Part shown: piece after piece, positions 1 through 64,000 of the stretch
Layout: each line of letters begins with the position of its first letter
Numbering within the stretch: the first letter of the stretch is position 1
Sequence record: NC_031107.2
Reading direction: 5' to 3' (one strand)
Length of the DNA stretch: 64,000 nucleotides
The notes under the pieces: model-generated
Told to the model about the DNA's origin: nothing
The model's input: the letters and a program-made list of their open reading frames with translations, nothing else
Database searches by the model: none
Program-made: the position numbers and the translations under genes

Positions 1-504
1 ATGACCACAATCGCCTACGACGGGAAAACCCTCGCGGGTGATTCCCAAACGACCCAAGGCGATATCCGCCTGTCGATGCACGCTGTGAAAATCTTTACAC
101 CGCAACCAGGTGAGTCCTGGGTGGTGAACGGGGAGCGTGCAGCATCGTTCGGGGTAGCCGGATGCCTGCAAGGGAACAACGCACTGCGTGAAGCCTTGTC
201 CAGTTGCATGAAGGGTTACCAGGGCTTAACCGGCAGCACACGATTCCCGAAAGGGATTGTGATTAGCTACCTGGTCGTTACCGAGGGTGGTAACGTTTAC
301 GCCGGTGGTCAATACGAGAACGACGAGATGCCATGGCTGACCAAAGTCACAGCACCCATTGCGGTGGGTAGTGGTTCTGAGTTCGCCATCGGTGCGATGG
401 CCGCAGGTGCATCCGCTGCTGACGCAGTGAGTATTGCGGCACGGTTCGATGTGAACACTGGCGGTGAGATTCGGGAGATTAGTCATGTCTCAAAAACAAA
501 ATAA
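1..504 (+). CDS. HslV/proteasome-beta-like Ntn hydrolase (phage type)
   Basis: N-terminus MTTIAYDG..LAGDSQ (Thr nucleophile after Met removal) and IAVGSGSEFAIGAM match the HslV/Ntn pattern. The ORF starts at base 1, so the upstream context is unseen. Confidence 0.7.
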   Translation: MTTIAYDGKTLAGDSQTTQGDIRLSMHAVKIFTPQPGESWVVNGERAASFGVAGCLQGNNALREALSSCMKGYQGLTGSTRFPKGIVISYLVVTEGGNVYAGGQYENDEMPWLTKVTAPIAVGSGSEFAIGAMAAGASAADAVSIAARFDVNTGGEIREISHVSKTK

Positions 505-612
505 ACCTCAGGAAGAACCAAAACAGCTAGGGCTGCGGGATACGGTGTTGACGCTGTTTGGCCAACGCAAGAAATCGCCACCTATCCGCATGGCACCTGA
601 GTGAAGAATTCT

Positions 613-688
613 GGGGGAGTAGTTCAACTGGTAGAGCGTCGGTCTCCAAAACCGAATGTTGCAGGTTCGAGTCCTGTCTCCCCTGCCA
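613..688 (+). tRNA. trnW: tRNA-Trp (CCA)
   Basis: 76-nt cloverleaf: acceptor GGGGGAG/CTCCCCT, anticodon arm TCGGT-CTCCAAA-ACCGA, T loop TTCGAGT, encoded CCA. Confidence 0.95.
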
Positions 689-751
689 AATTTAGCCAGC
701 AAGAATGTGAGAAACCACGAGAGGACAATTGACCATTCGCTGGAGATTCTC

Positions 752-976
752 ATGAACTTGTATTTGCTAGAACGTGAAGACGATGTCGGTTACGACGAGT
801 TTGATTCCATAGTCGTTGCTGCTCCTACGGAGCAAGCTGCGCGCGCAACGAAGCCCAACCATGGGCGCTGGACTGATGTGTTTCGCAACGAAGACGGAGT
901 AATCCTGAGATGCAAACACATTGGCACAACGCACTTACCGGAAGGGGTCGTCCACGAATCGTTCAACGCAGGCTGA
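752..976 (+). CDS. small phage hypothetical protein (74 aa)
   Basis: ATG at 752 after GGAGA. The upstream part of the track ORF (656) overlaps tRNA-Trp and is rejected. Confidence 0.65.
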   Translation: MNLYLLEREDDVGYDEFDSIVVAAPTEQAARATKPNHGRWTDVFRNEDGVILRCKHIGTTHLPEGVVHESFNAG

Positions 977-1006
977 ATACCGGTGGGCTTCGGCCCACCA
1001 CACCTT

Positions 1007-1082
1007 GGGGCAATGGCTCGAGTGGTTAGGCGACGAATTGCAAATTCGGATCAGGTCGGTTCAAGTCCGGCTTGCCCCTCCA
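1007..1082 (+). tRNA. trnC: tRNA-Cys (GCA)
   Basis: Acceptor GGGGCAA/TTGCCCC, anticodon loop TTGCAAA, T loop TTCAAGT, encoded CCA. Confidence 0.9.
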
Positions 1083-1215
1083 ACACACTTGGCTCGGTGT
1101 GTTACTTTTGAAATAGAAAACCCGTAGAGCCTTTCGGGGGTGTTGCCAGATGGAGTGCTTGTTACTCTACGGTCTTTCACTCCTGAGCCCTGGCTCACCC
1201 ACCTAAAGGAAAATA

Positions 1216-1644
1216 GTGATGTTTGGATTCTTAAAGAAACGTTCTTCTCGTGCGATGTCTGAAATCAAAAAGTTCGACAAACGCGACCTGGCCGAAGCTG
1301 TGGTAAATGCTGCGTATCTGATTGCGTATGCTGACGGCGAGCTGGAGTCTTCCGAGAAAGCGAAAATCGAACAAGTGCTGCGCGCGAACCCGGTTCTCTC
1401 TAACTTCCAGAGTGAACTTAATGCTATCGCGTCCACGATCATTGCACAGCTGGAAGCCGACATCGACATCGGTCGTCGTGCTGCCCTTCGTCAGATTGCT
1501 GACGTGAAAGGCGACCAGCGTGAGTCCGAAGACGTGCTGGACGTGGCTGTTGCTATCGCCCGCGCGGATGGCGAAATCGAACCTGCCGAAGAAGCGATGC
1601 TGAAACAGATCGCCGAAGCGATGGGTCTGCGTTACGACGCCTAA
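1216..1644 (+). CDS. terB: TerB-family (tellurite-resistance/co-chaperone-like) protein
   Basis: Duplicated TerB-type motifs AYLIAYADGELESSEK and VAVAIARADGEIEPAEEAMLKQIAEAMGL; AAAGGA RBS. Confidence 0.8.
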   Translation: MMFGFLKKRSSRAMSEIKKFDKRDLAEAVVNAAYLIAYADGELESSEKAKIEQVLRANPVLSNFQSELNAIASTIIAQLEADIDIGRRAALRQIADVKGDQRESEDVLDVAVAIARADGEIEPAEEAMLKQIAEAMGLRYDA

Positions 1645-1647
1645 GCC

Positions 1648-1830
1648 ATGAAGCTGAAAACCAAGTTATACATCGCGGCCGCGTTGCTGCTGATGCTGCT
1701 TGGCAACTTCATAGGCCGTGCGTTTACGCTCATTGCCTACGTCGCTGTAATCAGCTTAGTAGCCTACCTGGCATGGCCAGTGATCAAAACCTTTGCCGCT
1801 AAGTCAAAAGCGAAGGCGAAGAAGGTCTGA
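1648..1830 (+). CDS. small two-TM membrane protein
   Basis: 60 aa with two hydrophobic segments and basic termini, located 3 nt after the terB stop. Confidence 0.65.
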   Translation: MKLKTKLYIAAALLLMLLGNFIGRAFTLIAYVAVISLVAYLAWPVIKTFAAKSKAKAKKV

Positions 1831-1892
1831 TTGATGGTGCGGGGTCGTTCCCCCGCACCTCCTCTAATTCTCATCTAAAAATAGGTATAATC

Positions 1893-2729
1893 ATGAGAAA
1901 GCTTCTAATCGGTTTAGTAGCAGCCATTAGCTTTAGCGCGTTTGCAGGACAGGACGTGACCATTACCACCGGTCAACAGGGTTTAACGTACAACGCCACG
2001 TACGGCGTTAATCTTGCCAGTGCTCTGAACGAGTTCGGCAACAAGTCCACAGTGGTACCGTCAAAAGGTTCCCTGGACAACCTGGATAAAGTGGCTGCCG
2101 GTACGGCGCAGCTCGGCTTTACACAGGCAGACGCATTCCAGTTCTGGCGCGCACAGCACCCGAACGAAGCTCAGAACGTAGACATCGTTGGCCAGTTGGG
2201 TGACGAGTGTGTCTTCGTGGCTGTGAAGAAAGACGGTAAGGTCGGTGATGAAGCTGACCTCAAAGACGGCATTAAGATTGCTGTCGGTGAACCGGACTCT
2301 GGCTCATACGCCAGTTGGCAATACCTGCAAGGTTTGGTGAAGCAGTATTCGAAAACCGAAACCTATGCGAAAGGCGGCATCCGTTCTCTGTCCAAAGTGG
2401 CCACGGGTGAATACGACGCGTTCATGTGGGTAAGTGCGCCGGGCAAACCTAATAAGTTTCTGGAAGCGGTTAACCAGGAGAGTTCAGGTCTGAAACTCAT
2501 CGACATGAACAACTGGAACGTCAACGACAAACTGCCTAACGGGCAAGCGGTCTACGAGAAGAAGTCCGCGAAAGTTGACAACAGCGCGTGGTTCGGTGGT
2601 GACGTTAAAGTCCCTTGCACCAAAACACTGGTAGTCGCTAATACCGATGCCGGTGACGATCTGCTGGAAGCCGTTTCATCCATCCTCCTGAAAAATGCAC
2701 CACGCATCATGGGGACGGCCAAACAATAG
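1893..2729 (+). CDS. secreted periplasmic-binding-protein fold, TAXI-TRAP receptor-like
   Basis: Signal peptide MRKLLIGLVAAISFSAFA; motifs ITTGQQGLTY, SKGSLDNL..V..G.AQLGFTQAD and IAVGEPDSGS resemble TAXI solute receptors. Confidence 0.7.
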   Translation: MRKLLIGLVAAISFSAFAGQDVTITTGQQGLTYNATYGVNLASALNEFGNKSTVVPSKGSLDNLDKVAAGTAQLGFTQADAFQFWRAQHPNEAQNVDIVGQLGDECVFVAVKKDGKVGDEADLKDGIKIAVGEPDSGSYASWQYLQGLVKQYSKTETYAKGGIRSLSKVATGEYDAFMWVSAPGKPNKFLEAVNQESSGLKLIDMNNWNVNDKLPNGQAVYEKKSAKVDNSAWFGGDVKVPCTKTLVVANTDAGDDLLEAVSSILLKNAPRIMGTAKQ

Positions 2730-3230
2730 CTGTGTGTTAATTGCACTGACGGGGCTGATATCCCTGTTGGAACGGTTTCATCTTTTGGGGTTGGATGAAG
2801 TGAAGAAACGTGGCACGCCAATAAGTCCACGTTAACCGGATTGCACAAAGAACTATCTGCGGGTAGGCAATCCTGCCGTTATGAACTTATCAGGTGACTA
2901 AACATGGAAGAGTTGTTCAGAGCGTTTCTGTACCGTATGGGTACCTGGTTGAAAGACCTCAAGCTCTGGAAGCTCGATACTTATTGGTTATCAGGATGTG
3001 GGACTGAACGCCATAAACCTGTTTTAGGACGAGAGTCCTCAACCCAGGCGACGTCTATTGTAGACGAAGGTCAAGCACCGGCCCATTAAGCCGACTCGCT
3101 GACATAGGCAACCTTCACCCCACAATCTGAATGTAACTGATGGGATTGAGTTCCCAGTGTGAATGAGCAGCAGTGTGCTGCAGTTGGCGCGGTACCTCAT
3201 ACGGCCGGTACGTCACGAAAAGAAAGTAAG
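2730..3230 (+). ncRNA. candidate large structured ncRNA (class unknown)
   Basis: About 500 nt with no convincing CDS and more than 10 consecutive hairpins, including GAAA and GAGA tetraloops; leads directly into the tRNA array. Confidence 0.4.
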
Positions 3231-3233
3231 TAG

Positions 3234-3301
3234 GGTTGGTGCTTGGAGGCGCTAAGACCGGAGTCCTGCTCTGGCTCAGAAGAAGAAGTCCATCAACCCC
3301 A
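3234..3301 (+). ncRNA. candidate tRNA-like RNA lacking a T arm, CCA-ended
   Basis: GTTGGTG/CATCAAC stem + C + CCA, with two internal hairpins. Confidence 0.4.
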
Positions 3302-3307
3302 CTTAAT

Positions 3308-3383
3308 GCGAGTATAGCTCAGCTGGTAGAGCATCTGGTTCCCAACCAGAGGGTCGTGAGTTCGAATCTCATTACTCGCTCCA
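3308..3383 (+). tRNA. trnG: tRNA-Gly (CCC)
   Basis: Acceptor GCGAGTA/TACTCGC, anticodon arm TCTGG-TTCCCAA-CCAGA, encoded CCA. Confidence 0.95.
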
Positions 3384-3491
3384 ATAAATCAATGACTTAT
3401 AGTGATTTCCCCATTTCGCTACAAGACTGCACCAATATATGTAAAACACCCAAGACGTGTGCGAATTCGAAGTTGAGTTCTCAGACGTATT

Positions 3492-3577
3492 GGCGCGGTA
3501 CTCAAGCGGTCAACGAGAGCAGACTGTAAATCTGTTGCCTTCGGGCTTCGTAGGTTCAAATCCTTCCCTCGCCACCA
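3492..3577 (+). tRNA. trnY: tRNA-Tyr (GTA)
   Basis: Class II tRNA with long variable arm, loop CTGTAAA, T loop TTCAAAT, CCA; one acceptor mismatch. Confidence 0.93.
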
Positions 3578-3583
3578 ATATTT

Positions 3584-3659
3584 GTTCCTGTCGTCTAGTG
3601 GTCCAGGACACCTGGTTTTCAACCAGGCAACCGGAGTTCAATTCTCCGCAGGAACGCCA
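3584..3659 (+). tRNA. trnE: tRNA-Glu (TTC)
   Basis: Acceptor GTTCCTG/CAGGAAC, anticodon arm CCTGG-TTTTCAA-CCAGG, CCA. Confidence 0.93.
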
Positions 3660-3664
3660 AACAA

Positions 3665-3810
3665 TGACACTGACTCACGCCGCCTTTGAGCAGCAGAAGA
3701 AGTCTGGCAGCCAATAAAAGCATCCACCGTCTACTGGGCCTGAGGGTCTCGGATAGAGGGTCGCTAAGCGCAGCCGTATAACTCCGTGGGATTCGGAGAA
3801 GTGTCACCCA
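3665..3810 (+). ncRNA. candidate 146-nt RNA with tRNA-like acceptor and T-like arm
   Basis: TGACACT/AGTGTCA + C + CCA; hairpin CTCCG-TGGGATT-CGGAG at the T-arm position; interior fold unclear. Confidence 0.4.
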
Positions 3811-3814
3811 TTAT

Positions 3815-3891
3815 AGAGCCGTAGTCGAGTTGGTTAAGACGCCTCCCTGTCACGGAGGAGATCGTGGGTTCGAGCCCCATCGGTTCTGCCA
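3815..3891 (+). tRNA. trnD: tRNA-Asp (GTC)
   Basis: Acceptor AGAGCCG/CGGTTCT, anticodon arm CCTCC-CTGTCAC-GGAGG, CCA. Confidence 0.95.
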
Positions 3892-3897
3892 AACATC

Positions 3898-4018
3898 AGT
3901 CACTTAATCTCAATCGGATAGAGACAGAACATTACTTCAACAACACTAGGGTGTCCATGGCACGTTGGCGTTGTGTAATGCGATGAGGTTACAGGTTCGA
4001 GTCCTGTAGTGGCTACCA
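3898..4018 (+). ncRNA. tRNA-shaped RNA with ~45-nt extended anticodon arm (121 nt)
   Basis: Acceptor AGTCACT/AGTGGCT + A + CCA, D arm TCTC/GAGA and canonical T arm ACAGG-TTCGAGT-CCTGT; no 7-nt anticodon loop. Confidence 0.65.
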
Positions 4019-4026
4019 TTTTAAAT

Positions 4027-4103
4027 TGTCTCGTAGCTCAGTTGGTTAGAGCGCTCGCCTGATAAGCGGGAGGTCGGTAGTTCAAGTCTACTCGAGACAA
4101 CCA
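4027..4103 (+). tRNA. trnI: tRNA-Ile (GAT)
   Basis: Acceptor TGTCTCG/CGAGACA, loop CTGATAA, CCA. Confidence 0.95.
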
Positions 4104-4110
4104 GCATTAT

Positions 4111-4191
4111 GGGAACATTGTCACCATCAGTGATGACAGGAGTGATGGATTCGTCCCCACTCGACTGGGTGGAAGCCTGGGTGTTCCCCCA
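4111..4191 (+). ncRNA. non-canonical cloverleaf with G-1:C73 and CCA
   Basis: G + GGAACAT/GTGTTCC + C + CCA; three internal arms, the middle one capped by a TTCG tetraloop instead of an anticodon loop. Confidence 0.5.
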
Positions 4192-4197
4192 TTTAGT

Positions 4198-4275
4198 GGT
4201 GTATGTAGTTCAGCTGGTTAGAATACTGGCTTGTGACGTCAGTGGTCGAGAGTTCGAGTCTCTCCATACACCCCA
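4198..4275 (+). tRNA. trnH: tRNA-His (GTG)
   Basis: G-1, acceptor GTGTATG/CATACAC, C73, loop TTGTGAC, CCA. Confidence 0.95.
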
Positions 4276-4280
4276 GTTCC

Positions 4281-4370
4281 GGAGAATTGTCCGAGTGGCT
4301 GAAAGAGCTCCCCTGCTAAGGGAGTGGTGGCGCAAGCTGCCCGAAGGTTCGAATCCTTCATTCTCCGCCA
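4281..4370 (+). tRNA. trnS: tRNA-Ser (GCT)
   Basis: 90-nt class II tRNA, loop CTGCTAA, long variable arm, G73, CCA. Confidence 0.95.
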
Positions 4371-4377
4371 AATCTAT

Positions 4378-4498
4378 AGTCGCCTAGCTCAAGATTAGAG
4401 CACACCTTACGACCAATACTGACCAACACGCACCGCGGTGCAATAATGGCGGTGGCGTAGTGGTGCGGTTACCGGTTCAAGTCCGGTGGTGACTTCCC
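4378..4498 (+). ncRNA. second tRNA-shaped RNA with extended anticodon arm (121 nt)
   Basis: Acceptor AGTCGCC/GGTGACT, D arm GCTC-AAGATTA-GAGC, T arm ACCGG-TTCAAGT-CCGGT; ends T-CCC; ~45-nt paired insertion in the anticodon arm. Confidence 0.65.
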
Positions 4499-4504
4499 TA
4501 CAAT

Positions 4505-4583
4505 GAACCCGTTAGCTTGAGGAAAAAGCACCCGACCCATAATCGGATTTTTCACTGGTTCGAATCCAGTACGGTGTTCGCGA
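4505..4583 (+). tRNA. degenerate tRNA with CAT anticodon (Met/Ile2-like, possible pseudo-tRNA)
   Basis: T arm ACTGG-TTCGAAT-CCAGT and anticodon arm CCGA-CCCATAA-TCGG, but C33, a bulged acceptor and a 3-prime end GCGA instead of NCCA. Confidence 0.5.
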
Positions 4584-4588
4584 TTTAT

Positions 4589-4664
4589 GACTCTGTAGTT
4601 CAGTTGGTAGAACGGATGACTGTTAATTATCTCGTCGCAGGTTCGAGTCCTGCCGGAGTCGCCA
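4589..4664 (+). tRNA. trnN: tRNA-Asn (GTT)
   Basis: Acceptor GACTCTG/CGGAGTC, anticodon arm GATGA-CTGTTAA-TTATC, CCA. Confidence 0.95.
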
Positions 4665-4669
4665 CTTTT

Positions 4670-4940
4670 GTGTTACCCTTGTCCCGGAGACATTCCTAAG
4701 ACAAATCCATCCATGGTCGGGGGTAGCACGAAAAACCATTCGCTGTTCCGTATCCTTTACGTTAGTCTCCAGACGCGTTTCGGGGTACGGGATGGTGAAC
4801 CACTTTCTGGTTGCATCATCATTTCCGTGAACCCTGCCTGGTGCGTTGGTGCGGATGTAACCGGAATCAATTAGCCCATGCCGATGCGCTAAATGTCTTC
4901 CGAACGCGACCCGCGTTCTGCCCAGGAAGACGCTCCTGTT
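4670..4940 (+). ncRNA. run of long GU-rich stem-loops, candidate small RNAs
   Basis: 11-, 17- and 13-bp closing stems at 4670-4729, 4739-4799 and 4805-4866, followed by CCA, CCA and TCA; two further hairpins to 4940. Confidence 0.45.
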
Positions 4941-4967
4941 GTAATTTCAATGCCAGTACCAGGGAAG

Positions 4968-5009
4968 CACCCACTCTTCGGAGTGGGTGTATTCTTTTTT
5001 TATTTTTTT
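4968..5009 (+). terminator. intrinsic terminator ending the tRNA operon
   Basis: CACCCACTC-TTCG-GAGTGGGTG followed by a long T tract. Confidence 0.85.
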
Positions 5010-5106
5010 GCATTCGAAAATATCACAGATATATTTTACCTATACGAGATGAGAAAACCTTATCTCCAAGCGACCCATTCGACTATAGCCTTAAAGGAGT
5101 TATACC

Positions 5107-6078
5107 ATGCCACGTAATTACCGCCCTACTGCTGCTTCTGCTATTGATGGTTTAGTAGCCGCCCACTACAGCCGTGAAGAAGCCACCCGGATTCGTCCGT
5201 TCCTGCCTTTGCACTTTGATAACTACGTAGCGTTGCCGAGTGCGAACTACGAGTTCTGGAATGCGTACCGTGCGGTAGCCGATGCCCTGACGTACGACCG
5301 TCACAAGTTCCGTTTCTATTTCTGGCGTGACCAGGAAATGAATCACATCCCAACCAGCCCGTATGTGAAGATGCACTACGAGTCACCAACCTTTAGTGCC
5401 GAGTTTACCGTAATAGAGTTTATCCGCCACTTTGGCCAGGCTCTGTATACGGAACATGGCGGTGAAGGTCTCGGTCGTCGTTTGACCTACGTCAACGGTG
5501 GGTTGCGTGTCAAGACCCGTGTCTTGCGTGACTTGTTCGATGCCGTGGGTGCACAAGACGATGCCCAGCAATTAACCGGCCGTCGGATAATGACGCAGAG
5601 GGTAGAAGTACCGCCTCCGGCGGATACCTTTAACGTGAAAGAAGTTCTGTCAGCCTGGCGGGCAGGTGAACGCATTCATCGGACGTTACACGGAAGTCGT
5701 TTCGACCGTAAAGCCCACTGGGTGAATCCGATGCAAGACGGTTATGACATTGCCCGTTATCTCGACTTGCAAGCTATGCGCCGGGACAAAGAAATCATTA
5801 GCCGTCACGAGTTCAACCGTCTGCGCTCTGACGTGTTAACGGTACTGACGTCGCCGGATATCTTCCCAGCGTACACGATGTATCACCGTTCCTTGATTCT
5901 CAATAACCACGTCTTCGGTGAGAGCATTGACCCAACTGGGTACATGCGCTTGAACTTACCGCAAGTCGACCAGGTCTTTCCAATCGGTTACACCACACCG
6001 AAAAATACTATCAGTGTAACCATGCCAAACGACGTCTTCGATATGTTTACTCCCGAAGACTGGCACACCGTATTGTAG
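5107..6078 (+). CDS. hypothetical protein (323 aa)
   Basis: Long ORF with AAGGAG RBS; no recognisable motif. Confidence 0.8.
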   Translation: MPRNYRPTAASAIDGLVAAHYSREEATRIRPFLPLHFDNYVALPSANYEFWNAYRAVADALTYDRHKFRFYFWRDQEMNHIPTSPYVKMHYESPTFSAEFTVIEFIRHFGQALYTEHGGEGLGRRLTYVNGGLRVKTRVLRDLFDAVGAQDDAQQLTGRRIMTQRVEVPPPADTFNVKEVLSAWRAGERIHRTLHGSRFDRKAHWVNPMQDGYDIARYLDLQAMRRDKEIISRHEFNRLRSDVLTVLTSPDIFPAYTMYHRSLILNNHVFGESIDPTGYMRLNLPQVDQVFPIGYTTPKNTISVTMPNDVFDMFTPEDWHTVL

Positions 6079-6093
6079 GTGAAGTCGATGCTT

Positions 6094-6123
6094 TGGGGTC
6101 CTTTGTGGCCCCATTTTTTTTTT
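6094..6123 (+). terminator. intrinsic terminator
   Basis: TGGGGTC/GGCCCCA hairpin + T tract. Confidence 0.7.
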
Positions 6124-6165
6124 GCATTTTTACGGCTCTGCTAATAGTTATAGGAGGTAGTCGCC

Positions 6166-6573
6166 GTGAAACATACAAGCTTAAACCACATCGAGTTTTA
6201 CTCCGCCCTGAGTGACGGGCAAATCCCAACCACCTGCTTACCCGGTTGTGAATGGGAGCAACACCTTTTCCTGGATTTGATTCCCCTGTTGACAATGCAC
6301 CCAGATTACATTCACTGGTTCCAGTCTCTGTCAGCAATTAAAGCTGTAGGGTTTCGTCGTGGCCCGGATATCCCCGTTGTTGATACCGGGATTAACATCA
6401 CGCGTACCGAATGCACTTCACCCACCGAACGGTTTATCAACTCGTTTATGAAAGAGATGGCGCTGGCACTCAAAAGCAAAAGCCATCCCTATGAGGAGAT
6501 TTTCGCGGTGTTACTGGACGGGTTTTATACATTCCAACTCAAACACTATAAAACATTGTCCACCCTACATTGA
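6166..6573 (+). CDS. hypothetical protein
   Basis: GTG start after AGGAGG. Confidence 0.7.
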   Translation: MKHTSLNHIEFYSALSDGQIPTTCLPGCEWEQHLFLDLIPLLTMHPDYIHWFQSLSAIKAVGFRRGPDIPVVDTGINITRTECTSPTERFINSFMKEMALALKSKSHPYEEIFAVLLDGFYTFQLKHYKTLSTLH

Positions 6574-6641
6574 CCTTTTTTACGGCACCTACCAATCCTT
6601 TTGGGAGTCTGTGCTGTAATAGATTCCAAAGGAGACGTATC

Positions 6642-7031
6642 ATGAAGAAGAAACTGCGTCCGATGGACGTGATTATGGCTCACCCGGATTCTCTTCAGAA
6701 TATCAAGCCACGCACTGAACTCGATGCCGCACTCATCGAGATGACGTTGTGGGGTTTCACATTTCATCCGGATGAACACCACAACACGCGACATTTGGAT
6801 GTGGCCGCTGACGCGGAAATTGACTGGTCTGTACCAGACGGTTTTGACGATGTCGAAGCCTATGTTGCAAGCGCCACTCAACCTGCCCGATTCCCGGTTG
6901 CGGGTGAGGCTGAAAACATTATCTCTTTGCGCCGCTTACTTAACGCGCAGTCCGAGGTGGTTCGTGAAGGTGATGCGTGGGCTGCCGGTACCGCGTGCCA
7001 TTTGAAGAACATGTTAACCCAGGGCAGTTAA
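6642..7031 (+). CDS. hypothetical protein
   Basis: Start refined to ATG 6642 after AAAGGAGA. Confidence 0.7.
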   Translation: MKKKLRPMDVIMAHPDSLQNIKPRTELDAALIEMTLWGFTFHPDEHHNTRHLDVAADAEIDWSVPDGFDDVEAYVASATQPARFPVAGEAENIISLRRLLNAQSEVVREGDAWAAGTACHLKNMLTQGS

Positions 7032-7080
7032 AAAAGAAGTACCCCTACTCGAAAGAGTAGGGGGATGTTTCTTTTTTTCT
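7030..7080. terminator. bidirectional terminator between convergent genes
   Basis: A tract + CCCCTACTC-GAAA-GAGTAGGGG + T tract. Confidence 0.8.
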
Positions 7081-7892
7081 TACGCTTTGTAGCGTCCGCC
7101 ATTCAGATAGTTGTAACGGTTGCCCAGGTCGTCGTTGTGTACCAGTGCACGCTGCATACGCGGGAGATTATCATCAAACATCTCACCGGCATCTGAGTAC
7201 CCTTCGATGATATTACGGAAGGCACCAAACTCCATCCCGTTTTCAATCTTCCCGGCGTCCATATCGAACATCATCTTGTTATAGATTTGTTCTTTGGTAG
7301 CATAGACGGCCAGATCGGCAACCACCGGCCAGAAAGGCGCTTTGATTTCGTTCAGGTCATCGGACAGCATGAACTTCGCCATGATTTTGGTGGCGTACAC
7401 AAACATACCAGGATCTTTGATACGGATGACATTCGGCCCCAACACTTTACATTCTGGGGAACCGATACGCGGCATTGCAGACTGGCTATCCACCACCTGT
7501 TGAGTCGAGGCCATTATCCCGGACGTTGCACCGTCAAGATATGAACCTGCGGGCGGTAGCGTGTACGCCTGCCCGGCGACCGGAGTGACCGCGAGATGTG
7601 CATCAATAAGCGGACGACCACCGGTTTTGATGTCGTCGATGTAATAGACACGACTGTAGTAGTCTTGCGTATCGTTTTCAAAGGCGACCCCCTGTAAGTC
7701 AATCTCGGTGTATTGACCCATGCGGGAGACCTCAGGGATCAGATACTCTTTAAAGACCTTTTCCATAATCTCATTATCCAGAGACGAGGCGATGCCAAGC
7801 AGGCGCATGTTCTCCGGCACAAACGCAGCCCGTAAAATGGGCTCCGGTATTTTCCGACGTACACGCCGGAGGCAATAATCGATAACACTCAT
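7080..7892 (-). CDS. conserved phiKZ-like phage protein (likely virion-associated)
   Basis: 270-aa ORF from MSVIDYCL; isolated minus-strand gene upstream of the DNA polymerase region, as recalled for phiKZ-like phages. Confidence 0.7.
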   Translation of the reverse strand: MSVIDYCLRRVRRKIPEPILRAAFVPENMRLLGIASSLDNEIMEKVFKEYLIPEVSRMGQYTEIDLQGVAFENDTQDYYSRVYYIDDIKTGGRPLIDAHLAVTPVAGQAYTLPPAGSYLDGATSGIMASTQQVVDSQSAMPRIGSPECKVLGPNVIRIKDPGMFVYATKIMAKFMLSDDLNEIKAPFWPVVADLAVYATKEQIYNKMMFDMDAGKIENGMEFGAFRNIIEGYSDAGEMFDDNLPRMQRALVHNDDLGNRYNYLNGGRYKA

Positions 7893-8013
7893 TCTAGAGC
7901 TCCTGTGAAGCACGTACGACGATTCATAGCATCGGGTAATGCAGTGTATACTGCCAATAAAAAATACGCGTAGCGCCCTTCCTGTGCGCACCATACTCGA
8001 AGATATTTTGCAT

Positions 8014-8030
8014 AGATATTATCTTCGTGA
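8014..8030 (+). promoter_or_regulatory. putative phage early promoter
   Basis: AGATATTATCTTCGTGA; the motif recurs upstream of chimallin and nvRNAP genes and resembles the phiKZ early TATATTAC element. Confidence 0.6.
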
Positions 8031-8052
8031 AGTTCCCCTTAAGGAGTATTAA

Positions 8053-8376
8053 ATGACGCGCGTGTTTTTCAATTTTCGATTAGACGTGAGTCACATTCTT
8101 GATACCAGTCCGGAACTAACCTTGCTCTGTATGCAAGAGTTAATCTTTCCTGGACTTCATGACTTACCGTCTGAGCAATTAAGCATTGCCGAAAGATATT
8201 TCGGCTCGGAAGCGTGGTACACGATCTCGGCACTCGGTCCATACCATCGTAATCCTTTCCTTTATAATAACGGAGTTGTGCAAACGTGGTCAGAATTCAC
8301 CTCGAGCCAAATGCGGTTCATAATTGCTTCTGGAGCGCAGTGGAATCATCCTCATATGCTACCACTTTGCGGATGA
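8053..8376 (+). CDS. hypothetical protein
   Basis: AAGGAG RBS; first gene after the promoter motif. Confidence 0.7.
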   Translation: MTRVFFNFRLDVSHILDTSPELTLLCMQELIFPGLHDLPSEQLSIAERYFGSEAWYTISALGPYHRNPFLYNNGVVQTWSEFTSSQMRFIIASGAQWNHPHMLPLCG

Positions 8377-8939
8377 CACCCCAAGAGAAGCAGACTGTTA
8401 CTGTACAGCTACTTCACACAGCACTGGAAGATATCTTCTACTCCATTCCTGAACAACCAAACTGTCGTTTACCGGATCATCTGGAACCGTTTGTGGATGC
8501 GTTTGATTTGTCAATGGCATTAGTCGCTGACCAACTCATCGCCCCACCGAAACGGATTCAGCGCCGGACAATGATGGTTTCCCATGACGGGTTGGGTTCG
8601 TCACCAATGGGATATAATCGTCAGGAAGTCGCGGTGTTAAAACCAACGCGTTATCTGTTGGGGATAGCGTTTGAACCTTGCTACGATGTGTTTCTCGATG
8701 AAGTCGAGAACGTTATCAAAGCTGCGTTCATTGCCGCGAAGCAGCCGTTCAATCGTTACGCGACGGTAGAGGTTGAACCTCATCTTACCCCGCGTGGTCA
8801 AGTGGCCTCACTGGAGCTCAAAATTGGAGAGGACATCAGATTCATCCACTACCGCAAGTCCTTCCCAAACAAAAGATATCGTCCACATGACGCTCATCGA
8901 CCATATCGCGAGCAAGGCGTATCTGAGGATTTTGAATGA
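8373..8939 (+). CDS. hypothetical protein
   Basis: ATGA overlap with the previous stop; start refined to 8373. Confidence 0.7.
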   Translation: MTPQEKQTVTVQLLHTALEDIFYSIPEQPNCRLPDHLEPFVDAFDLSMALVADQLIAPPKRIQRRTMMVSHDGLGSSPMGYNRQEVAVLKPTRYLLGIAFEPCYDVFLDEVENVIKAAFIAAKQPFNRYATVEVEPHLTPRGQVASLELKIGEDIRFIHYRKSFPNKRYRPHDAHRPYREQGVSEDFE

Positions 8940-9255
8940 TGATGTGCTGGTTCGTCGGGAAGGTTACGACGTGCAGCAAATCAAACACATTATCCTGGAC
9001 TTGATTGAGTATTTCGTGGGCAATGTAACAGAACACGGTGCATGGGACAGTCGTGTCGTGGCGGCTATCGTAAATTGTTACCGGCGTTCTACCGCTGCCG
9101 AAGTAAGCATGATGGCAGTACATGTCCGTCAGGCCATGAGTGAGGAAATGGGCATTCCTCTCAAAGGCTGGCGATATCACTACCGGATAGTGGGTAGGTT
9201 TATCCGCTTTATCCCTCGGAAGATGACTGACATTTATGATGACTATCTACCTTGA
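8887..9255 (+). CDS. hypothetical protein
   Basis: Start refined to 8887; overlaps both neighbours. Confidence 0.6.
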   Translation: MTLIDHIASKAYLRILNDDVLVRREGYDVQQIKHIILDLIEYFVGNVTEHGAWDSRVVAAIVNCYRRSTAAEVSMMAVHVRQAMSEEMGIPLKGWRYHYRIVGRFIRFIPRKMTDIYDDYLP

Positions 9256-9631
9256 CTTTCCGCACACCTATACGGAAATCATGTCGATTGTCAAGAAGTT
9301 TGCGTACAAGGGTTATCTGGATGTATCGGATACAGTTGATTACTATCTCGAGCAACTTATCCGGTTGGAGGTTATGCGACGTCGTCATGACATTGCGTAC
9401 CCCATACTCCGTGATATCTTTGGCGATATGGTAAGACGGCACCCGATACTTGACCCTAACGAAGAATACTTCAACAGTCGAGCAATCGAAACTTATTTAC
9501 AGCATTCCACTCGTTTATGGGAATTAGTGGAACAGGAGTTGACCATGCTCCCCAGTTCTGATTTTCTGCTCTGGCATGTGGAGTTCGGAATCTGGAAAAT
9601 GTATACAGCAGGAGTGACCCATGTTGGATAG
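9236..9631 (+). CDS. hypothetical protein
   Basis: Coupled ORF in a tight cluster. Confidence 0.65.
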   Translation: MMTIYLDFPHTYTEIMSIVKKFAYKGYLDVSDTVDYYLEQLIRLEVMRRRHDIAYPILRDIFGDMVRRHPILDPNEEYFNSRAIETYLQHSTRLWELVEQELTMLPSSDFLLWHVEFGIWKMYTAGVTHVG

Positions 9632-10130
9632 CGAATATTTCTTTATCCCGGACTACCAGCTTATCTGCGGTCCGCTCTCGGAGTTCGATCCCAATGCCGT
9701 TCTTCGAGAGGTGAATGATGACCTGAACAGCATCATCAATTTGGCGATGTCGTTTGTGGAAAAGGGTACCATTGGGGACAACGTGGGATTCAGTATGCCG
9801 AAGACGTTTGACTACGTGGCGCGTGAACTGAACTCCCACGGCTACGTCATCGAAGGTGACGCAGTGATTGAGTACGCTGTCGCTATTCAGGAAGTCGGCA
9901 AAGCGTTTATGACCGCCGTGTCTAACCACCCGTATTGGTTTACTCGATACGGAACCTGGGTAGGTGCGCGATACGGTGCGAAAAGTCGCACCGGGGGTGT
10001 TGAGTTTCTGCTGCGTTATTCCATGCAGAAGTTTCCACAATACGAACAACCAGGGATGGCTGAGCGTGTGACGCCAACATTACTGGCAGTAATCGAAATG
10101 CTGTTTGGTAATCTTGGAGGGAAGCTATGA
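9621..10130 (+). CDS. hypothetical protein
   Basis: AGGAG RBS; overlaps the previous stop. Confidence 0.7.
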   Translation: MLDSEYFFIPDYQLICGPLSEFDPNAVLREVNDDLNSIINLAMSFVEKGTIGDNVGFSMPKTFDYVARELNSHGYVIEGDAVIEYAVAIQEVGKAFMTAVSNHPYWFTRYGTWVGARYGAKSRTGGVEFLLRYSMQKFPQYEQPGMAERVTPTLLAVIEMLFGNLGGKL

Positions 10131-10717
10131 GACTCATTTACGACGTGCCCAACGAAGTCAACCGTTATGGCTCGTTAAAGTTCTTTGAGAATGTGCGCGA
10201 TAACGTCCTCGGTTGTATCGAGGCCGGAAATCTGGAAATTGCTGAACACAACATTCGGCAGTTCTATCAGGACTATGCCTGGGCGTACATCATTGCTACC
10301 AAGTACCGCAACCCAGACATGCTTGACAGTTTGCTGATGCACATGACCTGTAACCCGATTGGGAACTGGAATCCGCAATGCGACTCATCCGGCATGGAAA
10401 TTCAATTAGGTGCGAATCCCGGTGATAAGCTGTTGCCACAACACATGCTTATTATCGATGATGCGTTCTCAGAAACCGAAGACGAGAGCAGCACGTTTCT
10501 CTGTGCCGAAGACAGCGATGAGCTAAATCATTTCGCTGCATTGGTGGCAGCGAAGGAGCAACTAACAAAAGAGCTATCTACCCGAACCGGGTTAGCTGCT
10601 CTGATTGAATCGATGTTACCAGGCGAAATCGTCAGTTACATCGGGGAATCATTTGAAGGTATGGTGGTGATCTGCAATGAAACTTTACTTGGACGTGGCG
10701 GAAATCTACAACTTTGA
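10127..10717 (+). CDS. hypothetical protein
   Basis: ATGA overlap; GGAGG RBS. Confidence 0.7.
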   Translation: MRLIYDVPNEVNRYGSLKFFENVRDNVLGCIEAGNLEIAEHNIRQFYQDYAWAYIIATKYRNPDMLDSLLMHMTCNPIGNWNPQCDSSGMEIQLGANPGDKLLPQHMLIIDDAFSETEDESSTFLCAEDSDELNHFAALVAAKEQLTKELSTRTGLAALIESMLPGEIVSYIGESFEGMVVICNETLLGRGGNLQL

Positions 10718-11108
10718 TGAGCTGATTGAACGGGCACACCTCGCGAACGAGAACGAGGTGGAGCCCGCTATCGCTTATTTATTTCTGGCGAAGTACGCCG
10801 AAGAAACCGTGCGTTCTATTGCAAAGCGTGCCGGTGAGGGTGAAGGGTTCTTAACCTTTATTGCACCTGAGCCTCATCTTATTGTGACGCAGTTATCCCA
10901 AATGTGGGGTCGCGAGAAGGTGGTACCGTTGCTGATGTCGCACATGTCGTGGAAGATTAGCGAAGACGTTCAGTTTACCCGTATCCTCAATACTGTGGAG
11001 CGGATGTGGACAGAAACCGGTCTTCCGCGAGAAGAAGCGGCTAAACGCACCCAGGTCTCTCTCCTTATGAAAGAGATAGGTAGTGCAACCATTTGCGTAG
11101 AATGTTAA
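10677..11108 (+). CDS. hypothetical protein
   Basis: Overlapping coupled ORF. Confidence 0.65.
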   Translation: MKLYLDVAEIYNFDELIERAHLANENEVEPAIAYLFLAKYAEETVRSIAKRAGEGEGFLTFIAPEPHLIVTQLSQMWGREKVVPLLMSHMSWKISEDVQFTRILNTVERMWTETGLPREEAAKRTQVSLLMKEIGSATICVEC

Positions 11109-11117
11109 GGGGCGAAG

Positions 11118-11714
11118 ATGTTATATAGGGTGAGAGCGAACCACCTTATTTGCGTCGACTTAGGTGTGCTGGGTTATGTAAACGATGGCGAATGGTTCTT
11201 GCAGCGGGTAATTCAATACATCCGCAGCATCCCCCGACTCCATATCAGTTTACCGGTGGAAGAATTGAATGAAGCGGAGCTCCACCGGAATACCGGTTGG
11301 GCGCTGTTGTCTTCCACACGGGAACTGCGTTTCCCTGGCACCCGTTCAGATTTCCATCAGCTGAGCGAATACCTGAGGACGTTGAATGTTGAGTACCGTC
11401 GCTGGAAGTTTGACGAGATGATGGAAAGCGGGTCACCGAGTGTCGTGTTCGATGACCTGAAACCGTTGTTGGCTGTCTACGAACAGTGTAAGACTCAGGG
11501 TGAATCTGCGTGGGATGTCCTGCGCGAATATGCCAATGGTTTGATGCTGCAGGCCATCTGTGATGCAGTCAAGGAACATTTCGCCGAACCGATGGATATG
11601 TTTATGACCGTACACAAAGACCAAGTCAAGAGCTTCGACCTGTACATTCACTTTCCGGTGGAAGGGATGTCGGCACTTGATTTGAAGTTGATGGTAGATG
11701 TCCCGGAGGAGTGA
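11118..11714 (+). CDS. hypothetical protein
   Basis: AAGGGG RBS; 198 aa. Confidence 0.7.
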   Translation: MLYRVRANHLICVDLGVLGYVNDGEWFLQRVIQYIRSIPRLHISLPVEELNEAELHRNTGWALLSSTRELRFPGTRSDFHQLSEYLRTLNVEYRRWKFDEMMESGSPSVVFDDLKPLLAVYEQCKTQGESAWDVLREYANGLMLQAICDAVKEHFAEPMDMFMTVHKDQVKSFDLYIHFPVEGMSALDLKLMVDVPEE

Positions 11715-12124
11715 TGTACGACGTTAAGAGTATCGAACCGGGGAGCGTGATAAACATCGTTTATGACACCCCGCTAAAAGGCAATGAATCCCGCGTATTG
11801 GTGCTGGCCTCCAACGTGGGCTTCGACCTGGCGAAAACGTATATGGATGTGCGAGCCGAACAGAAGAACATCTATTCTTCTCTCGTCGCACAACCGGATG
11901 ACGATCCGACCAAATACACCTACCTGCTGTTTAAAGGTGCGGATGGCAAACCAACGGTTGCGGCAGATGCGTGGATTCGTAATGTCGCTATCGTGCAGAC
12001 CATCCAGGTACAGTTCAAAGTGACCCTGGATAACAAACAGGAAATCGATGACCTGAAACTGGCACTGGCAGCGCGCGGGTTCAATGATGTGAAGTTTGAA
12101 ATCATTGAAAACGTGGCAGGTTAA
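11714..12124 (+). CDS. conserved small protein upstream of DNA polymerase (phiKZ gp49-like by synteny)
   Basis: GGAGGA RBS; beta-rich 136 aa; position matches the recalled phiKZ order. Confidence 0.65.
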   Translation: MYDVKSIEPGSVINIVYDTPLKGNESRVLVLASNVGFDLAKTYMDVRAEQKNIYSSLVAQPDDDPTKYTYLLFKGADGKPTVAADAWIRNVAIVQTIQVQFKVTLDNKQEIDDLKLALAARGFNDVKFEIIENVAG

Positions 12125-12130
12125 GATTGA

Positions 12131-12167
12131 CCCACTCTTCGGAGTGGGCTTTCTTTTTTTCTTTTTT
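12131..12167 (+). terminator. intrinsic terminator
   Basis: CCCACTC-TTCG-GAGTGGG + T tract; core identical to 4970-4987. Confidence 0.85.
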
Positions 12168-12215
12168 CACGTATCTGACCAGTCTTATAGCTGAGAATAC
12201 ACCAAGGGGCCAGAC

Positions 12216-14501
12216 GTGGAATACAACTCACCATTTCGTCTATCGCAAGACGAATACCATCGAGATATCGACATTATCGATGCGTACTACGAACAGTTGG
12301 CCTTATACATCCACACCGTAACTGCCGGTAAATACTCGATTGAGTTTTGCCGTGAGCAAGTTGAAGATATGTTCAAGCCGGGCGGCGAACTGCTGCATGA
12401 ATTTCCGGTTTGTAAGATGTGGGTGCGCAACCAAAAGACCGGCGACCGCGAAGAGAAATACACCACGGTTGACCGCCTGTTCCGTACAGTAATTGACAAG
12501 CAAATTATTTCGGCCCCGTCATTGACCTTCTACGTGCCTGAGCATGTTAAGCGTTCTAAGCTTGCGGAGTTTACCGCAGAGAACGTGCGTAAACGTGCCG
12601 TGGTAAAGAAAGAAATGTACGTGGCCGCCGCAGCGGGTAACGAAGTCTTAAAGATTAACAAAAAGAACGAACAGAACGCCGTTAAGACTTTGAACAACGG
12701 GATGTCGGGCGCGTTCTCGTCACCGTACACCGTTATCTTTAACCAGTCTTCGCACTCGGTACTGACATCTACCTGTCGTACAGCGACCTCGTTTGGTAAT
12801 GCCGGTAACGAACGTTTGTTGGGTGGTCGTCGTCACTACGACACTCCGTCGCGTGTTCTGGATCACTTCCTGTCTATCGGTACCCTTACCGACTGGATTG
12901 GATTCAAAGAGTGCATGGACAAATACAACCTGCACTATCCAACCGTCGACGAAGTCATGGAAGTGGTGGAGCATTCTGCGAAAGATTACTTCATCAACCC
13001 AGAAGGCATGGCGTTCATTCGTCAGTACGCCACTAACACAACTGCACTGACGCGTGCAGCGTTCGTGTACATGGGCGACTTCTATCACCTGGCCAAGTAC
13101 AACGATCAATTCATGCGTGGGTTTATCGGTGCGTTGATTGCCGAGGAGATGGAAGACGAAATCACGGATTGGGACGCCGCTGAGAAATCGATTGATGGGG
13201 ACATGGAGATTATTATCTCTCAGTTCCGCACTGATATCGTGCCGCTCGGTAAGTCGTTCTCTGATGTGAAGTTAAAAGATGAAGACACGAACAAAGCTGA
13301 GCCGTGGGACAAGCAGGACAAATACAAAGAGCTGATTCGCTCTGCGGTGTACCTGCAGAAAACCATTGGGCAGTATGCGTGTTTGATTAAGAATATCCTG
13401 ACCACCAAAAACCTGCCGATTAACATCGCCAGGATGCCTGATGTGGTACGTAGCGTGGGTGTAGTATCTGATACCGACTCCACGATGATGACCGCACAGT
13501 GGTGGGCAAAGTGGTACACCGGTAAGCACTATGGGGTTGAAGCAACCCGTGTTTCTGATGCGATGATTTACCTGACGACGCAACACCTGCGCCATTTAAT
13601 GGCCAGTATGTCAGCGAACATCGGTGTGGCAAAAGAGCGTCTGTTCCTGTACGCAATGAAGAACGAGTACAAGTTCGACTCCTTTGCACTGACCACCAAA
13701 GCTAAGCACTACTTCTCCATTATTACCGGACAGGAAGGCCAGCTGAAGAAAGACCCAGAGCTCGAAGTGAAGGGTGTGTCTCTGCGTACGTCTAACATTC
13801 CGCCGGTTATCATGAAAGAGTTCAAACGCACTATTAAAGAACTCTGTAAGATTGTAGCGCGTGGCGATAAAATTGAAATCATCCCACTGCTGGAAAAAGT
13901 CGCCGGTATTGAACACACCGTGGCCGACTCCATCCGTAGTGGTAATGCGGGTTATCTGAAAACCACCAACATCAAGGAACGTACCGCCTACAACGAGAAC
14001 GACGAGAAGAACTATCACTACCACCGCTTCTACAACGAAGTCTTTGGGCCGAAGTTTGGCTTTATCGGCGAACCACCGTATGATGCGGTAAAACTGCCGG
14101 TGAGTCTGCAGACCAAGACAGCGGTAAAAGAGTGGCTGGAGTCGATTAAAGATCCGATGATTAAAGCTTCGGCTACCCAGTGGTTTGAAGCGAACAACTT
14201 CCGTACTTACCGTACACTGATTCTGCCAGAGCACCTGGTAGAGAACTACGGCATTCCACAGGAGCTGATCGATGTCGCGGATATCCGTCGTACTGCATTT
14301 GCAACAGTAGAACCTTACTACCACATCCTGGAATGTCTGGGTGTGTTCATGATGGATAAGAACCGTACCCGTCTGCTGTCGGATTACTACGGCGAATCGT
14401 TGGATGCGGAGTTGGCTGAGGAACTGGCAGCTATCACCTATGTTAAGAATGATGAGCGTGAGGATGAAGACGAAGATGAGGACGAGGGTGGTGAAGAATA
14501 A
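12216..14501 (+). CDS. family B DNA polymerase, catalytic (motif B/C) subunit of a split enzyme (phiKZ gp50-like)
   Basis: KTLNNGMSG (motif B), VSDTDS (motif C), AMKNE, KHY and LEVKGV; lacks exonuclease motifs and motif A; acidic C-tail. Confidence 0.85.
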   Translation: MEYNSPFRLSQDEYHRDIDIIDAYYEQLALYIHTVTAGKYSIEFCREQVEDMFKPGGELLHEFPVCKMWVRNQKTGDREEKYTTVDRLFRTVIDKQIISAPSLTFYVPEHVKRSKLAEFTAENVRKRAVVKKEMYVAAAAGNEVLKINKKNEQNAVKTLNNGMSGAFSSPYTVIFNQSSHSVLTSTCRTATSFGNAGNERLLGGRRHYDTPSRVLDHFLSIGTLTDWIGFKECMDKYNLHYPTVDEVMEVVEHSAKDYFINPEGMAFIRQYATNTTALTRAAFVYMGDFYHLAKYNDQFMRGFIGALIAEEMEDEITDWDAAEKSIDGDMEIIISQFRTDIVPLGKSFSDVKLKDEDTNKAEPWDKQDKYKELIRSAVYLQKTIGQYACLIKNILTTKNLPINIARMPDVVRSVGVVSDTDSTMMTAQWWAKWYTGKHYGVEATRVSDAMIYLTTQHLRHLMASMSANIGVAKERLFLYAMKNEYKFDSFALTTKAKHYFSIITGQEGQLKKDPELEVKGVSLRTSNIPPVIMKEFKRTIKELCKIVARGDKIEIIPLLEKVAGIEHTVADSIRSGNAGYLKTTNIKERTAYNENDEKNYHYHRFYNEVFGPKFGFIGEPPYDAVKLPVSLQTKTAVKEWLESIKDPMIKASATQWFEANNFRTYRTLILPEHLVENYGIPQELIDVADIRRTAFATVEPYYHILECLGVFMMDKNRTRLLSDYYGESLDAELAEELAAITYVKNDEREDEDEDEDEGGEE

Positions 14502-14689
14502 TGTACCGTAATCCGGCTATCGCATCTGCAATGATAAACGAAATCCGTAAAGACCTGGAAGACCGGAACTGTACGGAAATCACTTTACATCGTGGCGGTG
14601 AGTTCATTCACATCACCGCTATCGATCCCAAGAAGAAACGCCAGATAAGCGTTTACGGCCAGCCGTACTTGGCACAGGAGAATAAATGA
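14501..14689 (+). CDS. small hypothetical protein
   Basis: TAATG overlap with the polymerase stop. Confidence 0.6.
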   Translation: MYRNPAIASAMINEIRKDLEDRNCTEITLHRGGEFIHITAIDPKKKRQISVYGQPYLAQENK

Positions 14690-15147
14690 AAGAGGATGAG
14701 AAGCCGTCCGCGAATATTCCGGACTACCGGATTCCCCTCGGTATGGTGATTGAACAGCGAGGTGGTAAAGGAACAGCTGTTACTGTTACCTACCATCCAA
14801 GCTCGCCGGTGGGGCGTCAGCTATTAAAAGAAATGGACTACCGTTACGTCGCCCTGCTCGATAGGGATGAGGGCGATGTGCCGGAATACGATGACTGCTA
14901 CTTCACCAAAGAGCAGGCTATCGTCGAAATGCTAAACGCCCTCCCCTGGACACGGAATCAGTTCCGCCTGCATGACGGGTATGTGGGTGTGGAAGTGCAT
15001 GGCCCGAACACTATCATCGACATGGACTTTATTGTCATGGATAAGCAGGGGCGGACACGGCTACACCGTTTCACCGATGAGAACATCGCGAGTATTTGTA
15101 AAGATCTCGGCGTGCAGTTCTATCAGGCGAAAAAAAGAAAGGGATAA
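14686..15147 (+). CDS. hypothetical protein
   Basis: AGGAG RBS; ATGA overlap. Confidence 0.7.
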   Translation: MKEDEKPSANIPDYRIPLGMVIEQRGGKGTAVTVTYHPSSPVGRQLLKEMDYRYVALLDRDEGDVPEYDDCYFTKEQAIVEMLNALPWTRNQFRLHDGYVGVEVHGPNTIIDMDFIVMDKQGRTRLHRFTDENIASICKDLGVQFYQAKKRKG

Positions 15148-15223
15148 CCCTACACCGAAGTGTAGAGTTATTTACCTATTATATGGGAGATTCGAAAGAA
15201 TCTTTGCTGGGAGAGGGTAAGTG

Positions 15224-16285
15224 TCAATTTTCGAGGGCTGCGTACAACGGCTTAATCAGGTTCAGTTGCAGATACGTTTGCAGTGACCGGGTTTGACGTT
15301 GGAGCACCTTAGAATCCTCAAAGCGGGCGATGTCGATGTTCAGGTTCGATTTGAACTTGTCCATGCTCGGGTTGTTGTATTGCAACGCGAACAACGCCCA
15401 GTACCAGTTAATGATGTTCTGGTGCCAGCTGGCCTGTGTTGTTGCACCGGAGTAATGGTGCTGCACACGGTCAACTGCTGTAGAAGGATTTGCAGGGTCT
15501 TCGAAGAATTGGGGTACGTGGGCTAATACCGCACCGGGGTGTGGTGTTCCCGCGAGAAGACTTTTGCGAATGTTCCGTGCGTGCCGTACCGCGAGGTCGT
15601 GTAACGGCGGAACATTGATAACGCGCATCGGCAGGTCATCTTCCATCTCTTGGTCAAACGCGACTGCCCGATGGACATTCAGAAATGCGATGTCCATATA
15701 GCTCGGTAACATGCGGGTAATCACATGACGCTGAGCATAAACCACGCTGGTCATCTGTTCTGTTGACTTCCGGTAATGTTGTTCTGCAAGAACATATTGC
15801 CAGAGTAAGGCGACCAGGTTAATTTCAATGATTGCCACACCCCGAGGACGGTTATCACCAAACTGCCAGTTCAGATTGGTATACTCGTGGTAGAGGTAAA
15901 CGGCGGGGGTGTAATCACGAAATGGCAGATCCGGATCTACCGGGCGAGCGACGAGTGAGATCAACTCATCTTGTCCCTCAATAAAGGCACCGTTGTACAC
16001 TTGCCCAAAGTTGCCGGGCGAGATTAAACGTAGCGCATTACCAATATCGGAAAGCTTGCGACGGCAGGCCCATTCGATATCGAGGTAGTCCGGGTCGGCT
16101 GCATAGCCGATACTGGATAGGATTTTCAAGATGAGGTGACCGGATTCCACACGCGTCTGCACCGATTCGAGATAGTTACGAATGCGCTGCTGATTATTTT
16201 TTACGGCAGCAACCAATTGTATAGCGGAGGGGTCCGCGACGTGACCCTTTATGGCCACTTGGTTTAACTCGGCTTGACTGAACAT
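15224..16285 (-). CDS. conserved phiKZ-like protein (gp52-like by synteny, probable virion protein)
   Basis: Start refined to MFSQAELN after AAAGGAG on the minus strand; divergent from chimallin. Confidence 0.7.
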   Translation of the reverse strand: MFSQAELNQVAIKGHVADPSAIQLVAAVKNNQQRIRNYLESVQTRVESGHLILKILSSIGYAADPDYLDIEWACRRKLSDIGNALRLISPGNFGQVYNGAFIEGQDELISLVARPVDPDLPFRDYTPAVYLYHEYTNLNWQFGDNRPRGVAIIEINLVALLWQYVLAEQHYRKSTEQMTSVVYAQRHVITRMLPSYMDIAFLNVHRAVAFDQEMEDDLPMRVINVPPLHDLAVRHARNIRKSLLAGTPHPGAVLAHVPQFFEDPANPSTAVDRVQHHYSGATTQASWHQNIINWYWALFALQYNNPSMDKFKSNLNIDIARFEDSKVLQRQTRSLQTYLQLNLIKPLYAALEN

Positions 16286-16340
16286 GACGGGCTCCTTTGG
16301 TTCCACATAGGAACTGGTCACAGTCAAAAAAATTACAGAT

Positions 16341-16357
16341 TGATATTATCATAGTGA
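16341..16357 (+). promoter_or_regulatory. putative early promoter 1 of chimallin
   Basis: TGATATTATCATAGTGA matches the recurring motif. Confidence 0.55.
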
Positions 16358-16432
16358 GAGTTCCGGACATTTGCGTGGTATATGTGATTCGCAATAAGCG
16401 ACGGCTTACTTGTATCCCATAAATTCTCAGGC

Positions 16433-16449
16433 AGATATTATTACTGTGA
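16433..16449 (+). promoter_or_regulatory. putative early promoter 2 of chimallin
   Basis: AGATATTATTACTGTGA. Confidence 0.55.
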
Positions 16450-16492
16450 ACTTCACTACGATTGATATAAAACCACTTAAGGAATATTTACC

Positions 16493-18349
16493 ATGGTAAA
16501 AGTAGTAGACAACAACCAGAACGCATCTCAGAACAACACCGCTTCTCAGGAAACTGTGAACACGGCACCTCTGGGTGGTTCTCAGCAGACTTCTTCTGCA
16601 GCCACTGCTGTTAGCTCTCTGGGCAACGTCGGTACCTTCGACCGTGCCTTTGGCTGGCAGAGCACTAACTCTTACGCTTCCGCCTATATCGCACAGCTCG
16701 AAGAACTGGCGAAAGAAAACCCTTACCTGCGCGGCTTCAAATGGGGCATCGTAGAAGGCGTCGGTGCCGAGATGGGTTCCGCAGCGTATATCGCTGGCGA
16801 CTACAACGGCCACTGGCTCTACGGTATCCTGTTCTTCGAACGCGGTCAGTCTCTGCGTCTGAAAGAATCTGTGAACGGTGCAGAATCCTACTACACCATC
16901 ACTGAGCTGCTGGATACTGAGTTCCTGAAAACTGTATCCAAAACTATCCAGGGTACGCACCAGCTGCCGAACGCGCACTTCATGTCCGTCAACTCCGTAC
17001 CGGATCTCGGTAAGCAGCTGACCAAAGAGTGGGCACAGCAGCTGACCGGCCAACTGGCGCTGGGCATCTTCGGTCGTATCCAGGGCTTCCTGGGCCAGAT
17101 GCAGCTGAGCAAATCTGATCGCTTCACCGCGCAGGTCTTCCAGCTGGACGACGGCTCTGTGCTGGACGGTAACGGCCATGCGCAGCGTGCTGACTTCGGT
17201 GTGACGCTGGAACACGTTCCGGCTACCAGCGATAACGCTACCCCGACCCTGATGGACAACAGCCAGGCTCAGGTCTATCCGCGTGTTCACGGTGTTGGCT
17301 ATGTCAACATGCGTTTCACCGGTCAGAAACCTGCGGTCAACGGCGTGGTCGATCTGAAACAGCTACAGGCGGAAATCGTCGTGTCGCTGATGGACTCTCA
17401 GGCAGAAGGTTCTCGCGTTCCGATGGAACGTCAGGTACTGGAGCTGGCAGCCTTCGCAGAAATCGCCTCTATCGGCGGCTGGCGCGAACTGTTCATGAAG
17501 GGTCTGAACAAATCTGACCGTAAATGGTCTCGTGTTGTTGAGTACCTGAACTGGGGTACCGACGCACGTCCGGACATCTCCAAAATCGACAATAGTCGCG
17601 AAGCTATTGAAGGTTGCCTGGATATGTTCGCACCGCGTGAAGCAGCGCTGGTTGTCAGCCATCGTGCCGGTAACGGTATCGGCGGCCTGAGCACCATCCT
17701 GTCTGAAATTGCCAACGGTTCCGACATCGCACTGAAACAGCTCCTCACCATTCTGAATGGCATGACCCCGAAAGCCAAAAAGAACAACGACGAGCTGGTC
17801 GGCAACACTGGCGTGAAGAACTTCACTCAGCGCTTTGCTACTGCACTGGGCAAAGACACCATCACCTGCTCTGACATCGTGAAAGCGGCCGTACCGAACG
17901 TATCTGGTGTTTACACCGGCAACGCTCAGAAACGCAGCTTCCAGGATATGGACCTGGTGTCGGTACTGACGAAGTTCGGCGACAACCAAACTGATGTGTA
18001 CACCTACCTGCACGCTCAGTCCTACTCCCACCGTGAACTGAACGCCCGTGCTCAGCGTATCTACATGCTGAAACTGGCAGCGGTTCTGTTCGGTGCTAAA
18101 GATGCGCGCACTACCGGCGAATCTCTGGATATGGCTCTGAACCCGATCTTCGGTAAATGCGTGCTGGACTTCGTACGTGAGAACTGCAACTGGCAGCTGA
18201 CTGGCGTATCTGCGCACAACAGCATCGCTAACTCCCTGTTCTTCAACAACGGTGGTGAGAACTTCACCCTGTCTGGAACTGGTAGCAGCGCGCAGGGTTC
18301 TGACTACTCTCTGGGTGTGTCAATCGGTAGCCTCGACCTGGGCCTGTAA
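16493..18349 (+). CDS. chmA: chimallin, major phage-nucleus shell protein
   Basis: 618 aa with a flexible N-terminus and extended C-terminus and strongly biased codons; lies immediately upstream of nvRNAP beta-prime N, as phiKZ gp54/gp55. Confidence 0.8.
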   Translation: MVKVVDNNQNASQNNTASQETVNTAPLGGSQQTSSAATAVSSLGNVGTFDRAFGWQSTNSYASAYIAQLEELAKENPYLRGFKWGIVEGVGAEMGSAAYIAGDYNGHWLYGILFFERGQSLRLKESVNGAESYYTITELLDTEFLKTVSKTIQGTHQLPNAHFMSVNSVPDLGKQLTKEWAQQLTGQLALGIFGRIQGFLGQMQLSKSDRFTAQVFQLDDGSVLDGNGHAQRADFGVTLEHVPATSDNATPTLMDNSQAQVYPRVHGVGYVNMRFTGQKPAVNGVVDLKQLQAEIVVSLMDSQAEGSRVPMERQVLELAAFAEIASIGGWRELFMKGLNKSDRKWSRVVEYLNWGTDARPDISKIDNSREAIEGCLDMFAPREAALVVSHRAGNGIGGLSTILSEIANGSDIALKQLLTILNGMTPKAKKNNDELVGNTGVKNFTQRFATALGKDTITCSDIVKAAVPNVSGVYTGNAQKRSFQDMDLVSVLTKFGDNQTDVYTYLHAQSYSHRELNARAQRIYMLKLAAVLFGAKDARTTGESLDMALNPIFGKCVLDFVRENCNWQLTGVSAHNSIANSLFFNNGGENFTLSGTGSSAQGSDYSLGVSIGSLDLGL

Positions 18350-18381
18350 GGCTGGGTTAGGCAGGTTGTAGTAAGTTAGGT

Positions 18382-18422
18382 AGGGACAGGGGCTAACGCT
18401 CCTGTCCCTTCTCTCTTTTTTT
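18382..18422 (+). terminator. intrinsic terminator after chimallin
   Basis: AGGGACAGGGGC-TAAC-GCTCCTGTCCCT + T-rich tail. Confidence 0.85.
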
Positions 18423-18436
18423 GTTGAGGTTGCAGC

Positions 18437-20038
18437 GTGGAAAAGGCACCGAAGTATTACGGCGTATCAGGCCGATTGATTAACCATGACGGGTATTTGC
18501 GTGACCTCTATATCGAGGCTGCTGCAAAAGGCATTAAACCGCCAACCGTTATTAACGACGTTGCCGAGAACGGAGATGCAATTGAAACAGCCGAGCTTAT
18601 CGATCAGATAATTCAGAACCGCATTGTTGATGAGGAACTGAATTCGGCACCCATCTGTAGCCTGACCTGCGAGAAACCGATTGCACACCGCCCCAACCTG
18701 GGACGTAAGTGTCCAACCTGTGGCTACGTAGTGACGGAGCATCGCATTGAGTCTGAAGTCTGGATTCGTGCACCAGAAGAGATGGGCAATTTCATTAACC
18801 CGCGTTTCTGGAGTTTGTTTAACGCCTTCTTTGGCAGCAAGTTTAAGAAGTTCGACCGCAACAAGGTCACGGTAGAACGTGGGTCGGATTTGATGATGTG
18901 GATGATCGATCCCTATTATCGTCCGGACGAACCTGACGGGAAACGTGCCCATGTGGTGAAACGCATCTTAGAAGAACATCGCTTCGAGCGTGGATTACGG
19001 AACTTCGTCGACCACCACAAAACAATCTTCGCCATCTTAACCAGCAGTGAAGCATGGCGTGAAATCTATCCACCAACCCGTCACAATGCACGCGACAGTG
19101 AATTGCAGCGGATGCAGTGGAAGACAATGTTTGAAACACAAGCGCACGCAATGTTCCCAACGCATTTGCCACTTATCTCTCCGAAGCTGATTGTGACGGA
19201 GGAAGGGCGACGTGGGGTCATGATAGATCCGGTATTTACCGGCGCTATTGATGCGGTGAAAAATATTGCGCTGTTGTATACTCGCAGTAAGTCGCTGGAA
19301 CCTCGCTTCTTGGTGAGTAAAGCGATTAAGGCAAACCGTCAGTTGGCGTACTTCTACATCGATTATCGTCGTGAGTCGATGGAAGGCAAACCTGGTCACT
19401 ACCGTGCGAAGATAGGTTCAACCTATATTCCATTCGGTGGCCGTGCAACGATTTCTCCGATCTCGGAACCACACGATGCCTGGAAACTCAAAGCACCGTG
19501 GCGTTGGTCGGTGGGTCTGATGGCCGTCGATATCGAGAACAAGTTGCTACGCCGGGGGTACAGTCCTCGCCAGTGCGAACGCATCGTCGCGAAAGCGTGT
19601 ATGCAGTATATCCCACTGGTCCACGAAATCTTCAAAGAGCTGATAGCCGAATCGCCTGGCGGCTTGGGGATTATGGTTGAGCCACTGCGTAACCCAACGT
19701 TGGTACAGTTGTCCGTACAGACGTTGTACATCGATGAGATTGTCACCGATGTGAACCAGTGTTCTCTGCGTATCTCTGACCGTGTTATTAAGATGGCGAA
19801 CGGTGACTTCGATGGCGACCAATTCCAGGTACGTCGTCCGGTTGACCAGCGTGAAATGGAGCTGGCCCTGGCATACCGTCCAGACAATGGCTTTATGTCC
19901 AGTACCGATGTGGATCGTGTCGAACACGGCATGATTTTACATAACGAGCTTATCAGTATGCAGAACCAGTTCCTCATGGAAGCAGATGAGGATGATGTAA
20001 TGGGGCTGCCGTTAGAAGAGATTCTTGCACAGGAGTAA
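18437..20038 (+). CDS. rpoC: non-virion RNA polymerase beta-prime N-terminal subunit (phiKZ gp55-like)
   Basis: Zn finger CSLTC...CPTC, RAKIGSTYIPFGGRATISP, LRNPTL and catalytic NGDFDGD. Confidence 0.88.
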   Translation: MEKAPKYYGVSGRLINHDGYLRDLYIEAAAKGIKPPTVINDVAENGDAIETAELIDQIIQNRIVDEELNSAPICSLTCEKPIAHRPNLGRKCPTCGYVVTEHRIESEVWIRAPEEMGNFINPRFWSLFNAFFGSKFKKFDRNKVTVERGSDLMMWMIDPYYRPDEPDGKRAHVVKRILEEHRFERGLRNFVDHHKTIFAILTSSEAWREIYPPTRHNARDSELQRMQWKTMFETQAHAMFPTHLPLISPKLIVTEEGRRGVMIDPVFTGAIDAVKNIALLYTRSKSLEPRFLVSKAIKANRQLAYFYIDYRRESMEGKPGHYRAKIGSTYIPFGGRATISPISEPHDAWKLKAPWRWSVGLMAVDIENKLLRRGYSPRQCERIVAKACMQYIPLVHEIFKELIAESPGGLGIMVEPLRNPTLVQLSVQTLYIDEIVTDVNQCSLRISDRVIKMANGDFDGDQFQVRRPVDQREMELALAYRPDNGFMSSTDVDRVEHGMILHNELISMQNQFLMEADEDDVMGLPLEEILAQE

Positions 20039-20041
20039 TGA

Positions 20042-20632
20042 ATGGCAGGCATGTGGTTGCAAGGCAGTACCGTCTGGGGCAGACAGTCGGAAGGTTCTGG
20101 GATGTTCGATACATTCAAAGAGCAATTTACGCTCGACGGAATCGCCTCCGATATGCTCGACAGCGTCAAGAAACATACCAGTGAGCTTATCTCGCTGGAG
20201 CGTTGGCGTGAGACGTTTAGTGCCGCACGTAAGTTACGTTATAATGACGTGACCGACGTGGTGCGACAGCTCGATGAGCTGGGTGATTTCCAGTTCGCCA
20301 ACGAGGCATTGCAGCCTTTCCTCGTAGCCATGCCAGAGTATCGTAAGCTGTATAACGAGAAGATGGCCACTGGTTATGAGAACGGATATTCACAAATCGA
20401 TGCGTTCCGCGGTAATGCGTATATGCACACCGACGACAACTATCGTGAAGTGACATCCGGGATGAGTACGCAGTACGACGACGAGAAGATTTGGATTTGG
20501 GCGTCCAATGAAAATCGTGCAAACCGTCTTACGAGTATTCAGAAGGTGGAAATGCAAATCAACTGGACACGTATGCGGGACTTCGACTGGGAAGATGGTG
20601 ATCCCTGTTCGGAACTCGGCGCAACGTGCTAA
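20042..20632 (+). CDS. conserved hypothetical protein
   Basis: AGGAG RBS; followed by a terminator at 20639-20664. Confidence 0.75.
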   Translation: MAGMWLQGSTVWGRQSEGSGMFDTFKEQFTLDGIASDMLDSVKKHTSELISLERWRETFSAARKLRYNDVTDVVRQLDELGDFQFANEALQPFLVAMPEYRKLYNEKMATGYENGYSQIDAFRGNAYMHTDDNYREVTSGMSTQYDDEKIWIWASNENRANRLTSIQKVEMQINWTRMRDFDWEDGDPCSELGATC

Positions 20633-20681
20633 GAAAGGAAGGGGCTTCGGCCTCTTCTTTTTTTCTAAAGAGGAAGAGAAG

Positions 20682-21068
20682 ATGCCGATAGCTGTTGGTA
20701 CCGTTTCAACCCGTGGGTGGGCGCGCACAGCAAAGGAACAGATCCGAGAACTGATGAATCATTACACTGAGGCCGGTTTTAGCCAGTCGCAGATTTATCA
20801 GGGCAACGTGAAATCCTTAGCAAAAGCGCAACAAATCTTTTCACAAGATCCCGAGGGGTTGGCCAACCGAATTAAATCCGACCTGGAGAACCTGTACGGG
20901 AATGTGTTCCCGGAAGGTGTCGAGGTAGAAACGACCTGGGAGTATCTCCAGGATTCGGATGTGCGTTATCGCATTACCATCTCGTTGCGTGTCATGAAGA
21001 ACGGAGAGTGGATTGATGCGATTCGCTATGTGGAAACAGAAAGTAGTACAGTAGAGGACGAATCATGA
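20682..21068 (+). CDS. conserved protein, possibly T4 gp25-like baseplate wedge
   Basis: Start refined to MPIAVG after GAGGA; the C-half pattern loosely resembles gp25. Confidence 0.55.
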   Translation: MPIAVGTVSTRGWARTAKEQIRELMNHYTEAGFSQSQIYQGNVKSLAKAQQIFSQDPEGLANRIKSDLENLYGNVFPEGVEVETTWEYLQDSDVRYRITISLRVMKNGEWIDAIRYVETESSTVEDES

Positions 21069-21778
21069 GCCATAAGCCGGGTGAGTTTAACGGGGTACCC
21101 ATCGACCGTTTAGATGGGAAGATGAAGTTTGAATACGAGAAGCTGGTTGATTACGAGCAGGAGTTACTGGGCGGTCAGAATGTGTGCAGTACGTTTACCG
21201 AAGCCATGTTCCGTCGCCAAGGCTTGCCGCTGCTGACCGGGATGCTGGATGGGTCGTTTAATGATGCGGCCTGGGAAAGCTACGTCGGTAATGCGTTCGT
21301 GCCCCTGCAAATCGTATCAGACATGGATCACTCCAAACTGCTGTTTACGATCCCGCCACTGATGAATACCGGGCGTTCTCTCCAGCACGTTGAAGGGCAG
21401 GTCAGCTTAACCGAAGAGACGGAGAACATCCGTTTACAGGCTGATATTCTCTCCGAAGTCGGTGAGCAGCAAATGCACCAGATGATTGACCAAACCCTGG
21501 AAGGGATTGAGCAGTTGTCGTATCTGGAAAATGCGATTGCCGCCAAGTACAAAATCGATCTCATTAACTGGGTCTTCCGCCGTTATCAGGTCGGGGGGCA
21601 GTTAGAATACCCGGAAGGTTTACTGGACGTGGTCGCGTATGCTGAGAAGCGTGGCGTTGCCGGAGCACAGGCAACCACACAAACCTCAGTTGTGCCAAAC
21701 CAGCAAGGTAAAGCACAAGCGCAGCCACAGCCACAAGTTAAAGCGGGCGGTATCGGCGATGGTGATGACGATTACTAA
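21065..21778 (+). CDS. conserved hypothetical (probable virion) protein
   Basis: ATGA overlap; Q/A-rich C-tail ending DGDDDY. Confidence 0.7.
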   Translation: MSHKPGEFNGVPIDRLDGKMKFEYEKLVDYEQELLGGQNVCSTFTEAMFRRQGLPLLTGMLDGSFNDAAWESYVGNAFVPLQIVSDMDHSKLLFTIPPLMNTGRSLQHVEGQVSLTEETENIRLQADILSEVGEQQMHQMIDQTLEGIEQLSYLENAIAAKYKIDLINWVFRRYQVGGQLEYPEGLLDVVAYAEKRGVAGAQATTQTSVVPNQQGKAQAQPQPQVKAGGIGDGDDDY

Positions 21779-22910
21779 CCCTCCACACAAACCTGTGGGG
21801 GTGAAGCGAATCTTCAGTACCGGGGATGTGCACCTGCTGCATAAGCGGGTGCCAACCTGGCACATTGTCATGGTGTTTAAAGAGGCACTGTTGGCATGTG
21901 GAAATACGATTGATGCCCTTTATATAGCCGGGGATTTATTTGATGATTCCCGACAGTTGCGCCAAGAGGACTCCCATGAAGCAGTGGGCTTTCTGACCTG
22001 GTTGCTCAACTGGGCAAAAGAGACAAACACGGCTGTCCGTGTTGTGGAAGGTACGCCGTCACACGATCACAATCAATCGAAGATCGTCGAGTCACTCAAT
22101 GCAACCATTGGTGCCGATTGTCTGTATCTCGAGAAGATTGGTGTCTTTTACGATAGCGCGCTGGAAACGTATGTCGGTTGGGTGCAGGATGAGTACAAGG
22201 CCAACGGCGCACCTGAAATCAATGCCAAATCCACCGAGGCGGAAATGGCAGAGTTGATGGCAACACGCGGTCTGGAGAAAGTAGGTTTCTTCTTCATGCA
22301 CGGTTGTTTCCAGTTCCAACTCCCGATAGAGTCGCCCCGTTCGTTTAACGAAGAGTTTTGGGAATCGAGAGTCGAACATTTGATAATCATTCACCACGAC
22401 CATAGACGTAAACAGAAGGGAAAGATTCGTGTCACCGGCAGCCCTGAGCGGTTGTCACAAGGTGAAGAAGAAGACAAGGGTTTTGCCATTGTCGATTTCA
22501 CCCCTGAGATTGCACGAGATTATTTCTTGGTCAATCCGCGCGCTTGCCCTCAGCGTAAAGTGCGGGCACAGGAAGACTACGAAGCGCAATACGCCGAATG
22601 TCTCTCTGCGTTAGAGTATATCGATTCCCATCCGTCCGCTTGTATCGGTCGGTTCGAAGTCGAGTATTACCCCGGCTCTCCACTGGCCGAGCATGTGAAT
22701 CAGTGGAAAAAAGAATATTCGTTCCACGTATCTGGGGAACGGGTACGAACCTCCGAAGAGGAGGAGTTGTTGGTACAAGGCTTCTCTATCGATGCACCTG
22801 TCGATGAGATTATTACGCAAGACAACGTCGAGCGTATCATGTTGGAAGAGTTGGCACCGTTTAAATACGATGCTGCTATTGTCACCAGCATTATCAGGAG
22901 CGTTGCATGA
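21765..22910 (+). CDS. sbcD: SbcD/Mre11-like metallophosphoesterase nuclease
   Basis: GDVH, AGDLFD, EGTPSHD, FMHG and IHHDH motifs; start refined to 21765. Confidence 0.8.
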   Translation: MTITNPPHKPVGVKRIFSTGDVHLLHKRVPTWHIVMVFKEALLACGNTIDALYIAGDLFDDSRQLRQEDSHEAVGFLTWLLNWAKETNTAVRVVEGTPSHDHNQSKIVESLNATIGADCLYLEKIGVFYDSALETYVGWVQDEYKANGAPEINAKSTEAEMAELMATRGLEKVGFFFMHGCFQFQLPIESPRSFNEEFWESRVEHLIIIHHDHRRKQKGKIRVTGSPERLSQGEEEDKGFAIVDFTPEIARDYFLVNPRACPQRKVRAQEDYEAQYAECLSALEYIDSHPSACIGRFEVEYYPGSPLAEHVNQWKKEYSFHVSGERVRTSEEEELLVQGFSIDAPVDEIITQDNVERIMLEELAPFKYDAAIVTSIIRSVA

Positions 22911-23743
22911 CCCCGATTAGCGTAGACCGCAAATTTGGGTTTTATCAGATGTCCATCGCCACTTCACTGGCGTTTGAAGGGCTACTTCATAGCGGCGAAT
23001 ATGCCGACTGGAAAGGCGAACTGCCCATCCATGACTATCAGGAAATTTTCCTGAATCTCCGGACCTTGTTCCGTAACGCATTTTACGCGTTTGAAGAGAA
23101 CCGTGAACGATTAACAGCTGACGTCTTACTGACATCGATTGAAGAAGATATTACAAATATCATGGCTACCGCGCAAGCGGTAGCCCCTTCGGTGTTATGT
23201 GTGCCGTACATGTGCACGTATAAAAGCGTGAACAAAGTGTTCCCGGAAGCTTCATTCCGTTCTATTGCCAGCGGTGAAAACAAGATGACGCCGACCATGC
23301 TCCACTATAATGCACTGGAGCATGACACGCTGAAACTGTTCGATGAGAAGTGGCCCGAAGCTTACCGTAAGTTTGATGTCTTTCCAGACGGTAAGCAAGA
23401 CACACTGATGTTAACCCATCTGCCAGCAGACCTGTTGGCGCGTACTGATTTTCCAAAGTTAGGCTTGTTAGAGTCCCATACCGGAAAGGTGAAGACCCAA
23501 CTGGAATGGTACACCAAGCTGAACAACAAACCCGAGCAGATACCGTTCAACAAAGCGTTTTTAACTATCTTTGGTGATGCGTATATGTTCGCTCCGTTAG
23601 ACCGTAAAGTCCGGGGTGTGTTACTGAAAACAGCGGAGAAATACCACTGGCGTCAGGATACCACCATGGACAGGATTCACAGTTGCTTGCGCTTAATGAA
23701 TGAACCGCATGTGATGGAATTCTTACGTCGCTGCTCCCGCTAA
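22907..23743 (+). CDS. conserved protein, possible FEN/T4 RNase H-like 5-prime nuclease
   Basis: IFLNLRTLFRNAF, LMLTHLPADLL and TIFGD patterns loosely resemble the FEN fold. Confidence 0.5.
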   Translation: MTPISVDRKFGFYQMSIATSLAFEGLLHSGEYADWKGELPIHDYQEIFLNLRTLFRNAFYAFEENRERLTADVLLTSIEEDITNIMATAQAVAPSVLCVPYMCTYKSVNKVFPEASFRSIASGENKMTPTMLHYNALEHDTLKLFDEKWPEAYRKFDVFPDGKQDTLMLTHLPADLLARTDFPKLGLLESHTGKVKTQLEWYTKLNNKPEQIPFNKAFLTIFGDAYMFAPLDRKVRGVLLKTAEKYHWRQDTTMDRIHSCLRLMNEPHVMEFLRRCSR

Positions 23744-23767
23744 AAATTTACGCATTAGGGTTATCCT

Positions 23768-24475
23768 GTGGGAACCCAAACATGCTTTTCCGAAGGAATT
23801 AATTTAATGGTCAATCAAAACATCTTCAAAGAAAAATGGCTTTATCCGCAGACTGAACCGGATCAGCAGAACCGTACCCGTAAGTTGGGTATCGAGCCGA
23901 ATGATTTTAACGGTGACGTCGAAGGGATGAAGTTCAACTATTCCTTCGCGAAAGGCGAAGGTCTGTATTTCTCAGCACCTTTGTCTGTGTGTCGTGACAT
24001 CGTCGACAGCCTTCAGTCTACGCTGATGAAATCAGAAAAGTCGGTCATCAAGTTCACGAACGAAAACGGTAACAAACCGCCGGTAAGTCTTCACGTTGGT
24101 CGTGATGAGAACCTGGTACCGTTCATGGCTATCTCTGGTGAAATCCAGGGCGCAGGCGCGCGCCAGAAGAAGTTCTACTTCTCTTACCCGAAAGGCTTCC
24201 GTGTATTCCGTAACGGTGAGCAGGTAAGCGATCTGGAACTGGCGGAACGCGCAGCGCGCGCTTTCATCAAGAACTTCGAACTGTTCGTTACAGATCTCGA
24301 AGAGAAGTACAAACCGCGTGAGTTCAACAACACCGGCGGTGGAAACTTCGGTCGTGGCGGCTACAATGGTGGTGGCGGTAATGGTGGTGGCAACCGTGGT
24401 AACGGTGGCGGCTATCAGCAACAGCAACAATCTCAGCCTCCGTCAACAACTGACAGCTACGACGATTTCGTATAA
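23768..24475 (+). CDS. chmC: ChmC-like nucleus-associated nucleic-acid-binding protein
   Basis: Two genes upstream of the PicA-like gene, as recalled for ChmC; beta-rich core plus G/N/R/Y/Q-rich tail and acidic end. The start may be ATG 23807. Confidence 0.6.
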   Translation: MGTQTCFSEGINLMVNQNIFKEKWLYPQTEPDQQNRTRKLGIEPNDFNGDVEGMKFNYSFAKGEGLYFSAPLSVCRDIVDSLQSTLMKSEKSVIKFTNENGNKPPVSLHVGRDENLVPFMAISGEIQGAGARQKKFYFSYPKGFRVFRNGEQVSDLELAERAARAFIKNFELFVTDLEEKYKPREFNNTGGGNFGRGGYNGGGGNGGGNRGNGGGYQQQQQSQPPSTTDSYDDFV

Positions 24476-24559
24476 AAAATAAAGCGCAGAGCCCGAGGGA
24501 TATCCCTCGGGCTATAAAGCAGCTATGTGTATCAGAGTGCAGTGAAAGAGAACTGAGAT

Positions 24560-24576
24560 AGATATTATCTTGGTGC
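24560..24576 (+). promoter_or_regulatory. putative early promoter
   Basis: AGATATTATCTTGGTGC. Confidence 0.55.
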
Positions 24577-24604
24577 AATCGACTATTCGCGGAGCTTTAC
24601 CATA

Positions 24605-26251
24605 ATGAAAATTGAGAAAATTCGTGACCGCCTGGTCGTCCGATTGGGCGATAGTGAGGTAGGATTCAACGGCTTTCGTGGCAGCCGTAAAGACCAGAAT
24701 GTTCCGGAGATTTACGACGCCAAGGGAGCGGTGATTCCCCGCGACCGGATTATGTTCATGGAAATTGAGCGGTATTGGTCAACCTTAACCGCCGATGAAA
24801 AAGCTGACCTGTTCAGTGCCTACGCTGAGCTGGAACTGCTGGCCAATGAACCGCCGGAAGTGGTACGCAAACATGCGCCTCGACTGGTGAACAAGATTTC
24901 TCGTTATCATAGTGCTGAACGCTTTAAGCAACTGTATCCACTCAGCTCGGTCTGGATTCCGGAAAACATGTCAATGACGTACGACGACATGTCAACCAAT
25001 TATCCCGAAGCCATGACGTATATCGTCTCGGACTATTACGAGTTGATTATTCTGGTGATGTTAATTAAACCGTTCATTCCGGTGTTCCTGACGCTTGGGG
25101 CTTTCCCAACCAGTAAAGGGGCGGCGGTGGAGATGAAACGTAAGAACGTCTATAACCTGACGTATTGCATGGATCTCCTGAACGATACCGATATCATGAA
25201 ACTGCCAGCGATTCCGAAATTGCGTGGCTTCCTGGATTGCGTGCTGGAAAAAGTGCAGCGTGACCAATCTAACAAAGGCATGATGTCGACCAGTCTGTCG
25301 GTACTGGCTACCGTCAGCGGCTATGGCACAGACATGACAGACGAGTATGTGATGGCGTTCGCTGTCATTCGTCTGTTGTCCATGCGCTTAATCGGGGCTG
25401 AACTGCCGAAAGGTACCATGGTTGAGAACAACATGGTGGCGGGTTTGTTCTTTAACGTGAAGCAGGAAATTGAAACGGGGTTCGCTTCTAAGATCTCGAA
25501 TCAGAACGTGCTGTTAAAGCAACATCCTGAAAACGTGGTGTTCAACGGTGAGCGTGGTAAGATAAACTCGACTGATTTGATTCAGGCGCGTACTACTGCC
25601 CCCATCAAAGAGTACGTGCGTACCGAGGTGTTCTTTAAAGATTACCGCCGGGCGCTCAAGAGCATCGACATTGCGGTGCCACCGGCTGATGTGAAGATAC
25701 TGATTGATTCCATTCAGTTGAACCACACCTCGCCGTTTTACGAACTGCACGAGTGGCTGATAGCAGCTGCCCTGCATCGGTTTGCCGATAGACGCACCTA
25801 TAAAGACATTGACGCCGAAGCGTTCATGTGCGGTATGGGGTTAGCGCAAGCGGTGTACCTGAACTACGGGATGCCTGAAATCGCACAGCTGCTTAGTTGT
25901 GAAATGATTCAGTCTGACCTCAGTACCGGGTATCCGATTGAACCTATCGACAATGAAATCAAAATAAAGACGGATAGATATTATCCTCAAGCATACCGTG
26001 GACAACGCAACACGAGCGAGACTTCCACGTTACGCGATTCCCTTAATCTTCTTCTGCGTGAACACGTTGGTCCGTTCTTCTTCCATCTCAGGGCAACACC
26101 AGAAGCGGCAATGCTGCTGAAGTGTGAAATGGATATCGAAGCATACGCACCGCACAAACGTATTCAGAACATGCTTGCAGAGTTCCTGTTAATTCAGGCT
26201 CGCAAGAAAGTAGAAGAAGTTGACTGGTTTAATGACAAAGCATCGGCTTGA
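24605..26251 (+). CDS. nvRNAP promoter-specificity (sigma-like) subunit, phiKZ gp68-like
   Basis: 548 aa, helical; position between the ChmC-like and PicA-like genes matches recalled synteny. Confidence 0.7.
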   Translation: MKIEKIRDRLVVRLGDSEVGFNGFRGSRKDQNVPEIYDAKGAVIPRDRIMFMEIERYWSTLTADEKADLFSAYAELELLANEPPEVVRKHAPRLVNKISRYHSAERFKQLYPLSSVWIPENMSMTYDDMSTNYPEAMTYIVSDYYELIILVMLIKPFIPVFLTLGAFPTSKGAAVEMKRKNVYNLTYCMDLLNDTDIMKLPAIPKLRGFLDCVLEKVQRDQSNKGMMSTSLSVLATVSGYGTDMTDEYVMAFAVIRLLSMRLIGAELPKGTMVENNMVAGLFFNVKQEIETGFASKISNQNVLLKQHPENVVFNGERGKINSTDLIQARTTAPIKEYVRTEVFFKDYRRALKSIDIAVPPADVKILIDSIQLNHTSPFYELHEWLIAAALHRFADRRTYKDIDAEAFMCGMGLAQAVYLNYGMPEIAQLLSCEMIQSDLSTGYPIEPIDNEIKIKTDRYYPQAYRGQRNTSETSTLRDSLNLLLREHVGPFFFHLRATPEAAMLLKCEMDIEAYAPHKRIQNMLAEFLLIQARKKVEEVDWFNDKASA

Positions 26252-26269
26252 CCTAAAGGAGTATTATAA

Positions 26270-28030
26270 ATGGCAATGAAATTACTGAAACTCGCAATGT
26301 ACCCGGTTTACGAAGTACCGGAGCAGATTCGTCGTCGTGTTGGCTTTAATGCCAGCACCGGTGCCCTGGATGACCTGGCTACTGCGGTAGCCATGGGTGG
26401 TACCAAAGCCACTGGCACCCTGCAATATCAGCAGGCGTTGTCACAAATCGTGGGCTTCGATGACGGCAAAGATGGATTCGAGCGTCCGTTCGTGAACGTC
26501 AGTGATGACGATGCGAACCCGATTCAGTTCCAGTTCGGGTCGAACGATACGGGCGTCTATAACTTCGTGGCAATCATTGTGGCGCAGCCGATTGCAGGCT
26601 CGAAGTCACAAGAGACCCAGTACGTGGTATCCGGCTATACTTCACAGGCAGAGAAATCCCTGTTCGGTAAACTGCCTGATGACATGGTGCTGTACATTAA
26701 CGACATCTACGGTCTGCAATGTACGTACGACGGTGATGGACTGGGTGGTCGTCGTATCAACCCGGACTCTTATCGTCTGGTCGATAACTACGTGCTGTCG
26801 AAGTCGCTGTCGCATGTGGGCTATAGCGAAAACAGTGTAGACATCATTTCTGTGGCGAAATCTGCAGACATGGTGAAACGTATTGAGCTGGCATCGAATG
26901 AAGATTTCGTGCCGGATGCCAATACGATGCTGTCGCCGAATGCGCAACATGCCCCACAACTGCTGACCGGTCAGTTAACCCGTCCGGAAGCGTTCGTCTC
27001 TGCCATCTCCAATGCGTACCTGTCAACCGCAGGTATCGATACAGAGCTGGGTCAGGTTGATAGCTTCTTCGCCGGTAACACCAGTATCGGGATTGACTCA
27101 GAGCTGACTAACCTTGGCGTGGTTCGTAACTTTAACAACTACGAGCTGATCAAAGCCATGCGTGCGGCGCTGACCAACGCTACCTCTGATATCAGCGGTG
27201 GTTGGAAAGCAACCAGTAAAGCCACCTTCCGTCTGGCCGATTTGCGTGCGTGCATCTCGAACCCGATGGACATGGATGTGTGGATTGGTGAATCGATCCG
27301 ACTGGCTGAGCAGCGTGGTCTGGGCCAAATCGAGCAGACCGATAACTGGATTGGACGTAATGACATGTCCACCCAGGGTTCACTCGTGGCGTACGACCTG
27401 GCAATGATGCTGGGTGCAACCATGACCCGTAACCTACTCGGCGAAGTGTCGTTCATGTTTGATAACCGTAATGCGGATATCCTGCAAGAACCGATTCTGA
27501 AAGTGTTCCCGCACAACGTGGGTTCACTGACCGATGGCCCACTGCCGGATGTCATGGCGCGTCGCTTCTTGAATGACCTGCGTGCAGTGATGATTCAGGT
27601 TACCAAGCACAACCGCATCCGTTGTAAGATGGTGGTGACCTGTCTGGTGGGTACGGTGTCCCGTATCGAAATCACCATCGACGGCGACCTGACCGAATGG
27701 TATACCTTCGCGTCGTTTATGCAGTTCCGTCTGCACAACGGCAACACAACCGATCTCACCTATGCAGGACGTCTGGCGAAAAATACCGCTGGCCTCCTTA
27801 AGCATGTGGAAGAAGGTTTCAACGAGTTCGAACGCAACAGCGGCATTACCCGCCTGAAATCCAATATCCCGACCGCAGCTTCTGGTCTCGGCACCGACCT
27901 TGGTGGCTTGAACCCGAATGCGGTACTGGGCGACACCCTTGGTGGGTTGAGTTCAGATAGCGGACTGGGTAGCCTGGGCGGCGGACTCGGTGGTGGGTTA
28001 GGCGGTGGTAACAATCGCGGCGGTCTCTAA
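26270..28030 (+). CDS. picA: PicA/Imp1-like nuclear import factor (phiKZ gp69-like) with LGG-rich tail
   Basis: Synteny directly after the gp68-like gene; 586 aa; AAAGGAG RBS. Confidence 0.65.
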   Translation: MAMKLLKLAMYPVYEVPEQIRRRVGFNASTGALDDLATAVAMGGTKATGTLQYQQALSQIVGFDDGKDGFERPFVNVSDDDANPIQFQFGSNDTGVYNFVAIIVAQPIAGSKSQETQYVVSGYTSQAEKSLFGKLPDDMVLYINDIYGLQCTYDGDGLGGRRINPDSYRLVDNYVLSKSLSHVGYSENSVDIISVAKSADMVKRIELASNEDFVPDANTMLSPNAQHAPQLLTGQLTRPEAFVSAISNAYLSTAGIDTELGQVDSFFAGNTSIGIDSELTNLGVVRNFNNYELIKAMRAALTNATSDISGGWKATSKATFRLADLRACISNPMDMDVWIGESIRLAEQRGLGQIEQTDNWIGRNDMSTQGSLVAYDLAMMLGATMTRNLLGEVSFMFDNRNADILQEPILKVFPHNVGSLTDGPLPDVMARRFLNDLRAVMIQVTKHNRIRCKMVVTCLVGTVSRIEITIDGDLTEWYTFASFMQFRLHNGNTTDLTYAGRLAKNTAGLLKHVEEGFNEFERNSGITRLKSNIPTAASGLGTDLGGLNPNAVLGDTLGGLSSDSGLGSLGGGLGGGLGGGNNRGGL

Positions 28031-28048
28031 TTTAAGGATTATGTTCCC

Positions 28049-29413
28049 ATGAAGATTATTGAATTTTATACCTCGTTCCTGAAATCGCAGGGTTACGGGT
28101 TCGATGGTGATTTGTTAACTGTTGACGGTGACCAGCCTGCTGAGTTCACCTACAACAAAGTGAAGCGCCGCCTGGCGCTTCCTACCCCTGCCATGATTAA
28201 GCAGGGTCTGGAGGATGCAGAGGGTCGTGAGTGTCACGCCTTCCATCCGCTGTGTGAATCGATTCTGTCGGGTGAATCCGGCACTATCCGTTTCCTGAAG
28301 AACAGCATCCGCACCAATCTGTTCCTGCGCAACTTCGAACTGATTGACGCGATTCTGGAAACTGCGGCCGCCGGTAAATCTGTGCGTCTGGCAGGGTACA
28401 AGAAGTTCATGAGCGACATCATCTGCGAAGGCATGAAAGAGCCGACCTTTGATGACCGTCTGGTGAAATCGTGGGAAACGGTGAAGGCGTACGTGTACAA
28501 CTTGTTGGAGAAAGACAAGAAGTATAAAGTGACGAACATCTTCATCAGCCCATCGATGGAAATTGACGGCGCGAAGTTCCACCGTGTGGCGAACTATAAG
28601 CACATGTTCGAAGAAGAGTCGCTGGACGGTACCGCAACCTATTTCGGTGCGAAGCTGCAGCGTAAGCAGGACAAGGTGATTATCCATCGCCTGCTGTCTA
28701 CACTCTTCGGCTGGTATCCAAGTGTGGTGGGGTCTAACGATTCCCGTCCGTACTTCGGTTGCCTGGCGCGTGGTTGGGCGCAGTATGTGGTCAACTACAA
28801 TCTGGTGGTAAAAGGACTGCGTGACCATACGCATCTGAAAACCCTGGACGATGAGTGGATTTCACAGCTCGACAACATGGAAGTGTACGACAACGTGATT
28901 CAGACGCTGCCGTATAACACCGGGCCGCGTTCTGATACGCCTGAAAAGGATACCAGTGCGCACGACTTCCGGTTAGATCGCCAACCTGCGGGACAACAGA
29001 TCCCGATGAAGAAAGCGTCGGATACGGCAAAAGCGCCAGAACTGGATGATGATGATCCGGTGGCCTTCTTCCGTAAACGTGCAGCAGTGACTAACGACCA
29101 GAACCCGCTGAAGAACCTCTCCCCTGCATTGCAACGCATGTACGAAGAGAAAGGTAACATTAACCTTGACAAGCCAGAAGTGGCGAAAGTGTCACTGGTT
29201 GATGCCTTTGGCGGTAAGAAGGAAGAGAAGTCACTGAGTCTGCTGGGTAATTCCGGTGGATTAGGGGGTGGTGGTCTGGGAAGTCTGGACGGTGGTTTAG
29301 GAGGAGGCTTAGGCGGCGGTATGGGTGGTGGTCTTGGCGGCAGCAGCGGTGGCTTAGGTTCACTGCTGGGCGGTAGCGGCGGATCATTCAGCTCAGCGTT
29401 CAGCCGGGCATAA
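28049..29413 (+). CDS. conserved core protein (phiKZ gp70-like) with LGG-rich tail
   Basis: Synteny; FHPLCESILSGESGTIRFLK motif; Gly/Leu/Ser C-tail. Confidence 0.65.
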   Translation: MKIIEFYTSFLKSQGYGFDGDLLTVDGDQPAEFTYNKVKRRLALPTPAMIKQGLEDAEGRECHAFHPLCESILSGESGTIRFLKNSIRTNLFLRNFELIDAILETAAAGKSVRLAGYKKFMSDIICEGMKEPTFDDRLVKSWETVKAYVYNLLEKDKKYKVTNIFISPSMEIDGAKFHRVANYKHMFEEESLDGTATYFGAKLQRKQDKVIIHRLLSTLFGWYPSVVGSNDSRPYFGCLARGWAQYVVNYNLVVKGLRDHTHLKTLDDEWISQLDNMEVYDNVIQTLPYNTGPRSDTPEKDTSAHDFRLDRQPAGQQIPMKKASDTAKAPELDDDDPVAFFRKRAAVTNDQNPLKNLSPALQRMYEEKGNINLDKPEVAKVSLVDAFGGKKEEKSLSLLGNSGGLGGGGLGSLDGGLGGGLGGGMGGGLGGSSGGLGSLLGGSGGSFSSAFSRA

Positions 29414-29450
29414 AAGAAGGAAGAAGGGACTGGGCGTCCCTTCTTTTTTT
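29411..29450. terminator. bidirectional terminator
   Basis: AAGAAGGGAC-TGGGC-GTCCCTTCTT flanked by A and T tracts between convergent genes. Confidence 0.75.
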
Positions 29451-29775
29451 AATCTTCGATAATGGTCGAGAGAATGTCATTGACGACACCGGCATCTGGA
29501 ACCAACAGTTCCGTGACCGCGGGTGTGAAGTTCATCGGGTCTTCCAACCCGTTGAGCAACATCATGGGGTATACGATTGAAGCGTCGTAATCCTTGAGAC
29601 GACAATAGGCATAGAAGTTGTGAATCTCCGGCCAGCTGTATCTCGGGTCAACAATCTCGGTTTTGGTCTTGGGGTGCTTACGCAGAAAGTCAGTGTAATC
29701 GTGTAACACTTTCCACGTTCTGGAATTGGGTGAAGGTATCACCTCGGATAGGGTAGCAAAGCTATCGAGCATCAC
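29449..29775 (-). CDS. small protein, possibly T4 gp53/LysM-like baseplate component
   Basis: AGGAGA RBS on the minus strand; YPMMLLNGLEDPMNF...LLVPD resembles the gp53-type ILxxNxxxxP...LxIP pattern. Confidence 0.6.
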   Translation of the reverse strand: MMLDSFATLSEVIPSPNSRTWKVLHDYTDFLRKHPKTKTEIVDPRYSWPEIHNFYAYCRLKDYDASIVYPMMLLNGLEDPMNFTPAVTELLVPDAGVVNDILSTIIED

Positions 29776-29798
29776 GCTTCTCCTAAAATAAAATAGAT

Positions 29799-29815
29799 AG
29801 ATATTATCCTACTGA
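29799..29815 (+). promoter_or_regulatory. putative early promoter
   Basis: AGATATTATCCTACTGA upstream of nvRNAP beta. Confidence 0.55.
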
Positions 29816-29840
29816 GGTAACCATAAGGAGCATTTAGCGA

Positions 29841-32081
29841 ATGAAGACACCAGTCGAACTCATGAGTAGTGTGGCTGACCGTGAACCCGGTATCCCAATG
29901 GTATCCGGTGCGCGTGCATCAATGGTCGGTGGACATATGAAGTCGAATGTCCCGATTGACCATCCACAACCGTCACCCCACTTTACGGGTGCGGATGTAA
30001 ACTACCATGACTTTGTCTTTAACGACATTGTTGAGGACAGTGGGACCACCTGCAGTTACATGACCAAAGATGGGCGTCAACGTCGTGCAACGTTTGCACG
30101 ATACGGTCGGCAGGGCGACTCTAAGGCATTGGAGTACGCTATCTTCTTTAAACGGGCTGAGCAAACGATACAGAAGAAAACGATGATTGACGTGTTGGAG
30201 GTAAACTTCTACACCAACCACGACAACATCTTCTCCTCAGAGAAACGCGAAACGAATAAGTTACGCTCACTCTTGAACGGGGAAACGGAACAGTTAGAAA
30301 AGGATGAAATCCTGACGACGTTCAACGCACTGAAAGACGGTGAGTTTGTCGACGGCGTCAGTTTGTCTACAGTCACGATGTCACACCCTGATATCATTGA
30401 AGATGCGTATACCATCTCCAAGACTGCGGCAGCGGCCATGCACGCGTTCGGTTTAAAGACCATCGAGTTCACCTTGCGTGACGATGAGTTCCTGCTGGAT
30501 GCGTATGGCTTTAACGATCTCAACGGGGTGCGGGTACCGCGCTATCTGCCAAACGTCGGCGAAGCAATTCGTGATGACGGTCTGGTGATTGCGGCCCGCC
30601 GGTTCGACAAGCTGTATGCGGCGATTGATACCACGCTGGGTGAGACGCAACACATCTCGCCACACATGGATCGTTGCGAATATGTCGATGCCGATCCCGA
30701 GCATTACAAAGCGTCGCTGGAAAACGACTACGAGAAGATGGAGAAGACCGGTTCTCGCGTGGTAGACATTCAGGTCTGGCGTGATGAAACCAGTTGTAGC
30801 CACGGTGTCAACAATATCAATTGTACCGAAGAGAACAAACGTGAACTGGATAAGTACGCGCTGGCGCTGAAAGAGTATTATCGTGCCATCGTTCGCTTCT
30901 ACTTCGCGATGTCCAAGGACAAGAGTATTGTCTGGTCACCGAAAGCCTGTGTGTTGCTGGACAAAGCATTTGCTTCGGAAACGTACGAAGTGTATGCCGA
31001 GTTCCGTGACGAAATCAAACAGGTTATCGACGAATCTATCCGTCGTGGTGAGTACGGTAAAGATGGCGTGTCACAGCAGATTATCTCCAAGCTGACTTCT
31101 CCAGTGCAGCGTGGTCTGCGTGACCCTATCAATACCTACACCATCAAAATCGTCGTAAGCTATCCGATCCCGGTTACGGTGTCGTCGAAAATCACTGACC
31201 GCTCCGGTACCAAAGGTATCGTTGGTCGTGTGTTGGATGATGAGGATATGCCGATTAATGAATTCGGTGAACGTGTCCATGTTATCCGCTCGATGAACGC
31301 CGTGGTACGTCGCTCGACCTATGCTGCATTGTTCCACATGTATTGGTCAGCGGCTTCTGAACAGTTGAAGATGCGTATGCAACCGATGCTGGATCAGAAT
31401 GATGTCGAAGGGGCCTGGAACGTGATGATGGATTATCTGGTGCGCTATAACCCGGACTGGGTAAACGCACTGAATGCCACGCACGACACGGTCGAACTGA
31501 AGCGTAAACTCTTTGCGGAGATTTACGACTTCACCATTCGCATCTGGCTGCCACATGAGCTGGATGACCTGCCGGTGGATATCTGCGAACGCTTAGGCGA
31601 GTTTAAGCCGAAGAAATCGAAACTCTTGATTACCAATTACGACGGTGAGAAAGAGTGGACGAAGAACGAGTTCTACGTGGGGTTAGTGGAAACGCTGCGC
31701 CTGGATAAAACCGGTCGTGAGTTCTCCAGTATCTCTTCCATGTACCTGAACTTCATGGGAACCATCGATGCCTCTAACCAAGGTCGTGGGTCGTTCCCAA
31801 TTAACCTCAAAGCTTTGAAGTGGGGTGGCCCGTCTGAGCACCGTCTGCTGGAAGGCTTTGGCCCAGGTAACTACGATGAAGCGCATAACCGCGCGAACGA
31901 TCCGGCAGTACATCGCCAGATTGTTACCGGGCTGTTTAATTCTCCAACGCCAACGAACCCTGGCTATCTGGTTGACCGTAAGAAGTTCCCGATGGGTGAT
32001 TCACAGGTCGACCGTATGATTCGTAACATCCATCGCGCCGAAGGGTTTGAGCTAATCCGTCCAGTACGGGAGGAGAAATAA
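29841..32081 (+). CDS. rpoB: non-virion RNA polymerase beta C-terminal subunit (phiKZ gp71-73-like)
   Basis: RASMVGGHMKSNVP (beta region H) and SKITDRSGTKG (equivalent to GDKxxGRHGNKG); uninterrupted. Confidence 0.85.
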   Translation: MKTPVELMSSVADREPGIPMVSGARASMVGGHMKSNVPIDHPQPSPHFTGADVNYHDFVFNDIVEDSGTTCSYMTKDGRQRRATFARYGRQGDSKALEYAIFFKRAEQTIQKKTMIDVLEVNFYTNHDNIFSSEKRETNKLRSLLNGETEQLEKDEILTTFNALKDGEFVDGVSLSTVTMSHPDIIEDAYTISKTAAAAMHAFGLKTIEFTLRDDEFLLDAYGFNDLNGVRVPRYLPNVGEAIRDDGLVIAARRFDKLYAAIDTTLGETQHISPHMDRCEYVDADPEHYKASLENDYEKMEKTGSRVVDIQVWRDETSCSHGVNNINCTEENKRELDKYALALKEYYRAIVRFYFAMSKDKSIVWSPKACVLLDKAFASETYEVYAEFRDEIKQVIDESIRRGEYGKDGVSQQIISKLTSPVQRGLRDPINTYTIKIVVSYPIPVTVSSKITDRSGTKGIVGRVLDDEDMPINEFGERVHVIRSMNAVVRRSTYAALFHMYWSAASEQLKMRMQPMLDQNDVEGAWNVMMDYLVRYNPDWVNALNATHDTVELKRKLFAEIYDFTIRIWLPHELDDLPVDICERLGEFKPKKSKLLITNYDGEKEWTKNEFYVGLVETLRLDKTGREFSSISSMYLNFMGTIDASNQGRGSFPINLKALKWGGPSEHRLLEGFGPGNYDEAHNRANDPAVHRQIVTGLFNSPTPTNPGYLVDRKKFPMGDSQVDRMIRNIHRAEGFELIRPVREEK

Positions 32082-34186
32082 TGCAAGGTCGTTCCGTCCA
32101 TGTTCATCAATTACGTGCCCTGAACTCGGATCAGGTCTGGAAGCTCCGTGGTCGTTATTACGTGGAGTTTGACGACGGTAAGAAACTGGAAATGTCATCT
32201 CGGCACATCAAGCTGAGTTGGCCTTACTGGGGTATCTCGCGGTTCTATCCGCAGGTACCAACCCCGTCAACCCTGGCCTACCGTCCGGGTGAGGTGGCAA
32301 CCGATGACCGACACATTGACTTCATGTCTGAGGCCAGTGTGTTGGCACGCAAAGCCGGTATCGATCTCGCCGACACGCGTTACATCCTGAGCCAACATGT
32401 GTACGCTGATGCGTTCAACATGACGGTGAAGAACCTGCTCGCCTATTGTACCACCATCGACTATGACACGATGATGGAAATCTACAACCACGACAACTTC
32501 AAGATTATCCGGGAATGGTCGAAAGTCTATCCGACCGGGTATGATGAAGAAGGCGTGGACATGGTGGAAGAAGCGTATAAGCTGATTGAGAAAATCTTCC
32601 AGGACCCAGCACTGAAATACAATCCGGTGGTGATGTCGGTACTTGACAAAACCATTAAGATGAACCAGGTGCTCCAGGCATTCGTGCGTGGTAAAACGTC
32701 CGAGATTGACTCACGCGTTTATTCCAACCAGGTGTGGGAAGGTTTCTTCACCGGGATGCACTCGGTAATCAGCCGCCTCAAAGAGTCCGGTGCAACTTCA
32801 CGTTCGCATCTGTATAACACAGATAAAATTGCCGAAGCAGAATACGCGTCACGTAAACTGCAGCTGGCGGCAAACGTGCTGATGTACTTCTCCTACGAAG
32901 ACTGTGGTACGCACCATGTGCACCACCACACCTTCCAGGATGTGAAACTCGATGAGAAAGCATTCAAGTCGATGAAGGGGATGCGTTACCGCTTTGATGG
33001 CGAAACGGGTCCGTGGCGTCGGTTTGAAGAAGACGAGTTTGACAAAGTTGTCGGCAAGCCCATAGTGTTCCGCAGTGCCATGACGTGTAAACGCATGGCC
33101 GACCAGGGCATCTGTGCGGTCTGTATGGGGGACTTGATTTACAATCTGTCCGAAGGCACATCACCGGGTCACCTGGCCTCTACCTCCATTTCGGAGAAGG
33201 GTACCCAGGGGATTCTGTCCACCAAACACCTGGACTTCTTGCGTTACCTGCTCAACCTCGTGTTGACGCCGCGCATGAAGGACTATATGGTCGAGTACAA
33301 GCACAATGCGGTCAAAGGCTTGTGCCTGCGTCCGAAGCCACAGTTTGGCGTGTGGGATGAATATGAGCTGGTTGTTTCCGACAAGGTGTATTCCGAGTTG
33401 AGCCAGATTGCGTATCATGAACACCTGGATGATATTGATGAAACGGCACTGCCTGAAATCACCGATCTCACGTTCTATCGTCGGGATGCGGATGGTCAGG
33501 TGTTGTCCGAAGAATCGGTGGATGTGCGCATGGGGGTTTGTGGGAACTTCTCTAAAGCCTTCTTGCATTTCTTCTTGAAGCATCGTGCTGACTTGCGCTT
33601 CCCAACCAAGAAAACGGTACACATTCCGTTGAAAGGCTGGTCGCAAAAGTTACCGGTGCTCATCTACACCAACCGTTCTGAATCGATGGCTGAGTTCGTG
33701 GCCGGACTGGAGACCAAACTCCGTTCTGTAGCGGCGGATAAGAACGATGAAGTCGTGGAGATTATCAACGCCAACACGACGATGAAGATGAACAAGAAGC
33801 AGGGCAGAGTGAAACCAATTACTCTGGTAGAAATGGGTGGTGCGACGGAGAAACAGTGTACTTATGCACTGTTCGACACGTTCAAATACATCCAACGTAA
33901 GCTGAACGGTATTCCGATGACGCATATTGCGATTATGCTCGCCATATCGCGTGTGGAATCTCCAACGAATTCGTTCCCGGCAGTCGGCTTCGATAGCGAA
34001 GATGCGACGACCGTCTCCGGTAAACGTTTTGTGGACCACAATACGCTCATTGCGATTCGTTCCGCTGGCCCGATGTTGTTGTTCGAAGGTCAGCAAAACA
34101 ACCTCGATAATGTCGGGTTCTATACAGACCATCAAGTTCCAGCCTCGCTGTATGACGGTGGGTTGGGTGCCGTGGTGGTGCATTAA
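32081..34186 (+). CDS. rpoC: non-virion RNA polymerase beta-prime C-terminal subunit (phiKZ gp74-like)
   Basis: Bridge helix AEAEYASRKL, EDCGT, Zn site C..C..C and trigger loop EKGTQGILSTKH. Confidence 0.85.
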   Translation: MQGRSVHVHQLRALNSDQVWKLRGRYYVEFDDGKKLEMSSRHIKLSWPYWGISRFYPQVPTPSTLAYRPGEVATDDRHIDFMSEASVLARKAGIDLADTRYILSQHVYADAFNMTVKNLLAYCTTIDYDTMMEIYNHDNFKIIREWSKVYPTGYDEEGVDMVEEAYKLIEKIFQDPALKYNPVVMSVLDKTIKMNQVLQAFVRGKTSEIDSRVYSNQVWEGFFTGMHSVISRLKESGATSRSHLYNTDKIAEAEYASRKLQLAANVLMYFSYEDCGTHHVHHHTFQDVKLDEKAFKSMKGMRYRFDGETGPWRRFEEDEFDKVVGKPIVFRSAMTCKRMADQGICAVCMGDLIYNLSEGTSPGHLASTSISEKGTQGILSTKHLDFLRYLLNLVLTPRMKDYMVEYKHNAVKGLCLRPKPQFGVWDEYELVVSDKVYSELSQIAYHEHLDDIDETALPEITDLTFYRRDADGQVLSEESVDVRMGVCGNFSKAFLHFFLKHRADLRFPTKKTVHIPLKGWSQKLPVLIYTNRSESMAEFVAGLETKLRSVAADKNDEVVEIINANTTMKMNKKQGRVKPITLVEMGGATEKQCTYALFDTFKYIQRKLNGIPMTHIAIMLAISRVESPTNSFPAVGFDSEDATTVSGKRFVDHNTLIAIRSAGPMLLFEGQQNNLDNVGFYTDHQVPASLYDGGLGAVVVH

Positions 34187-34188
34187 GT

Positions 34189-34215
34189 AGAGGGGCCATG
34201 TGCCCCTCTTTTTTT
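34189..34215 (+). terminator. intrinsic terminator
   Basis: AGAGGGGC/GCCCCTCT + T tract. Confidence 0.75.
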
Positions 34216-34228
34216 GTAGAGGGGTAGC

Positions 34229-35935
34229 ATGGTCGAGATTCACATGACTTACACGAGTATGGGGGTAAGGGTAGAAATCCCCAACCGACAGATGGAGTCG
34301 GCCATACTCGGGTGGGCCGAAGAGAATATGCACGCCCCCAAAATGGGCAAGCAACAAGGTCGTATCACCACCGAACGGGGGGATGCGTTCTATGTTCACA
34401 TTCCTTCGCTGCGCACGTTCATTTTCCACAAGATGTTCGCCGAGCGGATTCAGGCGTTAATCCAGCGCGCATCTCTGGAATACAATATTCGTTATAACCT
34501 TTATCACCATCGGGTGGAGCGGAAAGCACCTTATCGCTGCAGTTTTGAAAACTACGGCTTTGAGATGCTGGAGACCGATCCCGAGTCACGCTTCTACTAT
34601 CAGAACGAGGTTGTGGATGCGGCGTGCGATGAGTCACGTCAGCAAACCATCTTTGCTATTCAGACCGGTCGCGGGAAAACCAAAACCTGTATGAAAGTAA
34701 TGGTAAAGAAAGGGGTGCGTACCTTGCTGATTCACCGACCCACGTATGTGTCTAAGTGGCTGTTTGACACCACAGAAGACCCTACAGGGCTGCGTGAAGA
34801 TAAGGAAGGGGTATGGGTGGTGACGGGCGTACAAGCCGTCTATGAAGTGCTGGAGATGGGAGAAACCGGGGAACTCGACCGTCGTGGGATTAAAATTATC
34901 ATTATCCCCACGGTAACCCTGCAACGCTTCCTGAAAGAGTACATCAACACCGCGGCGACTAACCCGGTTAACCTGGACACGTTCTACGACACCCTGGGTG
35001 TGGGTCTGTTGGCCATGGATGAAGTGCACGAGCATTTTCATCTGGTTTATCAGGCAGGCATTATGCTAAACCCGCCACCGAGTGTTGAGATGTCCGCGAC
35101 CCTGACGCCGGGTGCCAGCAAAGCGTTTATTGCCGAGCGGTATCTGGAACGTTTCCCGCCTGACCTGCGTATCTCGATCCCGGTGATTCCGGTGGTGCAC
35201 GTACGTGCTTTATATTACACCATCGAAGACCGCAAGTTCGCATTCTGGGCGTCAAAGATGACCCCGTACAACCACAAGCTGTTCGAAGGGAAACTCATCA
35301 AAGAGAATCTCCACATCAGCTATGCGGAAATGTACTGGGACATGATTGAGAAAACTTACCTGAAAGAATACCAGGTCGGGCAGAAAATCCTGTGCATCTT
35401 TGCAACGGTGGCCATGTGTGAGTTCTTCACGGAGTTTGTGAAGGACAAGCTGGCGCAGTCGGAAATGTTCCATGCGTTGATGGTGGCGAAGTTTAATGCG
35501 GGCGATTCGTATGACGACTTCATCTTAGCGGATATCTCTGTCTCCACACCGGGGAAAGCAGGTACCGCGGTTGATAAGCCAGGGTTGGTACACATGTACA
35601 TTTCGACCCCGGTTGAAGACCAACAGCTCAATGAGCAAATGGCCGGTCGTCCACGTAAAATCATGCACAAGGATTGGGGTGAAATCGATCCGAAGGTGTG
35701 GTTGTTCCATTCGCACAATGTGCCGAAGCATTGCAACTATCTGAACTCGCGCCAGAAGTCACTCAGTGATGTGGTGTTGTCATTTAAGATTGCATCGTCT
35801 CCGTACGTCGTAAGGAAATCCAATGCTCACTCCGCCGCTTCCGCCCGCGCCAATGCCACCCTATGCCGGGCTGACCTTAGCAAGTTTACTCGAAACCGTT
35901 TTAAAAGCGTATCCCGGCGTCGAAGACGTCGCTAA
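34229..35935 (+). CDS. SF2 (DEAD/DEVH) helicase, phiKZ gp75-like
   Basis: QTGRGKT, DEVH, SAT and QMAGR motifs. Confidence 0.9.
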   Translation: MVEIHMTYTSMGVRVEIPNRQMESAILGWAEENMHAPKMGKQQGRITTERGDAFYVHIPSLRTFIFHKMFAERIQALIQRASLEYNIRYNLYHHRVERKAPYRCSFENYGFEMLETDPESRFYYQNEVVDAACDESRQQTIFAIQTGRGKTKTCMKVMVKKGVRTLLIHRPTYVSKWLFDTTEDPTGLREDKEGVWVVTGVQAVYEVLEMGETGELDRRGIKIIIIPTVTLQRFLKEYINTAATNPVNLDTFYDTLGVGLLAMDEVHEHFHLVYQAGIMLNPPPSVEMSATLTPGASKAFIAERYLERFPPDLRISIPVIPVVHVRALYYTIEDRKFAFWASKMTPYNHKLFEGKLIKENLHISYAEMYWDMIEKTYLKEYQVGQKILCIFATVAMCEFFTEFVKDKLAQSEMFHALMVAKFNAGDSYDDFILADISVSTPGKAGTAVDKPGLVHMYISTPVEDQQLNEQMAGRPRKIMHKDWGEIDPKVWLFHSHNVPKHCNYLNSRQKSLSDVVLSFKIASSPYVVRKSNAHSAASARANATLCRADLSKFTRNRFKSVSRRRRRR

Positions 35936-36206
35936 AGCGCTGTGCACCGACCCGACACTGCAACCGGCGTTCCATTACTACATGGTCACCGAACACTTTG
36001 CCGGGTTAAAGATACTCCAGCGGGGCCTCACTTATTACATCACGCGTAACTCCAGTATCCGTACGACAGCGTCGTACGAGCTGTACAGTTATGTGTTGTG
36101 GAATGAGAACCCCGCCGGGAGTGTCGACCAGAACCCGAAAATGGCCTACCAGCTGTTTTCGGAAAAGTGGCACGATTGGGTTACTGTCCCGCATGATGCC
36201 AGTTAA
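35823..36206 (+). CDS. hypothetical protein overlapping the helicase 3-prime end
   Basis: AAGGA RBS before ATG 35823; fills the gap to the next gene; 113-nt out-of-frame overlap. Confidence 0.55.
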   Translation: MLTPPLPPAPMPPYAGLTLASLLETVLKAYPGVEDVAKALCTDPTLQPAFHYYMVTEHFAGLKILQRGLTYYITRNSSIRTTASYELYSYVLWNENPAGSVDQNPKMAYQLFSEKWHDWVTVPHDAS

Positions 36207-36263
36207 AAACAAAACGGGTGTATATTGTGTATACACCCAACCCTCCCAATAAGGAATATTTCG

Positions 36264-36854
36264 ATGAGTCGTGCCAAAAAATCCTCCGGTTTCAACCCTC
36301 GCCAGAACGCGCGTGACTACATCCGCAAGACGATGCAGGGTATCCTGTCTGTCAGTCTGCTGTTTGAAGACGAAACCAAAATTCTCTCCGCGAAGATTGA
36401 CCAGGAAGCCGAAGTCTCCGGGACTATCGGTTACGAACCTCTGCGTCTGTTTACGCTGGAAAAGCTGGATGAAGCCAAAGCCGGTTTCATCGGGCTGATG
36501 AAAGAAGGCAAAGAAAAGCTGGACGCCCTGAACGTCGCAGCTGATGCCAAAGCCATGGAGCTGTTGAACCTGGTAAATGAAAACCGCTGGGATGCCATTA
36601 AACACACCTACCCGGTGTTGGAAATGGAGCTGGCGTCCTATGCCACCGATGCAACTATCATCGGTCAGCAGATTCAGGGTGCGGCCATTGAGATTCTGTC
36701 TCTGTACAATGGTCGTGTCAACTTTGTTAAGCAGGCTTTGAAAAACGATGTTGACTGGGAAGTCGCGCTGAAGATGCTGGCAGAAGCCGAAGCAGATCAG
36801 GCGAAACCGGTTGACGAAGCTGCTGAGACTGTCGAGGAAGCTGCACATGTCTGA
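36264..36854 (+). CDS. helical hypothetical protein
   Basis: Start refined to MSRAKK after TAAGGA. Confidence 0.75.
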   Translation: MSRAKKSSGFNPRQNARDYIRKTMQGILSVSLLFEDETKILSAKIDQEAEVSGTIGYEPLRLFTLEKLDEAKAGFIGLMKEGKEKLDALNVAADAKAMELLNLVNENRWDAIKHTYPVLEMELASYATDATIIGQQIQGAAIEILSLYNGRVNFVKQALKNDVDWEVALKMLAEAEADQAKPVDEAAETVEEAAHV

Positions 36855-38964
36855 ACCGCTAGATCAGCGCCCGTCTAACGCGCGCCGTCCGAACCCTAGC
36901 CAGCCTGAGGTGTCGCAAGACACCCAGGAGCTGGTGCTGCCACCCGTCGAACGCATCCAACAAATGGATAGCGAAGACGCGGTGTTCCTGATTAAGAAAT
37001 CAAACCCTGGTTTTTCTTTTGCCCGCGCAGAGCAAGTGTACCAAGAACACTACGCTCTGCATCTGCAAGTAGAAGAACCGGTGTTGCAGCGTCCGGTCTT
37101 CCAGCAGGAAGAACCCCCGGCACCGCCTTCCTCTGCGCAGCCAGCGAGGCACGAGGAGGTCAACCCGATTCATGCTCTTAAAGAAAAAGAGCTTCCGCCC
37201 GCACTTGCCACACAGCCAGGTGGGTCGAACACCACAATCTTCGTGGAACCGAAACCCGAAGCCGCACCTGAACCTGTACCGCGTTCACCGGAACCCACGA
37301 TAGTTCATCAGCATGTGCACCAGTCTGCGCCTGAGCAGAAAGAAACGCAGCCGGTAGATGCCAAACCGTTTACCCCTCATGCGCCGGAAAAGCAGGAAGT
37401 GCGTCCTGACCATGAGAAGAACGCCGCCCCTCAGGTGAAGACCACCGAGAGCGAGCGTGAGGTGAATTTCGGTAATCAACCGTATCAGCCGGAAATGGCC
37501 GAGCTGCCGCAGGACGATCGTGATGCAATCCTAACCGGTCTGCGTCGTCTGGTTGGCCCGATGCAAGACCCGAACCTGATTGGTAAGGACTTGCAACGTT
37601 TCTTCTCCAGTGTTAAGCGTTCACCGGATGACGGGCGTTTGCTGTTTGAAAGCGAAGAACAGCAACAGCGTTATAGTCTGATTTATGCTGCGCTGAACAT
37701 GACGCCACCGACGCTCCACAACACAGCCCAAGCTTTCGATATGGCGCTGTCGCGTGACGACACCCCATGGGAACAACGTGTTCGTCTGCCGGGCTTTGAA
37801 AAGCCCGCGGGTCTTATCTCACCGCGCGACAATATGCACAGCGGCCCGATTGCGGCTCTGCGTCGCCGCCGTAAGACCGGTATCCCGAACTCGGTGTGGT
37901 TACCGGCCACCGGTATCTACGTGGGCTTCCGTGCACCGAACGAGCGTGAGTTCTGCGATTTCGATATGCAGCTGACGCTGGAAACGGCCACCATCGGGAT
38001 GCAGACGTACGGTCTGATGCTGTCTTCTTCTTCGGGTGTCTATATCCGCCACATGGTAGAGTTCGCTCTGGGCTTTGTGACCGAGTGTACGCTCGACTGT
38101 GAAGGCAACGACATGAAGACCGTGCTGCTGGATAAGATTGATATCGCTGACTACTGGTTAGTGATTCTCGGTCCGATTCAGGCGAAGTTCCCAGCAGGTC
38201 TGCCGTGGACGCTGGTCTGTGGTCACGACGGTTGTGGGCATCAGCAAGATGTGAAGCTGAACATTGCACGCTGTATCCGCATGGGTACCAGCCTGTACAC
38301 TGACCTGCAACGTAACCTGTGGGCACATCAGCGTGGTGTCGATGACTACACCATCACACAGGCACAACAAGCCGAGTTCGTGAACCAGCACCTCAAAGAC
38401 CCGTCTGCGGTGTTTGAACGTGACGGTGTTACCGTAACCTTCGGTCGCTGCACCCTGGGTGACTTCTTTGACCACACCGAAACCTGGATGTCTGACATCA
38501 ATGCCTCTACCACGGCTGCGCTGTCGTCTAACGGGACGGAACGTGAGAAAGAGAACCACATGCGCCTTACCGCAGAAACGCGTCGTCTGACCCGTTATGC
38601 GCACCTGGTGGAATCCATCACCGTGGTGGAAGAACGCACTGTGGACGGGGAAACCGTACAGACCACGGAAACCGAACGCGACTACGCGAAGATTGTCAAG
38701 ATGCTCGAAGAGTTATCACCTGACCGTCTGTACGTAGCTGAGTTCGAAGCGGCTATCGCCAACTACAACGAGCGTTCTCGTTTGGCTGTGTTCGGGTACA
38801 TGGGACAGAAATGTTCCCAGTGTGGTGGTGACCATGGCGGGGAGAAAGAAGGCCCGTACCGTGGTATCGTTACCATTTCACCGGACAGGGTTTTTTTCGA
38901 GCTCTCTCGAGTGGTGTCCGAGATTCAGAAGTATCTGCTCAGACAATACGGCGTTACTGGCTAG
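36847..38964 (+). CDS. conserved protein (phiKZ gp77-like), Pro/Gln-rich N-terminus plus T4 gp26-like hub-assembly domain
   Basis: Start refined to MSEPLDQ; CGHDGC and CSQC Zn-like pairs. Confidence 0.6.
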   Translation: MSEPLDQRPSNARRPNPSQPEVSQDTQELVLPPVERIQQMDSEDAVFLIKKSNPGFSFARAEQVYQEHYALHLQVEEPVLQRPVFQQEEPPAPPSSAQPARHEEVNPIHALKEKELPPALATQPGGSNTTIFVEPKPEAAPEPVPRSPEPTIVHQHVHQSAPEQKETQPVDAKPFTPHAPEKQEVRPDHEKNAAPQVKTTESEREVNFGNQPYQPEMAELPQDDRDAILTGLRRLVGPMQDPNLIGKDLQRFFSSVKRSPDDGRLLFESEEQQQRYSLIYAALNMTPPTLHNTAQAFDMALSRDDTPWEQRVRLPGFEKPAGLISPRDNMHSGPIAALRRRRKTGIPNSVWLPATGIYVGFRAPNEREFCDFDMQLTLETATIGMQTYGLMLSSSSGVYIRHMVEFALGFVTECTLDCEGNDMKTVLLDKIDIADYWLVILGPIQAKFPAGLPWTLVCGHDGCGHQQDVKLNIARCIRMGTSLYTDLQRNLWAHQRGVDDYTITQAQQAEFVNQHLKDPSAVFERDGVTVTFGRCTLGDFFDHTETWMSDINASTTAALSSNGTEREKENHMRLTAETRRLTRYAHLVESITVVEERTVDGETVQTTETERDYAKIVKMLEELSPDRLYVAEFEAAIANYNERSRLAVFGYMGQKCSQCGGDHGGEKEGPYRGIVTISPDRVFFELSRVVSEIQKYLLRQYGVTG

Positions 38965-38975
38965 ACCACGAAGAA

Positions 38976-39386
38976 GTGCCGTCCGACCAGATAATCACGA
39001 CTCTCAAGCTAGACACCACCTCACTGTTCAAACAACGCAGTACCCGCCCCATCACGTATCAAGAAGCCCACAACGAACTGTTGGAAGCCTACGATGCGAC
39101 GCTGGGGCTGGATACCGGTGAAAGCCATATCGGGATGTCGGAATTTGAAAACCCGGTAATGGGCAGTCTGTATGAAATCTGGTATGCCACGTACTTACGT
39201 GAGCAAATTGGAGAACACTTCCGTCTCTCGTTCGATGAGTTTCTCAACCGTCCGCGCTGGCAGATTATGATCATGCTGGAAGCGGTACGTCGTCGCATGG
39301 CTATCTTGAATAAAGATATTCAGCAGCAACTCGATGAGAACAAAGAGATGCGTGGTTTGGAAAAAGAAATGCAGGGTCGTACCTAA
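38976..39386 (+). CDS. small protein, possibly T4 gp51/tail-chaperone-like
   Basis: SFDEFLNRPRWQIMIML pattern; follows the gp26-like gene; terminator at 39385-39418. Confidence 0.5.
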   Translation: MPSDQIITTLKLDTTSLFKQRSTRPITYQEAHNELLEAYDATLGLDTGESHIGMSEFENPVMGSLYEIWYATYLREQIGEHFRLSFDEFLNRPRWQIMIMLEAVRRRMAILNKDIQQQLDENKEMRGLEKEMQGRT

Positions 39387-39455
39387 GGGGCTTCGGCCCC
39401 TTTTTCTTTTCTTTTTTTGCCTTGGTATGAATCCTCCAAAGTCCTGGAACCCACC

Positions 39456-40319
39456 ATGATTGACATTTATACCGACTACGCGGCCGTCCTGACGGTCAAC
39501 CGACACGAAGACCGGGCAGCGCCGATGCTAGACTTAGTTACCCTCGGTATTGATTACGGTTATGATGTGGCCTTAAGCGACGTGTATTTCGAACCGTCTG
39601 CTGACCCGGCCGATGAAACCATCCGGTTAGAAGGCATCATTGTAAAATGTGCTGTCGCCTTAGGCAACCGTTTGGGCGTGGCCTTGAATCCCCAAATCGT
39701 GTATCAAAAACCGAAAGAGACCGTGCGTATACTGCACGGATTGTTAGAAACCTTCGAAGACTTCGATGACAGCGACAGTCTCTACGGAATTGTGATGTCC
39801 GGTGAAACCCCGGAGTTCATTCTCGAGAACATGTGTCGTCTGGTGTACGGAGACAACAACCTACACTTCGAAGACCTGATTGTTCGCGTTGGCCCACGGG
39901 TAATGACCGTGATGCGTAACTACCTGGCGGCTTCTGCGCTGGACGAACAAAAAGGCGATAACGATTACCTGCGCATCGGCCGTATCGCGGCTTACCTGCG
40001 CGTATTCCCGCAGAACCCGTCAGCGTTTGTGTTCTTGAACCTGCCTCAGGAACCTGACCTGCAAGTGGTGCAACAATCCTTTACGTTTGACGAAGAAGAA
40101 TACCCGGAAGATGAACTGCTGCTGATGTACAGCGTGGGTCTGTCGGTGATTCCTGCGGATACGTACGAGGATGCCTATGCGGCACTCGCGGGGAACTTAG
40201 AGAAGCTCAATACCGATGGCTACCCTGCGCTACCAATTCTGGAACAGGGGATGGCTGCCCTGAAAACCATCTACGGTCATGACAACGTGACTGAGGAAGA
40301 GAATTATGAACAGGATTGA
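39456..40319 (+). CDS. conserved hypothetical protein (phiKZ gp79-like by synteny)
   Basis: Start refined to MIDIYTD; directly upstream of the vRNAP fragment. Confidence 0.7.
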   Translation: MIDIYTDYAAVLTVNRHEDRAAPMLDLVTLGIDYGYDVALSDVYFEPSADPADETIRLEGIIVKCAVALGNRLGVALNPQIVYQKPKETVRILHGLLETFEDFDDSDSLYGIVMSGETPEFILENMCRLVYGDNNLHFEDLIVRVGPRVMTVMRNYLAASALDEQKGDNDYLRIGRIAAYLRVFPQNPSAFVFLNLPQEPDLQVVQQSFTFDEEEYPEDELLLMYSVGLSVIPADTYEDAYAALAGNLEKLNTDGYPALPILEQGMAALKTIYGHDNVTEEENYEQD

Positions 40320-41613
40320 GTACCTGGTCGCTGCCTGTCAAGCAGAAGCTTGGCGTCGACTGGTGTGGCGTATCGCGGTATTCAACGTGGCTATCTTTAA
40401 TGAGGATGGCGAAGCGCCTGAGCAGTGGGACTTGACCTACATTGATGGCCTGCCACACTTCTGGGATATCCCGGTAGAAGGTGAGGATGCGAAGTGGGTA
40501 CCGATTGAAGGGTGTAAAAAGGATGATGAGTTGTTCATCCCGGAAGAAACCTTTGAGTTGCGTCCAGATATGTATCCAGGCTTAGACGGTCCGATTGAAA
40601 CCACCGTCGGGCGGTATGTCTTTAACTGGATTGTTATCTATTACGCGTTTGGTACTCGCCTGCCGTATATGGCCATCTCCAAGAACCCGTTGGAATACCA
40701 GAAAGAGATGTACCGTCGTTGTCTTGACCACGAAGACGATGAACCTGAGAACGACGGAGCCATTCGTCCAAGCATGATAGGGCGCTTTGTAGGCGGTCTA
40801 CACGAGCTCGCACCGATGACCCGTGGGATTGCCGCCACAGGTACGTTACGATCGCTTACAACGCATCCTGATGCGTATAAGGTACGTGATGCGCTGCTTA
40901 TCAAGCACAAAGACGAACTGGATAACCCGGCGGTCATTGTGCAGATTGAAAAAGCGCTGGACGAGCTGGACAAAGAGTGGTTATCCGGTGACCAATCGAT
41001 TGAGTTCTATAACTCACCGAAGTCCCGTATGCGTCGTCGTAAACTGATGCTGATGTACGGTATTCAGACGGCGTTTAAAGAGGGGAACGACTTCACCCTG
41101 ATACCGACCAGTTTGATGGAGGTGGATGAAGGCGGGATGAAGAACCTGGTGGAGAAATTCAACGATACCCGTGAAGGGTCATTCTCCCGTGGTGCGGAAA
41201 CTGCCAAAGGGGGTGAACAGGTACGTATCATCCAGATGATCTTCCAGAACCACCGCATTGTCGCCGGTGACTGCGGTACCAAGTTAACCCACCCAGTGGT
41301 GATTAACATGGGTAACGTGTCGCGCTATGTAGGGATGAACGCCGTGATTAACGGTAAACTCACCCCACTTACCGAAGCGTATCTGAAAGAACAAATGGGT
41401 AAAGTGGTGCGTTTACGTCGCCCCATCTTATGTCAACTGGGCCACGTAGACTGCTGTTCTGCGTGCTCGTCTGCCCACAAAGCAGAAGAACCTCGCGCTA
41501 TCGCCGCGGACATCTCCTCCGCGTTCTCGAACGTTATGACCAACGCGATGGGTGCAATGCACGGCCGTGAAACTGTCGTGCAAGAGTTTACACCGTTAAT
41601 CCACATCACTTAA
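40306..41613 (+). CDS. rpoC: virion RNA polymerase beta-prime middle subunit (phiKZ gp80-like)
   Basis: REGSFSRGAETAKGGE bridge-helix region, GDCGT, RRPILC and CCSAC Zn site. Confidence 0.85.
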   Translation: MNRIEYLVAACQAEAWRRLVWRIAVFNVAIFNEDGEAPEQWDLTYIDGLPHFWDIPVEGEDAKWVPIEGCKKDDELFIPEETFELRPDMYPGLDGPIETTVGRYVFNWIVIYYAFGTRLPYMAISKNPLEYQKEMYRRCLDHEDDEPENDGAIRPSMIGRFVGGLHELAPMTRGIAATGTLRSLTTHPDAYKVRDALLIKHKDELDNPAVIVQIEKALDELDKEWLSGDQSIEFYNSPKSRMRRRKLMLMYGIQTAFKEGNDFTLIPTSLMEVDEGGMKNLVEKFNDTREGSFSRGAETAKGGEQVRIIQMIFQNHRIVAGDCGTKLTHPVVINMGNVSRYVGMNAVINGKLTPLTEAYLKEQMGKVVRLRRPILCQLGHVDCCSACSSAHKAEEPRAIAADISSAFSNVMTNAMGAMHGRETVVQEFTPLIHIT

Positions 41614-41624
41614 GGATTATTACC

Positions 41625-42128
41625 ATGGCATCAACCGATATCAATACGCAGGACGAACGTCCTACGGCTACCCAGCGTGCGGCTGTCTCTTACGGCCAGG
41701 ATGACCAGCATCAGGTTAAGCTGATTACCACGCAGCTGGACGAAGCAGGCGCGGCCGTTGGCCCAAACAAAGCCAAAGGTACCCAGGCAGAGAAAGACGC
41801 GTATAACAAGCTGCACAGCTCGTTCCGTGCGCTGTTTAATCTGCGTGGTCAGGCATTCCTCGATGCGTTCTACGCATTCGTGGCAGCAGCCCAGAAGCAT
41901 AAACGCGGTATCTTCTATCAACCGCTGGTTACCCGTTATGCGGAAGTGAACTTCCCGGACAGTAGCGAGCGCGAAGTGTTCGTGGTGTTCATCAACATGC
42001 TGGTACGTTTCGCCGGGGCCTCCGACAAGCGTCGTTGGCTTGAGCTGAACAAAGTCAGTCGTGTCACTGACCGCGTAACCGACCAGGAGCTGGCCTCACT
42101 GCTGGCTCATGCGTTCGGGGCGGCTTAA
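41625..42128 (+). CDS. conserved hypothetical protein
   Basis: TAAGGA RBS; biased codons. Confidence 0.75.
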   Translation: MASTDINTQDERPTATQRAAVSYGQDDQHQVKLITTQLDEAGAAVGPNKAKGTQAEKDAYNKLHSSFRALFNLRGQAFLDAFYAFVAAAQKHKRGIFYQPLVTRYAEVNFPDSSEREVFVVFINMLVRFAGASDKRRWLELNKVSRVTDRVTDQELASLLAHAFGAA

Positions 42129-42174
42129 ATAAAAGTACCCACTCCTTTGCGGGAGTGGGTATACTTCTTTTTTT
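42127..42174. terminator. bidirectional terminator
   Basis: GTACCCACTCC/GGAGTGGGTA hairpin with A and T flanks. Confidence 0.75.
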
Positions 42175-42175
42175 G

Positions 42176-43966
42176 TCAAAAACCGTTGATGTATTCGATT
42201 GGGTCAGTAACTGTTTCACCTTGACGTACCAGGAAGGCGGTGAGTACCTGGTCTTTATCCGGCAAGCGGAAGAAGTCCGTGGCAATCTCCATCGCATTCA
42301 CTCGCCCTGCGGTTAAGTTCACACCGGTACGACGACGTATCTCTTCAGAGACACCGGTGATACTCAACAGCTCAATCAGGGTGGTTTCACGCGACTGGTT
42401 CATCATGTTGGTGGCTGACGGATAAGCCTGTGTTAAGTCTGCATCCGCCGTTTGACCACGGAAGGCCGAATGGAACACTGGAATCTCTTTCAAGATATTG
42501 TTCAATCCGTTCTCGGAGTTCATGCACGCTGTTAACGTAACAATCCATCCGTCCGTCCCGATAACTTCCTCATCGAAGTCGTTACGCATCGCCTGACCCG
42601 TGCACCCAATGACCAGACTCGGGTTCTGTTCATACAGGTAATAGGTAAAGGCCACACAGATTCGTTTCGGCAGTGACGGGAAGATATCGTACATCGAATA
42701 ACCGGCGAGAATCGAGATTGCCGAAGACAAGTCATTGGTCTTTTTGTCCAACAACAAAATCATCAGGTTATCGAAGATGTTGTACACGCTGTATTCCAGC
42801 GGATACTCTTTCTGCGCCCGTAAGTGCCACTCCAGTTTCTCTTCATACGGCAGTCCTGGGATATCGAGTTTGTTTAAGCCAAGCTCACTGTCCAGAATGG
42901 CGTTCAACTTGTATGATGGGCGCTGCCCTTCGTGCACACGCAGCGAACGGAACAGACACATTGCATCCACAAAGTAGAACGACGCCACACAGTACAGAAT
43001 GTGCCACTGCTGAGACGGGGCTTTAGTCAATGACTTGGACTCCGTCTTCTTCGAGGCTTCATCTTTCTTAAACCACACCTTACGATACTGCTTCGGCACC
43101 GACGGGTGACAGAACACATCTGCCGGGTCGATATTGTCACGCGCCAGTGCTTCTAACATACGTGAGATATCGAACTCGTGGTTCCAGGCAACCATCAGGT
43201 CGGGTAGCTTGGGATGAATCTCTTCGAACATCATCTGGATACAGTGGCCAGACGTTACCCCTTCGTGCGCATAGATGGTAAAGCCTGCTAATACGTCACG
43301 GGCCTTAACTTCCTCCTCACCGGTCTTCTTGTTCTTTTCACGGAACTCGATTTTGCACAGCAGTTCAGCTGCACGTTTACGCAGACGTTCTTCAAAGTTC
43401 TCCCGACCACAGCGTGCCAGGTAATCTTTGGTAGCGTAGAAGTGAATCTCATCGTCCAGCACAAAGCTCATCAGCCAGGGGTCACGCGAACCGTCTTCTT
43501 CGCGTGTTTCCACGTCGTAGATACACAGGCGGTTAGGTGTGACACTGTTTGGGTACTTCTTTAAATACTTCTGTTTAATCCAGCTCGTAATGGGAAGGTC
43601 TGCCCAATATACGTACGGACTGGTACATACCTGGCGCAGGCGTTTCTTCGGGTCAGGGAAACGCACCCCTAAACCGGCCTGAATGGTCATCGCCATTTTG
43701 ACATCGGTGGTCATAAACTCTTGCGTCTTAGACCGTTCTTCGTATTCTTTTTTCTCTTGATGGTTACGGTGATTAGGCTGCGTTATGTAGATGGGACGCT
43801 TTAAGTTCTCACGTCCGAAGACCCGTGGAATCAGCCTGCCATCTTTAGTATGGATGACCTCTTTTACGAGGACAAAGTCGTTTTGCTTATCATCGTCTGT
43901 CGCATAAGCGACATGCTTGCACTCTTTAGCGATTACGTCCTCGGGTGCAAAATAGTTGTTGATCAT
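42176..43966 (-). CDS. family B DNA polymerase exonuclease/motif A subunit (phiKZ gp82-like)
   Basis: ExoI IYDVET, ExoII AWNHEFD, ExoIII YNIFD and motif A DADLTQAYPS; start refined to MINNYF. Confidence 0.85.
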   Translation of the reverse strand: MINNYFAPEDVIAKECKHVAYATDDDKQNDFVLVKEVIHTKDGRLIPRVFGRENLKRPIYITQPNHRNHQEKKEYEERSKTQEFMTTDVKMAMTIQAGLGVRFPDPKKRLRQVCTSPYVYWADLPITSWIKQKYLKKYPNSVTPNRLCIYDVETREEDGSRDPWLMSFVLDDEIHFYATKDYLARCGRENFEERLRKRAAELLCKIEFREKNKKTGEEEVKARDVLAGFTIYAHEGVTSGHCIQMMFEEIHPKLPDLMVAWNHEFDISRMLEALARDNIDPADVFCHPSVPKQYRKVWFKKDEASKKTESKSLTKAPSQQWHILYCVASFYFVDAMCLFRSLRVHEGQRPSYKLNAILDSELGLNKLDIPGLPYEEKLEWHLRAQKEYPLEYSVYNIFDNLMILLLDKKTNDLSSAISILAGYSMYDIFPSLPKRICVAFTYYLYEQNPSLVIGCTGQAMRNDFDEEVIGTDGWIVTLTACMNSENGLNNILKEIPVFHSAFRGQTADADLTQAYPSATNMMNQSRETTLIELLSITGVSEEIRRRTGVNLTAGRVNAMEIATDFFRLPDKDQVLTAFLVRQGETVTDPIEYINGF

Positions 43967-44038
43967 GGCTTCACTCTCAAATCTGGTGGCTGCTATATTG
44001 ATTTGTGGGTAGCGTAATTTTCTATTAAGGAACGTCAA

Positions 44039-45388
44039 ATGGGACACTGGCAAAGACACATTCGAACAGTGGCTGACGCGAAATTCGTCGCTGCTGAATC
44101 TATCCGTTTCCAGGATAAAAAGAAACTCGCCGAGTTGGCGGATATAGTTGGTAAATTCCGCGCGGCGGGGGACTTCTCTCCGGCGGGATATGATAGTTCT
44201 GGTGTGGCTGCCTGGGTTCTGAAAACCAATGGTCTGACTATCCTGTTTCGTAACGGCGCTGAACTGGGCGTCGTGGACGCGGTCTTCGCCGGGGTAGAAC
44301 CGCCGAAGCTCGATGCGAACAGCCCGATTGTCAGCAGCCTGCATCGTATTTACTACCAGGGCAACAAAGACCTGGACGTCTACAGCAAGTTCATCAAAGA
44401 GAATGAGCTGAATGGCGAGTTCGACGATGCCAACGCCAAAATCTCCGGTGACATCAGTAAAGTGCCGTCCCCACTTTACGTGACGCCGAAAATGCTGACG
44501 TCTTTAGAACTGTCGGACTTAGAAGTGGCGTCGGTGATTCTCCATGAGGTGGGTCACGTCTACTACTATTTCCGTACCCTGATGCGCACCCTGATTACGA
44601 ACCTGTTAGCCGATGCGGCTGCAAACCGTATGATGGAAACCGAAGACCCGGTTGTGCGTCTGAAGATTGTCAAGGATGTTGAACGCATTCTGGACACCAA
44701 AGTGAACGAACCGGAAACCATTTGCAAAGAGTTCAAGAAAGAGAACATCTACATGCACCTGGTGACCCAGACGTTACTCGACCGTCCGTTTGTCACCGGT
44801 GGGCAAGGGTTTGCGAACCGTACCTGGGAACGTGCAGCCGATGACTTCGCTGCTCGCTTCGGTGCGGCACCGTATTTGGCATCTGCGCTGTACAAGATGG
44901 AAACCGACCGCTTCTATCTGTTCCGTAACCGCTCGTACATGAACTACGGCGTGCACCTGACACTCGAGATGCTGGAAGTGGCGTATCTCATCGTGTCGTT
45001 TGCCTCACCGATTGGGATGCTGTTTGGTTCTATCACCCTGTTGTTCGGTCTGGTGATTAACGACCCGGAAAACACCATCTACGATCCGCCGCAGGAACGT
45101 TTTGAATCGATGCGTCGTAACCTGGTGGAAGAACTTACTGTTCTGAAAGACAAAAACACCAAAGCGGCGAACGAACAGCGTAAGCGTATCCTCGACGGGA
45201 TTGCTGCGGTGGACAATCTGCTTAAAACGGTGAAGGACAAAGACAACATCTATTCCTTCCTGATGAGCACGTTGACCCCGGCTGGACGTCGTGAGCGTAA
45301 AGCGGTCGATTACCAACGTTCACTGGAACGTTACCTCTCCAACGATTTGCGTGTGGCCTCAGCGAAACTCAGCAACCTGGCCAGCTAA
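44039..45388 (+). CDS. head/ejection protein with HExxH motif and hydrophobic hairpin (phiKZ gp84-like)
   Basis: AAE/S cleavage-like site near the N-terminus, ILHEVGH, ERAADDFAARFG and a TM-like segment near aa 315-340. Confidence 0.7.
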   Translation: MGHWQRHIRTVADAKFVAAESIRFQDKKKLAELADIVGKFRAAGDFSPAGYDSSGVAAWVLKTNGLTILFRNGAELGVVDAVFAGVEPPKLDANSPIVSSLHRIYYQGNKDLDVYSKFIKENELNGEFDDANAKISGDISKVPSPLYVTPKMLTSLELSDLEVASVILHEVGHVYYYFRTLMRTLITNLLADAAANRMMETEDPVVRLKIVKDVERILDTKVNEPETICKEFKKENIYMHLVTQTLLDRPFVTGGQGFANRTWERAADDFAARFGAAPYLASALYKMETDRFYLFRNRSYMNYGVHLTLEMLEVAYLIVSFASPIGMLFGSITLLFGLVINDPENTIYDPPQERFESMRRNLVEELTVLKDKNTKAANEQRKRILDGIAAVDNLLKTVKDKDNIYSFLMSTLTPAGRRERKAVDYQRSLERYLSNDLRVASAKLSNLAS

Positions 45389-45405
45389 ACTAAAAGGGTA
45401 TTGTC

Positions 45406-45849
45406 ATGACTCACAAAGTCTCCTTGAACTCGTTAGTTCTCGATTTTAAACGCACCAACGAAGGCAAAGGCGTGCAGGCACAGCGTGCACTGACGGGCCT
45501 GGTAGCGTTCTCTCTGGCATATGCTGCTGACCTGCCGAACAACGGCCCGATGGGTGCGTCGGAGGTGGTTAACATCAAACTGCGCCCCATCATGCGCGAT
45601 ATCGTTTCCGATGTGAACGAGCTGTACTGCGTTGACCTCGGCACTATCGAAGACCTGACCGTGGGCCTGTTCTGTAACCGCTATGCCCAGGTCTGGGGTG
45701 GGCGTTTCGCGCTGGAGACCTTCTCCATCAAACAAATCTTTGCAGATGCGATCGGCGAAGACGTGTGGGAAACTGTGGGCCTGTGGATTGAACGCTTCAC
45801 CGAAGCGGTTAACTTCTACATCGCCGAAACGCGAGGTCAGATTTCATGA
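45406..45849 (+). CDS. small virion head protein (gp85-like by synteny)
   Basis: In the head-protein operon. Confidence 0.65.
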   Translation: MTHKVSLNSLVLDFKRTNEGKGVQAQRALTGLVAFSLAYAADLPNNGPMGASEVVNIKLRPIMRDIVSDVNELYCVDLGTIEDLTVGLFCNRYAQVWGGRFALETFSIKQIFADAIGEDVWETVGLWIERFTEAVNFYIAETRGQIS

Positions 45850-47546
45850 GTATGGAAATGACGGGAAACAACATCGACCCCCAATGGCAACTCGGGGAAA
45901 TCGGTGACGTCGTACGCTCCCGTCTTGAGGAGCGTGTATCTTCAGTAAGCCAGCTCACTCTCTACATGCAGCGCAACGAAGCCGATCTGATTTACGGTTC
46001 ACGCCTGCTGATGCAAATCGAAGCCATCTTGCACGAAGTCCGTCGTTCGGGCCTGTCTCGTGACTTGGCAGTCGCGGTGGAGTCAACCCGTCCGGGGACA
46101 ATCTCTCCGGTTACGCGTTCTATCCTGACGTCGAACTTTACGAAGACCGGCCAGAAGGAAACCGTGGTTGCACTGGAGTCCTGGGCTAACGCCGGTAAGA
46201 TTGGCCTGATTATCCTGGCGCTGTCATCCCTGATTAAAATCCTGGGCTGGATTATGGAGAAGGGATCAGGCTTTGCCGGTGATGCAGGTGCGGATGGTGG
46301 TGAGTACAAAGAGAAAGTCGACGGGAAAGTGGAAAGCTTCCAGGTTGACGGCACCACGGTACTTGACCAGCTGAACATCACGGTTATCAAAGACGCATAC
46401 ATGGAAGCCGCCAAAGGGCTGAAAGGTCGTGCGTTGGAGAACCTGAACCTGTCAGTGACGCTGGCGGATGAAGTGCTGTCGAACATGAAAGCAGAAGAGT
46501 ACCTCAATGCGTTGGCTAACGCGCAGAAAGGCTCTCCGTTCACTAAACTGTTCAAAGGCTACACTGACCGTCGCCAGAGCCAGCAGAGCGTGATTCACGA
46601 CCTTCTGGATACCCTGCTGCAGCTGAACGTGACATCCGGTGTGTATCCGCATCAGGCCGCAGAGAAAGCGTTTCAGGGATTACCGCCTACTGTGCGTAAA
46701 GCCGGGGTGAAACTGCCCAACGACCTGAACTACAAACAGGCCAGCAATGTGATTGGTGAACTCACCGGTTACTTCGCCAACCTGCAAAAGGTGTTCCACG
46801 CGCTTTCTGATCCGTCAATCCAACAGGCGTATGAGAAAGGGGCGAAGGGTCAGGGGCTGGACGATATCGGCACGCTGTTTGGGCAGGCACTGCAAACCCT
46901 GAACGGTACCATCTCCAGTTCTATTTCCGATGGTGCTGGCCGTGGTTTCAATTCTGCTTCCTTCCCGGTGGTGGCTATTAAGCCCGACCAGGAGCGTGAC
47001 TTGGTTGGCTACAACATCTACGACAATCTCGGCAGTCAGCGTAAGGTTGCCGTCGCGACCGCGTCTGCGTACCTGAATGCGTCTTGTCTCGAAGAGATGC
47101 GTCAGAAGCTGAACCTGTCAGTGGGTGATGAGCGTGAGCTGTTGGCGGTGGTGGTTTCCCTCGGGAAGACCGGCTTTACCACCAACACGTACGACACCAA
47201 CCTCAACAAGTACAGCACGCTGAACAAAGCGGTTGAGCAGACCATCAAGGAAGTGGAAGCTTGGCAGAAGCAACTGAAGAACAGTGATGGTGGTTTCATC
47301 AAATACATCTCTGACCTCGTGACGACCGAACTGAAACGTAATCCGAATGGCCTGCGCACCAATGGGCGTGAGCTGTCGATGACGTACATGGACGGCGACG
47401 GGGATTTCTTCGACGCGCTGAAAGCTAACCTGACATTGGTCAAGCGTCTGTGCGAAGGGGTTGCGTCACTGCAGATTGTGCTGCAACGCTCGAAGCTGAA
47501 TCCGCTGGTGAAGGGCAATCGCCAAACCGCCGATTCCGACGATTAA
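45846..47546 (+). CDS. internal head protein (gp86-like)
   Basis: AVE/S and ALE/S sites followed by the hydrophobic segment IGLIILALSSLIKILGWI. Confidence 0.65.
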   Translation: MSMEMTGNNIDPQWQLGEIGDVVRSRLEERVSSVSQLTLYMQRNEADLIYGSRLLMQIEAILHEVRRSGLSRDLAVAVESTRPGTISPVTRSILTSNFTKTGQKETVVALESWANAGKIGLIILALSSLIKILGWIMEKGSGFAGDAGADGGEYKEKVDGKVESFQVDGTTVLDQLNITVIKDAYMEAAKGLKGRALENLNLSVTLADEVLSNMKAEEYLNALANAQKGSPFTKLFKGYTDRRQSQQSVIHDLLDTLLQLNVTSGVYPHQAAEKAFQGLPPTVRKAGVKLPNDLNYKQASNVIGELTGYFANLQKVFHALSDPSIQQAYEKGAKGQGLDDIGTLFGQALQTLNGTISSSISDGAGRGFNSASFPVVAIKPDQERDLVGYNIYDNLGSQRKVAVATASAYLNASCLEEMRQKLNLSVGDERELLAVVVSLGKTGFTTNTYDTNLNKYSTLNKAVEQTIKEVEAWQKQLKNSDGGFIKYISDLVTTELKRNPNGLRTNGRELSMTYMDGDGDFFDALKANLTLVKRLCEGVASLQIVLQRSKLNPLVKGNRQTADSDD

Positions 47547-47590
47547 AATAAAGGCTACCTACTCCCTGGGGAGTAGGTAGTTCTTTTTTA
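47545..47590. terminator. bidirectional terminator
   Basis: CTACCTACTCC/GGAGTAGGTAG between convergent operons. Confidence 0.75.
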
Positions 47591-50545
47591 TTCTTTTGTC
47601 GTGTCGTGACGGTTGTAGGAGATGACGATGTCGTCTTTCAGACCGATATCCCCATTTGCTTCTACATCCAGTTTCTTACCGATGGTGGCGCGTGAGGCTT
47701 CTGACACCACGGTAAACAGACGCATGTCTTTGTCTGGCCCCATGTTGTCTAACTCCACCCCAATTACCGAACCCTCCAGAGCCGTTTTCAACAGGTTCCC
47801 GATTTCCGTTGCAGAGATGGTTAAGCTCGCTGCTAAGTAATCGTTAATCACTTGCGACGTCTTCTTACGAATCTGTGCCAGCAAGTCGGTGTTGTTACGG
47901 TTGGCCGCAGTCAGGTAATACTTGACTGTGAATTGGTTCTCTGCCGGAATCGGTGTGACCACCCCATCCTCAGTACGGCAATCGATGTACCCCATCGTGG
48001 TGATAGGCACAAAGAAGCCGTCTGTGCGTTCCAGCAGAATCGGTTTCAACGCCGGAAGGGTGCCGGTCACATAGTTCACCAAATCATCCACCACAGAGGC
48101 CAGATACTCTTTGGCGGCCTGGGTGGTAGCAAACTTGTAACGGGCATCAAAGACTGCCATCTCGCTGCGAAACTTAATGCTGCGCGGTTTGGCAATCACC
48201 GGGTTCCCGCTTTCATCGCGCACCAGACTGTTTTTCTCGTGCTCGATTTCTTGCTGGCCCGTCTCTTCGTTGATAACCGGGTCACCTTTCCGATGCTTAT
48301 ACACGACCTGGAGTGGTGGCGTGGCAGCAGGGTCATAGGTGTACTTCGGTACCCCTTCTTCGTCACGGTCGATAACATCCACTTTCCAGGTCGCCAGTAC
48401 GTCTTCCTGGTAATACTCGTAGTTGATGGTATCGGTCACAGCACGCGCTTTACGCCAGTAGTAGGTCAGCGCTTTCCCCAGTTCGATTTTGAAAATCTCA
48501 TGGGTAATCCCAATCGCATCCCGCGTCGGTGGGGTAATCAGTGTGTCCATCTCGTAGCGCTCATAATTGCCCGGATAGTACCCGGAGCAACCGTAGAACA
48601 CATTGAACTCGGTTAACAGCCCTACCGGCGTATCCACCGGGTTCTCGCTGGTCATGCGGGTGTTGGTCAGTACCAGTTCGTCGTTACGGTCAACGTCGAG
48701 GTTACTTTCCAGCAGGAATTCCCACACACGCTCACTTCCTTGCTTGCCTACCAGTGTCCCGTTGATATACGCCAGGGTTCCATCACTGTTACGTGGCGTG
48801 AAGGAAATCTGGGCAAACACCTGGTCATCCCCGAGCGCCTGATACGGTGGCTCGGATTTGGTCACGGTACGCAGCACATAACCAGCATCGGTTTTGCTGA
48901 TGGTGTAGTCCGCCGTTACCACGCTAAGTTCGGTGGTGACGTTGGTGGTAATGAAACGCTTGGAACTGAGCTGTGGTTTATCCAGCTGATAGATACGCAC
49001 GTCAATGGCTTTGTTGTTGATGTCCACCACGTAATAGAACGGGGTGAACAGATAACGTGAAGCGTTCCCGGCATTCACCAGGTCTTCTTTACGCATCGTT
49101 TTCGCCAACTCCGTCATCTGCGCATCAATCGACAGACTGGTATCGGTAAAACGGTACAGCGTATCCGGACTGATGGTCAGACGGTTACCGTTCACCTTCA
49201 CAGTTGACAGTGCCACCAGTTCATCCCAGGAGAAGTACAGTGGCGCAGTAATCGTCCCAATCGGTGTACTGACCTTGGAGATGGTTGAGTCCAGCATCGG
49301 TGCGGTCAGGAAGTAAGTACGGCCGGTTACGTAGTCATTCGGCTTGGAGAGCGTGAGGCCGTAATCCGACACCGTGGCTTCCAGTTGCTTTTCCGTCACC
49401 GGTAGACGACGGGCACCCACTGCGTTGTTAACCACACGATTACGCAGGTCATCGAACGACAGTTGTCCACGACCGCCAGTGGCCATGCGTCCGGCCGAAG
49501 CAGCCAGCATCTTAATCGAGAACGACTTAATCGGGTTGACGTAACTCGCATCGTACTCGCTGTTCAAGTCGCGCAGCGCGAATTTGTACTCGTCAGCCGG
49601 ATAGGCCGAGACGTCGATACTGATTGGCCCCAGGGTGGTGTAGACGTCCATACGGATTTCACCGCTGACCAAATTCTTCGCCATGTAAATAGACGGGATG
49701 GTACAGCGGATATTCGACGCCCCGACTTGAATCAGCGCGGTCGGGGTATTCGGGTCATACACGTCACGGCTGTGCGTATGACTGATTTCTTCCCAGACGT
49801 TGCTGTTGAGCTTTTTCACCCACACCCGCACGTAGAAGAACTTGTTGGTGTACGCACGGGTCATGACGAAGGTGTTCTGCCCTTCCACCGTATCCGACTC
49901 CGCTTTCACCGCATACTGCATGACCGGTAAATGGATAGCCAGCAGTTGCGAGGTTGTGGTGTTGGTGCTGGTTAACTCCCAGTCCAGGGCATTGGTGGAG
50001 ACCGGAGAAATCGGTGACTGGGTATCGGTAATCCACAGTACCTGGAACGCCGGAGACTCGTTAGTACCGTACGGCAGCACACGAATCTCAATCGGGTACT
50101 GAATCGCAAAGGTGTAACCAGACACCGTGAATTCGGTATCGCGCGGAATTACCACCTTACGAATGCCTGCCACGTTCAAAGGCCAGGCTTTCGACAGAAT
50201 AGAGTCCACGTCCAACAGCAACAACAGCTCGGTGGTACCCGGCACGGCAAACACGTCTACGTAATCGACATCCGACATGTGACGGAACAGATCGTCGTAC
50301 GTCTGTGCCATACTGGCAAAGGTTTTCGGTACGGTTTCACGCGAACCCATGATGGTGGTGTGACCCATCATCGTACCCATCTCAGCCAGATACACCACCG
50401 GGTCAGTAGGGTCGCGCAGCAGGATTTCCCCGTCGGCATCTTCGACGTCCTGCAAATGGTTTAGCTGGATGGACTGCATGGCTGCGGGGTTGTGGGCCAG
50501 CAGCAGCATGTTCTCGGCCATCGTTTTATAAGTGCTTGAGCTCAT
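47588..50545 (-). CDS. large virion structural protein, baseplate-like (gp87-like)
   Basis: 985 aa, beta-rich; GGRGQLSFDDLRNRV resembles the baseplate-J/gp6 GGxxxESxxxLRxR motif. Confidence 0.65.
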   Translation of the reverse strand: MSSSTYKTMAENMLLLAHNPAAMQSIQLNHLQDVEDADGEILLRDPTDPVVYLAEMGTMMGHTTIMGSRETVPKTFASMAQTYDDLFRHMSDVDYVDVFAVPGTTELLLLLDVDSILSKAWPLNVAGIRKVVIPRDTEFTVSGYTFAIQYPIEIRVLPYGTNESPAFQVLWITDTQSPISPVSTNALDWELTSTNTTTSQLLAIHLPVMQYAVKAESDTVEGQNTFVMTRAYTNKFFYVRVWVKKLNSNVWEEISHTHSRDVYDPNTPTALIQVGASNIRCTIPSIYMAKNLVSGEIRMDVYTTLGPISIDVSAYPADEYKFALRDLNSEYDASYVNPIKSFSIKMLAASAGRMATGGRGQLSFDDLRNRVVNNAVGARRLPVTEKQLEATVSDYGLTLSKPNDYVTGRTYFLTAPMLDSTISKVSTPIGTITAPLYFSWDELVALSTVKVNGNRLTISPDTLYRFTDTSLSIDAQMTELAKTMRKEDLVNAGNASRYLFTPFYYVVDINNKAIDVRIYQLDKPQLSSKRFITTNVTTELSVVTADYTISKTDAGYVLRTVTKSEPPYQALGDDQVFAQISFTPRNSDGTLAYINGTLVGKQGSERVWEFLLESNLDVDRNDELVLTNTRMTSENPVDTPVGLLTEFNVFYGCSGYYPGNYERYEMDTLITPPTRDAIGITHEIFKIELGKALTYYWRKARAVTDTINYEYYQEDVLATWKVDVIDRDEEGVPKYTYDPAATPPLQVVYKHRKGDPVINEETGQQEIEHEKNSLVRDESGNPVIAKPRSIKFRSEMAVFDARYKFATTQAAKEYLASVVDDLVNYVTGTLPALKPILLERTDGFFVPITTMGYIDCRTEDGVVTPIPAENQFTVKYYLTAANRNNTDLLAQIRKKTSQVINDYLAASLTISATEIGNLLKTALEGSVIGVELDNMGPDKDMRLFTVVSEASRATIGKKLDVEANGDIGLKDDIVISYNRHDTTKE

Positions 50546-51843
50546 TAGGAGGTACTCGACGTTACGAGGGCGTTGCCGGAGTTATCCAACAAACCTGCCT
50601 TCTTGAGAATGTGCTGGTAGTCGCTTTGGTAAACGTACCAGGTGAGTTTGCGGCGCAAGGAGTCGATGTGTGGATAGCCGTAGTAGTTGAACAGTGGCAG
50701 GAGCTGTGGCGCAATCGGCACTAACTGGTCAGCCCCAATCGGCACGTAGTTACCACTCGCCACACTGCCCGGTTCCGGCAACATATCCGGGTTAAACATC
50801 GCCACCGTGGAGTTAAACATTTCCATGTACAGCGGGTCATCGAAACGGGCACCGATAAATTGCCAGTTTACGTTGATGGTGGTATCGTCCTGCATCTGTG
50901 GTTTGGAGTTGTCAACGTTTGCCATTTGACCGGCATTGTCATTCATGGGCCAACCCACACACGCTGTCCAGAAACGGGTGATGTTCCCCAGGGCATCGTA
51001 GCGCAACCCGTAAGCACGGGATTGGTAGTCGATACGGCGCTGAATCGAGTTACGCATCTTCGGCTTGAACTTGCCCATCTTAATCCCGGACATGTACTCC
51101 AGCCAAATCCCCATCATGCGCATCACCGGGTTCCCGAATGGGTTGTTCAGTGACATCGACATGCTGTATTGGTTGTTAACTTCGTGGGTAGAATCCACCA
51201 TCCCCCACTGCTCACGCATAATCCCTTCGTTCGACATCCAGTTATCGACACTCTGGTCAGGCATCCCCGAAAGACTCAGTAATTGTGTGCTGAGCAATGG
51301 TATGAATGCCTGCAGATTATCAAACATGATTTCTGAGAGGAAAGGGGTACCCAGACGGTTGACGCGTCGACCGTTTACGATTGGCGGGTCAGGAAAGCCT
51401 AACTCGAAATCTGGGTCTAACGCCGCCAGAATGGAATAGTCAAGTGAGGACCGAGGCTGGGACGCCATGTTAGACATCTTGCGCGAGTTTGCAATATTGT
51501 CGAAACAGAGGTTGAAGTCCGGTCGGGTAACAAACGTCACGCCACCGTATTCGCGGTTCACCGGCGTCGGGTTAGACGCCATCATATGGTTAAACCCCAT
51601 ATAGGGGTTGGTCATACGCTGCGCAGCTAGACCCAAACCTACTGTAAGACGGATTCGATCGTTCCACCCGGACAGCTCGCTGTTCTTGTCGTACGCGGTG
51701 GTGGGGTTATTGTTGTTTAGACGCCCGTTAAAATACCCTGCGACAGAGGGGACTGCATCCTGGTTATTGGGGTTCAGTTCGGCATCGGTCAAATCGGTAT
51801 TCGGGTCATACCCCGGATTGTTCTTATCAGTCTCGTTACTCAT
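50545..51843 (-). CDS. virion structural protein, tail-tube/baseplate-like (gp88-like)
   Basis: 432 aa; TAATG overlap with the next gene; synteny. Confidence 0.6.
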   Translation of the reverse strand: MSNETDKNNPGYDPNTDLTDAELNPNNQDAVPSVAGYFNGRLNNNNPTTAYDKNSELSGWNDRIRLTVGLGLAAQRMTNPYMGFNHMMASNPTPVNREYGGVTFVTRPDFNLCFDNIANSRKMSNMASQPRSSLDYSILAALDPDFELGFPDPPIVNGRRVNRLGTPFLSEIMFDNLQAFIPLLSTQLLSLSGMPDQSVDNWMSNEGIMREQWGMVDSTHEVNNQYSMSMSLNNPFGNPVMRMMGIWLEYMSGIKMGKFKPKMRNSIQRRIDYQSRAYGLRYDALGNITRFWTACVGWPMNDNAGQMANVDNSKPQMQDDTTINVNWQFIGARFDDPLYMEMFNSTVAMFNPDMLPEPGSVASGNYVPIGADQLVPIAPQLLPLFNYYGYPHIDSLRRKLTWYVYQSDYQHILKKAGLLDNSGNALVTSSTS

Positions 51844-51869
51844 CTTTAACTCCGGAGTTTAGCTAAAAA

Positions 51870-53123
51870 ATGTCAGATAAAACAATTGAGACCTCAGTGG
51901 TCAATATTCTCTCGAGATTCCCTGACTTGCTGCGCCAGCGCGCAGAGTCAACGGAAGAGTTCAACGCGATCCTCAACAATGAGCACATCACGCTGGTTGA
52001 GCAAAGCCTACTGGGTCTGGATTATCTTCCGGGTATTCTCGAAAAACTCCAAATCATGCTGGCTGCTAATCAGTTGACCGCAATCTCGTTACTGGTCGGT
52101 GTGCCAGAGGTAGATATCCTCGGTACGCTGGACAAAGTTAGCACCCAGCGTAATGTGCTGGATAATGCTGCCCGTAGCGGTGCCCGCCTGGCTAAGTTTG
52201 CCGCCGGTGAGTCTTCCCGCTTTGGCTTGCCGTCATACGATAAAACCGCCATCGCGGTGGGCGAGTCTCGTCGCGGTGGACGCCGTAGCGATTTCATGCA
52301 GGGCAACAACTCGAAGTACGACGATTACTCAAGCGTTGGTGACACGATGAACAACATCGACGCCAGCCACCACGATAATCGCCAGGATAACCGCACCACC
52401 AACCATACCGTGAATAACATTGATAATTCCGGTAAGAACGGTAAGGTTGCGGCGACACTGCCGTCGAACACCCTGAAACAACTGCATGAGCAGGAAGGGC
52501 TGTCAAACGGTAAGCTGTTCTCTGTGACCTTCGAGCGTGACGGTAATAAAGTAGAGCTGCCAATGCAGTTACGCCTGGCGGTGAAATCCCTGCCGACCGA
52601 ACAAATCGAAACCATCATCGCGTTCAGCGATCAGACCAAAACGTTCTGGGAGCGTGTGCTGCGCGCCAAGGTCGGGTCTCTGTCGTATGCGAAAGATATC
52701 GCGCTGTGTAACGACCTTATCGACGAATACCGTAAAAACCGTTTCCGTGATAAGTCCGGCTATTACCGCAAGATGATGGAGAAGAAAAACGGCAACTGGC
52801 TGTCTGGCCTGCTGAGCCTGTCTCCGTCCATCAACAACGCCTCGTCGGTGATGGTGGTTTCTCAGGAGACCATCGACGGTCTGTCTGCACAGCTGGGCGG
52901 CGACTTCGACGACTTCAACGTCCGTCAGCGTGTATTCCAGGATACCCTGACTGTGTACTACGTCGTGGTTGATACCGTCTGGAACCGTGTCACCATTTAT
53001 ACTCGTGGTCAGGCTTCTCCGCGTGAGATGGACAAGTCCGACTTTAGTAAAGCGAAGGCCGGTAGCGGCGATGTGAACAAAATCATCGAAGCCTATCGTT
53101 CAGGCGCACAACCGGTTCTTTAA
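51870..53123 (+). CDS. head protein (gp89-like)
   Basis: AGE/S and VGE/S sites, N/D/H-rich linker; synteny. Confidence 0.65.
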   Translation: MSDKTIETSVVNILSRFPDLLRQRAESTEEFNAILNNEHITLVEQSLLGLDYLPGILEKLQIMLAANQLTAISLLVGVPEVDILGTLDKVSTQRNVLDNAARSGARLAKFAAGESSRFGLPSYDKTAIAVGESRRGGRRSDFMQGNNSKYDDYSSVGDTMNNIDASHHDNRQDNRTTNHTVNNIDNSGKNGKVAATLPSNTLKQLHEQEGLSNGKLFSVTFERDGNKVELPMQLRLAVKSLPTEQIETIIAFSDQTKTFWERVLRAKVGSLSYAKDIALCNDLIDEYRKNRFRDKSGYYRKMMEKKNGNWLSGLLSLSPSINNASSVMVVSQETIDGLSAQLGGDFDDFNVRQRVFQDTLTVYYVVVDTVWNRVTIYTRGQASPREMDKSDFSKAKAGSGDVNKIIEAYRSGAQPVL

Positions 53124-53133
53124 GGGGTAAAAG

Positions 53134-54069
53134 ATGTCGATTCCTAATGCGTTGGCCATGTTGCTGCCAACTTTTGAATCCACGAATTTGAAAAACCAAC
53201 TGTCATCCAACTGCGATGCCATTGGTGATGCGTTACTGCCTCAGTTCCAAAGCTTGCAGGAACTCGTGGGGACAGTCCAGGGCAAACAGTTTAAATCTAA
53301 ACCGGTTGCTGAGTTATCCGAGAATCTCGTGAAGTATCTCCACTCGTCCGGTCTGGACGTGAAGGGGCTGCGTAACGCCAGTATGCTCGAATACGTGATT
53401 GCCTCCATGGAAAACGTTCTGCAATTGCGCCCGTTCCTGGAGCAGTGCATCTCCCGTGATATCGGTAAAACGTTGGTGACGTCCTCGTTGACGTTCAACA
53501 AACAGACCGTGCTGCAGATACTCGATCTTATCGACTTCTTCACCGGTTACAGCAGCGTCTTGGTGAACTACATCACCGCGGAAGAACTCGCCTCCGTAGA
53601 AGGGTCGAACATTGCAGTGAAGGGAATCGGTCCGAAAGACCTTCAGTACCTGCAAACTCGTACGGTCTCCTTCGGTATTGCGGTACGTGTTCTCGCCACC
53701 CCGATTGCGAAGCTGAAAGCAGACTACGCAGAAATCCCGGAAGCGGTCTTTGACGAAGACACCTATAACGACCTGGTCCGTCAGTTCGGTTCGAGCACGA
53801 CTGACCCGTTAGGGATGTCCTCGGTTCCATTCCCGCTCTCGCTGGTTTACCGTGTGCGTCTCAACATCGCCGAATGGCAGATGGATCGTTACGACGAATG
53901 TGTAGAGGCCGCGAAAGCGACCGAGCTGCGCATCCTGTTGTATAAAAAGCAGCAAGCGGATGGTAAGGGTGATGCGCACATTGAGAAGCTCATCGAAGCG
54001 CACGAGAAGCGCTTGATGGAACTCAAATACAAACGTGAGCGTCTGGAGAAAAAGTACGGGCTGAATTAA
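53134..54069 (+). CDS. head protein (gp90-like)
   Basis: 311 aa with a C-terminal coiled coil; synteny. Confidence 0.65.
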   Translation: MSIPNALAMLLPTFESTNLKNQLSSNCDAIGDALLPQFQSLQELVGTVQGKQFKSKPVAELSENLVKYLHSSGLDVKGLRNASMLEYVIASMENVLQLRPFLEQCISRDIGKTLVTSSLTFNKQTVLQILDLIDFFTGYSSVLVNYITAEELASVEGSNIAVKGIGPKDLQYLQTRTVSFGIAVRVLATPIAKLKADYAEIPEAVFDEDTYNDLVRQFGSSTTDPLGMSSVPFPLSLVYRVRLNIAEWQMDRYDECVEAAKATELRILLYKKQQADGKGDAHIEKLIEAHEKRLMELKYKRERLEKKYGLN

Positions 54070-54090
54070 TCCCGTCGTCAGGAGTGCCTC

Positions 54091-54651
54091 ATGTCTGAAG
54101 AAATGAACCCCCACTTTAATCTGGCTGAGAAGAAAATTAAAAACTTCATGGCCATCATGACCCAAAACCCCGTCGATACACACGACGATAAATTGATTCA
54201 TGAAACCCTGGAAGCGTGTGCGGTGGTATTACCGTATTTTCGTATGCTGGGCGCACCGTCCGTGCAGGATGTATTATATGACGAATATCCGCAAGTCGGT
54301 TTTACGTTTAATACGTTCTATAACGAGACGGTCGCGTTCTTGCTGGATGGTAAACGCCGTTCGACTTCTGTCGGTCAGTGGTCGGTGTTGATGACGTCGT
54401 ACATGAATGACGTACACAACACCAAGTCTGTAGAACATACCGGTGGACTGGGTAGCCGTTTGATTTCGGCTGCGTTCGGTCGCGCGGGTAAAGTTCGCAA
54501 CATGGGTAATGCACACCAAACGTGGAAAGCGGATGGTCGTCTATTATCTTATGCAGACCACGAACTGCTGGCACGGTGGATGACACGTCCTAACGGGTTG
54601 TCTGATATGATTTCATCGTTAGCAGTGTTTTTAAAAATCGCACGTCCCTAA
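54091..54651 (+). CDS. probable virion protein
   Basis: AGGAG RBS; in the head operon. Confidence 0.65.
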   Translation: MSEEMNPHFNLAEKKIKNFMAIMTQNPVDTHDDKLIHETLEACAVVLPYFRMLGAPSVQDVLYDEYPQVGFTFNTFYNETVAFLLDGKRRSTSVGQWSVLMTSYMNDVHNTKSVEHTGGLGSRLISAAFGRAGKVRNMGNAHQTWKADGRLLSYADHELLARWMTRPNGLSDMISSLAVFLKIARP

Positions 54652-54706
54652 GGGGGCCCCTTTCTAGGGGCGTGTAATTGGGTTATAACCTAAGGAAACA
54701 AACGAA

Positions 54707-55987
54707 ATGTCAAACTTTGCAAAACGCAGAATCGCTCGCGAGTCCGTTGAGACCGAAGGCGATGTAATCGACGGTATCAGCAACGTTGAGCCAGCAGAAG
54801 AGAACATCGACGTCCAGCTGGCCGAAGTGGCCTCTATGGATGGTCAGCTCGAGCAGCTGGAAGGTGACGGTGAAACGCTGGCTGCGGACACCGAACGTAC
54901 TGAAGCAGCGATTGACTCTGCTGACGACGACATCGAAAACGGCGAAGAAATGCCGGAAGAAGCGATTGCCCACCACGAAGTGGCGCAAGAGTCTATCCGT
55001 AAGCGTTGGGGTATCGATCGCACCAAACTGGCGCGCGAATCTTTCCGCCGTGGCCGTGGCATGACCAAAGCCGCGCAGGAAGGCTGGAAAGAAACCCTGA
55101 AAGATCTGTACAAGCGCTTCATCGAATTCTGTAAAGAAGTGATTGGCAAGATCAAAGATCTGAAACTGAAATACATCAACGTCGGTAAGTCTGCGCAGAA
55201 ACGCGCCAAGGCGTACCAGGAAGCGATCCGTAAGCTGGGCAAAATTAAATCCGGTAAAGAGAACATCTCTGGCGGCTTTATCAGCAAACTGTCCATCGAA
55301 GGTAAATTCGACGTTGCTAACTCTATTGCCATCGCGAAAGACGTGACCGGCGGTAAAGTGAAAGGCGCGATCACTGCCCTGGCTAAACAGGCAGATGAAA
55401 CTGCGGTTGCTGTGAGCAAAGGCGACAAAGATGCGTTCTCTGCTCTGCGTGGCAACGAAGCTGTTACCCTGTTCGGTACCACTGCAACCAAACTGCGCAA
55501 CCTGCCGCAGTTCGAAGACAGTGAATCTCAGAAACTGCTGGCACTGCCGGGCAACGCCTACATCCAGTCTGGTTCTAAGAAACTGCCGGGTGACCACAGC
55601 TTCACTGCAATCGCGTTCATGTCTACTGGCGACAGCAGCGATGAGAAAGAAGTGTCTGTACCTAACGCTTCTTCTCTGTCTTCTGCTGCGTCTGCACTGG
55701 ATGCTATCGGTAAGAACTTCGAAGGCGTGCTGAAAGACTTCCGCGTCTACGACAGCGAAATCGAGAAGCTGCAGCAGGCAGCTGAGAAAGCGGCTTCTGC
55801 GCTGGATAAATCCAACGACGAAACCGAGTGGGAAGGTCTGCGCTCTGCACGTTCTGCAGCTGACCAGGCTGTTAAGAACTACCAGACCCTGAACCGCGCC
55901 GTGAACTACGTTGGTAACACTGTTATCAGCGGCCTGAATGGCTACATCGGTGCTGGTATCGGCGCGTACGAAAAGTCTAAAGCTTAA
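54707..55987 (+). CDS. abundant internal head/ejection protein (phiKZ gp93 family, paralog 1)
   Basis: Acidic propeptide with ARE/S, AQE/S and AQE/G sites; amphipathic WKETLKDLYKRFIEF; strongly biased codons. Confidence 0.75.
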   Translation: MSNFAKRRIARESVETEGDVIDGISNVEPAEENIDVQLAEVASMDGQLEQLEGDGETLAADTERTEAAIDSADDDIENGEEMPEEAIAHHEVAQESIRKRWGIDRTKLARESFRRGRGMTKAAQEGWKETLKDLYKRFIEFCKEVIGKIKDLKLKYINVGKSAQKRAKAYQEAIRKLGKIKSGKENISGGFISKLSIEGKFDVANSIAIAKDVTGGKVKGAITALAKQADETAVAVSKGDKDAFSALRGNEAVTLFGTTATKLRNLPQFEDSESQKLLALPGNAYIQSGSKKLPGDHSFTAIAFMSTGDSSDEKEVSVPNASSLSSAASALDAIGKNFEGVLKDFRVYDSEIEKLQQAAEKAASALDKSNDETEWEGLRSARSAADQAVKNYQTLNRAVNYVGNTVISGLNGYIGAGIGAYEKSKA

Positions 55988-56052
55988 TCGTATAGCCGAA
56001 CCTCGGTTTCCAAATCATTAATGGCGGTACAGGTGTGCCGCCTAGAGGATCA

Positions 56053-57318
56053 AAGAAGATGGCAAATTTTGCGCAAAAGAAAACCGCTCGCGAATCGATT
56101 GAAGGTGCAGGCACCATCGTTCCGGACGGTATCGAACTGCCAGCTGAGTCCGTAGAAGGTACTCTGGCTGATATCGAGCACGACACCAAACCTATCGACC
56201 AGATGGACGCGGAAGCGGACGTACTGAGCGAAGATGGCGACGAAACCGACGCACAGCTGGACGCAGTTGATTCTGCACAGGCTGCTGCCGATGGCGAAGG
56301 CGAAGGTGACGACGCTGATATGGAAGCGGAAGAAGACATGCCTGACGATGCAGCCGAAGCGCTGGACGTTGCGCAGGAATCTATCCGTAAGCGCTGGGGA
56401 TTCGATCATCGCACTAGCGTTGCTCGCGAAAGCTACGGTTCTCGTAACCGCCGTCAGGTTGCTCGTGAGTCCCTGTGGGACGACATCAAAGCCTTCCTGA
56501 AGCGTATCTGGGAATGGCTGAAAGAGCAGGGCCGTAAAGTTAAAGATCGCTGGCTGAAATTCAGCAACCAGGGTAAATCTATCCAGGCGCGTGCTAAGAA
56601 GTACGACGGTGCGATCCGCAACCTCGGCAAGCAGAAGAAAGACACCGTATCCGGTGGCTTCATCAAGCAGCTGACCAAAGGCGGCAAATTCGTCGGTAAC
56701 GACGTTGCTGCACTGAAAGCGGTTTCCAGCGAAATCGGTGCTATCTACGCTGCGCAGGAAGTGACCGTGTCTAAACTGACTGGTCTGGTTGCAGGCGTGG
56801 AAGGCGGTAAGCTGAAAGCTGGCTTCGCCGAAGCGGTTAACGGCAGCATCCTGAAAAAGAACGGCACGGTTGACCTGCTGGGCAACCAGGTAGGTAAAGC
56901 AGAAATCACCGGCGAAGGCGACGAAGTCAATGCGTCCTTCACTGTGGTCGAAGCTGAAGGTAGCGTGGAAAGCTCGGTCTCTACTCCGAACGCATCTACC
57001 CTGTCCTCTCTGGTCGCCTTCTTCAACCAACTGGGTAAAGCTGTGGAAGAAAACGTGAAAGCGTACCACAAAAATAACCAGGCCGTTGAGAAGTACGAAC
57101 GTGCTATCGAAGCTCTGCTCAAGCGTATTGACAACGTGAAAATCGATGACAATCCTGAGCTGACCAGCAATGTCCGTGTTGCCCGCCGTGCTATCACTGT
57201 CGGTAACCAGATCATCTCCTACACTGAACGCTGCATCGCGACTGGTCAGAAAAACCTGATCAGCGGCGTAAACGGCTACATCAGTGCTGGTATTGCTGCG
57301 CACGAAAAGTCTAAGTAA
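56053..57318 (+). CDS. abundant internal head/ejection protein (gp93 family, paralog 2)
   Basis: Clear paralog of 54707 (AQESIRKRWG, C-terminal ISG.NGYI.AGI.A.EKSK); start refined to MANFAQKK. Confidence 0.75.
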   Translation, partial: KKMANFAQKKTARESIEGAGTIVPDGIELPAESVEGTLADIEHDTKPIDQMDAEADVLSEDGDETDAQLDAVDSAQAAADGEGEGDDADMEAEEDMPDDAAEALDVAQESIRKRWGFDHRTSVARESYGSRNRRQVARESLWDDIKAFLKRIWEWLKEQGRKVKDRWLKFSNQGKSIQARAKKYDGAIRNLGKQKKDTVSGGFIKQLTKGGKFVGNDVAALKAVSSEIGAIYAAQEVTVSKLTGLVAGVEGGKLKAGFAEAVNGSILKKNGTVDLLGNQVGKAEITGEGDEVNASFTVVEAEGSVESSVSTPNASTLSSLVAFFNQLGKAVEENVKAYHKNNQAVEKYERAIEALLKRIDNVKIDDNPELTSNVRVARRAITVGNQIISYTERCIATGQKNLISGVNGYISAGIAAHEKSK

Positions 57319-57330
57319 TTAGGCTGGCGT

Positions 57331-57369
57331 AATCCCCCACTTCGGTGGGGGATTCCCCTTTCTTTTTTT
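57331..57369 (+). terminator. intrinsic terminator
   Basis: AATCCCCCAC-TTCG-GTGGGGGATT + T tract. Confidence 0.85.
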
Positions 57370-57395
57370 GTCCCGGATTATAAATGTTTTCAGAT

Positions 57396-57412
57396 ATATA
57401 TTACCTCAGTGA
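57396..57412 (+). promoter_or_regulatory. putative early promoter
   Basis: ATATATTACCTCAGTGA contains the TATATTAC core. Confidence 0.55.
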
Positions 57413-57459
57413 GATTCTATCCTGAATCTTTTATCTTACTTCCAATTGAGGATTATATC

Positions 57460-58116
57460 ATGAACAATATCTTAACGTTTGCCGGTATTACCCCTGTTGC
57501 CCTTGAGAATGGACGTCTGCAGTTTGCCAAAGGCGAAGCCCGTATGACCATCACGAAGCTGGAACTCCACGCTATCAATCTGTGGCTGGCCAGTATGGAT
57601 GCGCACAATCTGCCGACCCTGCTGAAAGTCGGGAGCAACCTGTTTACGGTGGCTAACACCGAAGTTATTCCGAGCCAGGAATATGCTGCGTTGCTGAAAG
57701 CCATGAAGGCTGGTCAGCTCGGTACCGATACCTTGCTGCAATGCGGTAGCCATTTCACCCACGAAGAGGTGGGTATGATTGGTAATGCTGATAACCCGCT
57801 GTATCTGCGTCAGGCGGAAGGCACCTGCGAAGCGGTGTTTGGTTATGCGGTAACTATCCCAAGCTGTGCAGAAAGAGCGCTGGCGGTGCACATGGTAAAC
57901 GATGCAGTGAAAGCTACCGCTGCGAAAATGGGTAGCAGCGCCATCCCGGCTGTGTGCCGTAACCTCAGCAGCCTGGGTGAAGAAGCACATCTCCAAACGC
58001 TGTTAGAGAGCTACCAGCAAATGTCGGTGACCGTACATGCCTCCACACTGCTCGACGACCTGCTCGACGTGGTTGACAGTATGATGCTGCCGGTCACTCT
58101 GAAAGAAGCCGCATAA
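57460..58116 (+). CDS. hypothetical protein
   Basis: Start refined to MNNIL after GAGGA; terminator at 58106-58127. Confidence 0.75.
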   Translation: MNNILTFAGITPVALENGRLQFAKGEARMTITKLELHAINLWLASMDAHNLPTLLKVGSNLFTVANTEVIPSQEYAALLKAMKAGQLGTDTLLQCGSHFTHEEVGMIGNADNPLYLRQAEGTCEAVFGYAVTIPSCAERALAVHMVNDAVKATAAKMGSSAIPAVCRNLSSLGEEAHLQTLLESYQQMSVTVHASTLLDDLLDVVDSMMLPVTLKEAA

Positions 58117-58179
58117 GCGGCTTTTTTACACTTCGACGTAACATTATGTTTTCGACCATTACCAGTAAGGAGTATTACC

Positions 58180-58740
58180 ATGAACTTTGTTAACCTGCTT
58201 AACGTAAAAGACATCCGCTCACAGTCCACCCCGTTAAACTCGGAGGTGTCGATATTGGTGATGATTGACGGTGAAGAAATCACTGTCCCTCGTCCTGTGA
58301 TGTTGGGCCTGGCGAACTTTGTCCACGTCGCCTACGGTGCTGCTTCGGCGAAGTCACTGCTTGACTACGACAGCTACCGCTTTGAAATTCTCGAACGGGT
58401 CGAGTATGACCAGTTCATCACCCTGCAACCGTTCTACAAATACTTAACGGATGCAGGCTTATCCCGGATGTCTAAAGTGTATATCCGGGACTATTCACAA
58501 ATTGAACACTTCTACCGCCGCAAACAAGAACGTGTGCCGGTAGAAATCGACGGCTTCCAGACTCGCCTTATCATGAAACCGCATAACTTCGAACTGATGG
58601 AGTGTGGGCTGGATATCGAACAGCGCCAGTTACGTCCTGACCTGATGCGTGGCTACAACCACAGTCTGACCGAGGTACGCGGTCTGGCCACGCGCCCAGG
58701 TGATGAGAATTGGTGGAGTAAACAACACGCTGCGCACTAA
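58180..58740 (+). CDS. hypothetical protein
   Basis: TAAGGAG RBS. Confidence 0.75.
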   Translation: MNFVNLLNVKDIRSQSTPLNSEVSILVMIDGEEITVPRPVMLGLANFVHVAYGAASAKSLLDYDSYRFEILERVEYDQFITLQPFYKYLTDAGLSRMSKVYIRDYSQIEHFYRRKQERVPVEIDGFQTRLIMKPHNFELMECGLDIEQRQLRPDLMRGYNHSLTEVRGLATRPGDENWWSKQHAAH

Positions 58741-58749
58741 GGGGGTGGC

Positions 58750-59100
58750 ATGGAATTCCAATACAAAGGTAGCCTCACTCCACGTAGTGTCAACATGGAG
58801 TTTAAAGAAGATGATGTCGTGCATCGCTACAGCATTCTGTTGGAAGATGTACGGGTGGCATTGGAGAAACTCACTGACCCGGAATGGCTTGGTGAGTTAA
58901 CCCTGCGTTTGGCGACCCCTGTGACCTGCACAGGGGATTTCTCCGGCGCAACCATGCAACACATCGTGTTAGAGGCACAAGGCCGTGTGGTGCGTTTTAC
59001 GTACTTTACAGACAAGATGCAACGTCGGACCTTCAGCCGTAATCAACTGATACGTTGTTTGCGCGGGTTAATCAAAGAACTGAATAAGGAAACGAGATGA
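58750..59100 (+). CDS. hypothetical protein
   Basis: GGGGG RBS; coupled to DHFR. Confidence 0.65.
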   Translation: MEFQYKGSLTPRSVNMEFKEDDVVHRYSILLEDVRVALEKLTDPEWLGELTLRLATPVTCTGDFSGATMQHIVLEAQGRVVRFTYFTDKMQRRTFSRNQLIRCLRGLIKELNKETR

Positions 59101-59699
59101 AAATCTCTTTAATCGCGGCAGTGGACCGCAACAATGTCATCGGCAAATCCATCTCATTGAGTTTGCCGTGGCGCTTACCTGCTGACCTCAGGAACTTTAA
59201 AGAAGTGACCATGGGGAAAACCTGTATCGTAGGCCGTAAGACCTGGGAGAGTTTCGACTCTACACCGTTGCCGGGGCGTAAGTTTATTATCGTTACCCGT
59301 CACCCGGACGACCTACAGGTCAAGCTGCGTCGTCCTGAGCAACCGCTTGACACCGCGGTAGCAGCAACCAGTCTGGGTGCAGCCCTGGAGATGTGTGAAG
59401 AAGAAGGACTGAACGAAGTGTTCGTTATCGGGGGTGCTGAGATTTACCATCAGTGTCTGCCAATGGCGCACACTGTCTATCTGTCCCGTCTTGACTTGGT
59501 TGTCGAGGGCGGTGATGTCTTCTTCCCAGAAATCAACCGGGACGAATTCCGCCTCGATGTCAGCCTGACGCACTTACCCGACGGTGAACTGCACACCCAC
59601 CGTTGGACGTATCAAATCTGGAACCGTATTGAGCAACCCAGTAAAGTTACTCGTTACCCTGGCCATATTGTTACAAACCTTTCTTTGGAATTCCGCTAA
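59097..59699 (+). CDS. folA: dihydrofolate reductase
   Basis: LIAAVDRNNVIG, LPWRLPADLRNFKEVTMGK, VGRKTWES, LPGR, VIGGAEIY and GDVFFP. Confidence 0.95.
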   Translation: MKISLIAAVDRNNVIGKSISLSLPWRLPADLRNFKEVTMGKTCIVGRKTWESFDSTPLPGRKFIIVTRHPDDLQVKLRRPEQPLDTAVAATSLGAALEMCEEEGLNEVFVIGGAEIYHQCLPMAHTVYLSRLDLVVEGGDVFFPEINRDEFRLDVSLTHLPDGELHTHRWTYQIWNRIEQPSKVTRYPGHIVTNLSLEFR

Positions 59700-60037
59700 T
59701 GAACCCGAACAACTCTTATCCTGTTAAACGTATCACCCTGACCGAAGAAGGTGCTAAGACTGCCCGTGCAATAACCAGCTGCCCGATGAAGCTGACGGAT
59801 GCTTTGATTGGCCAGGAAGGTATCTTCCTCATCTTTGGTGAACGTGACCGTGTCTTCCACCGCATCGATGAGCCGGAAGAGTTTCTACAACTGGCCGCAA
59901 CGTTAGGTGACCAGGAACAAGCGTCTGACGTGGCTATCAATGTCACACCGCGCGACCTGTTCATTGTTCGTGACAAACACCGTCATAGCGGCCTGCGCGC
60001 TGTCCGTTGGAAACGTGAGTGGTTGGCCCGCACGTAA
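59699..60037 (+). CDS. hypothetical protein
   Basis: TAATG overlap with DHFR. Confidence 0.65.
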   Translation: MNPNNSYPVKRITLTEEGAKTARAITSCPMKLTDALIGQEGIFLIFGERDRVFHRIDEPEEFLQLAATLGDQEQASDVAINVTPRDLFIVRDKHRHSGLRAVRWKREWLART

Positions 60038-60074
60038 TTAACTAAATCGACCATGACCCTTAAGGAAAACGAAA

Positions 60075-61139
60075 ATGAAAACACCACAAGCTGAAGCTGC
60101 CTGGATGAAATTTGGCGAAGAAATCGAACAAGCGGTCGGCTCCATGCCACGACCAAAGACCCCAGAGGAGTTAAGGATTGAACATTTTGCCCAGTTCAAA
60201 ATAGAGACGCATCGTAAGCAGTTAGGTGCGTACGGGCTAGTGCATTCTTTCAACCGCCTGCTGCGTCTGGCTGTTTCGATTGAGACGCGTCGGAAAATGG
60301 TTATGCCTGACCTTGAAGAGGTGTTGCGTAAACACCCACGCCTTTTCAAAGAAACGGCCACGGTAACAGAGTTCTTCGAATCGTGCTTGCCAAAGCTGCG
60401 CCTTAAACCGGAAGAGGTAATGATATTCAACCAGGCAAATGGGTGTTGGGTTTCGTATCTTGATGTTATTGAGCGTAATGACGTTTGTCAACTAACGTTG
60501 GGCGATTTGAAAGTCCTGAAACGCGATGTCGGTTATCGTGTTGACTTAAAAGCCAACATCGCTGCGCTTGAGAATGAAATATTCGAAGTTGAAAAATTGC
60601 GGGTAAAGATTACCGTAAAAGGAAACTTCGGTAAGCGTTCTTACAAAGCAATGTGGCCGACACCAGCGGGATCAGCCAGTTTGGCGACGAGCTGGATACA
60701 GAAACGTTTAGCGTCCATGCAGGTCTATCCTGAAGAAGTGCAGTTCACACTACCAGACGGCCGTAAAGCTGATGGTATTCATCTGGTGTCAACCAAATCT
60801 AAGTTACGTCTTACTGATTTGCGTTTCAAAGATGAAGACTTATTACCCGTGGGTACCAAACCTATGACGGTGGGTGCGTTCGAGAATAAAATTCTCCAAC
60901 AGGAAGGTGTGATGATCATTTTGCGGCTTCCCGCAGACCAGAGCATACCCTACTTTTTCATCAGACGCGCTCCTGATGATTTACCGGTACAGGAATATGT
61001 TCGTAAGATTCTGAGTCGGTATGAATTGAAGCCTGAGGATGTGGTGTTTATCCATGGTGTCTCGATGCGGCCGTTTAACCCGGACGAGTTTTACACCATG
61101 AAACAGCTGCGCCAATCCTATCAGGGTAAGGTGCAGTAA
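60075..61139 (+). CDS. hypothetical protein with three ~100-aa internal repeats
   Basis: TAAGGA RBS; repeated [LV][KY]PE[ED]V motif; terminator at 61144-61172. Confidence 0.75.
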   Translation: MKTPQAEAAWMKFGEEIEQAVGSMPRPKTPEELRIEHFAQFKIETHRKQLGAYGLVHSFNRLLRLAVSIETRRKMVMPDLEEVLRKHPRLFKETATVTEFFESCLPKLRLKPEEVMIFNQANGCWVSYLDVIERNDVCQLTLGDLKVLKRDVGYRVDLKANIAALENEIFEVEKLRVKITVKGNFGKRSYKAMWPTPAGSASLATSWIQKRLASMQVYPEEVQFTLPDGRKADGIHLVSTKSKLRLTDLRFKDEDLLPVGTKPMTVGAFENKILQQEGVMIILRLPADQSIPYFFIRRAPDDLPVQEYVRKILSRYELKPEDVVFIHGVSMRPFNPDEFYTMKQLRQSYQGKVQ

Positions 61140-61213
61140 AGATAGGGGGCTTCGGCTCCCTGTTTTTTTTTTGCATTTTCAGCCAGTGATATGACTACAA
61201 CGAGGGAAAACCC

Positions 61214-62725
61214 ATGCAACAGTATTTCGAACTCCCATCGTTGGACGCAACCATTCGCAAACCGATTGTTGACGGTGTCGTACAACGCGTGTTAAATGAA
61301 TCCGGTATTGACCAGGCTTCTGTTATCTTTGAAGACGAAGCCAATGATACAGCGTACCAGCCCGGCTCGACCCTTGGGGATGAGGTGCCTGTGGACTATG
61401 CGTCACCGGAACGTGTGTACGTCGAAGTCGAAGAAGAACGTGATGAATACGCTCGCATCAACCGTCAGGTCGGGATGCAAGCCGAACCGTACTTCTTTGA
61501 GAACGTCGATGATCAGGTACGCGCGTGGCCCGTCCGCACGATGTACAACATGACCATTACCCTGCGTCGCCACAGTGCGTCACGCGATGAGTTGCTGCGC
61601 TGGACAAACCGTCTCGACTCACTCATTGACATGGGGCGTTTCTCTATCATGACCGAAGCAGAGGCGTTCTATTATATCCCACGCCCTGCACTGCACCTGA
61701 TTAATGCCTGCTATGTGGCAGCAGAAACCCGTGTGCCGAAGTTTGATGATTTCAAAGCGTACCTGAAAGCCCACTTTACCCCGGATGTGTTTGTCACGGG
61801 TAACGTGGCAGGTGGCCAGGAATCGTTGTCGGTGCGTTATGCGCCTACCCGGTTAGAAACCGTGTACGATGTGCAGGTACCGGCCTGGGACAAAGATGAG
61901 AACCGCTGGGAAGCTTCCTTTGTGATTCGCTTCTCGTATCAGCGTCCCGAAGAGATTGTGGTGTCGTATCCGTACATCATCAATCAAACACCCCTGCCGG
62001 AAGAATACTGGCCAGAGATTGACCCACCGTGGTTATCGAACGAAGAAGATGTTCAGCGTCACGCCCAACAGCGTAATCTGGATAGCACCTGGTGGATTAA
62101 TGAAACCCGCCAGCTGATTCGTCTGCCGTATCTGCTCTCGCCGACCGAACAGTTCCACCGTACCCACTCGCCGCTGAAAAGCAAGCTGCTGCATGTGTTT
62201 GGTACAGACGTGGTGTTTGATGCGGACAACATGGTCAACCCGCATGTGGTGAATGTCGATGATTTGCCGTATGTCTGGAACAAAGACCTGCTGCCGTATA
62301 TCGAACACTGTCGGGCAATCGACCCTACCGGACAACGGGGTGTCTTCCGCACGGAGTTGTTCGAAGAAGGTCAGATTATCGAGCCGCGCTTCTACCACTG
62401 GGAGAACGGGACACTGTCTTTACGTGGCCGAGACGTCAAAGTCAACAAAGGGTACTATCTCACTGAATCGGTGATTTACGACTGGCGTAACTTTGACCTG
62501 TGGCCATTGCAGTTGTATCCGAAAGCAGCCAAGGTGCTGATTGAATGGCTGTTCCCGAACTGGGACGTGCCGAGTTGGTGGTGGGACTTGCCGAAGTTTC
62601 CACCGAGTGTGGATGACGACATCAAGAAGCTGACCCCAACCCCGGATAAGCGGATTCTGTTGACCATCTTCAACACCACCATCTTCACCATGCGAGGAAC
62701 AGAGAATGCTGAAAGCGTCGCGTGA
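61214..62725 (+). CDS. conserved virion structural protein (phiKZ gp99-like by synteny)
   Basis: 503 aa; GAGGG RBS; coupled to the next gene. Confidence 0.65.
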   Translation: MQQYFELPSLDATIRKPIVDGVVQRVLNESGIDQASVIFEDEANDTAYQPGSTLGDEVPVDYASPERVYVEVEEERDEYARINRQVGMQAEPYFFENVDDQVRAWPVRTMYNMTITLRRHSASRDELLRWTNRLDSLIDMGRFSIMTEAEAFYYIPRPALHLINACYVAAETRVPKFDDFKAYLKAHFTPDVFVTGNVAGGQESLSVRYAPTRLETVYDVQVPAWDKDENRWEASFVIRFSYQRPEEIVVSYPYIINQTPLPEEYWPEIDPPWLSNEEDVQRHAQQRNLDSTWWINETRQLIRLPYLLSPTEQFHRTHSPLKSKLLHVFGTDVVFDADNMVNPHVVNVDDLPYVWNKDLLPYIEHCRAIDPTGQRGVFRTELFEEGQIIEPRFYHWENGTLSLRGRDVKVNKGYYLTESVIYDWRNFDLWPLQLYPKAAKVLIEWLFPNWDVPSWWWDLPKFPPSVDDDIKKLTPTPDKRILLTIFNTTIFTMRGTENAESVA

Positions 62726-64000
62726 GTCGACCACGTTCGTCCCGGTTGAGCCGGAAACGCCGACTCTGAACACACCGCAAGACGGGGTGAAAGAAGCCAG
62801 TAACGTGGTGACCCAACCGCTGCGTACCACGGTAACGGACTTTGACCGTATCCCGAAACAGTACCTGATGAAGTACGTGGAAGGGTCGGCCTGGAAGGTG
62901 GACTTCTTCAACTTCCTGAAAGGCCGTAACGATGCCAAGAAGTTCTTTGATACGCAGGTCATTACCCCTGACCAGCAGTTAGAGAAAATCATTGGCATGG
63001 AATTGCGGGTGAAGTCTGCCCTTGACCGTAGCCAGGATGACAAGAACAAAACCTTCACCCTGACCGGGTCAGCCACGCTTGCCAATACCGTTGCGCCGAA
63101 CGAAGGCTGTTTCTTTGTAGTGCCGATTGGTGACAACCGTTATGCGCTGTTTAACATCACGCGTGTAACACGTATGTCCAACAACAAGGTCTCGACGTAC
63201 GACATCGAGTATTCCATGTTGTTTGAAGTGTCCCCCGCAGTCGCAGAAACGATTCGTCGTTGTACCGTGCGGGAATACTATTACGTTGCCGAGCGTGCCT
63301 GGACGGGTGGCGATACCTTACTGACACCGAACGAGTATCGCTCTTTCCTGAAACTCGGTGATGCCATTAAGGACATCGAAACCACCTACGTGAAGCGGTT
63401 CTGGGATTCGGAAACGGAAACGTTACTGTTCCCGCGTGACTGGCGTGTGTATGGGTTGAAAGGGGCATCGTACTACGACGTGTTCCTGTGCCTATTTGTT
63501 CGGGCGATTGGGCTGCGTACGGTTGGGAAGGATATTCAAATCTATCCTCACCCGCCGAAGAACGTGGCCGACGTGGAATGTTTGTTTACGGCATTGCTGC
63601 AACAACAAACCGCGTTTCTCGCGTCGTACAACAAACCGAACGGGGCGTACCTCGTTAACACATTCCGGACGATGCAGACCCGTAACTCGATTGCCTGGTC
63701 ACGTATCACCAACACCCGGTATTTCTCCGACGATTTGCGTTCGCCGAAGCAGTATCCGGCAGACTGGGTGAAGTTTACAGAGTTCCCGCCTACTGTGGTG
63801 GATGAATACCGTGGCAATGCGGGTGAATCGTTACCGGCGTTCCTGCCGTTAACCTACACCCCGTACTTGTTGACGGAAACGTTCTACAACGGCTCGTACA
63901 GCTCGTTGTTGGAATATGGCCTGTATCTGTACCTTAACAAGCAACCGGTGCCGTCCACGATTGCCTTGAAGCTTGCTGAGGTGTGCAACACGTTGCCAGA
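62706..64000 (+). CDS. conserved virion structural protein (phiKZ gp101-like), truncated by the window end
   Basis: Frame from MLKASRES, hand-translated through LMKYVEGSAWKVDFF; absent from the ORF track, consistent with no stop inside the window. Confidence 0.7.
   Translation, partial: MLKASRESTTFVPVEPETPTLNTPQDGVKEASNVVTQPLRTTVTDFDRIPKQYLMKYVEGSAWKVDFFNFLKGRNDAKKFFDTQVITPDQQLEKIIGMELRVKSALDRSQDDKNKTFTLTGSATLANTVAPNEGCFFVVPIGDNRYALFNITRVTRMSNNKVSTYDIEYSMLFEVSPAVAETIRRCTVREYYYVAERAWTGGDTLLTPNEYRSFLKLGDAIKDIETTYVKRFWDSETETLLFPRDWRVYGLKGASYYDVFLCLFVRAIGLRTVGKDIQIYPHPPKNVADVECLFTALLQQQTAFLASYNKPNGAYLVNTFRTMQTRNSIAWSRITNTRYFSDDLRSPKQYPADWVKFTEFPPTVVDEYRGNAGESLPAFLPLTYTPYLLTETFYNGSYSSLLEYGLYLYLNKQPVPSTIALKLAEVCNTLP

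Follow-up and report, generated by a model that had tools for sequence, protein, structure and literature searches.

Conserved structured RNA cassettes alternate with tRNA genes in a probable RNA operon of an SPN3US-like jumbo phage

Phage tRNA clusters are usually read as mere lists of tRNAs, and the question raised here is what else such a cluster can encode. We analysed a 64,000-nucleotide stretch of record NC_031107.2 (the window), which is from Erwinia phage Asesino, an SPN3US-like jumbo phage (100% identity). A sequence-only reading of this DNA had described eight canonical tRNAs interleaved with tRNA mimics, downstream of a TAXI-like gene. We observed a dense RNA locus on the + strand at 2730-5003, with the TAXI-like gene upstream of it. 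About two thirds of this 2.3-kb "tRNA region" codes for conserved structured RNAs other than tRNAs. Genome comparison revealed the same layout across Erskinevirus, Wellingtonvirus, Machinavirus, Seoulvirus and Moabite. With moderate confidence, we propose that 2730-5003 is one + strand RNA operon in which nine tRNA genes alternate with conserved non-decoding RNA cassettes. These cassettes would be cut out by host tRNA maturation, with tRNA-like ends as the handle and the other arms as the working part.

ARAGORN and Rfam identified eight strong tRNAs, the number claimed before, and one weak CAU tRNA within 3308-4664. The strong tRNAs, all on the + strand, are tRNA-Gly(CCC) (3308-3383), tRNA-Tyr(GTA) and tRNA-Glu(TTC) (3492-3659), tRNA-Asp(GTC) (3815-3891), tRNA-Ile(GAT) (4027-4103), tRNA-His(GTG), with G-1 at 4198, and tRNA-Ser(GCT) (4198-4370), and tRNA-Asn(GTT) (4589-4664). 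The CAU unit (4505-4582, + strand), a non-canonical tRNA(CAU), lacks CCA and has a bulge in its acceptor stem; it passed the Rfam tRNA model RF00005 weakly (33.7 bits). It had been called a degenerate CAU tRNA; a weak tRNA is indeed present, but it is not simply degenerate. It belongs to a family conserved in every genus, whose anticodon arm is invariant, whose acceptor stem covaries and whose tail is CGCC rather than an encoded CCA. A 108-nt + strand spacer (3384-3491) showed modest structure (z-score −2.4), and its BLAST matches were confined to Stratton and EaH2 (Erskinevirus only).

The units are separated by 5-9 nt, AT-rich spacers like those between tRNAs. As had been noted, the G-U pairs point to the + strand; folding energies do so as well. 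An intrinsic terminator (4967-5003, + strand; 10-bp stem, 6 GC pairs, T run) closes the locus. Called at 4967-4990, which matches the terminator placed earlier near 4968, it is the only strong + strand terminator within 2730-5003, and there is no internal one. A sigma-70 promoter scan gave background-level scores and is uninformative for this phage type, and the literature searched yielded no expression or RNA end-mapping reports for this phage group. We infer that the cassettes are co-transcribed with the tRNAs.

We next considered the five non-canonical units named after their approximate start positions: 3234, 3665, 3898, 4111 and 4378. None matched RF00005 or an Rfam family of any kind, even at E ≤ 10, and none was called by default ARAGORN. 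Standard finders thus miss these units, as had been predicted, and unit 4378 is mislabelled, as tRNA-Ile(aat) in GenBank and as an intron-bearing Arg(acg) by ARAGORN -i. Rfam searches at the gathering threshold and at E ≤ 10 returned only tRNAs plus chance-level partial matches (such as YrlA, mascRNA and plastid motifs). The tmRNA, intron, low-threshold and mitochondrial modes of ARAGORN offered an Arg tRNA with an intron, Leu(taa) and His(atg); these calls were mutually inconsistent and were rejected as tRNA assignments. ROOL and GOLLD had no Rfam match in 1-5400 (E ≤ 10) or in the whole window (gathering threshold).

Unit 3665 (3666-3810, + strand) has a 7-bp acceptor stem (3666-3672 paired with 3799-3805), a T arm (3782-3798, loop UGGGAUU), a body of ~110 nt and an ACCCA tail. 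Unrefined MAFFT and RNAalifold recovered the T arm only, and a covariance-model alignment was used instead. The resulting family has 13 members; 95.8% of cells were paired in the alignment, both partners change in 11 of 15 tested pairs, and no shuffle out of 500 scored as high. The family retains an AACAAU leader followed by G and an N-CC tail. The exact T-arm pattern had at least 120 matches in bacterial genomes, close to our own estimate for 16 fixed bases given the collection size, and the covariance model confirmed none of 62 of these loci as unit 3665. Unit 4111 (4111-4191, + strand) is a four-way junction with an 8-bp terminal stem and three hairpins with UCAG, UUCG and GGAA loops. CCA (4189-4191) directly follows the stem, and a tetraloop hairpin replaces the T arm. 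Six homologues in Seoulvirus and Machinavirus showed covariation in all four helices. In this family 94.5% of cells were paired and both partners change in 14 of 28 pairs, a count slightly inflated by one weak match of the model (window 55393-55475, E = 0.58) that was included and is probably due to chance. Both units have no anticodon loop at all and are thermodynamically ordinary (z-scores −0.02 for 3665 and −0.85 for 4111).

Units 3898 and 4378 keep more of the tRNA form. In unit 3898 (3898-4018, + strand; z-score −2.6) the acceptor stem is that of a tRNA, the D arm carries GG, the T arm is canonical and the 3' end is ACCA, but a ~50-60-nt hairpin takes the place of the anticodon arm. Its homologue in pEa_SNUABM_9 is 76% identical; between the two, 7 pairs are compensatory, 3 are changed on one side and 0 of 36 are broken. 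The unit is precisely missing from a 99%-identical phage and is therefore dispensable. Its pattern had 0 matches in IMG/VR and 3 chance matches in metagenomes. Unit 4378 (4378-4498, + strand; z-score −2.9) combines a tRNA acceptor stem and a canonical T arm with a D arm that lacks GG; it ends in UCCC and carries a ~50-nt insert at the anticodon arm. It was found in Erskinevirus only, at 97.5% identity in EaH2 and Stratton, and with just two distinct sequences its predicted structure is put to hardly any test.

Upstream of the first tRNA lies a conserved 570-nt block that contains a small ORF and ends with unit 3234. Structured domain 1 (2748-2900, + strand) precedes the ORF and has three conserved helices, one of them a hairpin with a 7-nt YUGRURU loop; RNAalifold on 14 phages gave 24 pairs, with compensatory change in 16. 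The ORF, gp9 (2904-3089, + strand, 61 aa), sits inside this RNA-rich block. An ORF of 55-69 aa was kept in this position in 15 of 15 phages, with a conserved LWxLxxYWxxG motif and a QAPAH end. It had no match in Pfam or PHROG and, judged by its conservation, is probably a real gene. Structured domain 2 (3040-3232, + strand) overlaps the 3' end of the ORF and has several conserved hairpins, with compensatory changes relative to Stratton and EaH2 and between genera. It was present in 53 phage records, nearly all without annotation. Unit 3234 itself (3234-3303, + strand) had been listed among the tRNA mimics, but it has neither a T arm nor a conserved CCA and is instead a conserved two-helix hairpin element. 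Among 16 sequences 98% of cells were paired and 7 pairs change on both sides; its covariation score of 0.415 compares with ≤0.09 in slid controls and was reached by 0 of 500 shuffles.

The three long stems described near the 3' end of the cluster were also borne out. The first, tailA (4666-4735, + strand), is a long G-U-rich hairpin conserved in all genera. Its outer stem covaries among 14 homologues, its z-score was −4.0 on the + strand and −1.0 on the − strand, and in Machinavirus it occupies a different position within the cluster. Two further long + strand hairpins (4739-4800 and 4805-4866; z-scores −5.8 and −3.3) were found in Erskinevirus, and their substitutions relative to Stratton preserve the pairs.

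Taken over all relatives, orthologue alignments gave covariation and compensatory changes in the 3234, 3665, 4111 and 3898 families. In the 3234, 3665 and 4111 families the covariation was stronger than in any of 500 shuffles or any slid control. Where stems vary, the loops keep their sequence unchanged. The earlier account of interleaved units, with its tRNAs, terminator, spacers and strand, is therefore upheld, as is its view of structured + strand RNAs that carry tRNA-like punctuation and lack usable anticodons; its treatment of unit 3234 as a mimic, its exact NCCA ends and its degenerate CAU tRNA are not.

Only SPN3US-like and Moabite phages carry these families. Even 99%-identical phages differ by gain and loss of cassettes, which makes the cluster a turnover hot-spot, and a given module may appear at varied positions and beside different tRNAs from phage to phage. 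ARAGORN found no tRNA in this stretch of SPN3US, where the non-canonical units are nevertheless kept. This indicates that the units are not mere tRNA spacers.

How might such cassettes be released? Most non-canonical units had been said to end in an encoded NCCA exactly like the true tRNAs. This is correct for 3898 (ACCA), but 3665 ends in A-CCCA, 4111 has CCA straight after its 8 bp and 4378 ends in U-CCC; most units lack an encoded CCA or have it displaced. What the homologues share is NCC, not NCCA, and U is the usual 5' neighbour at −1. In the locus 10 of 13 units have U at −1 and G is often found at +1, and stacking of the acceptor and T arms can give a helix of 12-14 bp. Together with the conserved NCC, these features make RNase P-type processing plausible. 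In most cassettes an acceptor-type stem closes the unit and stacks on a T arm or a tetraloop hairpin, with an AU-rich spacer usually ending in U before it and NCC after it. The host tRNA-maturation machinery would then release each cassette as a discrete, stable small RNA: RNase P would make the 5' cut, RNase E plus exonuclease or RNase BN trimming would form the 3' end, and the CCA-adding enzyme would complete 3' ends where A76 is missing. The tRNA-like ends would thus be a handle for processing and stability, and the non-tRNA arms would do the work, most likely by binding a protein or RNA of host or phage in the course of infection. An effector role of the RNAs is speculative. Neither unit 3234 nor unit 4111 had a BLAST match in 5,426 E. 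coli genomes, which gives no evidence of host RNA mimicry, in E. coli at least. Pfam and PHROGs searches of the neighbouring proteins and of gp9, gp20 and gp21, the ORFs annotated inside the locus, gave no functional lead. Target leads were thus absent both from E. coli sequence similarity and from neighbouring proteins.

The closest known parallel, which the earlier reading did not mention, is in phage T4, whose tRNA cluster encodes two stable RNAs, rnaC (species 1) and rnaD (species 2), of still unknown function (PMC9697503). Both are non-decoding, 119-139 nt long, on the tRNA strand and head to tail with tRNAs, like the Asesino units, which likewise lie within the cluster, on the same strand and at tRNA-like spacing. 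In rnaC the 5' and 3' ends pair with each other, and the fold includes long hairpins and a canonical T arm (CCGGG-UUCGAAU-CCCGG). Paired ends with an adjoining T arm are present in 3665, 3898 and 4378; unit 4111 has a tetraloop hairpin for the T arm, and 3234 has neither feature. Release by host enzymes would parallel rnaC and rnaD processing. Covariance models R1 and R2 found nothing in the T4 tRNA locus, so the resemblance is of kind and not of descent. Asesino also differs from T4 in having at least five distinct families with cassette turnover rather than two RNAs, in its new architectures (a four-way junction with tetraloops; tRNA elbows with a ~50-60-nt hairpin), and in belonging to another host-phage system, a nucleus-forming jumbo phage lineage. 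On this comparison, the units are best read as new families of the kind known from rnaC and rnaD.

Other systems are less similar. Units 3898 and 4378 match the design of the engineered tRNA scaffold, in which an insert replaces the anticodon arm and the tRNA body is processed and stable in E. coli (PMC3753655). In both units the acceptor stem, D arm and T arm are intact and an insert stands for the anticodon stem-loop; the scaffold is an artificial construct, whereas these units are natural. The tRNA-like domain of tmRNA likewise sets an acceptor stem and T arm around a large non-tRNA body. Unlike tmRNA, the units have no tag reading frame, have no G3:U70 in their acceptor stems and are much smaller; neither the ARAGORN tmRNA search nor Rfam found a tmRNA. 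YrlA RNAs, a Y RNA-like class of bacteria and phages that is often located near tRNAs in phages, fuse a tRNA-like module to another helix, and their ends form a Ro-binding helix, not an acceptor stem. The only YrlA-type match (RF02553) fell short of the gathering score of 69 bits, at 26.4 bits, and straddled the boundary between 3898 and tRNA-Ile (3987-4052); it was rejected. Spacer-derived RNAs of bacterial tRNA operons, such as 3'ETS-leuZ, and RNase P-processed phage RNAs (C4 of P1) are functional small RNAs freed by tRNA-processing machinery. They are short, mostly unstructured or simple hairpins rather than tRNA-shaped cassettes, and they have no homology to the units.

Among the alternatives, we consider it unlikely that the units serve to decoy or competitively inhibit tRNA-targeting defences (PrrC, RloC, PARIS AriB, retron PtuAB, Schlafen-type nucleases) or acceptor-end toxins. 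The units do retain tRNA elbows and acceptor ends, and cassette turnover in near-identical phages would suit an arms-race locus. They also adjoin phage tRNAs of the type proposed to counter anticodon nucleases, with all four GUN tRNAs (Tyr, His, Asn, Asp) encoded in the cluster (PMC10264068). However, the anticodon arm or loop is where known anti-phage tRNases cut (PMC13056530, PMC10264068), and all five units lack this part, which makes a decoy role against anticodon nucleases less likely. Pfam and PHROGs searches of the neighbours also revealed no linked defence-related protein or motif.

It is quite improbable that some units are working tRNAs of unusual build, with 4378 an Arg(ACG) tRNA carrying a 48-nt intervening sequence, 3898 a long-arm tRNA with CAU at its tip, and the CAU unit receiving CCA post-transcriptionally. 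With its intron option ARAGORN models 4378, alone of the units, as Arg(acg) and places the 48-nt insert at the canonical position 37/38. The tip-loop CAU of 3898 is kept in its homologue, and across all genera the anticodon loop of the CAU unit is normal and invariant while its acceptor stem covaries. Against this, no enzyme that would remove short protein-spliced introns from tRNAs is known in bacteria, a group I intron needs more than 48 nt, and Rfam detected no intron family, group I included. The anticodon stem that intron removal would restore in 4378 is weaker in EaH2, and the D loop lacks GG. Unit 3898 is called only with a lowered ARAGORN threshold and an implausible model, and 3665 and 4111 are entirely without an anticodon loop.

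A role in cis only, as folding insulators or as nuclease entry or stop sites that aid maturation of the neighbouring tRNAs and small-ORF mRNA, is very unlikely. It would account for the punctuation common to units and tRNAs, for unit 3234 at the boundary of the small-ORF block and the first tRNA, and for tailA and the long stems at the operon 3' end, where hairpins protect against exonucleases. However, the same modules occur at other positions and beside other tRNAs in other phages, the units persist where tRNAs are absent, and an insulator would not need strong loop sequence conservation. Least probable is functionless debris of decaying tRNA genes and recombination: the turnover hot-spot, chimeric tRNA fragments in the pEa_SNUABM_9 cluster, extra short tRNA-like pieces in Stratton and in a 99%-identical relative, and the bulged, CCA-less CAU unit would fit it, but covariation largely refutes it for 3234, 3665, 4111 and 3898, four families kept across genera, in which changes are compensatory and hardly a pair is broken, with loops invariant while stems vary, and SPN3US retains units where ARAGORN detects no tRNA.

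Returning to the operon of tRNAs and excisable cassettes, its biological meaning can be stated only tentatively. In SPN3US-like jumbo phages the tRNA operon could possibly be a delivery rack, in which swappable cassettes (a tRNA-type handle plus an RNA payload) excised by host enzymes would form an RNA effector set for anti-defence or host take-over, exchanged as need changes. At least five RNA families outside Rfam are common to dozens of jumbo phages of Erwinia, Salmonella, Escherichia, Proteus and Serratia, several of them under study for biocontrol, and databases overlook these RNAs or mislabel them as tRNA-Ile or small ORFs. With several independent families and natural presence/absence variants, the question is open to experiment. 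If the delivery-rack reading is true, it would be the first functional lead for the unexplained RNAs of the T4 rnaC/rnaD type.

At 100% identity, the window corresponds to bases 1-64000 of vB_EamM_Asesino, an Erwinia phage of the genus Erskinevirus and one of the SPN3US-like jumbo phages. ARAGORN and Rfam agreed on nine tRNAs at 3308-4664, namely Gly-CCC, Tyr, Glu, Asp, Ile-GAT, His, Ser-GCT, a weak CAU tRNA (33.7 bits) and Asn; tRNA-Trp and tRNA-Cys lie upstream of this cluster. The canonical set (3492-4664) is complete for the four GUN-anticodon tRNAs (Tyr, His, Asn and Asp). Such tRNAs carry queuosine and are cut by colicin E5-type nucleases. The five non-canonical units noticed in the sequence-only reading (3234, 3665, 3898, 4111 and 4378) were missed by standard finders, as that reading had expected: default ARAGORN returned none of them, and Rfam none even at E ≤ 10. 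In the GenBank record, 4378-4498 is annotated as a 121-nt tRNA-Ile(aat), and the small ORFs gp9, gp20 and gp21 fill the remaining space of the locus.

Because the sole strong + strand intrinsic terminator downstream of the TAXI-like gene sits at 4967-4990, 2730-5003 can be read as a single transcription unit. We observed AT-rich spacers of 5-9 nt at all five units, the same punctuation as that of the tRNAs and in line with the original description, and a U at position -1 for 10 of 13 units and tRNAs. The proposal that these are + strand RNAs also held, since G-U pairs and folding energies both favoured that strand. Folding energies on the + versus the - strand were -38.6 versus -26.3 kcal/mol for unit 3898, -47.2 versus -40.8 kcal/mol for unit 4378, and -27.5 versus -18.9 kcal/mol for tailA, a long hairpin at 4666-4735. 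The + strand z-scores of these elements ranged from -2.6 to -4.0, and every - strand z-score tested fell between -1.0 and +0.05.

We collected the homologous locus from 20-odd relatives and IMG/VR contigs, covering Erskinevirus, Wellingtonvirus, Machinavirus, Seoulvirus (SPN3US included) and Moabitevirus, and identified the common pieces by BLAST of each Asesino segment. Unit 3665 (3666-3810) consists of an acceptor stem, a second helix, a T arm and an N-CC tail. Its family has a conserved leader (AACAAU, followed by G), a covarying 7-bp acceptor stem (GACACUG/CGGUGUC, GACACCC/GGGUGUC, GGUACCU/AGGUACC and GACGCCU/GGGCGUC), a second helix with seven distinct Watson-Crick combinations, a T arm of the form CUCCG-UGNNAUU-CGGAG, and the tail N-CC-(C/U). 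Across 13 sequences, 95.8% of aligned pair positions were paired and both sides had changed in 11 of 15 pairs; the covariation score of 0.394 was reached by 0 of 500 shuffles, with slid controls at ≤0.11. The covariance model found a single copy per phage and two in Serratia phage Moabite, and had no match in T4 or in bacterial contigs from the pattern scan. The Moabite paralogues, in a different genus, lie at 3920-4040 and 4523-4644 of its locus (L027), one of them beneath an annotated "hypothetical protein".

Unit 4111 (4111-4191), directly upstream of tRNA-His in Asesino, is a compact four-way junction in which three hairpins (UCAG, UUCG and GGAA loops) stand on an 8-bp terminal stem. Covariation was present in all four helices, with 94.5% of aligned pair positions paired and both sides changed in 14 of 28 pairs, in an alignment that includes a probable chance match at 55393-55475. 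CCA follows the stem immediately in two of three close homologues, and CCG in the Machinavirus homologues. An 8-bp stem and then CCA is the arrangement of the tRNA-His acceptor end (G-1:C73), a resemblance that we treat as a lead only.

Unit 3234 (3234-3303) had been taken for a tRNA mimic, which it is not, because it has neither a T arm nor a conserved CCA. It is still a well-supported conserved element: in 16 sequences, 98% of aligned pair positions were paired, and its covariation score was reached by 0 of 500 shuffles. The element forms the 3' end of a block of ~570 nt that precedes the tRNAs and is conserved across 53 phage records, nearly all of which carry no annotation for it. The block comprises a first, strongly covarying structured domain (compensatory change in 16 of its 24 predicted pairs), a small ORF and a second domain of several hairpins, which together span 2748-3232, and then the 3234 element. 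The ORF (55-69 aa) was open in 15 of 15 phages and has a conserved motif; it matched no known family.

In units 3898 and 4378 the 7-bp acceptor stem and the D arm are retained together with a canonical T arm; where the anticodon arm would be, each has a hairpin of roughly 50-60 nt. The one homologue of unit 3898, in pEa_SNUABM_9 (76% identity), differs from it in 10 of 36 predicted pairs, seven on both sides and three on one side, with none broken. At the tip of its long arm (3950-3956) both homologues have UCCAUGG, which includes the triplet CAU and the palindrome CCAUGG; this tip could dimerize through loop-loop contacts or imitate a CAU anticodon. Unit 4378 was found only in Stratton and EaH2 and is nearly invariant there, so it offers hardly any variation against which to check its predicted structure. 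With the intron option, ARAGORN called it Arg(ACG) with a 48-nt insert at position 37/38; in EaH2 the anticodon stem thus restored is weaker. GG is missing from the D loop.

The CAU unit (4505-4582) had been described as degenerate. Instead, its family is present in every genus, with an invariant anticodon arm, a covarying acceptor stem and a conserved CGCC tail; an encoded CCA is absent in every member. Versions in ChrisDB, SNUABM4, SNUABM9 and one UViG have a long variable arm of ~20 nt. It is possible that the CAU unit is an unusual working tRNA, and the same is possible, less so, for unit 4378.

The three long stems were recovered as three long hairpins 3' of tRNA-Asn. The first, tailA, is kept in all genera and occupies a different place in the cluster in Machinavirus; the second and third are Erskinevirus-specific and maintain their pairs despite substitutions. 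The annotated gp20 (4713-4874) and gp21 (4893-5117), which matched no protein family, overlie conserved RNA hairpins and the terminator. ARAGORN identified the first "tRNA-His" of phage Stratton (L002:3822-3901) as Asp(GTC) and the first "tRNA-Asp" of phage Parshik (L008:3073-3160) as Tyr(GTA). These four GenBank calls are likely annotation errors.

All relatives share a common plan of a conserved non-coding block, tRNAs, tRNA-Asn, more non-coding sequence and a conserved gene, with inter-tRNA gaps of 100-500 nt. Compared with a ~99%-identical metagenomic phage (L014), Asesino differs by whole cassettes with breakpoints precisely at unit borders. Unit 3898 and its AACAUC spacer (3892-4018) are exactly missing at L014:5830-5840, and a different tRNA-like cassette of 81 nt, which has no counterpart in Asesino, follows unit 4378 there (L014:6313-6393). 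IMG/VR UViG 3300031418_000005 is a natural relative without unit 3898. In SPN3US (L016:2725-3180), where ARAGORN detected no tRNA, the 3234 element, the CAU unit, tailA and a tRNA-like element with a 3-nt "anticodon" loop are retained. A role purely in cis fits the terminal hairpins best, and fits poorly with modules that change position and persist without tRNAs.

We observed that the units are folded and conserved. Their nearest known counterparts are a pair of stable RNAs in the T4 tRNA cluster, rnaC and rnaD, both expressed and of unknown function (PMC9697503). In T4 rnaC the two ends pair, and the fold has long hairpins as well as a canonical T arm; covariance models showed no homology, and the likeness is one of kind. 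The design of units 3898 and 4378 is also that of an engineered tRNA scaffold that is processed by E. coli and remains stable (PMC3753655). Because the T4 RNAs and the scaffold resemble the units, we propose that the tRNA operon may double as a rack for non-decoding RNAs, which would be freed by host tRNA enzymes. Their tRNA-like ends would be handles for processing and stability, and the remaining arms the working parts. What leads us to infer the processing is the punctuation with its U at -1, acceptor and T helices that can stack, and conservation of NCC; an effector role is a guess. The suggestion that the units are decoys against anticodon nucleases is weakened, because they lack the anticodon arm or loop on which known anti-phage tRNases act (PMC13056530, PMC10264068). 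Pure decay is ruled out by covariation for four families, although debris is present in the cluster of some relatives.

In the collections scanned, the families were seen only in SPN3US-like and Moabite phages; they have no Rfam entry, and we found no description of them in the literature searched. T4, however, has provided examples of this kind of RNA for decades.

Follow-up and report, generated by a model that had tools for sequence, protein, structure and literature searches.

What is encoded by the hairpin-rich tract that stands ahead of a tRNA cluster in the genome of a jumbo phage? The window analyzed here is a stretch of 64,000 nt from sequence record NC_031107.2, and all positions refer to it. 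An initial annotation had proposed that positions 2730-3230 specify a large structured RNA, possibly of a new class. Comparative analysis indicates that the element is a conserved structured RNA with abundant covariation, located beside a phage tRNA cluster. The conserved fold and the lack of any Rfam match bear out that proposal; the picture of a single non-coding domain of about 500 nt is not supported.

Location and spread of the element

The element occupies positions 2745-3302 on the + strand of Erwinia phage Asesino (KX397364.2), between a TAXI-receptor gene and tRNA-Gly (Table 1). Its 3′ end lies 7 nt before this tRNA, which is the first of nine downstream tRNA genes in a run (ARAGORN). 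The tract first delimited was thus too short at its 3′ side, as conservation continues to 3302. The conserved element (about 560 nt) was recovered in 26 sequences, 18 of them clearly distinct, from four jumbo-phage genera (Erskinevirus, Wellingtonvirus, Seoulvirus, and Machinavirus); further homologs were confined to matching contigs from IMG/VR and metagenomes. In all 16 annotated phage records examined, the element precedes the tRNA cluster on the same strand. Both structured domains and the small open reading frame (ORF) described below were present together in 26/26 sequences, and no member lacked one of these parts. The element is single-copy per genome (one place per record; one copy in the window with a covariance model of the 5′ domain). 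Asesino and the Salmonella phage SPN3US are listed among phages shown to form a nucleus (PMC13282480). In several genome records the element region is located near position 1.

Searches for more distant relatives were performed in several ways. A stricter gapped pattern detected members of the same clade only, besides chance matches in GC-rich coding DNA (L119 and L120) and in unrelated MAGs (L137 and L138), when run against public collections. The pattern ATGGGATTRAGTTCC gave mostly chance matches in IMG/VR. Three candidates suggested by nhmmer (L040, L051, and L085) were rejected, as a 632-aa ORF encloses them. No credible match to the 5′-domain covariance model was obtained in the HslV-syntenic region of Pseudomonas phage EL. 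No description of the element RNA was found in a full-text literature search.

Fold and covariation

The tract 2730-3230 folds better than shuffled sequences on both strands (z -3.5 on the + strand and -4.1 on the - strand). Compensatory changes were detected in 38 of 89 pairs when nine sequences were analyzed with RNAalifold. The structure proposed here includes 99 pairs; on the 26-sequence alignment 89.7% of these were paired, compared to 33-44% in slid controls, and 41 pairs were compensatory (9-14 in the controls). Pairing collapses once partners are slid by one column, and the observed covariation score was matched by none of 500 shuffles (26 sequences). G-U pairs are frequent, so the + strand must be the one that folds. 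About 450 of the ~560 nt are folded. Loops and internal loops are near-invariant across the family, GNRA tetraloops are present, and the flanks of the ORF are more conserved than its N-terminal half. The alignments demonstrate, at the level of sequence comparison, the conservation, the covariation, the folded strand, and the coding constraint of the element.

The element starts with a pseudoknotted junction leader of ~150 nt, followed by ~100 nt of plain coding sequence and ~300 nt of hairpins. No helix tying the 5′ and 3′ domains was returned by a helix scan, except for the weak candidate PK2. Both PK1 and PK2 come from a post hoc scan which also returned about six spurious-looking helices.

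Table 1. Features of the element and the adjoining tRNA gene (positions in the window).
Feature	Position	Strand	Details
P1 hairpin	2746..2770	+	2746-2754 with 2762-2770; 7-nt loop 2755-2761
PK1, candidate pseudoknot	2757..2891	+	P1 loop GAUA 2757-2760 with UAUC 2888-2891
Pc, junction-closing helix	2771..2880	+	AACGGU 2771-2776 with GCCGUU 2875-2880; encloses P2, P3, and P4
P2 hairpin UUCAUCU/GGAUGAA	2777..2799	+	clade-variable; from alignments by eye (uncounted) and single-sequence fold
P3	2807..2833	+	2808-2814 with 2825-2832
P4 long hairpin	2838..2872	+	2838-2844 with 2867-2872; 2853-2856 with 2863-2866
Small ORF, Asesino gp9, 61 aa	2904..3089	+	stop UAA 3087-3089; family phrog_26199
PK2, candidate pseudoknot	2972-2976 with 3147-3151	+	ORF codons 23-25 with P11 loop
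ORF-internal hairpins	3009..3065	+	CGCC 3009-3012 with GGCG 3047-3050, enclosing P6; then P7
P6	3026-3030 with 3035-3039	+	GAGA tetraloop; 4/5 pairs compensatory
P7	3053-3057 with 3061-3065	+	variants GUCUA/UAGAC, GUCCG/CGGAC, GUCCC/GGGGAC, by eye
P8-P9-P10 stacked hairpin	3067..3115	+	3067-3071/3111-3115, 3074-3076/3098-3100, 3079-3081/3091-3093
P11 hairpin UGGGA/UCCCA	3141..3156	+	6-nt loop UUGAGU; nearly invariant ACAAUCUGA upstream
P12 hairpin	3166..3182	+	3167-3171 with 3177-3181; conserved UGUGU loop
P13 variable module	3183..3217	+	one of four unrelated hairpin types across the family (alignment, fold)
P14 terminal irregular hairpin	3232..3300	+	3233-3241/3291-3299, 3242-3244/3286-3288, 3252-3263/3269-3279
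tRNA-Gly(CCC)	3308..3383	+	ARAGORN; context, outside the element

The leader ends 13 nt before the AUG of the small ORF and is composed of hairpin P1, the candidate loop-to-tail pseudoknot PK1, and a three- or four-way junction (Pc, P2, P3, P4). Five of the nine P1 pairs are compensatory, and three GGG/CCC pairs are invariant. Helix Pc scored low on the 26-sequence alignment because it is mis-registered there (alignment A4); read per sequence, it forms 5-7 bp in 26/26 sequences, and its flanking pairs vary (AU, GC, GU, CG, UA). P2 is absent from Seoulvirus and Caitlin-type members, while further clades carry another hairpin at the corresponding site. P3 has compensatory changes in six of its eight pairs, and as many as five pair types occur at a single position; its loop, 10 nt long with an additional bulged U (family members have about 13 nt), has the conserved pattern GCAnACCnGUAAGUC. 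P4 cells are 99-100% paired and seven of ten pairs are compensatory. The asymmetric internal loop of P4 is conserved (CACAAAGCAC in most members, CACAAAGAAC in Asesino), and its apex is variable. The 3′ arm of the candidate PK1 lies directly 3′ of the junction; PK1 cells are paired in 96% of cases (≤61% with 3′ partners slid), and two positions are compensatory (GC/AU 14:10; AU/GC 22:3).

The 3′ domain (~300 nt) begins within the final third of the ORF and runs on into the downstream hairpins. The P6 loops of the Erskine/Wellington clade are GNRA (GAGA, GCAA); a different GNRA-capped hairpin is found at 3000-3020 in other clades. P7 scores poorly because the alignment columns are misaligned. 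The 5′ strand of the P8-P9-P10 hairpin corresponds to the last eight codons of the ORF, and the UAA stop codon is located in its apical loop; the stop lies within a hairpin loop in 26/26 sequences. P8 occurs as AAGGU/ACCUU or CAGGC/GCCUG. In P10 a G-C pair is replaced by A-U in four sequences: the third codon ahead of the stop undergoes the synonymous change CCG-to-CCA, for which GCCG-to-GCUG in the non-coding 3′ strand downstream compensates.

The P11 stem is uninformative because it is almost invariant. Its loop might pair with the ORF as PK2 (98% of cells paired, ≤48% when slid), with wobble changes at four positions and a compensatory change at one (CG/UA 14:9). PK2 must count as a weak candidate, given that the post hoc scan also produced comparable spurious helices. 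P12 has four compensatory positions (GCAGC/GCUGC, GUGAC/GUCAC, GUGGC/GCCAC, GCGAC/GUCGU). The Asesino type of the P13 module is near-identical in the distant members SPN3US, pSal04, L087, and L107 and absent from close relatives. The terminal 70-nt hairpin P14 is the most conserved piece of the element (about 85-92% identity across genera); 98% of cells in its outer 13 pairs are paired, and five of these pairs are compensatory. Its internal loops are purine-rich, with GGAGG on one side and AGAAGAAG on the other, and an inner GGUU/AACC variant is present in the Caitlin type. P14 and its A-rich flank resembled the L11-binding region of 23S rRNA; this mimicry was rejected. Local alignments to E. 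coli 16S, 23S, and 5S rRNA gave z≤0.9 relative to shuffles, and no match was found by blastn against all E. coli genomes.

All helix strings quoted in the initial annotation are present in the sequence at the positions given, and many correspond to conserved helices. AACGTGG/CCACGTT (2807-2833) has five compensatory positions in 26 sequences. Comparative support from the same sequences was obtained for AGGAC-GAGA-GTCCT (3026-3039), CGTCTA/TAGACG (3052-3066), GAAGGT/ACCTTC (3066-3116) with its two inner helices, and GCAGCA/TGCTGC (3167-3181), and TTCATCT/GGATGAA (2777-2799) stands as a clade-variable insertion, judged by eye and uncounted. Other proposals found no support. The bases assigned to a hairpin at 2859-2879 belong to the covarying helices P4 and Pc, while GTACC/GGTAC (2930-2944) and GGTT-GAAA-GACC (2947-2958) have no counterpart outside Asesino and Stratton and are part of the ORF half that is constrained as protein. 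It had also been suggested that GGGGTTG (2786-2792) pairs with CAACCCC (3294-3300) and closes the whole domain. The first arm falls in the apex of a hairpin missing from many members, and the CAACCCC arm has a local partner in GGGTTGGTG (3233-3241), a pairing supported by five compensatory positions.

The small gene and its expression

The ORF is open in 26/26 sequences, its stop codon occupies an identical alignment column, and no other frame is open in all 26. The family proteins are 55-69 aa long and the AUG is conserved. Indels keep the frame; the Trp codon and the stop are 120, 117, or 114 nt apart. In the N-terminal half dN/dS is mostly 0.05-0.5 (for example, dN of 0.21, 0.28, and 0.11 versus dS of 2.10, 1.81, and 0.55, respectively), and the substitutions in the Wellington group are distributed over codon positions as 55/14/103. 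Judged by these rates, the first half of the ORF is under protein-level selection. In the C-terminal half and last third dN is about equal to dS, both are low, and compensatory pairs are present; the last third evolves like structured RNA. About 100 nt in the middle of the element are constrained only as protein. Protein-level conservation of this ORF without covariation had been named as an outcome that would speak against a structured RNA. We found that the ORF is conserved, yet covariation is strong in both flanks and in the last third of the ORF, so this objection does not apply.

AlphaFold2 predicts that residues 2-29 form a 28-residue amphipathic helix (pLDDT about 80), ending in the motif R-x-W-x-(L/F)-x-x-(Y/V)-(W/R)-x-(S/T/A)-G, and that the tail is disordered. 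The small protein is basic and amphipathic, with invariant Trp and Arg and a polar tail, and has no hydrophobic transmembrane stretch. The Machina homolog matches PHROG family phrog_26199 over 64/64 positions (E 1e-49); Asesino gp9, which is homologous to it by alignment and synteny, matches over residues 15-37 (E 0.011). A Pfam search with the ORF product gave no match, and an HMM search of 1.84 billion proteins retrieved its own family only, plus repeat-protein noise. The ESM Atlas returned only look-alikes, the small amphipathic-helix proteins lambda CIII and AzuC, at a score of 0.64, which is below the noise level of the tool. No conserved ORF was identified on the opposite strand. Read-through or frameshifting past the stop was considered and rejected, as the in-frame and one shifted frame stop within about 15 codons (Asesino, by eye).

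Transcript evidence consists of assembled Logan contigs, which carry neither direction nor ends. A wastewater metatranscriptome contig covering 3195-3345 bridges P14 and tRNA-Gly; this evidence is weak, as the contig may be DNA. In a 24-Mb pitcher-plant metatranscriptome, only 3076-3226 of the stretch 2200-3700 was present, at a depth of 19. A sigma-70-like site at 3099-3126 is not conserved among relatives and was discarded. No terminator was detected by a terminator scan inside the element, and the window does not contain the motif TATATATG found in relatives. On inspection, the alignments showed neither obvious repeats nor an AT-rich tract.

Known RNAs and possible roles

The whole window searched against Rfam at gathering score gave nothing but tRNAs. 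Only tRNA and three chance matches were obtained when 2600-3400 was compared by cmscan with 4227 families of Rfam 15 (E≤10), and five other members showed no family match at E≤1. The Rfam models of ROOL, GOLLD, group I/II introns, RNase P, and tmRNA, against which the initial annotation had recommended a cmscan check, do not match the element. No flanking split gene, as an intron would have, was seen at the locus. Since no Rfam family matched, we regard the element as a new RNA family.

The large ornate RNAs ROOL and GOLLD are encoded by phages and prophages, and ROOL has about 580 nt. Like ROOL and GOLLD, the element is phage-encoded, of similar size, adjoins a tRNA cluster, and has many covarying helices and pseudoknots (candidates here). 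ROOL and GOLLD are encoded "often near tRNA islands" and their function is unknown; many GOLLD members are >800 nt (10.1101/2024.12.08.627333). A homo-oligomeric cage made of RNA alone is a trait of both. They are described as RNA-only complexes, and an ORF is nowhere mentioned in the text of that preprint (10.1101/2024.12.08.627333). In contrast, the element has a conserved, translated-looking ORF and ~100 nt in mid-stretch without RNA constraint, and it is confined to four Enterobacterales jumbo-phage genera. Its two structured domains are joined by ~100 nt of ordinary coding sequence, which points to a dual-function RNA and not to a pure non-coding RNA of the ROOL or GOLLD type.

Dual-function bacterial RNAs include tmRNA, SgrS/SgrT, RNAIII/hld, and AzuCR/AzuC. 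As in these, the presumed transcript of the element combines a short ORF and conserved structure. A candidate pseudoknot directly ahead of the reading frame and a hairpin loop that holds the stop codon, with more structure behind it, are reminiscent of tmRNA. However, ARAGORN detected tRNAs only and no tmRNA at the locus, no tmRNA-type 5′/3′ acceptor pairing or T-arm was found by eye or by the helix scan, and the ORF has an AUG and 55-69 codons, unlike the short tag frame of tmRNA, which has no start codon. The element is much longer than base-pairing sRNAs and has no known target-pairing seed. The stable RNAs of phage T4 (species 1 and 2, rnaC/rnaD) are located in its tRNA gene region, are about 120-140 nt long, and contain no ORF. 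The element, compared by description only, is likewise a structured non-tRNA RNA beside phage tRNA genes, probably released by the same processing; it is larger and carries an ORF. In hok-type toxin mRNAs a small ORF resides in an mRNA of several hundred nt whose fold is conserved by covariation. The element has the same arrangement; however, its peptide is non-membrane and no end-to-end fold-back helix was found in the helix scan. The leader shares with cis-regulatory RNAs an aptamer-like covarying fold (P1, PK1, Pc, P3, P4) immediately 5′ of an ORF, and with riboswitch and protein-binding leaders a compact junction, a candidate loop-to-tail pseudoknot, invariant unpaired nucleotides, and an end close to the start codon. 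It has no Rfam match, however, and occurs in single copy per genome, and folds of 14 members revealed no conserved expression platform.

We read the element as a new, clade-restricted dual-function RNA at the head of the tRNA cluster, both messenger and folded RNA, for which regulation and processing in cis are the favored mode of action; this reading has about an even chance. It would serve as messenger for the 55-69-aa protein with its N-terminal amphipathic helix and disordered tail, and the folded leader and 3′ domain would act in cis. The leader would control access of ribosomes to the small gene, and the small protein itself may bind the leader. No hairpin hiding the ribosome-binding site was common to the clades in folds of 14 members, and the GGUGA of Asesino, which resembles a Shine-Dalgarno sequence, lacks conservation, so this regulatory step is a guess. 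A small hairpin, Shine-Dalgarno-like in its 3′ arm in some clades, has a 5′ arm that shares nucleotides with the 3′ arm of the candidate PK1. Ribosomes reaching the fixed stop would have to melt P6-P10, and PK2 if real; we propose that translation and complete folding of the 3′ domain would consequently be alternatives. P14 would set and protect the 3′ end once the tRNAs are cut from the common transcript. Action in cis is favored by the single copy per genome, the leader abutting the start codon, and the contig bridging P14 and tRNA-Gly. In nucleus-forming phages transcription occurs in the phage nucleus and translation outside (PMC13282480), which excludes mechanisms that need coupling of the two. 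The conserved loops, GNRA tetraloops, and length go beyond the usual requirements of a stability element or simple translational operator; these features fit a trans-acting folded RNA or RNP equally well.

Such a trans-acting large folded RNA, or an RNP with its own encoded peptide, made with the tRNAs, is the main rival, at rather less than even chances. It would act on translation, the handling of tRNAs, export of RNA out of the phage nucleus, or host defense, and by analogy would be a functional counterpart of ROOL and GOLLD or of the T4 stable RNAs. The ~560 nt size and tRNA-island position match ROOL and GOLLD, although no sequence or structure match to these or any Rfam family was found. 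Near-invariant loops and internal loops, GNRA tetraloops, and the candidate-pseudoknotted junction are consistent with this possibility, as is the predicted basic amphipathic helix with invariant Trp and Arg and a disordered tail, which resembles peptide RNA binders. The pitcher-plant data, limited to part of the 3′ domain, could also be read this way. The stretch of about 100 nt constrained as protein only and the lack of an interdomain helix other than the weak PK2 argue against it. In a more tentative version, the element would represent a new class of large phage RNA, mRNA and ornate structural RNA at once, which forms a self-encoded, trans-acting RNA-protein particle at the head of the tRNA operon of nucleus-forming jumbo phages, built from the folded domains and their own basic helical peptide. 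The particle could, for instance, capture ribosomes or assist the maturation, export, or protection of tRNAs, and would be the Enterobacterales-phage counterpart of the unexplained ROOL and GOLLD.

It is unlikely that the locus is made of unrelated neighbors, a small gene with a structured leader and a separate stable RNA (about 3116-3302) cut from the tRNA precursor much as the T4 species 1 and 2 RNAs are. The N-terminal half of the ORF does separate the two structured parts, the ~13-bp stem of P14 near the tRNA would make a processing-resistant 3′ end, and the contig 3076-3226 covers the 3′ part only. However, both domains and the ORF co-occur in every sequence, constraint of the RNA type sets in within the ORF (P6-P10) and runs without a break into the 3′ domain, and the candidate PK2 would connect the ORF with P11. 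A type I toxin-antitoxin-like locus, in which a toxic peptide is encoded by a folded mRNA that stays untranslatable until processed, as in hok/sok, is very improbable. The small ORF inside a long, highly structured mRNA recalls hok, and lambda CIII and AzuC are look-alikes of the peptide, albeit below the noise level; against this, the peptide is amphipathic and basic with a polar disordered tail and lacks a transmembrane stretch, there is no Rfam family match and no conserved opposite-strand ORF, and the phage is lytic. Least probable of all is an ordinary gene with long untranslated flanks and incidental hairpins, or a DNA-level origin or packaging site: the ORF is real and the region lies near position 1 of several records, but the 41 compensatory pairs, the collapse at a one-column slide, G-U pairs that are sensible only for + strand RNA, flanks more conserved than the coding N-terminal half, and the absence of obvious repeats or an AT-rich tract on inspection all speak against it.

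RNAs of the ROOL and GOLLD type beside phage tRNA islands are a standing puzzle, as their structures are known and their functions are not. The element adds an unrelated case from phages amenable to laboratory culture, which makes the question testable; for Asesino (Erwinia amylovora) and SPN3US (Salmonella) hosts, genetics, and imaging are already in use. It is also a clean natural case of two overlapping constraints on one sequence, where the frame and stop are kept while the nucleotides evolve as helices. Annotation can be corrected across about 50 jumbo-phage records, in which the small gene is missing, placed on the wrong strand, or called without the RNA. With transcription and translation physically separated in nucleus-forming phages, an extensively folded RNA produced alongside the tRNAs is relevant to RNA export and processing.

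Genomic setting and distribution

The window corresponds to the left-hand end of the Erwinia phage vB_EamM_Asesino genome, genus Erskinevirus (KX397364.2, with coordinates identical to the record). With blastn, all or part of the hairpin-dense tract was matched in 53 phage records from Erskinevirus, Wellingtonvirus, Seoulvirus (SPN3US group) and Machinavirus, at one place per genome; depending on the record, it is annotated with no gene, a plus-strand gene or a minus-strand gene. Within the 64-kb window a covariance model of the leader matched at a single place; searching the syntenic region of EL, the next-nearest phage group, gave no credible match. When 2.9 million viral contigs, 241 million metagenome records and 185,579 species genomes were scanned for motifs, only this clade and chance matches came up.

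No Rfam 15 family was matched in Asesino or five relatives, including the models named for comparison in the initial annotation (ROOL, GOLLD, group I and II introns, RNase P and tmRNA) as well as 6S, Y RNA-like RNAs and riboswitches. ARAGORN detected no tmRNA, and full-text literature searches yielded no description of the RNA. Comparison with E. coli genomes and rRNAs showed no resemblance to the element. The element lies outside every known family and constitutes a novel family of structured RNA located at a phage tRNA island, as the initial annotation had suspected; it is not closed into the single domain also proposed there, and it is organized around a genuine small gene. In kind, it unites the large phage RNAs beside tRNA genes with dual-function coding RNAs.

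The gene set upstream (1-2729) differs among genera; SPN3US lacks the TAXI gene yet retains the RNA module. In a resident relative from sequencing run X10, identity to the window is ~95% up to 2740 and ~99.5% over 2741-3665, and contigs break exactly at 2740/2741. Given this step and break, the junction between TAXI gene end and RNA start looks like a recombination boundary.

Further upstream than the nine-tRNA run lie tRNA-Trp and tRNA-Cys. The 121-nt GenBank "tRNA-Ile(aat)" (4378-4498), also present in Stratton (locus L002, 3054-3173), was called neither by ARAGORN nor by the Rfam tRNA model; a tRNA carrying an insertion or intron is one possibility, a different RNA another. Other neighbours in the cluster are 4-10 nt apart, so the unannotated spacers of 95-155 nt at 3384-3491, 3660-3814, 3892-4026 and 4104-4198 may contain additional small RNAs or degenerate tRNAs. 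A weak, sub-threshold YrlA-like match was seen at 3987-4052.

Features of the element and its neighbours (window coordinates)
Feature	Position	Strand	Description
HslV-family peptidase homologue	1-504		Upstream of element
TerB-like gene	1219-1644		Upstream of element
60-aa membrane-like ORF	1648-1830		Homologues annotated TciB-like in ChrisDB, Wellington
gp8, TAXI-family solute receptor	1893-2729	+	5' neighbour of tract; solute-binding protein with signal-peptide-like N-terminus
Leader	2746-2891	+	Hairpin P1, then three- or four-way junction closed by helix Pc
PK1 (candidate pseudoknot)	P1 loop (four nt) with 2888-2891	+	Just 3' of junction; compensatory changes at two positions
gp9, hypothetical ORF	2904-3089	+	Sole GenBank-annotated ORF within tract
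Coding-only stretch	~2904-3000	+	
3' domain	~3000-3302	+	Starts within ORF
GNRA-capped hairpins		+	Inside ORF, 5' part of 3' domain
P8-P10 stack		+	3' domain; ORF stop codon in loop
ACAAUCUGA and hairpin P11		+	3' domain; ACAAUCUGA nearly invariant
P12		+	3' domain; UGUGU loop
P13	3183-3217	+	3' domain; swappable hairpin
A-rich linker		+	Between P13 and P14
P14	3' domain end	+	70-nt irregular hairpin, purine-rich internal loops; end 7 nt from tRNA-Gly
tRNA-Gly	3308-3383	+	3' neighbour of tract; first of nine tRNA genes (ARAGORN)

Comparative evidence for the fold

Against dinucleotide shuffles, the 576-nt tract folds more stably on either strand (z -3.5 and -4.1), which says little alone; the comparative test is stronger. 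We aligned 26 sequences (18 clearly distinct) from phage records and from IMG/VR and metagenome contigs found with a conserved gapped motif. RNAalifold on nine sequences gave 89 pairs, 38 with compensatory changes. A 99-pair structure, built from domain-wise consensus folds and a column-pair scan, was counted on the full alignment: standard pairs filled 89.7% of cells, compared with 33-44% when 3' partners were slid by 1-3 columns, and both sides had changed at 41 of the 99 pairs (9-14 in slid controls). The covariation score was 0.337 versus 0.05-0.07, and none of 500 shuffles equalled the observed percentage paired or covariation score. Several helices are rich in G-U pairs, indicating that the folded molecule is the plus strand, the same as the tRNAs.

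The leader junction contains P3, P4 and an optional hairpin P2. The P3 loop carries the conserved pattern GCAnACCnGUAAGUC, and the conserved internal loop of P4 reads CACAAAGCAC in most members. Read per sequence, Pc has 5-7 bp in all 26, with changing flanking pairs; its low score in the alignment count comes solely from a one-column shift in two clades. PK1 is paired in 96% of cases against at most 61% when slid and is the better-supported of two candidate pseudoknots. In the second, PK2, the P11 loop would join ORF codons 23-25; it is graded a lead because the scan that produced both also gave about six spurious-looking helices. P14 is the most conserved piece of the element.

All strings quoted in the initial annotation are in place, and six of its helices have comparative support: those at 2807-2833, 3026-3039, 3052-3066, 3066-3116 (with inner helices) and 3167-3181 were counted, and 2777-2799 is a clade-variable insertion supported by eye. 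The hairpin at 2859-2879 gave way to covarying P4 and Pc. Asesino and Stratton alone have GTACC/GGTAC and GGTT-GAAA-GACC, and the proposed closure (2786-2792 with 3294-3300) fails, its 3' arm pairing locally with 3233-3241, where it covaries. The observation was largely right and its interpretation half right.

The P13 hairpin GGCGCGGTACCTCATACGGCCGGTACG, which includes the palindromes GGTACC and CGGCCG, is near-identical in Asesino, SPN3US, pSal-SNUABM-04 and two Wellington-like contigs (L087, L107); their closer relatives Stratton, Wellington, Machina and Caitlin have three unrelated hairpins at this site instead. This distribution looks like module exchange by recombination.

The small gene gp9

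An ORF of 55-69 codons, from AUG to a UAA in one common alignment column, is present in 26 of 26 sequences. From an invariant Trp codon to the stop (120, 117 or 114 nt, so that indels keep frame) this frame alone is open in all 26, and the remaining five in 0-6. Over the first ~33 codons, dN/dS in four pairs was 0.21/2.10, 0.18/4.0, 0.28/1.81 and 0.11/0.55, and the Wellington group has 55/14/103 substitutions at codon positions 1/2/3; synonymous change is near saturation and amino-acid change is restrained. Over the last ~27 codons dN and dS are similar and both low (e.g., 0.17/0.05, 0.25/0.27, 0.09/0.05), the hallmark of constraint acting directly on the nucleotide sequence. These codons contain hairpins P6-P10, with compensatory changes; in four sequences a synonymous CCG-to-CCA change, three codons ahead of the stop, has a matching change in the 3' strand of P10, which is non-coding.

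The protein (phrog_26199) has no Pfam match and no relatives beyond its own family among 1.84 billion proteins. It carries the conserved motif R-x-W-x-(L/F)-x-x-(Y/V)-(W/R)-x-(S/T/A)-G, then an R and a C-terminal A-P. In the AlphaFold2 prediction, residues 2-29 form one helix (pLDDT ~80) and the tail is disordered. The ORF is a real small gene.

Mode of action and transcription

Present once per genome and restricted to this clade, the module lies on the same strand as the tRNAs and is constrained both as structured RNA and as coding sequence. We favor a cis-acting dual-function mRNA, because the leader adjoins the start codon, folding of the 3' domain starts inside the ORF, P14 lies next to the first tRNA, and leader, ORF and 3' domain always co-occur. 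A ribosome reading to the fixed stop would have to unfold P6-P10, given where the 3' structure starts, and cleavage at the first tRNA would leave P14 as a protective 3' end.

A conserved structure hiding the ribosome-binding site was looked for and not found, a weak point of the cis-acting reading, and loops conserved to this degree are more typically seen in RNAs with binding partners or a compact, particle-like fold. For these reasons the chief rival is an RNA, or an RNA-protein particle, acting in trans; it could include the encoded basic helical peptide. In place and size it would be analogous to the stable RNAs of phage T4. ROOL and GOLLD, large ornate RNAs near phage tRNA islands, would likewise be its analogues in place and size (10.1101/2024.12.08.627333).

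RNA-library evidence consists of undirected contigs. In a small (24-Mb) pitcher-plant metatranscriptome (X19), a 151-nt contig on 3076-3226 (word depth 19) was the sole match to the 1.5 kb compared, which hints that this part of the 3' domain is abundant or stable in nature; another metatranscriptome gave one contig bridging P14 and tRNA-Gly. Asesino has been named among the nucleus-forming jumbo phages, in which transcription occurs inside a protein-walled nucleus and translation outside (PMC13282480), excluding mechanisms that need the two to be coupled.

The motif TATATATG overlaps the small-ORF start codon in Caitlin/ChrisDB-type phages, where the Machina type has a shorter TCTATG, and is found again a short way downstream of the element in phages of the Machina, Caitlin and Wellington types; sites lie at ~1255-1265 and ~1690-1700 of relative locus L007 and at equivalent places in L008, L009, L003 and L004. 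It has zero occurrences in the 64-kb Asesino window. The motif is probably a clade-specific phage promoter and, if so, transcript starts would differ among genera.

What the first reader, a model, noticed from the sequence alone, without database searches (positions are those of the whole stretch)
3898..4018. tRNA body with the anticodon loop replaced by a ~45-nt irregular helix
Seen: canonical acceptor, D arm, variable region AGGTT, T arm and ACCA. The anticodon arm continues as CATTAC(3930-3935)/GTAATG(3975-3980) and CAAC/GTTG, capped by ACAC-TAGG-GTGT. I found no simple excision that gives a paired 5-bp stem with a 7-nt loop, so it is not obviously a classical intron. Known: bacteria lack the archaeal/eukaryotic tRNA splicing endonuclease, and 45 nt is far too short for a self-splicing intron. 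Inference: a tRNA mimic, or a substrate of an unknown phage-encoded splicing or processing route.
Basis: partly seen in the sequence, partly recalled or inferred. Interest (0 to 1): 0.78.

Follow-up and report, generated by a model that had tools for sequence, protein, structure and literature searches.

The report
Anticodon-less long-armed tRNA-like phage RNA
A jumbo Erwinia phage encodes, inside its tRNA gene array, a 121-nt RNA with a normal tRNA body whose anticodon arm is replaced by a long, evolutionarily maintained rod, so it looks like a non-decoding tRNA mimic of unknown role, not a tRNA with a removable intron.

Summary
The window is Erwinia phage vB_EamM_Asesino, bases 1-64000. At 3898-4018 (+) lies an unannotated 121-nt tRNA-shaped gene that ARAGORN and Rfam both miss. 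It has a 7-bp acceptor stem, D arm, AGGUU variable loop, canonical T arm and ACCA. A 61-nt irregular hairpin sits where the 17-nt anticodon arm belongs.

The only ortholog found (phage pEa_SNUABM_9, 76% identity) differs at 29 positions yet keeps all 36 proposed pairs. Six of those pairs changed on both sides (simulation P about 5e-6). G.U pairs point to the + strand RNA.

No single excision gives a 5-bp stem with a 7-nt loop in either ortholog. The same test restores perfect anticodon arms in 40 of 87 other long phage tRNA-likes (0.9 expected by chance). tBLASTn with T4 RnlA, T4 PseT, and E. coli RtcB and RtcA finds nothing in the 246-kb genome.

A 121-nt paralog lies at 4378-4498, mis-annotated as tRNA-Ile(aat).

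Verdict: a structurally constrained, non-decoding tRNA mimic, probably matured like a tRNA. Its function is unknown; a protein-binding decoy or scaffold is my best guess. The splicing reading is not supported. It is a new variant of a known kind, the tRNA-like ncRNAs found in phage tRNA arrays.

The parts
3898..3904 (+). Acceptor stem, 5' strand (RNA nt 1-7, AGUCACU)
   Evidence: Pairs with 4008-4014. A5-U68 becomes G-C in pEa_SNUABM_9.
3905..3907 (+). Connector U8-A9-A (3 nt instead of the usual 2)
   Evidence: Read from the sequence; invariant in the ortholog.
3908..3924 (+). D arm: stem UCUC/GAGA, 9-nt loop AAUCGGAUA carrying A14, A15, G18, G19, A21
   Evidence: Constrained fold of both orthologs. 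The stem is invariant, so it is untested by covariation.
3925..3929 (+). Base of the long arm, 5' side (CAGAA): C-G, A-U, then tandem G.A / A.G and A.C
   Evidence: Opposite 3981-3985 (CGAUG). Sequence invariant except C84 to U, which turns A.C into A-U in the ortholog.
3930..3935 (+). Helix H2, 5' strand (CAUUAC)
   Evidence: Pairs with 3975-3980. Two double compensatory changes and one single change in the ortholog.
3936..3939 (+). 4-nt bulge UUCA (UUUA in the ortholog)
   Evidence: Unpaired in the constrained MFE of both orthologs.
3940..3946 (+). Helix H3, 5' strand (ACAACAC)
   Evidence: Pairs with 3968-3974. One double and one single change; A.C becomes G.U.
3947..3950 (+). Internal loop, 5' side (UAGG); opposite 3964-3967 (GUUG)
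   Evidence: The sequence is not conserved between orthologs.
3951..3963 (+). Apical hairpin H4: GUGUC-CAU-GGCAC, containing the invariant palindrome CCAUGG
   Evidence: One double and one single compensatory change. The tip GUCCAUGGC is invariant.
3964..3967 (+). Internal loop, 3' side (GUUG)
3968..3974 (+). Helix H3, 3' strand (GCGUUGU)
3975..3980 (+). Helix H2, 3' strand (GUAAUG)
3981..3985 (+). Base of the long arm, 3' side (CGAUG)
3986..3990 (+). Variable loop AGGUU; U48 can form a Levitt pair with A15
   Evidence: Invariant in the ortholog. The pairing is inferred from standard tRNA numbering.
3991..4007 (+). T arm ACAGG-UUCGAGU-CCUGU
   Evidence: Canonical T loop. C-G becomes U-A in the ortholog.
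4008..4014 (+). Acceptor stem, 3' strand (AGUGGCU)
4015..4018 (+). Discriminator A (G in the ortholog) plus encoded CCA
4378..4498 (+). Paralog P2: 121-nt long-armed tRNA-like RNA, annotated tRNA-Ile(aat) in GenBank
   Evidence: Closest body relative of the finding in the array: 70% identity over the 5' part and 76% over the 3' part. About 22-bp rod in the constrained fold. A 97.6% copy exists in Stratton and phiEaH2. ARAGORN's intron call is unstable between the copies.

Best explanation
The element is a gene for a non-decoding tRNA-like RNA.

Inferred biogenesis: it is transcribed with the surrounding tRNA genes as one precursor. RNase P cuts it out at the 5' end and the host's tRNA 3'-end enzymes trim the 3' end, leaving its encoded CCA.

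Inferred fold: an L shape whose acceptor/T limb and elbow look like those of an ordinary tRNA. The other limb is extended by an irregular rod of about 25 layers (2 Watson-Crick pairs, a conserved tandem G.A motif, then 6-, 7- and 5-bp helices separated by a 4-nt bulge and a 4x4 loop). This rod takes the place of the 5-bp anticodon stem and 7-nt loop.

Consequence: with no anticodon loop, and a limb roughly twice the normal length, it cannot decode on the ribosome.

Shown: selection has kept the rod paired while its sequence drifted, and has kept the tRNA body nearly unchanged.

Most likely mode of action (inferred): mimicry. The RNA presents a tRNA body to some tRNA-recognising protein, such as a host tRNA-targeting nuclease or modifier, or a phage factor. 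It would act as a decoy or scaffold, with the rod as a self-contained module that must stay folded. It is not an intron-containing pre-tRNA.
For: - Architecture and position in the tRNA array.
- The ortholog in pEa_SNUABM_9 is the same length with no indels. It differs at 29 positions, 17 of them in paired columns. All 36 pairs are kept, 6 by changes on both sides and 3 on one side.
- A neutral-substitution simulation expects 27 of 36 pairs to survive; P(36 of 36) is about 5e-6 and P(6 or more compensated pairs) is 3e-5 to 3e-4.
- Sliding the 3' partners by 1-3 columns drops pairing from 98.6% to 24-53%.
- By my count, about 39% of arm positions (nt 33-83) differ against about 13% of body positions.
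- G.U pairs (U35.G81, U45.G75, U47.G73, G48.U72, G54.U66) would be A.C mismatches on the other strand, so the folded molecule is the + strand RNA.
- An exhaustive excision search finds no 17-nt anticodon arm (at least 4 of 5 bp, U33, R37) in either ortholog under any D-stem or variable-loop register.
- The same search restores perfect arms in 40 of 87 other long phage tRNA-likes, against 0.9 expected.
- No + strand terminator-like site lies inside the array.
- A second 121-nt copy with a rod of similar length (about 22 bp) lies in the same array.
- Anticodon-less long-armed tRNA bodies recur in related jumbo phages: SPAsTU has a 111-nt example, and SPN3US carries the same body with only a stub.
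- The discriminator base differs among copies (A, G, U), which argues against a conserved aminoacylation identity.
Against: - There are no expression, processing or binding data; everything about maturation and mode of action is inferred.
- Only two orthologs exist, so each covarying pair rests on a single event. The tool's shuffle control is weak with two rows (42 of 500 shuffles reach the observed score).
- The invariant D stem and base pairs are untested.
- Selection for a paired rod could merely reflect the need not to disturb the body's fold; it does not show that the rod does anything.
- The gene is absent from the closest relatives (Stratton, phiEaH2) and from ChrisDB, so it is dispensable for the phage type.
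- The D arm needs a 3-nt connector. The paralog's D loop lacks G18 and G19, so the elbow may be imperfect.
- No candidate protein partner was identified.
Confidence: 0.55

Rival explanations
1. It is a pre-tRNA with an intron. An unknown phage or host activity cuts out part of the rod and religates the ends to give a working tRNA. One example: excising 34 nt would leave stem CAUUA/UAAUG with loop CUUCAAC, anticodon UCA; in the ortholog the loop would be CUUUAAC, anticodon UUA.
For: - Short 'enigmatic' introns are reported in megaphage tRNAs (Devoto et al., bioRxiv 10.1101/356790; PMC6784885).
- They are common in IMG/VR phage contigs.
- With its intron option, ARAGORN reads the paralog as tRNA-Arg(acg) with a 48-nt intron at position 37/38.
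- The bulge region of the finding can be read as a 7-nt loop with a stop-codon-reading anticodon in both orthologs (sequence).
Against: - No single excision gives a standard anticodon arm in either ortholog.
- The suppressor-like reading leaves five extra layers (C-G, A-U, G.A, A.G, A.C) between the D arm and the stem. That is a 10-layer anticodon stem, which by standard tRNA geometry would misplace the anticodon.
- The two orthologs would read different stop codons.
- No bulge-helix-bulge motif is present.
- The genome has no relative of RnlA, PseT, RtcB or RtcA. RNA repair systems are reported as less common in nucleus-forming jumbo phages, a class to which I assign Asesino on its split RNA polymerase subunits and kinship to SPN3US rather than on a test (PMC7824862).
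- ARAGORN's intron call for the paralog changes with a few substitutions in Stratton. It also needs a missing nucleotide 26 and an A.C mismatch.
Confidence: 0.1
2. It is a decaying tRNA gene that picked up an insertion: a relic with no function of its own, tolerated because it sits in a fast-turnover tRNA array.
For: - Distribution is patchy: present in Asesino and pEa_SNUABM_9, absent in Stratton, phiEaH2 and ChrisDB.
- The arrays of this phage group hold many odd tRNA-like pieces.
- SPAsTU has only a fragment resembling the 3' half at the syntenic Asp-Ile spacer (my reading).
Against: - At 24% divergence with no indels, all 36 pairs are kept and 6 are compensated. This is very unlikely without selection.
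- The tRNA body, CCA and T loop are intact in both phages.
Confidence: 0.1
3. The tRNA body is only a carrier, a natural tRNA scaffold giving processing and stability. The rod is the active part: a hairpin effector that binds a protein, dimerises through its palindromic CCAUGG tip, is cut by RNase III, or pairs with a target RNA.
For: - The tip GUCCAUGGC and the GA-rich base are invariant, while the helices between them covary.
- Engineered tRNA scaffolds, in which the anticodon arm is swapped for a cargo RNA, are stable and correctly processed in E. coli (my knowledge: Ponchon and Dardel 2007).
- A 14-nt stretch (nt 38-51) is complementary to the gp163 mRNA.
Against: - The 14-nt match is near chance (about 0.09 expected) and the segment is not conserved in the ortholog.
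- The rods of the paralog and of the SPAsTU element share no sequence with this one.
- In the SPN3US group the same kind of body exists with only a stub, so the arm can be dispensable.
Confidence: 0.15
4. It is a Y-RNA-like (YrlA-type) RNA, circularly permuted, that works with a Ro60/Rsr protein in RNA quality control.
For: - YrlA RNAs have a tRNA-like D/T/acceptor module whose remaining stem extends into a long helix. M. smegmatis YrlA is cut by RNase P and receives CCA (PMC4201824).
- There is a weak Rfam YrlA hit at 3987-4052 (26.4 bits).
Against: - The Rfam hit is far below the gathering score (69 bits). It spans the T arm of this element and the D arm of the next tRNA, which is just the permuted order of any two adjacent tRNAs.
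- The GNCGAA(N)G motif is absent from both strands of the arm (sequence).
- No TROVE/Ro60 gene is annotated in Asesino. Such genes are reported only in a small subset of group 2 and 3 jumbo phages (PMC7824862).
Confidence: 0.04
5. The conserved feature is a DNA palindrome acting at the DNA level (a recombination or replication signal, or a protein-binding cruciform), not an RNA.
For: The arm is an imperfect inverted repeat, and its tip is a CCATGG palindrome.
Against: - Several maintained pairs are G.U on the + strand, which would be A.C on the other strand.
- The repeat is embedded exactly where the anticodon arm of a complete, strand-specific tRNA body belongs, in a co-oriented tRNA array.
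Confidence: 0.03

Closest known systems
Phage T4 stable RNAs rnaC and rnaD (species 1 and 2 RNAs)
   Same: They are small stable RNAs (139 and 119 nt) encoded as a pair inside a phage tRNA gene cluster, on the same strand as the tRNAs, with function still unknown (my knowledge). rnaC carries a T-arm-like hairpin.
   Different: There is no detectable sequence similarity: blastn with the element finds no T4 hit. As annotated, the T4 RNAs do not fold with a 7-bp acceptor stem, a D arm and a single rod at the anticodon position.
Engineered tRNA scaffolds (anticodon arm replaced by a cargo RNA; Ponchon and Dardel 2007, from my knowledge)
   Same: The design is identical: an intact acceptor, D and T body, with an arbitrary structured RNA grafted onto the anticodon stem. 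These constructs are processed and accumulate like tRNAs in E. coli.
   Different: Those are synthetic. Here the design is natural and evolutionarily maintained, and the cargo has no known activity.
'Enigmatic' introns of megaphage tRNAs (Devoto et al. 2019) and the long tRNA genes of IMG/VR phage contigs
   Same: They are phage tRNA-array genes of 100-130 nt with 30-55 extra nucleotides at the anticodon arm.
   Different: In 40 of 87 of those, removing one segment restores a perfect anticodon stem-loop. In this element nothing does.
Bacterial Y RNA YrlA (Rfam RF02553)
   Same: It is a tRNA mimic with T, D and acceptor modules and a long helix where the anticodon stem would be. Some are RNase P and CCA-adding enzyme substrates (PMC4201824).
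   Different: The topology is permuted: YrlA's ends lie in the long helix and its acceptor stem is closed by a loop. This element also lacks the GNCGAA motif and any linked Ro60 gene, and it fails the Rfam threshold.
tmRNA tRNA-like domain with helix 2
   Same: It is a tRNA-like acceptor/T module joined to a long irregular helix, with no anticodon.
   Different: ARAGORN finds no tmRNA. The element has U3.G70 instead of the G3.U70 alanine identity pair, no reading frame or pseudoknots, and a full D arm. At 121 nt it is well short of the roughly 300 nt or more typical of tmRNA (my knowledge).

Membership tests
Canonical decoding tRNA (Rfam RF00005) | 7-bp acceptor stem, T arm with a T-Psi-C type loop, encoded or addable CCA | tested here: met
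Canonical decoding tRNA (Rfam RF00005) | 5-bp anticodon stem with a 7-nt loop (U33, purine 37) | tested here: not met
   A 61-nt rod sits in that position. No such arm exists even after any single excision.
Canonical decoding tRNA (Rfam RF00005) | Scores at or above the family's gathering threshold, or is called by a tRNA finder | tested here: not met
   No RF00005 hit at gathering, nor at E<=10 in a 1.6-kb search. ARAGORN fails with and without its intron option.
Intron-containing tRNA of the archaeal/eukaryal (endonuclease plus ligase) type | Excising one segment restores a standard anticodon stem-loop | tested here: not met
   Zero solutions in both orthologs. The positive control gives 40 of 87.
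Intron-containing tRNA of the archaeal/eukaryal (endonuclease plus ligase) type | Bulge-helix-bulge motif at the splice sites | tested here: not met
   By inspection of the conserved fold there is one 4-nt bulge on the 5' strand only, with no opposed 3-nt bulges 4 bp apart.
Intron-containing tRNA of the archaeal/eukaryal (endonuclease plus ligase) type | A splicing endonuclease and an RNA ligase or healing enzymes are available | tested here: inconclusive
   The phage genome has no tBLASTn match to T4 RnlA, T4 PseT, E. coli RtcB or RtcA (best E 0.39). EndA-like enzymes, T4 Rnl2 (RnlB) and the host's own enzymes were not tested, and tBLASTn misses distant relatives.
Group I intron in a bacterial or phage tRNA gene | A ribozyme core of roughly 200 nt or more (P1-P9), matching Rfam Intron_gpI | tested here: not met
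   The insert is about 44 nt net, and no Rfam hit appears at E<=10.
tmRNA | G3.U70 pair, tag reading frame, detection by ARAGORN | tested here: not met
   The pair is U3.G70, and ARAGORN finds no tmRNA.
YrlA / bacterial Y RNA (RF02553) | Rfam gathering score; GNCGAA(N)G motif; linked Ro60/TROVE gene | tested here: not met
   26.4 bits against a 69-bit threshold, and the hit spans two genes. The motif is absent (sequence). No such gene is annotated, though no profile search for TROVE was run.
T4 rnaC/rnaD-type stable RNAs | Sequence or structural homology to the T4 RNAs | tested here: not met
   blastn gives no T4 hit, and the folds differ. Only the genomic setting is shared.
tRNA mimic / tRNA-like ncRNA (functional class, not a homology family) | tRNA-type acceptor/T/D body under selection, without decoding capacity | tested here: met
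tRNA mimic / tRNA-like ncRNA (functional class, not a homology family) | Recognised by tRNA enzymes (RNase P, CCA-adding enzyme, modifiers, synthetases) | not testable with these tools
   Needs biochemistry or RNA-seq.

The most novel reading that the evidence does not exclude
The element is one visible member of a large, undescribed population of phage 'tRNA-bodied' RNAs. In these, the anticodon arm is either an exchangeable cargo module (a natural tRNA scaffold delivering, for example, anti-defence RNA decoys) or a substrate for an unknown short-intron processing pathway in bacteria. On this reading, Asesino's two 121-nt RNAs would be active effectors whose rod length (about 22-25 layers in both paralogs) is itself the selected feature.
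Probability: 0.15. Interest if true: 0.85.

Novelty: new variant of a known kind. Interest (0 to 1): 0.58.

Why it matters
Phage tRNA arrays are increasingly viewed as counter-defence loci that replace or shield tRNAs attacked by host nucleases. A conserved RNA with a full tRNA body but no anticodon cannot be explained by codon supply. It points to a second use of the tRNA fold by phages: mimicry, decoy or carrier.

The element and its relatives are invisible to standard tRNA finders and to Rfam, or get mis-annotated. The paralog, for example, is deposited as tRNA-Ile(aat). Phage tRNA counts and codon-usage arguments can therefore be wrong.

The side observation may matter more. About half have cleanly excisable short inserts at two defined sites, one with a conserved ACAGCAA motif. 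This revives the open question of how, or whether, bacteria and phages remove short tRNA introns.

Tried and rejected
1. More orthologs.
- blastn (distant mode) against 50,697 phage records found only Asesino and pEa_SNUABM_9.
- Three pattern scans of IMG/VR and one of JGI metagenomes gave only chance matches.
- One IMG/VR hit, L074, has a near-identical D arm and T arm and a 24-bp rod. It lies next to an integrase at what looks like a prophage border, so I did not count it as family.

2. Intron readings.
- ARAGORN with its intron option finds nothing for this element. For the paralog it gives unstable calls: Arg-acg i(36,48) in Asesino against Arg-gcg i(32,40) in Stratton.
- The exhaustive excision search was negative.

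3. A suppressor tRNA hidden at the bulge (CU-UCA-AC and CU-UUA-AC). Rejected because five extra stem layers remain and the two orthologs would read different stop codons.

4. Aminoacylation identity. There is no G3.U70 (it is U3.G70). A73 with A15-U48 resembles tRNA-Leu requirements, but the discriminator is G in the ortholog and U in the paralog, so I dropped this.

5. Y RNA, tmRNA and group I intron memberships all failed (see the membership tests).

6. An antisense target in the phage genome. The longest match is 14 nt, with about 0.09 expected by chance, and it is not conserved.

7. A conformational switch cannot be excluded with two sequences.

8. A detailed alignment of the paralog's rod to this rod is ambiguous, because several alternative pairings exist for GGUG. 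I therefore used only rod length and topology.

9. Literature. Nine full-text searches found no description of this RNA, or of ACAGCAA-type tRNA inserts, apart from Devoto et al..

10. No covariance model was built. With two orthologs and no searchable collection beyond the fetched loci, it would have added nothing.
Full report
**Identity of the window**

The window is the first 64 kb of Erwinia phage vB_EamM_Asesino (NC_031107.2, 246,290 bp, genus Erskinevirus), matched at 100% identity. Asesino is a jumbo phage with split multisubunit RNA polymerase genes, related to the SPN3US group.

Bases 600-4700 hold a co-oriented tRNA array. The finding lies between tRNA-Asp (3815-3891) and tRNA-Ile (4027-4103). 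The GenBank record annotates nothing there.

**Checking the observation**

- a 7-bp acceptor stem (3898-3904 with 4008-4014);
- a D arm;
- the variable loop AGGUU;
- a canonical T arm (ACAGG-UUCGAGU-CCUGU);
- the tail A-CCA;
- the continuation CAUUAC/GUAAUG.

The element is invisible to standard tools. ARAGORN does not call it, with or without its intron option. Rfam's tRNA model gives no hit, even at E<=10 in a 1.6-kb search.

I wrote a strict descriptor: perfect 7-bp acceptor, U8, 4-bp D stem, perfect T arm with a TTCRA-type loop, total length 92-145 nt. It matches exactly two places in the 64-kb window on either strand, this element and a second 121-nt element at 4378-4498. Shuffled windows give 0.02 matches.

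I would change two details:
- The D stem reads better as UCUC/GAGA. This gives canonical A14, G18, G19 and A21, at the price of a 3-nt connector.

**Comparative evidence**

A blastn search of 50,697 phage records finds one ortholog. It lies in Erwinia phage pEa_SNUABM_9 (genus Machinavirus) at 76% identity, unannotated, between tRNA-Phe and further odd tRNA-like sequences.

The two copies align over 121 nt without a gap and differ at 29 positions. On the structure below, all 36 pairs are standard in the ortholog:
- 6 pairs changed on both sides: one in the acceptor stem, one in the T stem, two in H2, one in H3 and one in H4;
- 3 pairs changed on one side;
- an A.C mismatch in Asesino becomes G.U.

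Sliding the 3' partners by 1-3 columns drops pairing from 98.6% to 24-53%, and compensated pairs from 6 to at most 1.

I simulated 29 random substitutions with the observed transition bias. On average 27 of 36 pairs survive. All 36 survive with P about 5e-6, and six or more compensated pairs arise with P between 3e-5 and 3e-4.

With only two rows the tool's own shuffle control is weak (42 of 500), and each covariation is a single event. Even so, the pattern is hard to explain without selection on RNA structure. Several maintained pairs are G.U on the + strand, so the folded molecule is the + strand transcript rather than DNA.

By my count from the alignment, the rod (nt 33-83) differs at about 39% of positions and the tRNA body at about 13%. 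The structure of the rod is kept, not its sequence.

Four parts stay invariant:
- the base of the arm (CAGAA opposite YGAUG, i.e. C-G, A-U, tandem G.A/A.G, then A.C or A-U);
- three of the four bulge positions (UUCA in Asesino, UUUA in the ortholog);
- the tip GUCCAUGGC, which contains the palindrome CCAUGG;
- the variable loop.

**Anatomy**

RNA numbering; window coordinate = 3897 + n.

| RNA nt | Feature |
|---|---|
| 1-7 / 111-117 | acceptor stem |
| 8-10 | connector |
| 11-14 / 24-27 | D stem, enclosing a 9-nt loop |
| 28-88 | long arm (detailed below) |
| 89-93 | variable loop |
| 94-98 / 106-110 | T stem, enclosing the T loop UUCGAGU |
| 118 | discriminator |
| 119-121 | CCA |

The long arm breaks down as:
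- 28-29 / 87-88: two Watson-Crick pairs;
- 30-32 / 84-86: the GA motif;
- H2, 33-38 / 78-83;
- bulge, 39-42;
- H3, 43-49 / 71-77;
- a 4x4 internal loop;
- H4, 54-58 / 62-66;
- loop CAU.

This limb has about 25 stacked layers where a tRNA has five pairs and a loop. A15 and U48 can form a Levitt pair, and C13-G22-G46 and U12-A23-A9 can form the usual triples. That is inference from standard tRNA numbering, but it suggests an L-shaped fold is plausible.

**Is it an interrupted tRNA?**

I searched exhaustively for any single contiguous excision between the D stem and the variable loop that leaves a 17-nt arm. I required at least 4 of 5 stem pairs, U33 and a purine at position 37. I allowed 0-2 nucleotides at position 26, variable loops of 4-6 nt, and both D-stem registers. 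Neither ortholog has a solution.

As a positive control I collected phage tRNA-like genes from IMG/VR with a generic pattern: a standard D arm, then 52-80 nt, then a T loop. Of the hits, 87 distinct sequences have closing acceptor and T stems. Forty of the 87 give a perfect 5-bp stem plus canonical loop after one excision, against 0.9 expected from shuffled inserts. The test works, real short-insert phage tRNAs are common, and this element is not one of them.

One tempting reading is stem CAUUA/UAAUG with loop CU-UCA-AC (CU-UUA-AC in the ortholog) after removing 34 nt. I rejected it for two reasons. Five extra layers would remain between the D arm and the stem, and the two phages would read different stop codons.

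There is also no bulge-helix-bulge geometry.

I then ran tBLASTn across the complete Asesino genome with T4 RnlA, T4 PseT, T4 DNA ligase, and E. coli RtcB and RtcA. The best E-value is 0.39. The annotated 'ribonuclease' gp226 is an RNase H, gp225 is an Rv2179c-like 3'-5' exoribonuclease, and gp217 is a weak macro domain.

Iyer et al. (PMC7824862) report that RNA repair systems are less common in nucleus-forming group 1 jumbo phages. I assign Asesino to that group by inference from its split RNA polymerase subunits and its kinship to SPN3US, not from a test.

EndA-like enzymes, T4 Rnl2 and host enzymes were not tested, and tBLASTn is not sensitive to remote homologs. Splicing is therefore unsupported rather than excluded.

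**The paralog and relatives**

The element at 4378-4498 is also 121 nt. Over the tRNA body it is this element's closest relative in the array, at 70% identity over the 5' part and 76% over the 3' part. The two share A1-U72, A15/U48, a GGUU variable loop and the T stem pattern. In a constrained fold it carries a rod of about 22 bp.

GenBank calls it tRNA-Ile(aat). ARAGORN's intron mode calls it Arg(acg) with a 48-nt intron. In the 97.6% identical copy in Stratton and phiEaH2 the call changes to Arg(gcg) with a different intron. The Arg reading also needs a missing nucleotide 26 and an A.C mismatch. Its discriminator is U and it lacks an encoded CCA.

Stratton and phiEaH2 lack the finding itself; there, tRNA-Asp is followed directly by tRNA-Ile. 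ChrisDB lacks it too. The gene is therefore accessory and patchily distributed across two genera.

In the SPN3US group another tRNA-like body shows that arm length can vary. SPAsTU carries a 111-nt version with CCUCC + 38 nt + GGAGG. SPN3US and many relatives have the same body with only a CCU-CUUG-AGG stub. Neither version has an anticodon loop.

Anticodon-less tRNA bodies with arms of variable length are thus a recurrent feature of this phage lineage.

**How it most likely works**

Shown:
- a complete tRNA body and a paired rod are under purifying selection;
- decoding is structurally impossible;
- the gene is embedded in the tRNA operon with tRNA-like spacing;
- no + strand terminator-like site lies within the array.

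Inferred:
- the RNA is released by RNase P and 3' trimming, and is stabilised by the tRNA fold and CCA, as engineered tRNA scaffolds are (my knowledge);
- it acts by mimicry, offering its acceptor/T/elbow surface to a tRNA-recognising protein while being unable to enter translation.

Because the discriminator differs between copies (A, G, U), a conserved aminoacylation identity is unlikely.

I could not determine whether the rod is an active module or only a self-contained fold that must not disturb the body. The invariant tip and GA motif hint at the former. The stub variant in SPN3US hints at the latter.

I put 0.55 on 'functional non-decoding tRNA mimic matured by the tRNA pathway'. The decoy or scaffold mechanism is the least certain part.

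**Comparison with known systems**

- Closest in setting are T4's rnaC and rnaD. These are two stable RNAs inside the T4 tRNA cluster whose function is still unknown (my knowledge). I found no sequence or fold homology.
- Closest in design are synthetic tRNA scaffolds.
- YrlA Y RNAs are tRNA mimics with a long helix at the anticodon position, but with permuted ends, a Ro60 partner and a motif that is absent here (PMC4201824).
- The tmRNA and group I intron memberships fail.
- Devoto et al. reported 'enigmatic introns' in Lak megaphage tRNAs and suspected they are common in large phages. My IMG/VR survey agrees, but this element belongs to the fraction that is not explainable as an intron.

**Verdict**

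It is a new variant of a known kind: tRNA-like non-coding RNAs in phage tRNA arrays. It is absent from Rfam and from the annotation. Interest is moderate (0.58), because function is unknown, only two orthologs exist and the gene is dispensable among close relatives. The broader class it points to deserves a dedicated study.

Noticed in passing
window 4378-4498 (+): A second 121-nt long-armed tRNA-like gene, paralogous to the finding, is deposited as tRNA-Ile(aat). ARAGORN's intron mode reads it as Arg(acg) with a 48-nt intron, but the call changes in the 97.6% identical Stratton copy. It has a rod of about 22 bp and no G18/G19 in the D loop.
   Followed up: partly
window about 4113-4191 (+); also L314:4162-4243: An unannotated ~80-nt cloverleaf-shaped RNA lies between tRNA-Ile and tRNA-His. 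It has an 8-bp terminal stem, three hairpins, no canonical D or T loops and a CCCCA tail. It is conserved in Salmonella phage SPAsTU with three double compensatory changes. In Stratton a tRNA-Met occupies this slot.
   Followed up: partly
window about 3666-3811 (+); also L002:1760-1915 and L314:3664-3797: An unannotated ~145-nt element lies between tRNA-Glu and tRNA-Asp. It has a terminal helix GACAC/GUGUC, a T-arm-like hairpin CUCCG-UGGGAUU-CGGAG and an ACCCA tail. The ends are conserved and the centre varies across Asesino, Stratton and SPAsTU.
   Followed up: partly
Forty become perfect tRNAs after one excision (0.9 expected). Twenty of these, covering at least 12 anticodons, share a 39-52-nt insert after nucleotide 28 or 29 of the anticodon stem. 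The insert has an A/U-rich linker, a 6-7-bp hairpin, an ACAGCAA-like motif (15 of 20 match my pattern, with near variants in others) and an A/U-rich tail. Rfam sees only 'tRNA', and I found no paper describing it.
   Followed up: partly
L314:4293-4403 (SPAsTU) versus L318:1505-1581 (SPN3US): The same tRNA-like body (GGCUUUG...CAAAGCA, tail AGAG, no CCA) carries a 48-nt rod in SPAsTU but only a CCU-CUUG-AGG stub in SPN3US and many relatives. SPN3US annotates it as tRNA-OTHER. Neither version has an anticodon loop.
   Followed up: partly
L004:2633-2782 (pEa_SNUABM_9): Directly after the ortholog of the finding lies a 150-nt stretch closed by a perfect 7-bp acceptor-like stem (UGGGAUA/UGUCCCA) and containing two T-loop motifs. 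ARAGORN's intron mode calls it tRNA-Met with a 58-nt intron.
   Followed up: no
L124, L241, L250, L184, L242 (IMG/VR): In several long phage tRNA-likes the inserted hairpin ends in a T-arm-like stem-loop (GGUUCGAnUCC). This echoes Devoto et al.'s remark that a Lak phage tRNA intron looks like a tRNA itself.
   Followed up: no
L314:3873-4000 (SPAsTU): The syntenic Asp-Ile spacer in SPAsTU (128 nt) holds no full copy of the finding. It does contain a stretch resembling its 3' half (GAUGAGG, then a weak T-arm-like hairpin). This could be a remnant. It rests on my reading only.
   Followed up: no
window 3955-3960: The tip of the rod contains the palindrome CCATGG, invariant in both orthologs although the flanking stem covaries. 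It could allow loop-loop dimerisation. The chance of a 6-nt palindrome at a given site is about 1 in 64.
   Followed up: no
window 4506-4579 (+): The gene called tRNA-Met(cat) scores only 33.7 bits on RF00005, and ARAGORN draws mismatches in its acceptor and anticodon stems. Its counterparts in related phages abut another tRNA-like element with no spacer.
   Followed up: no
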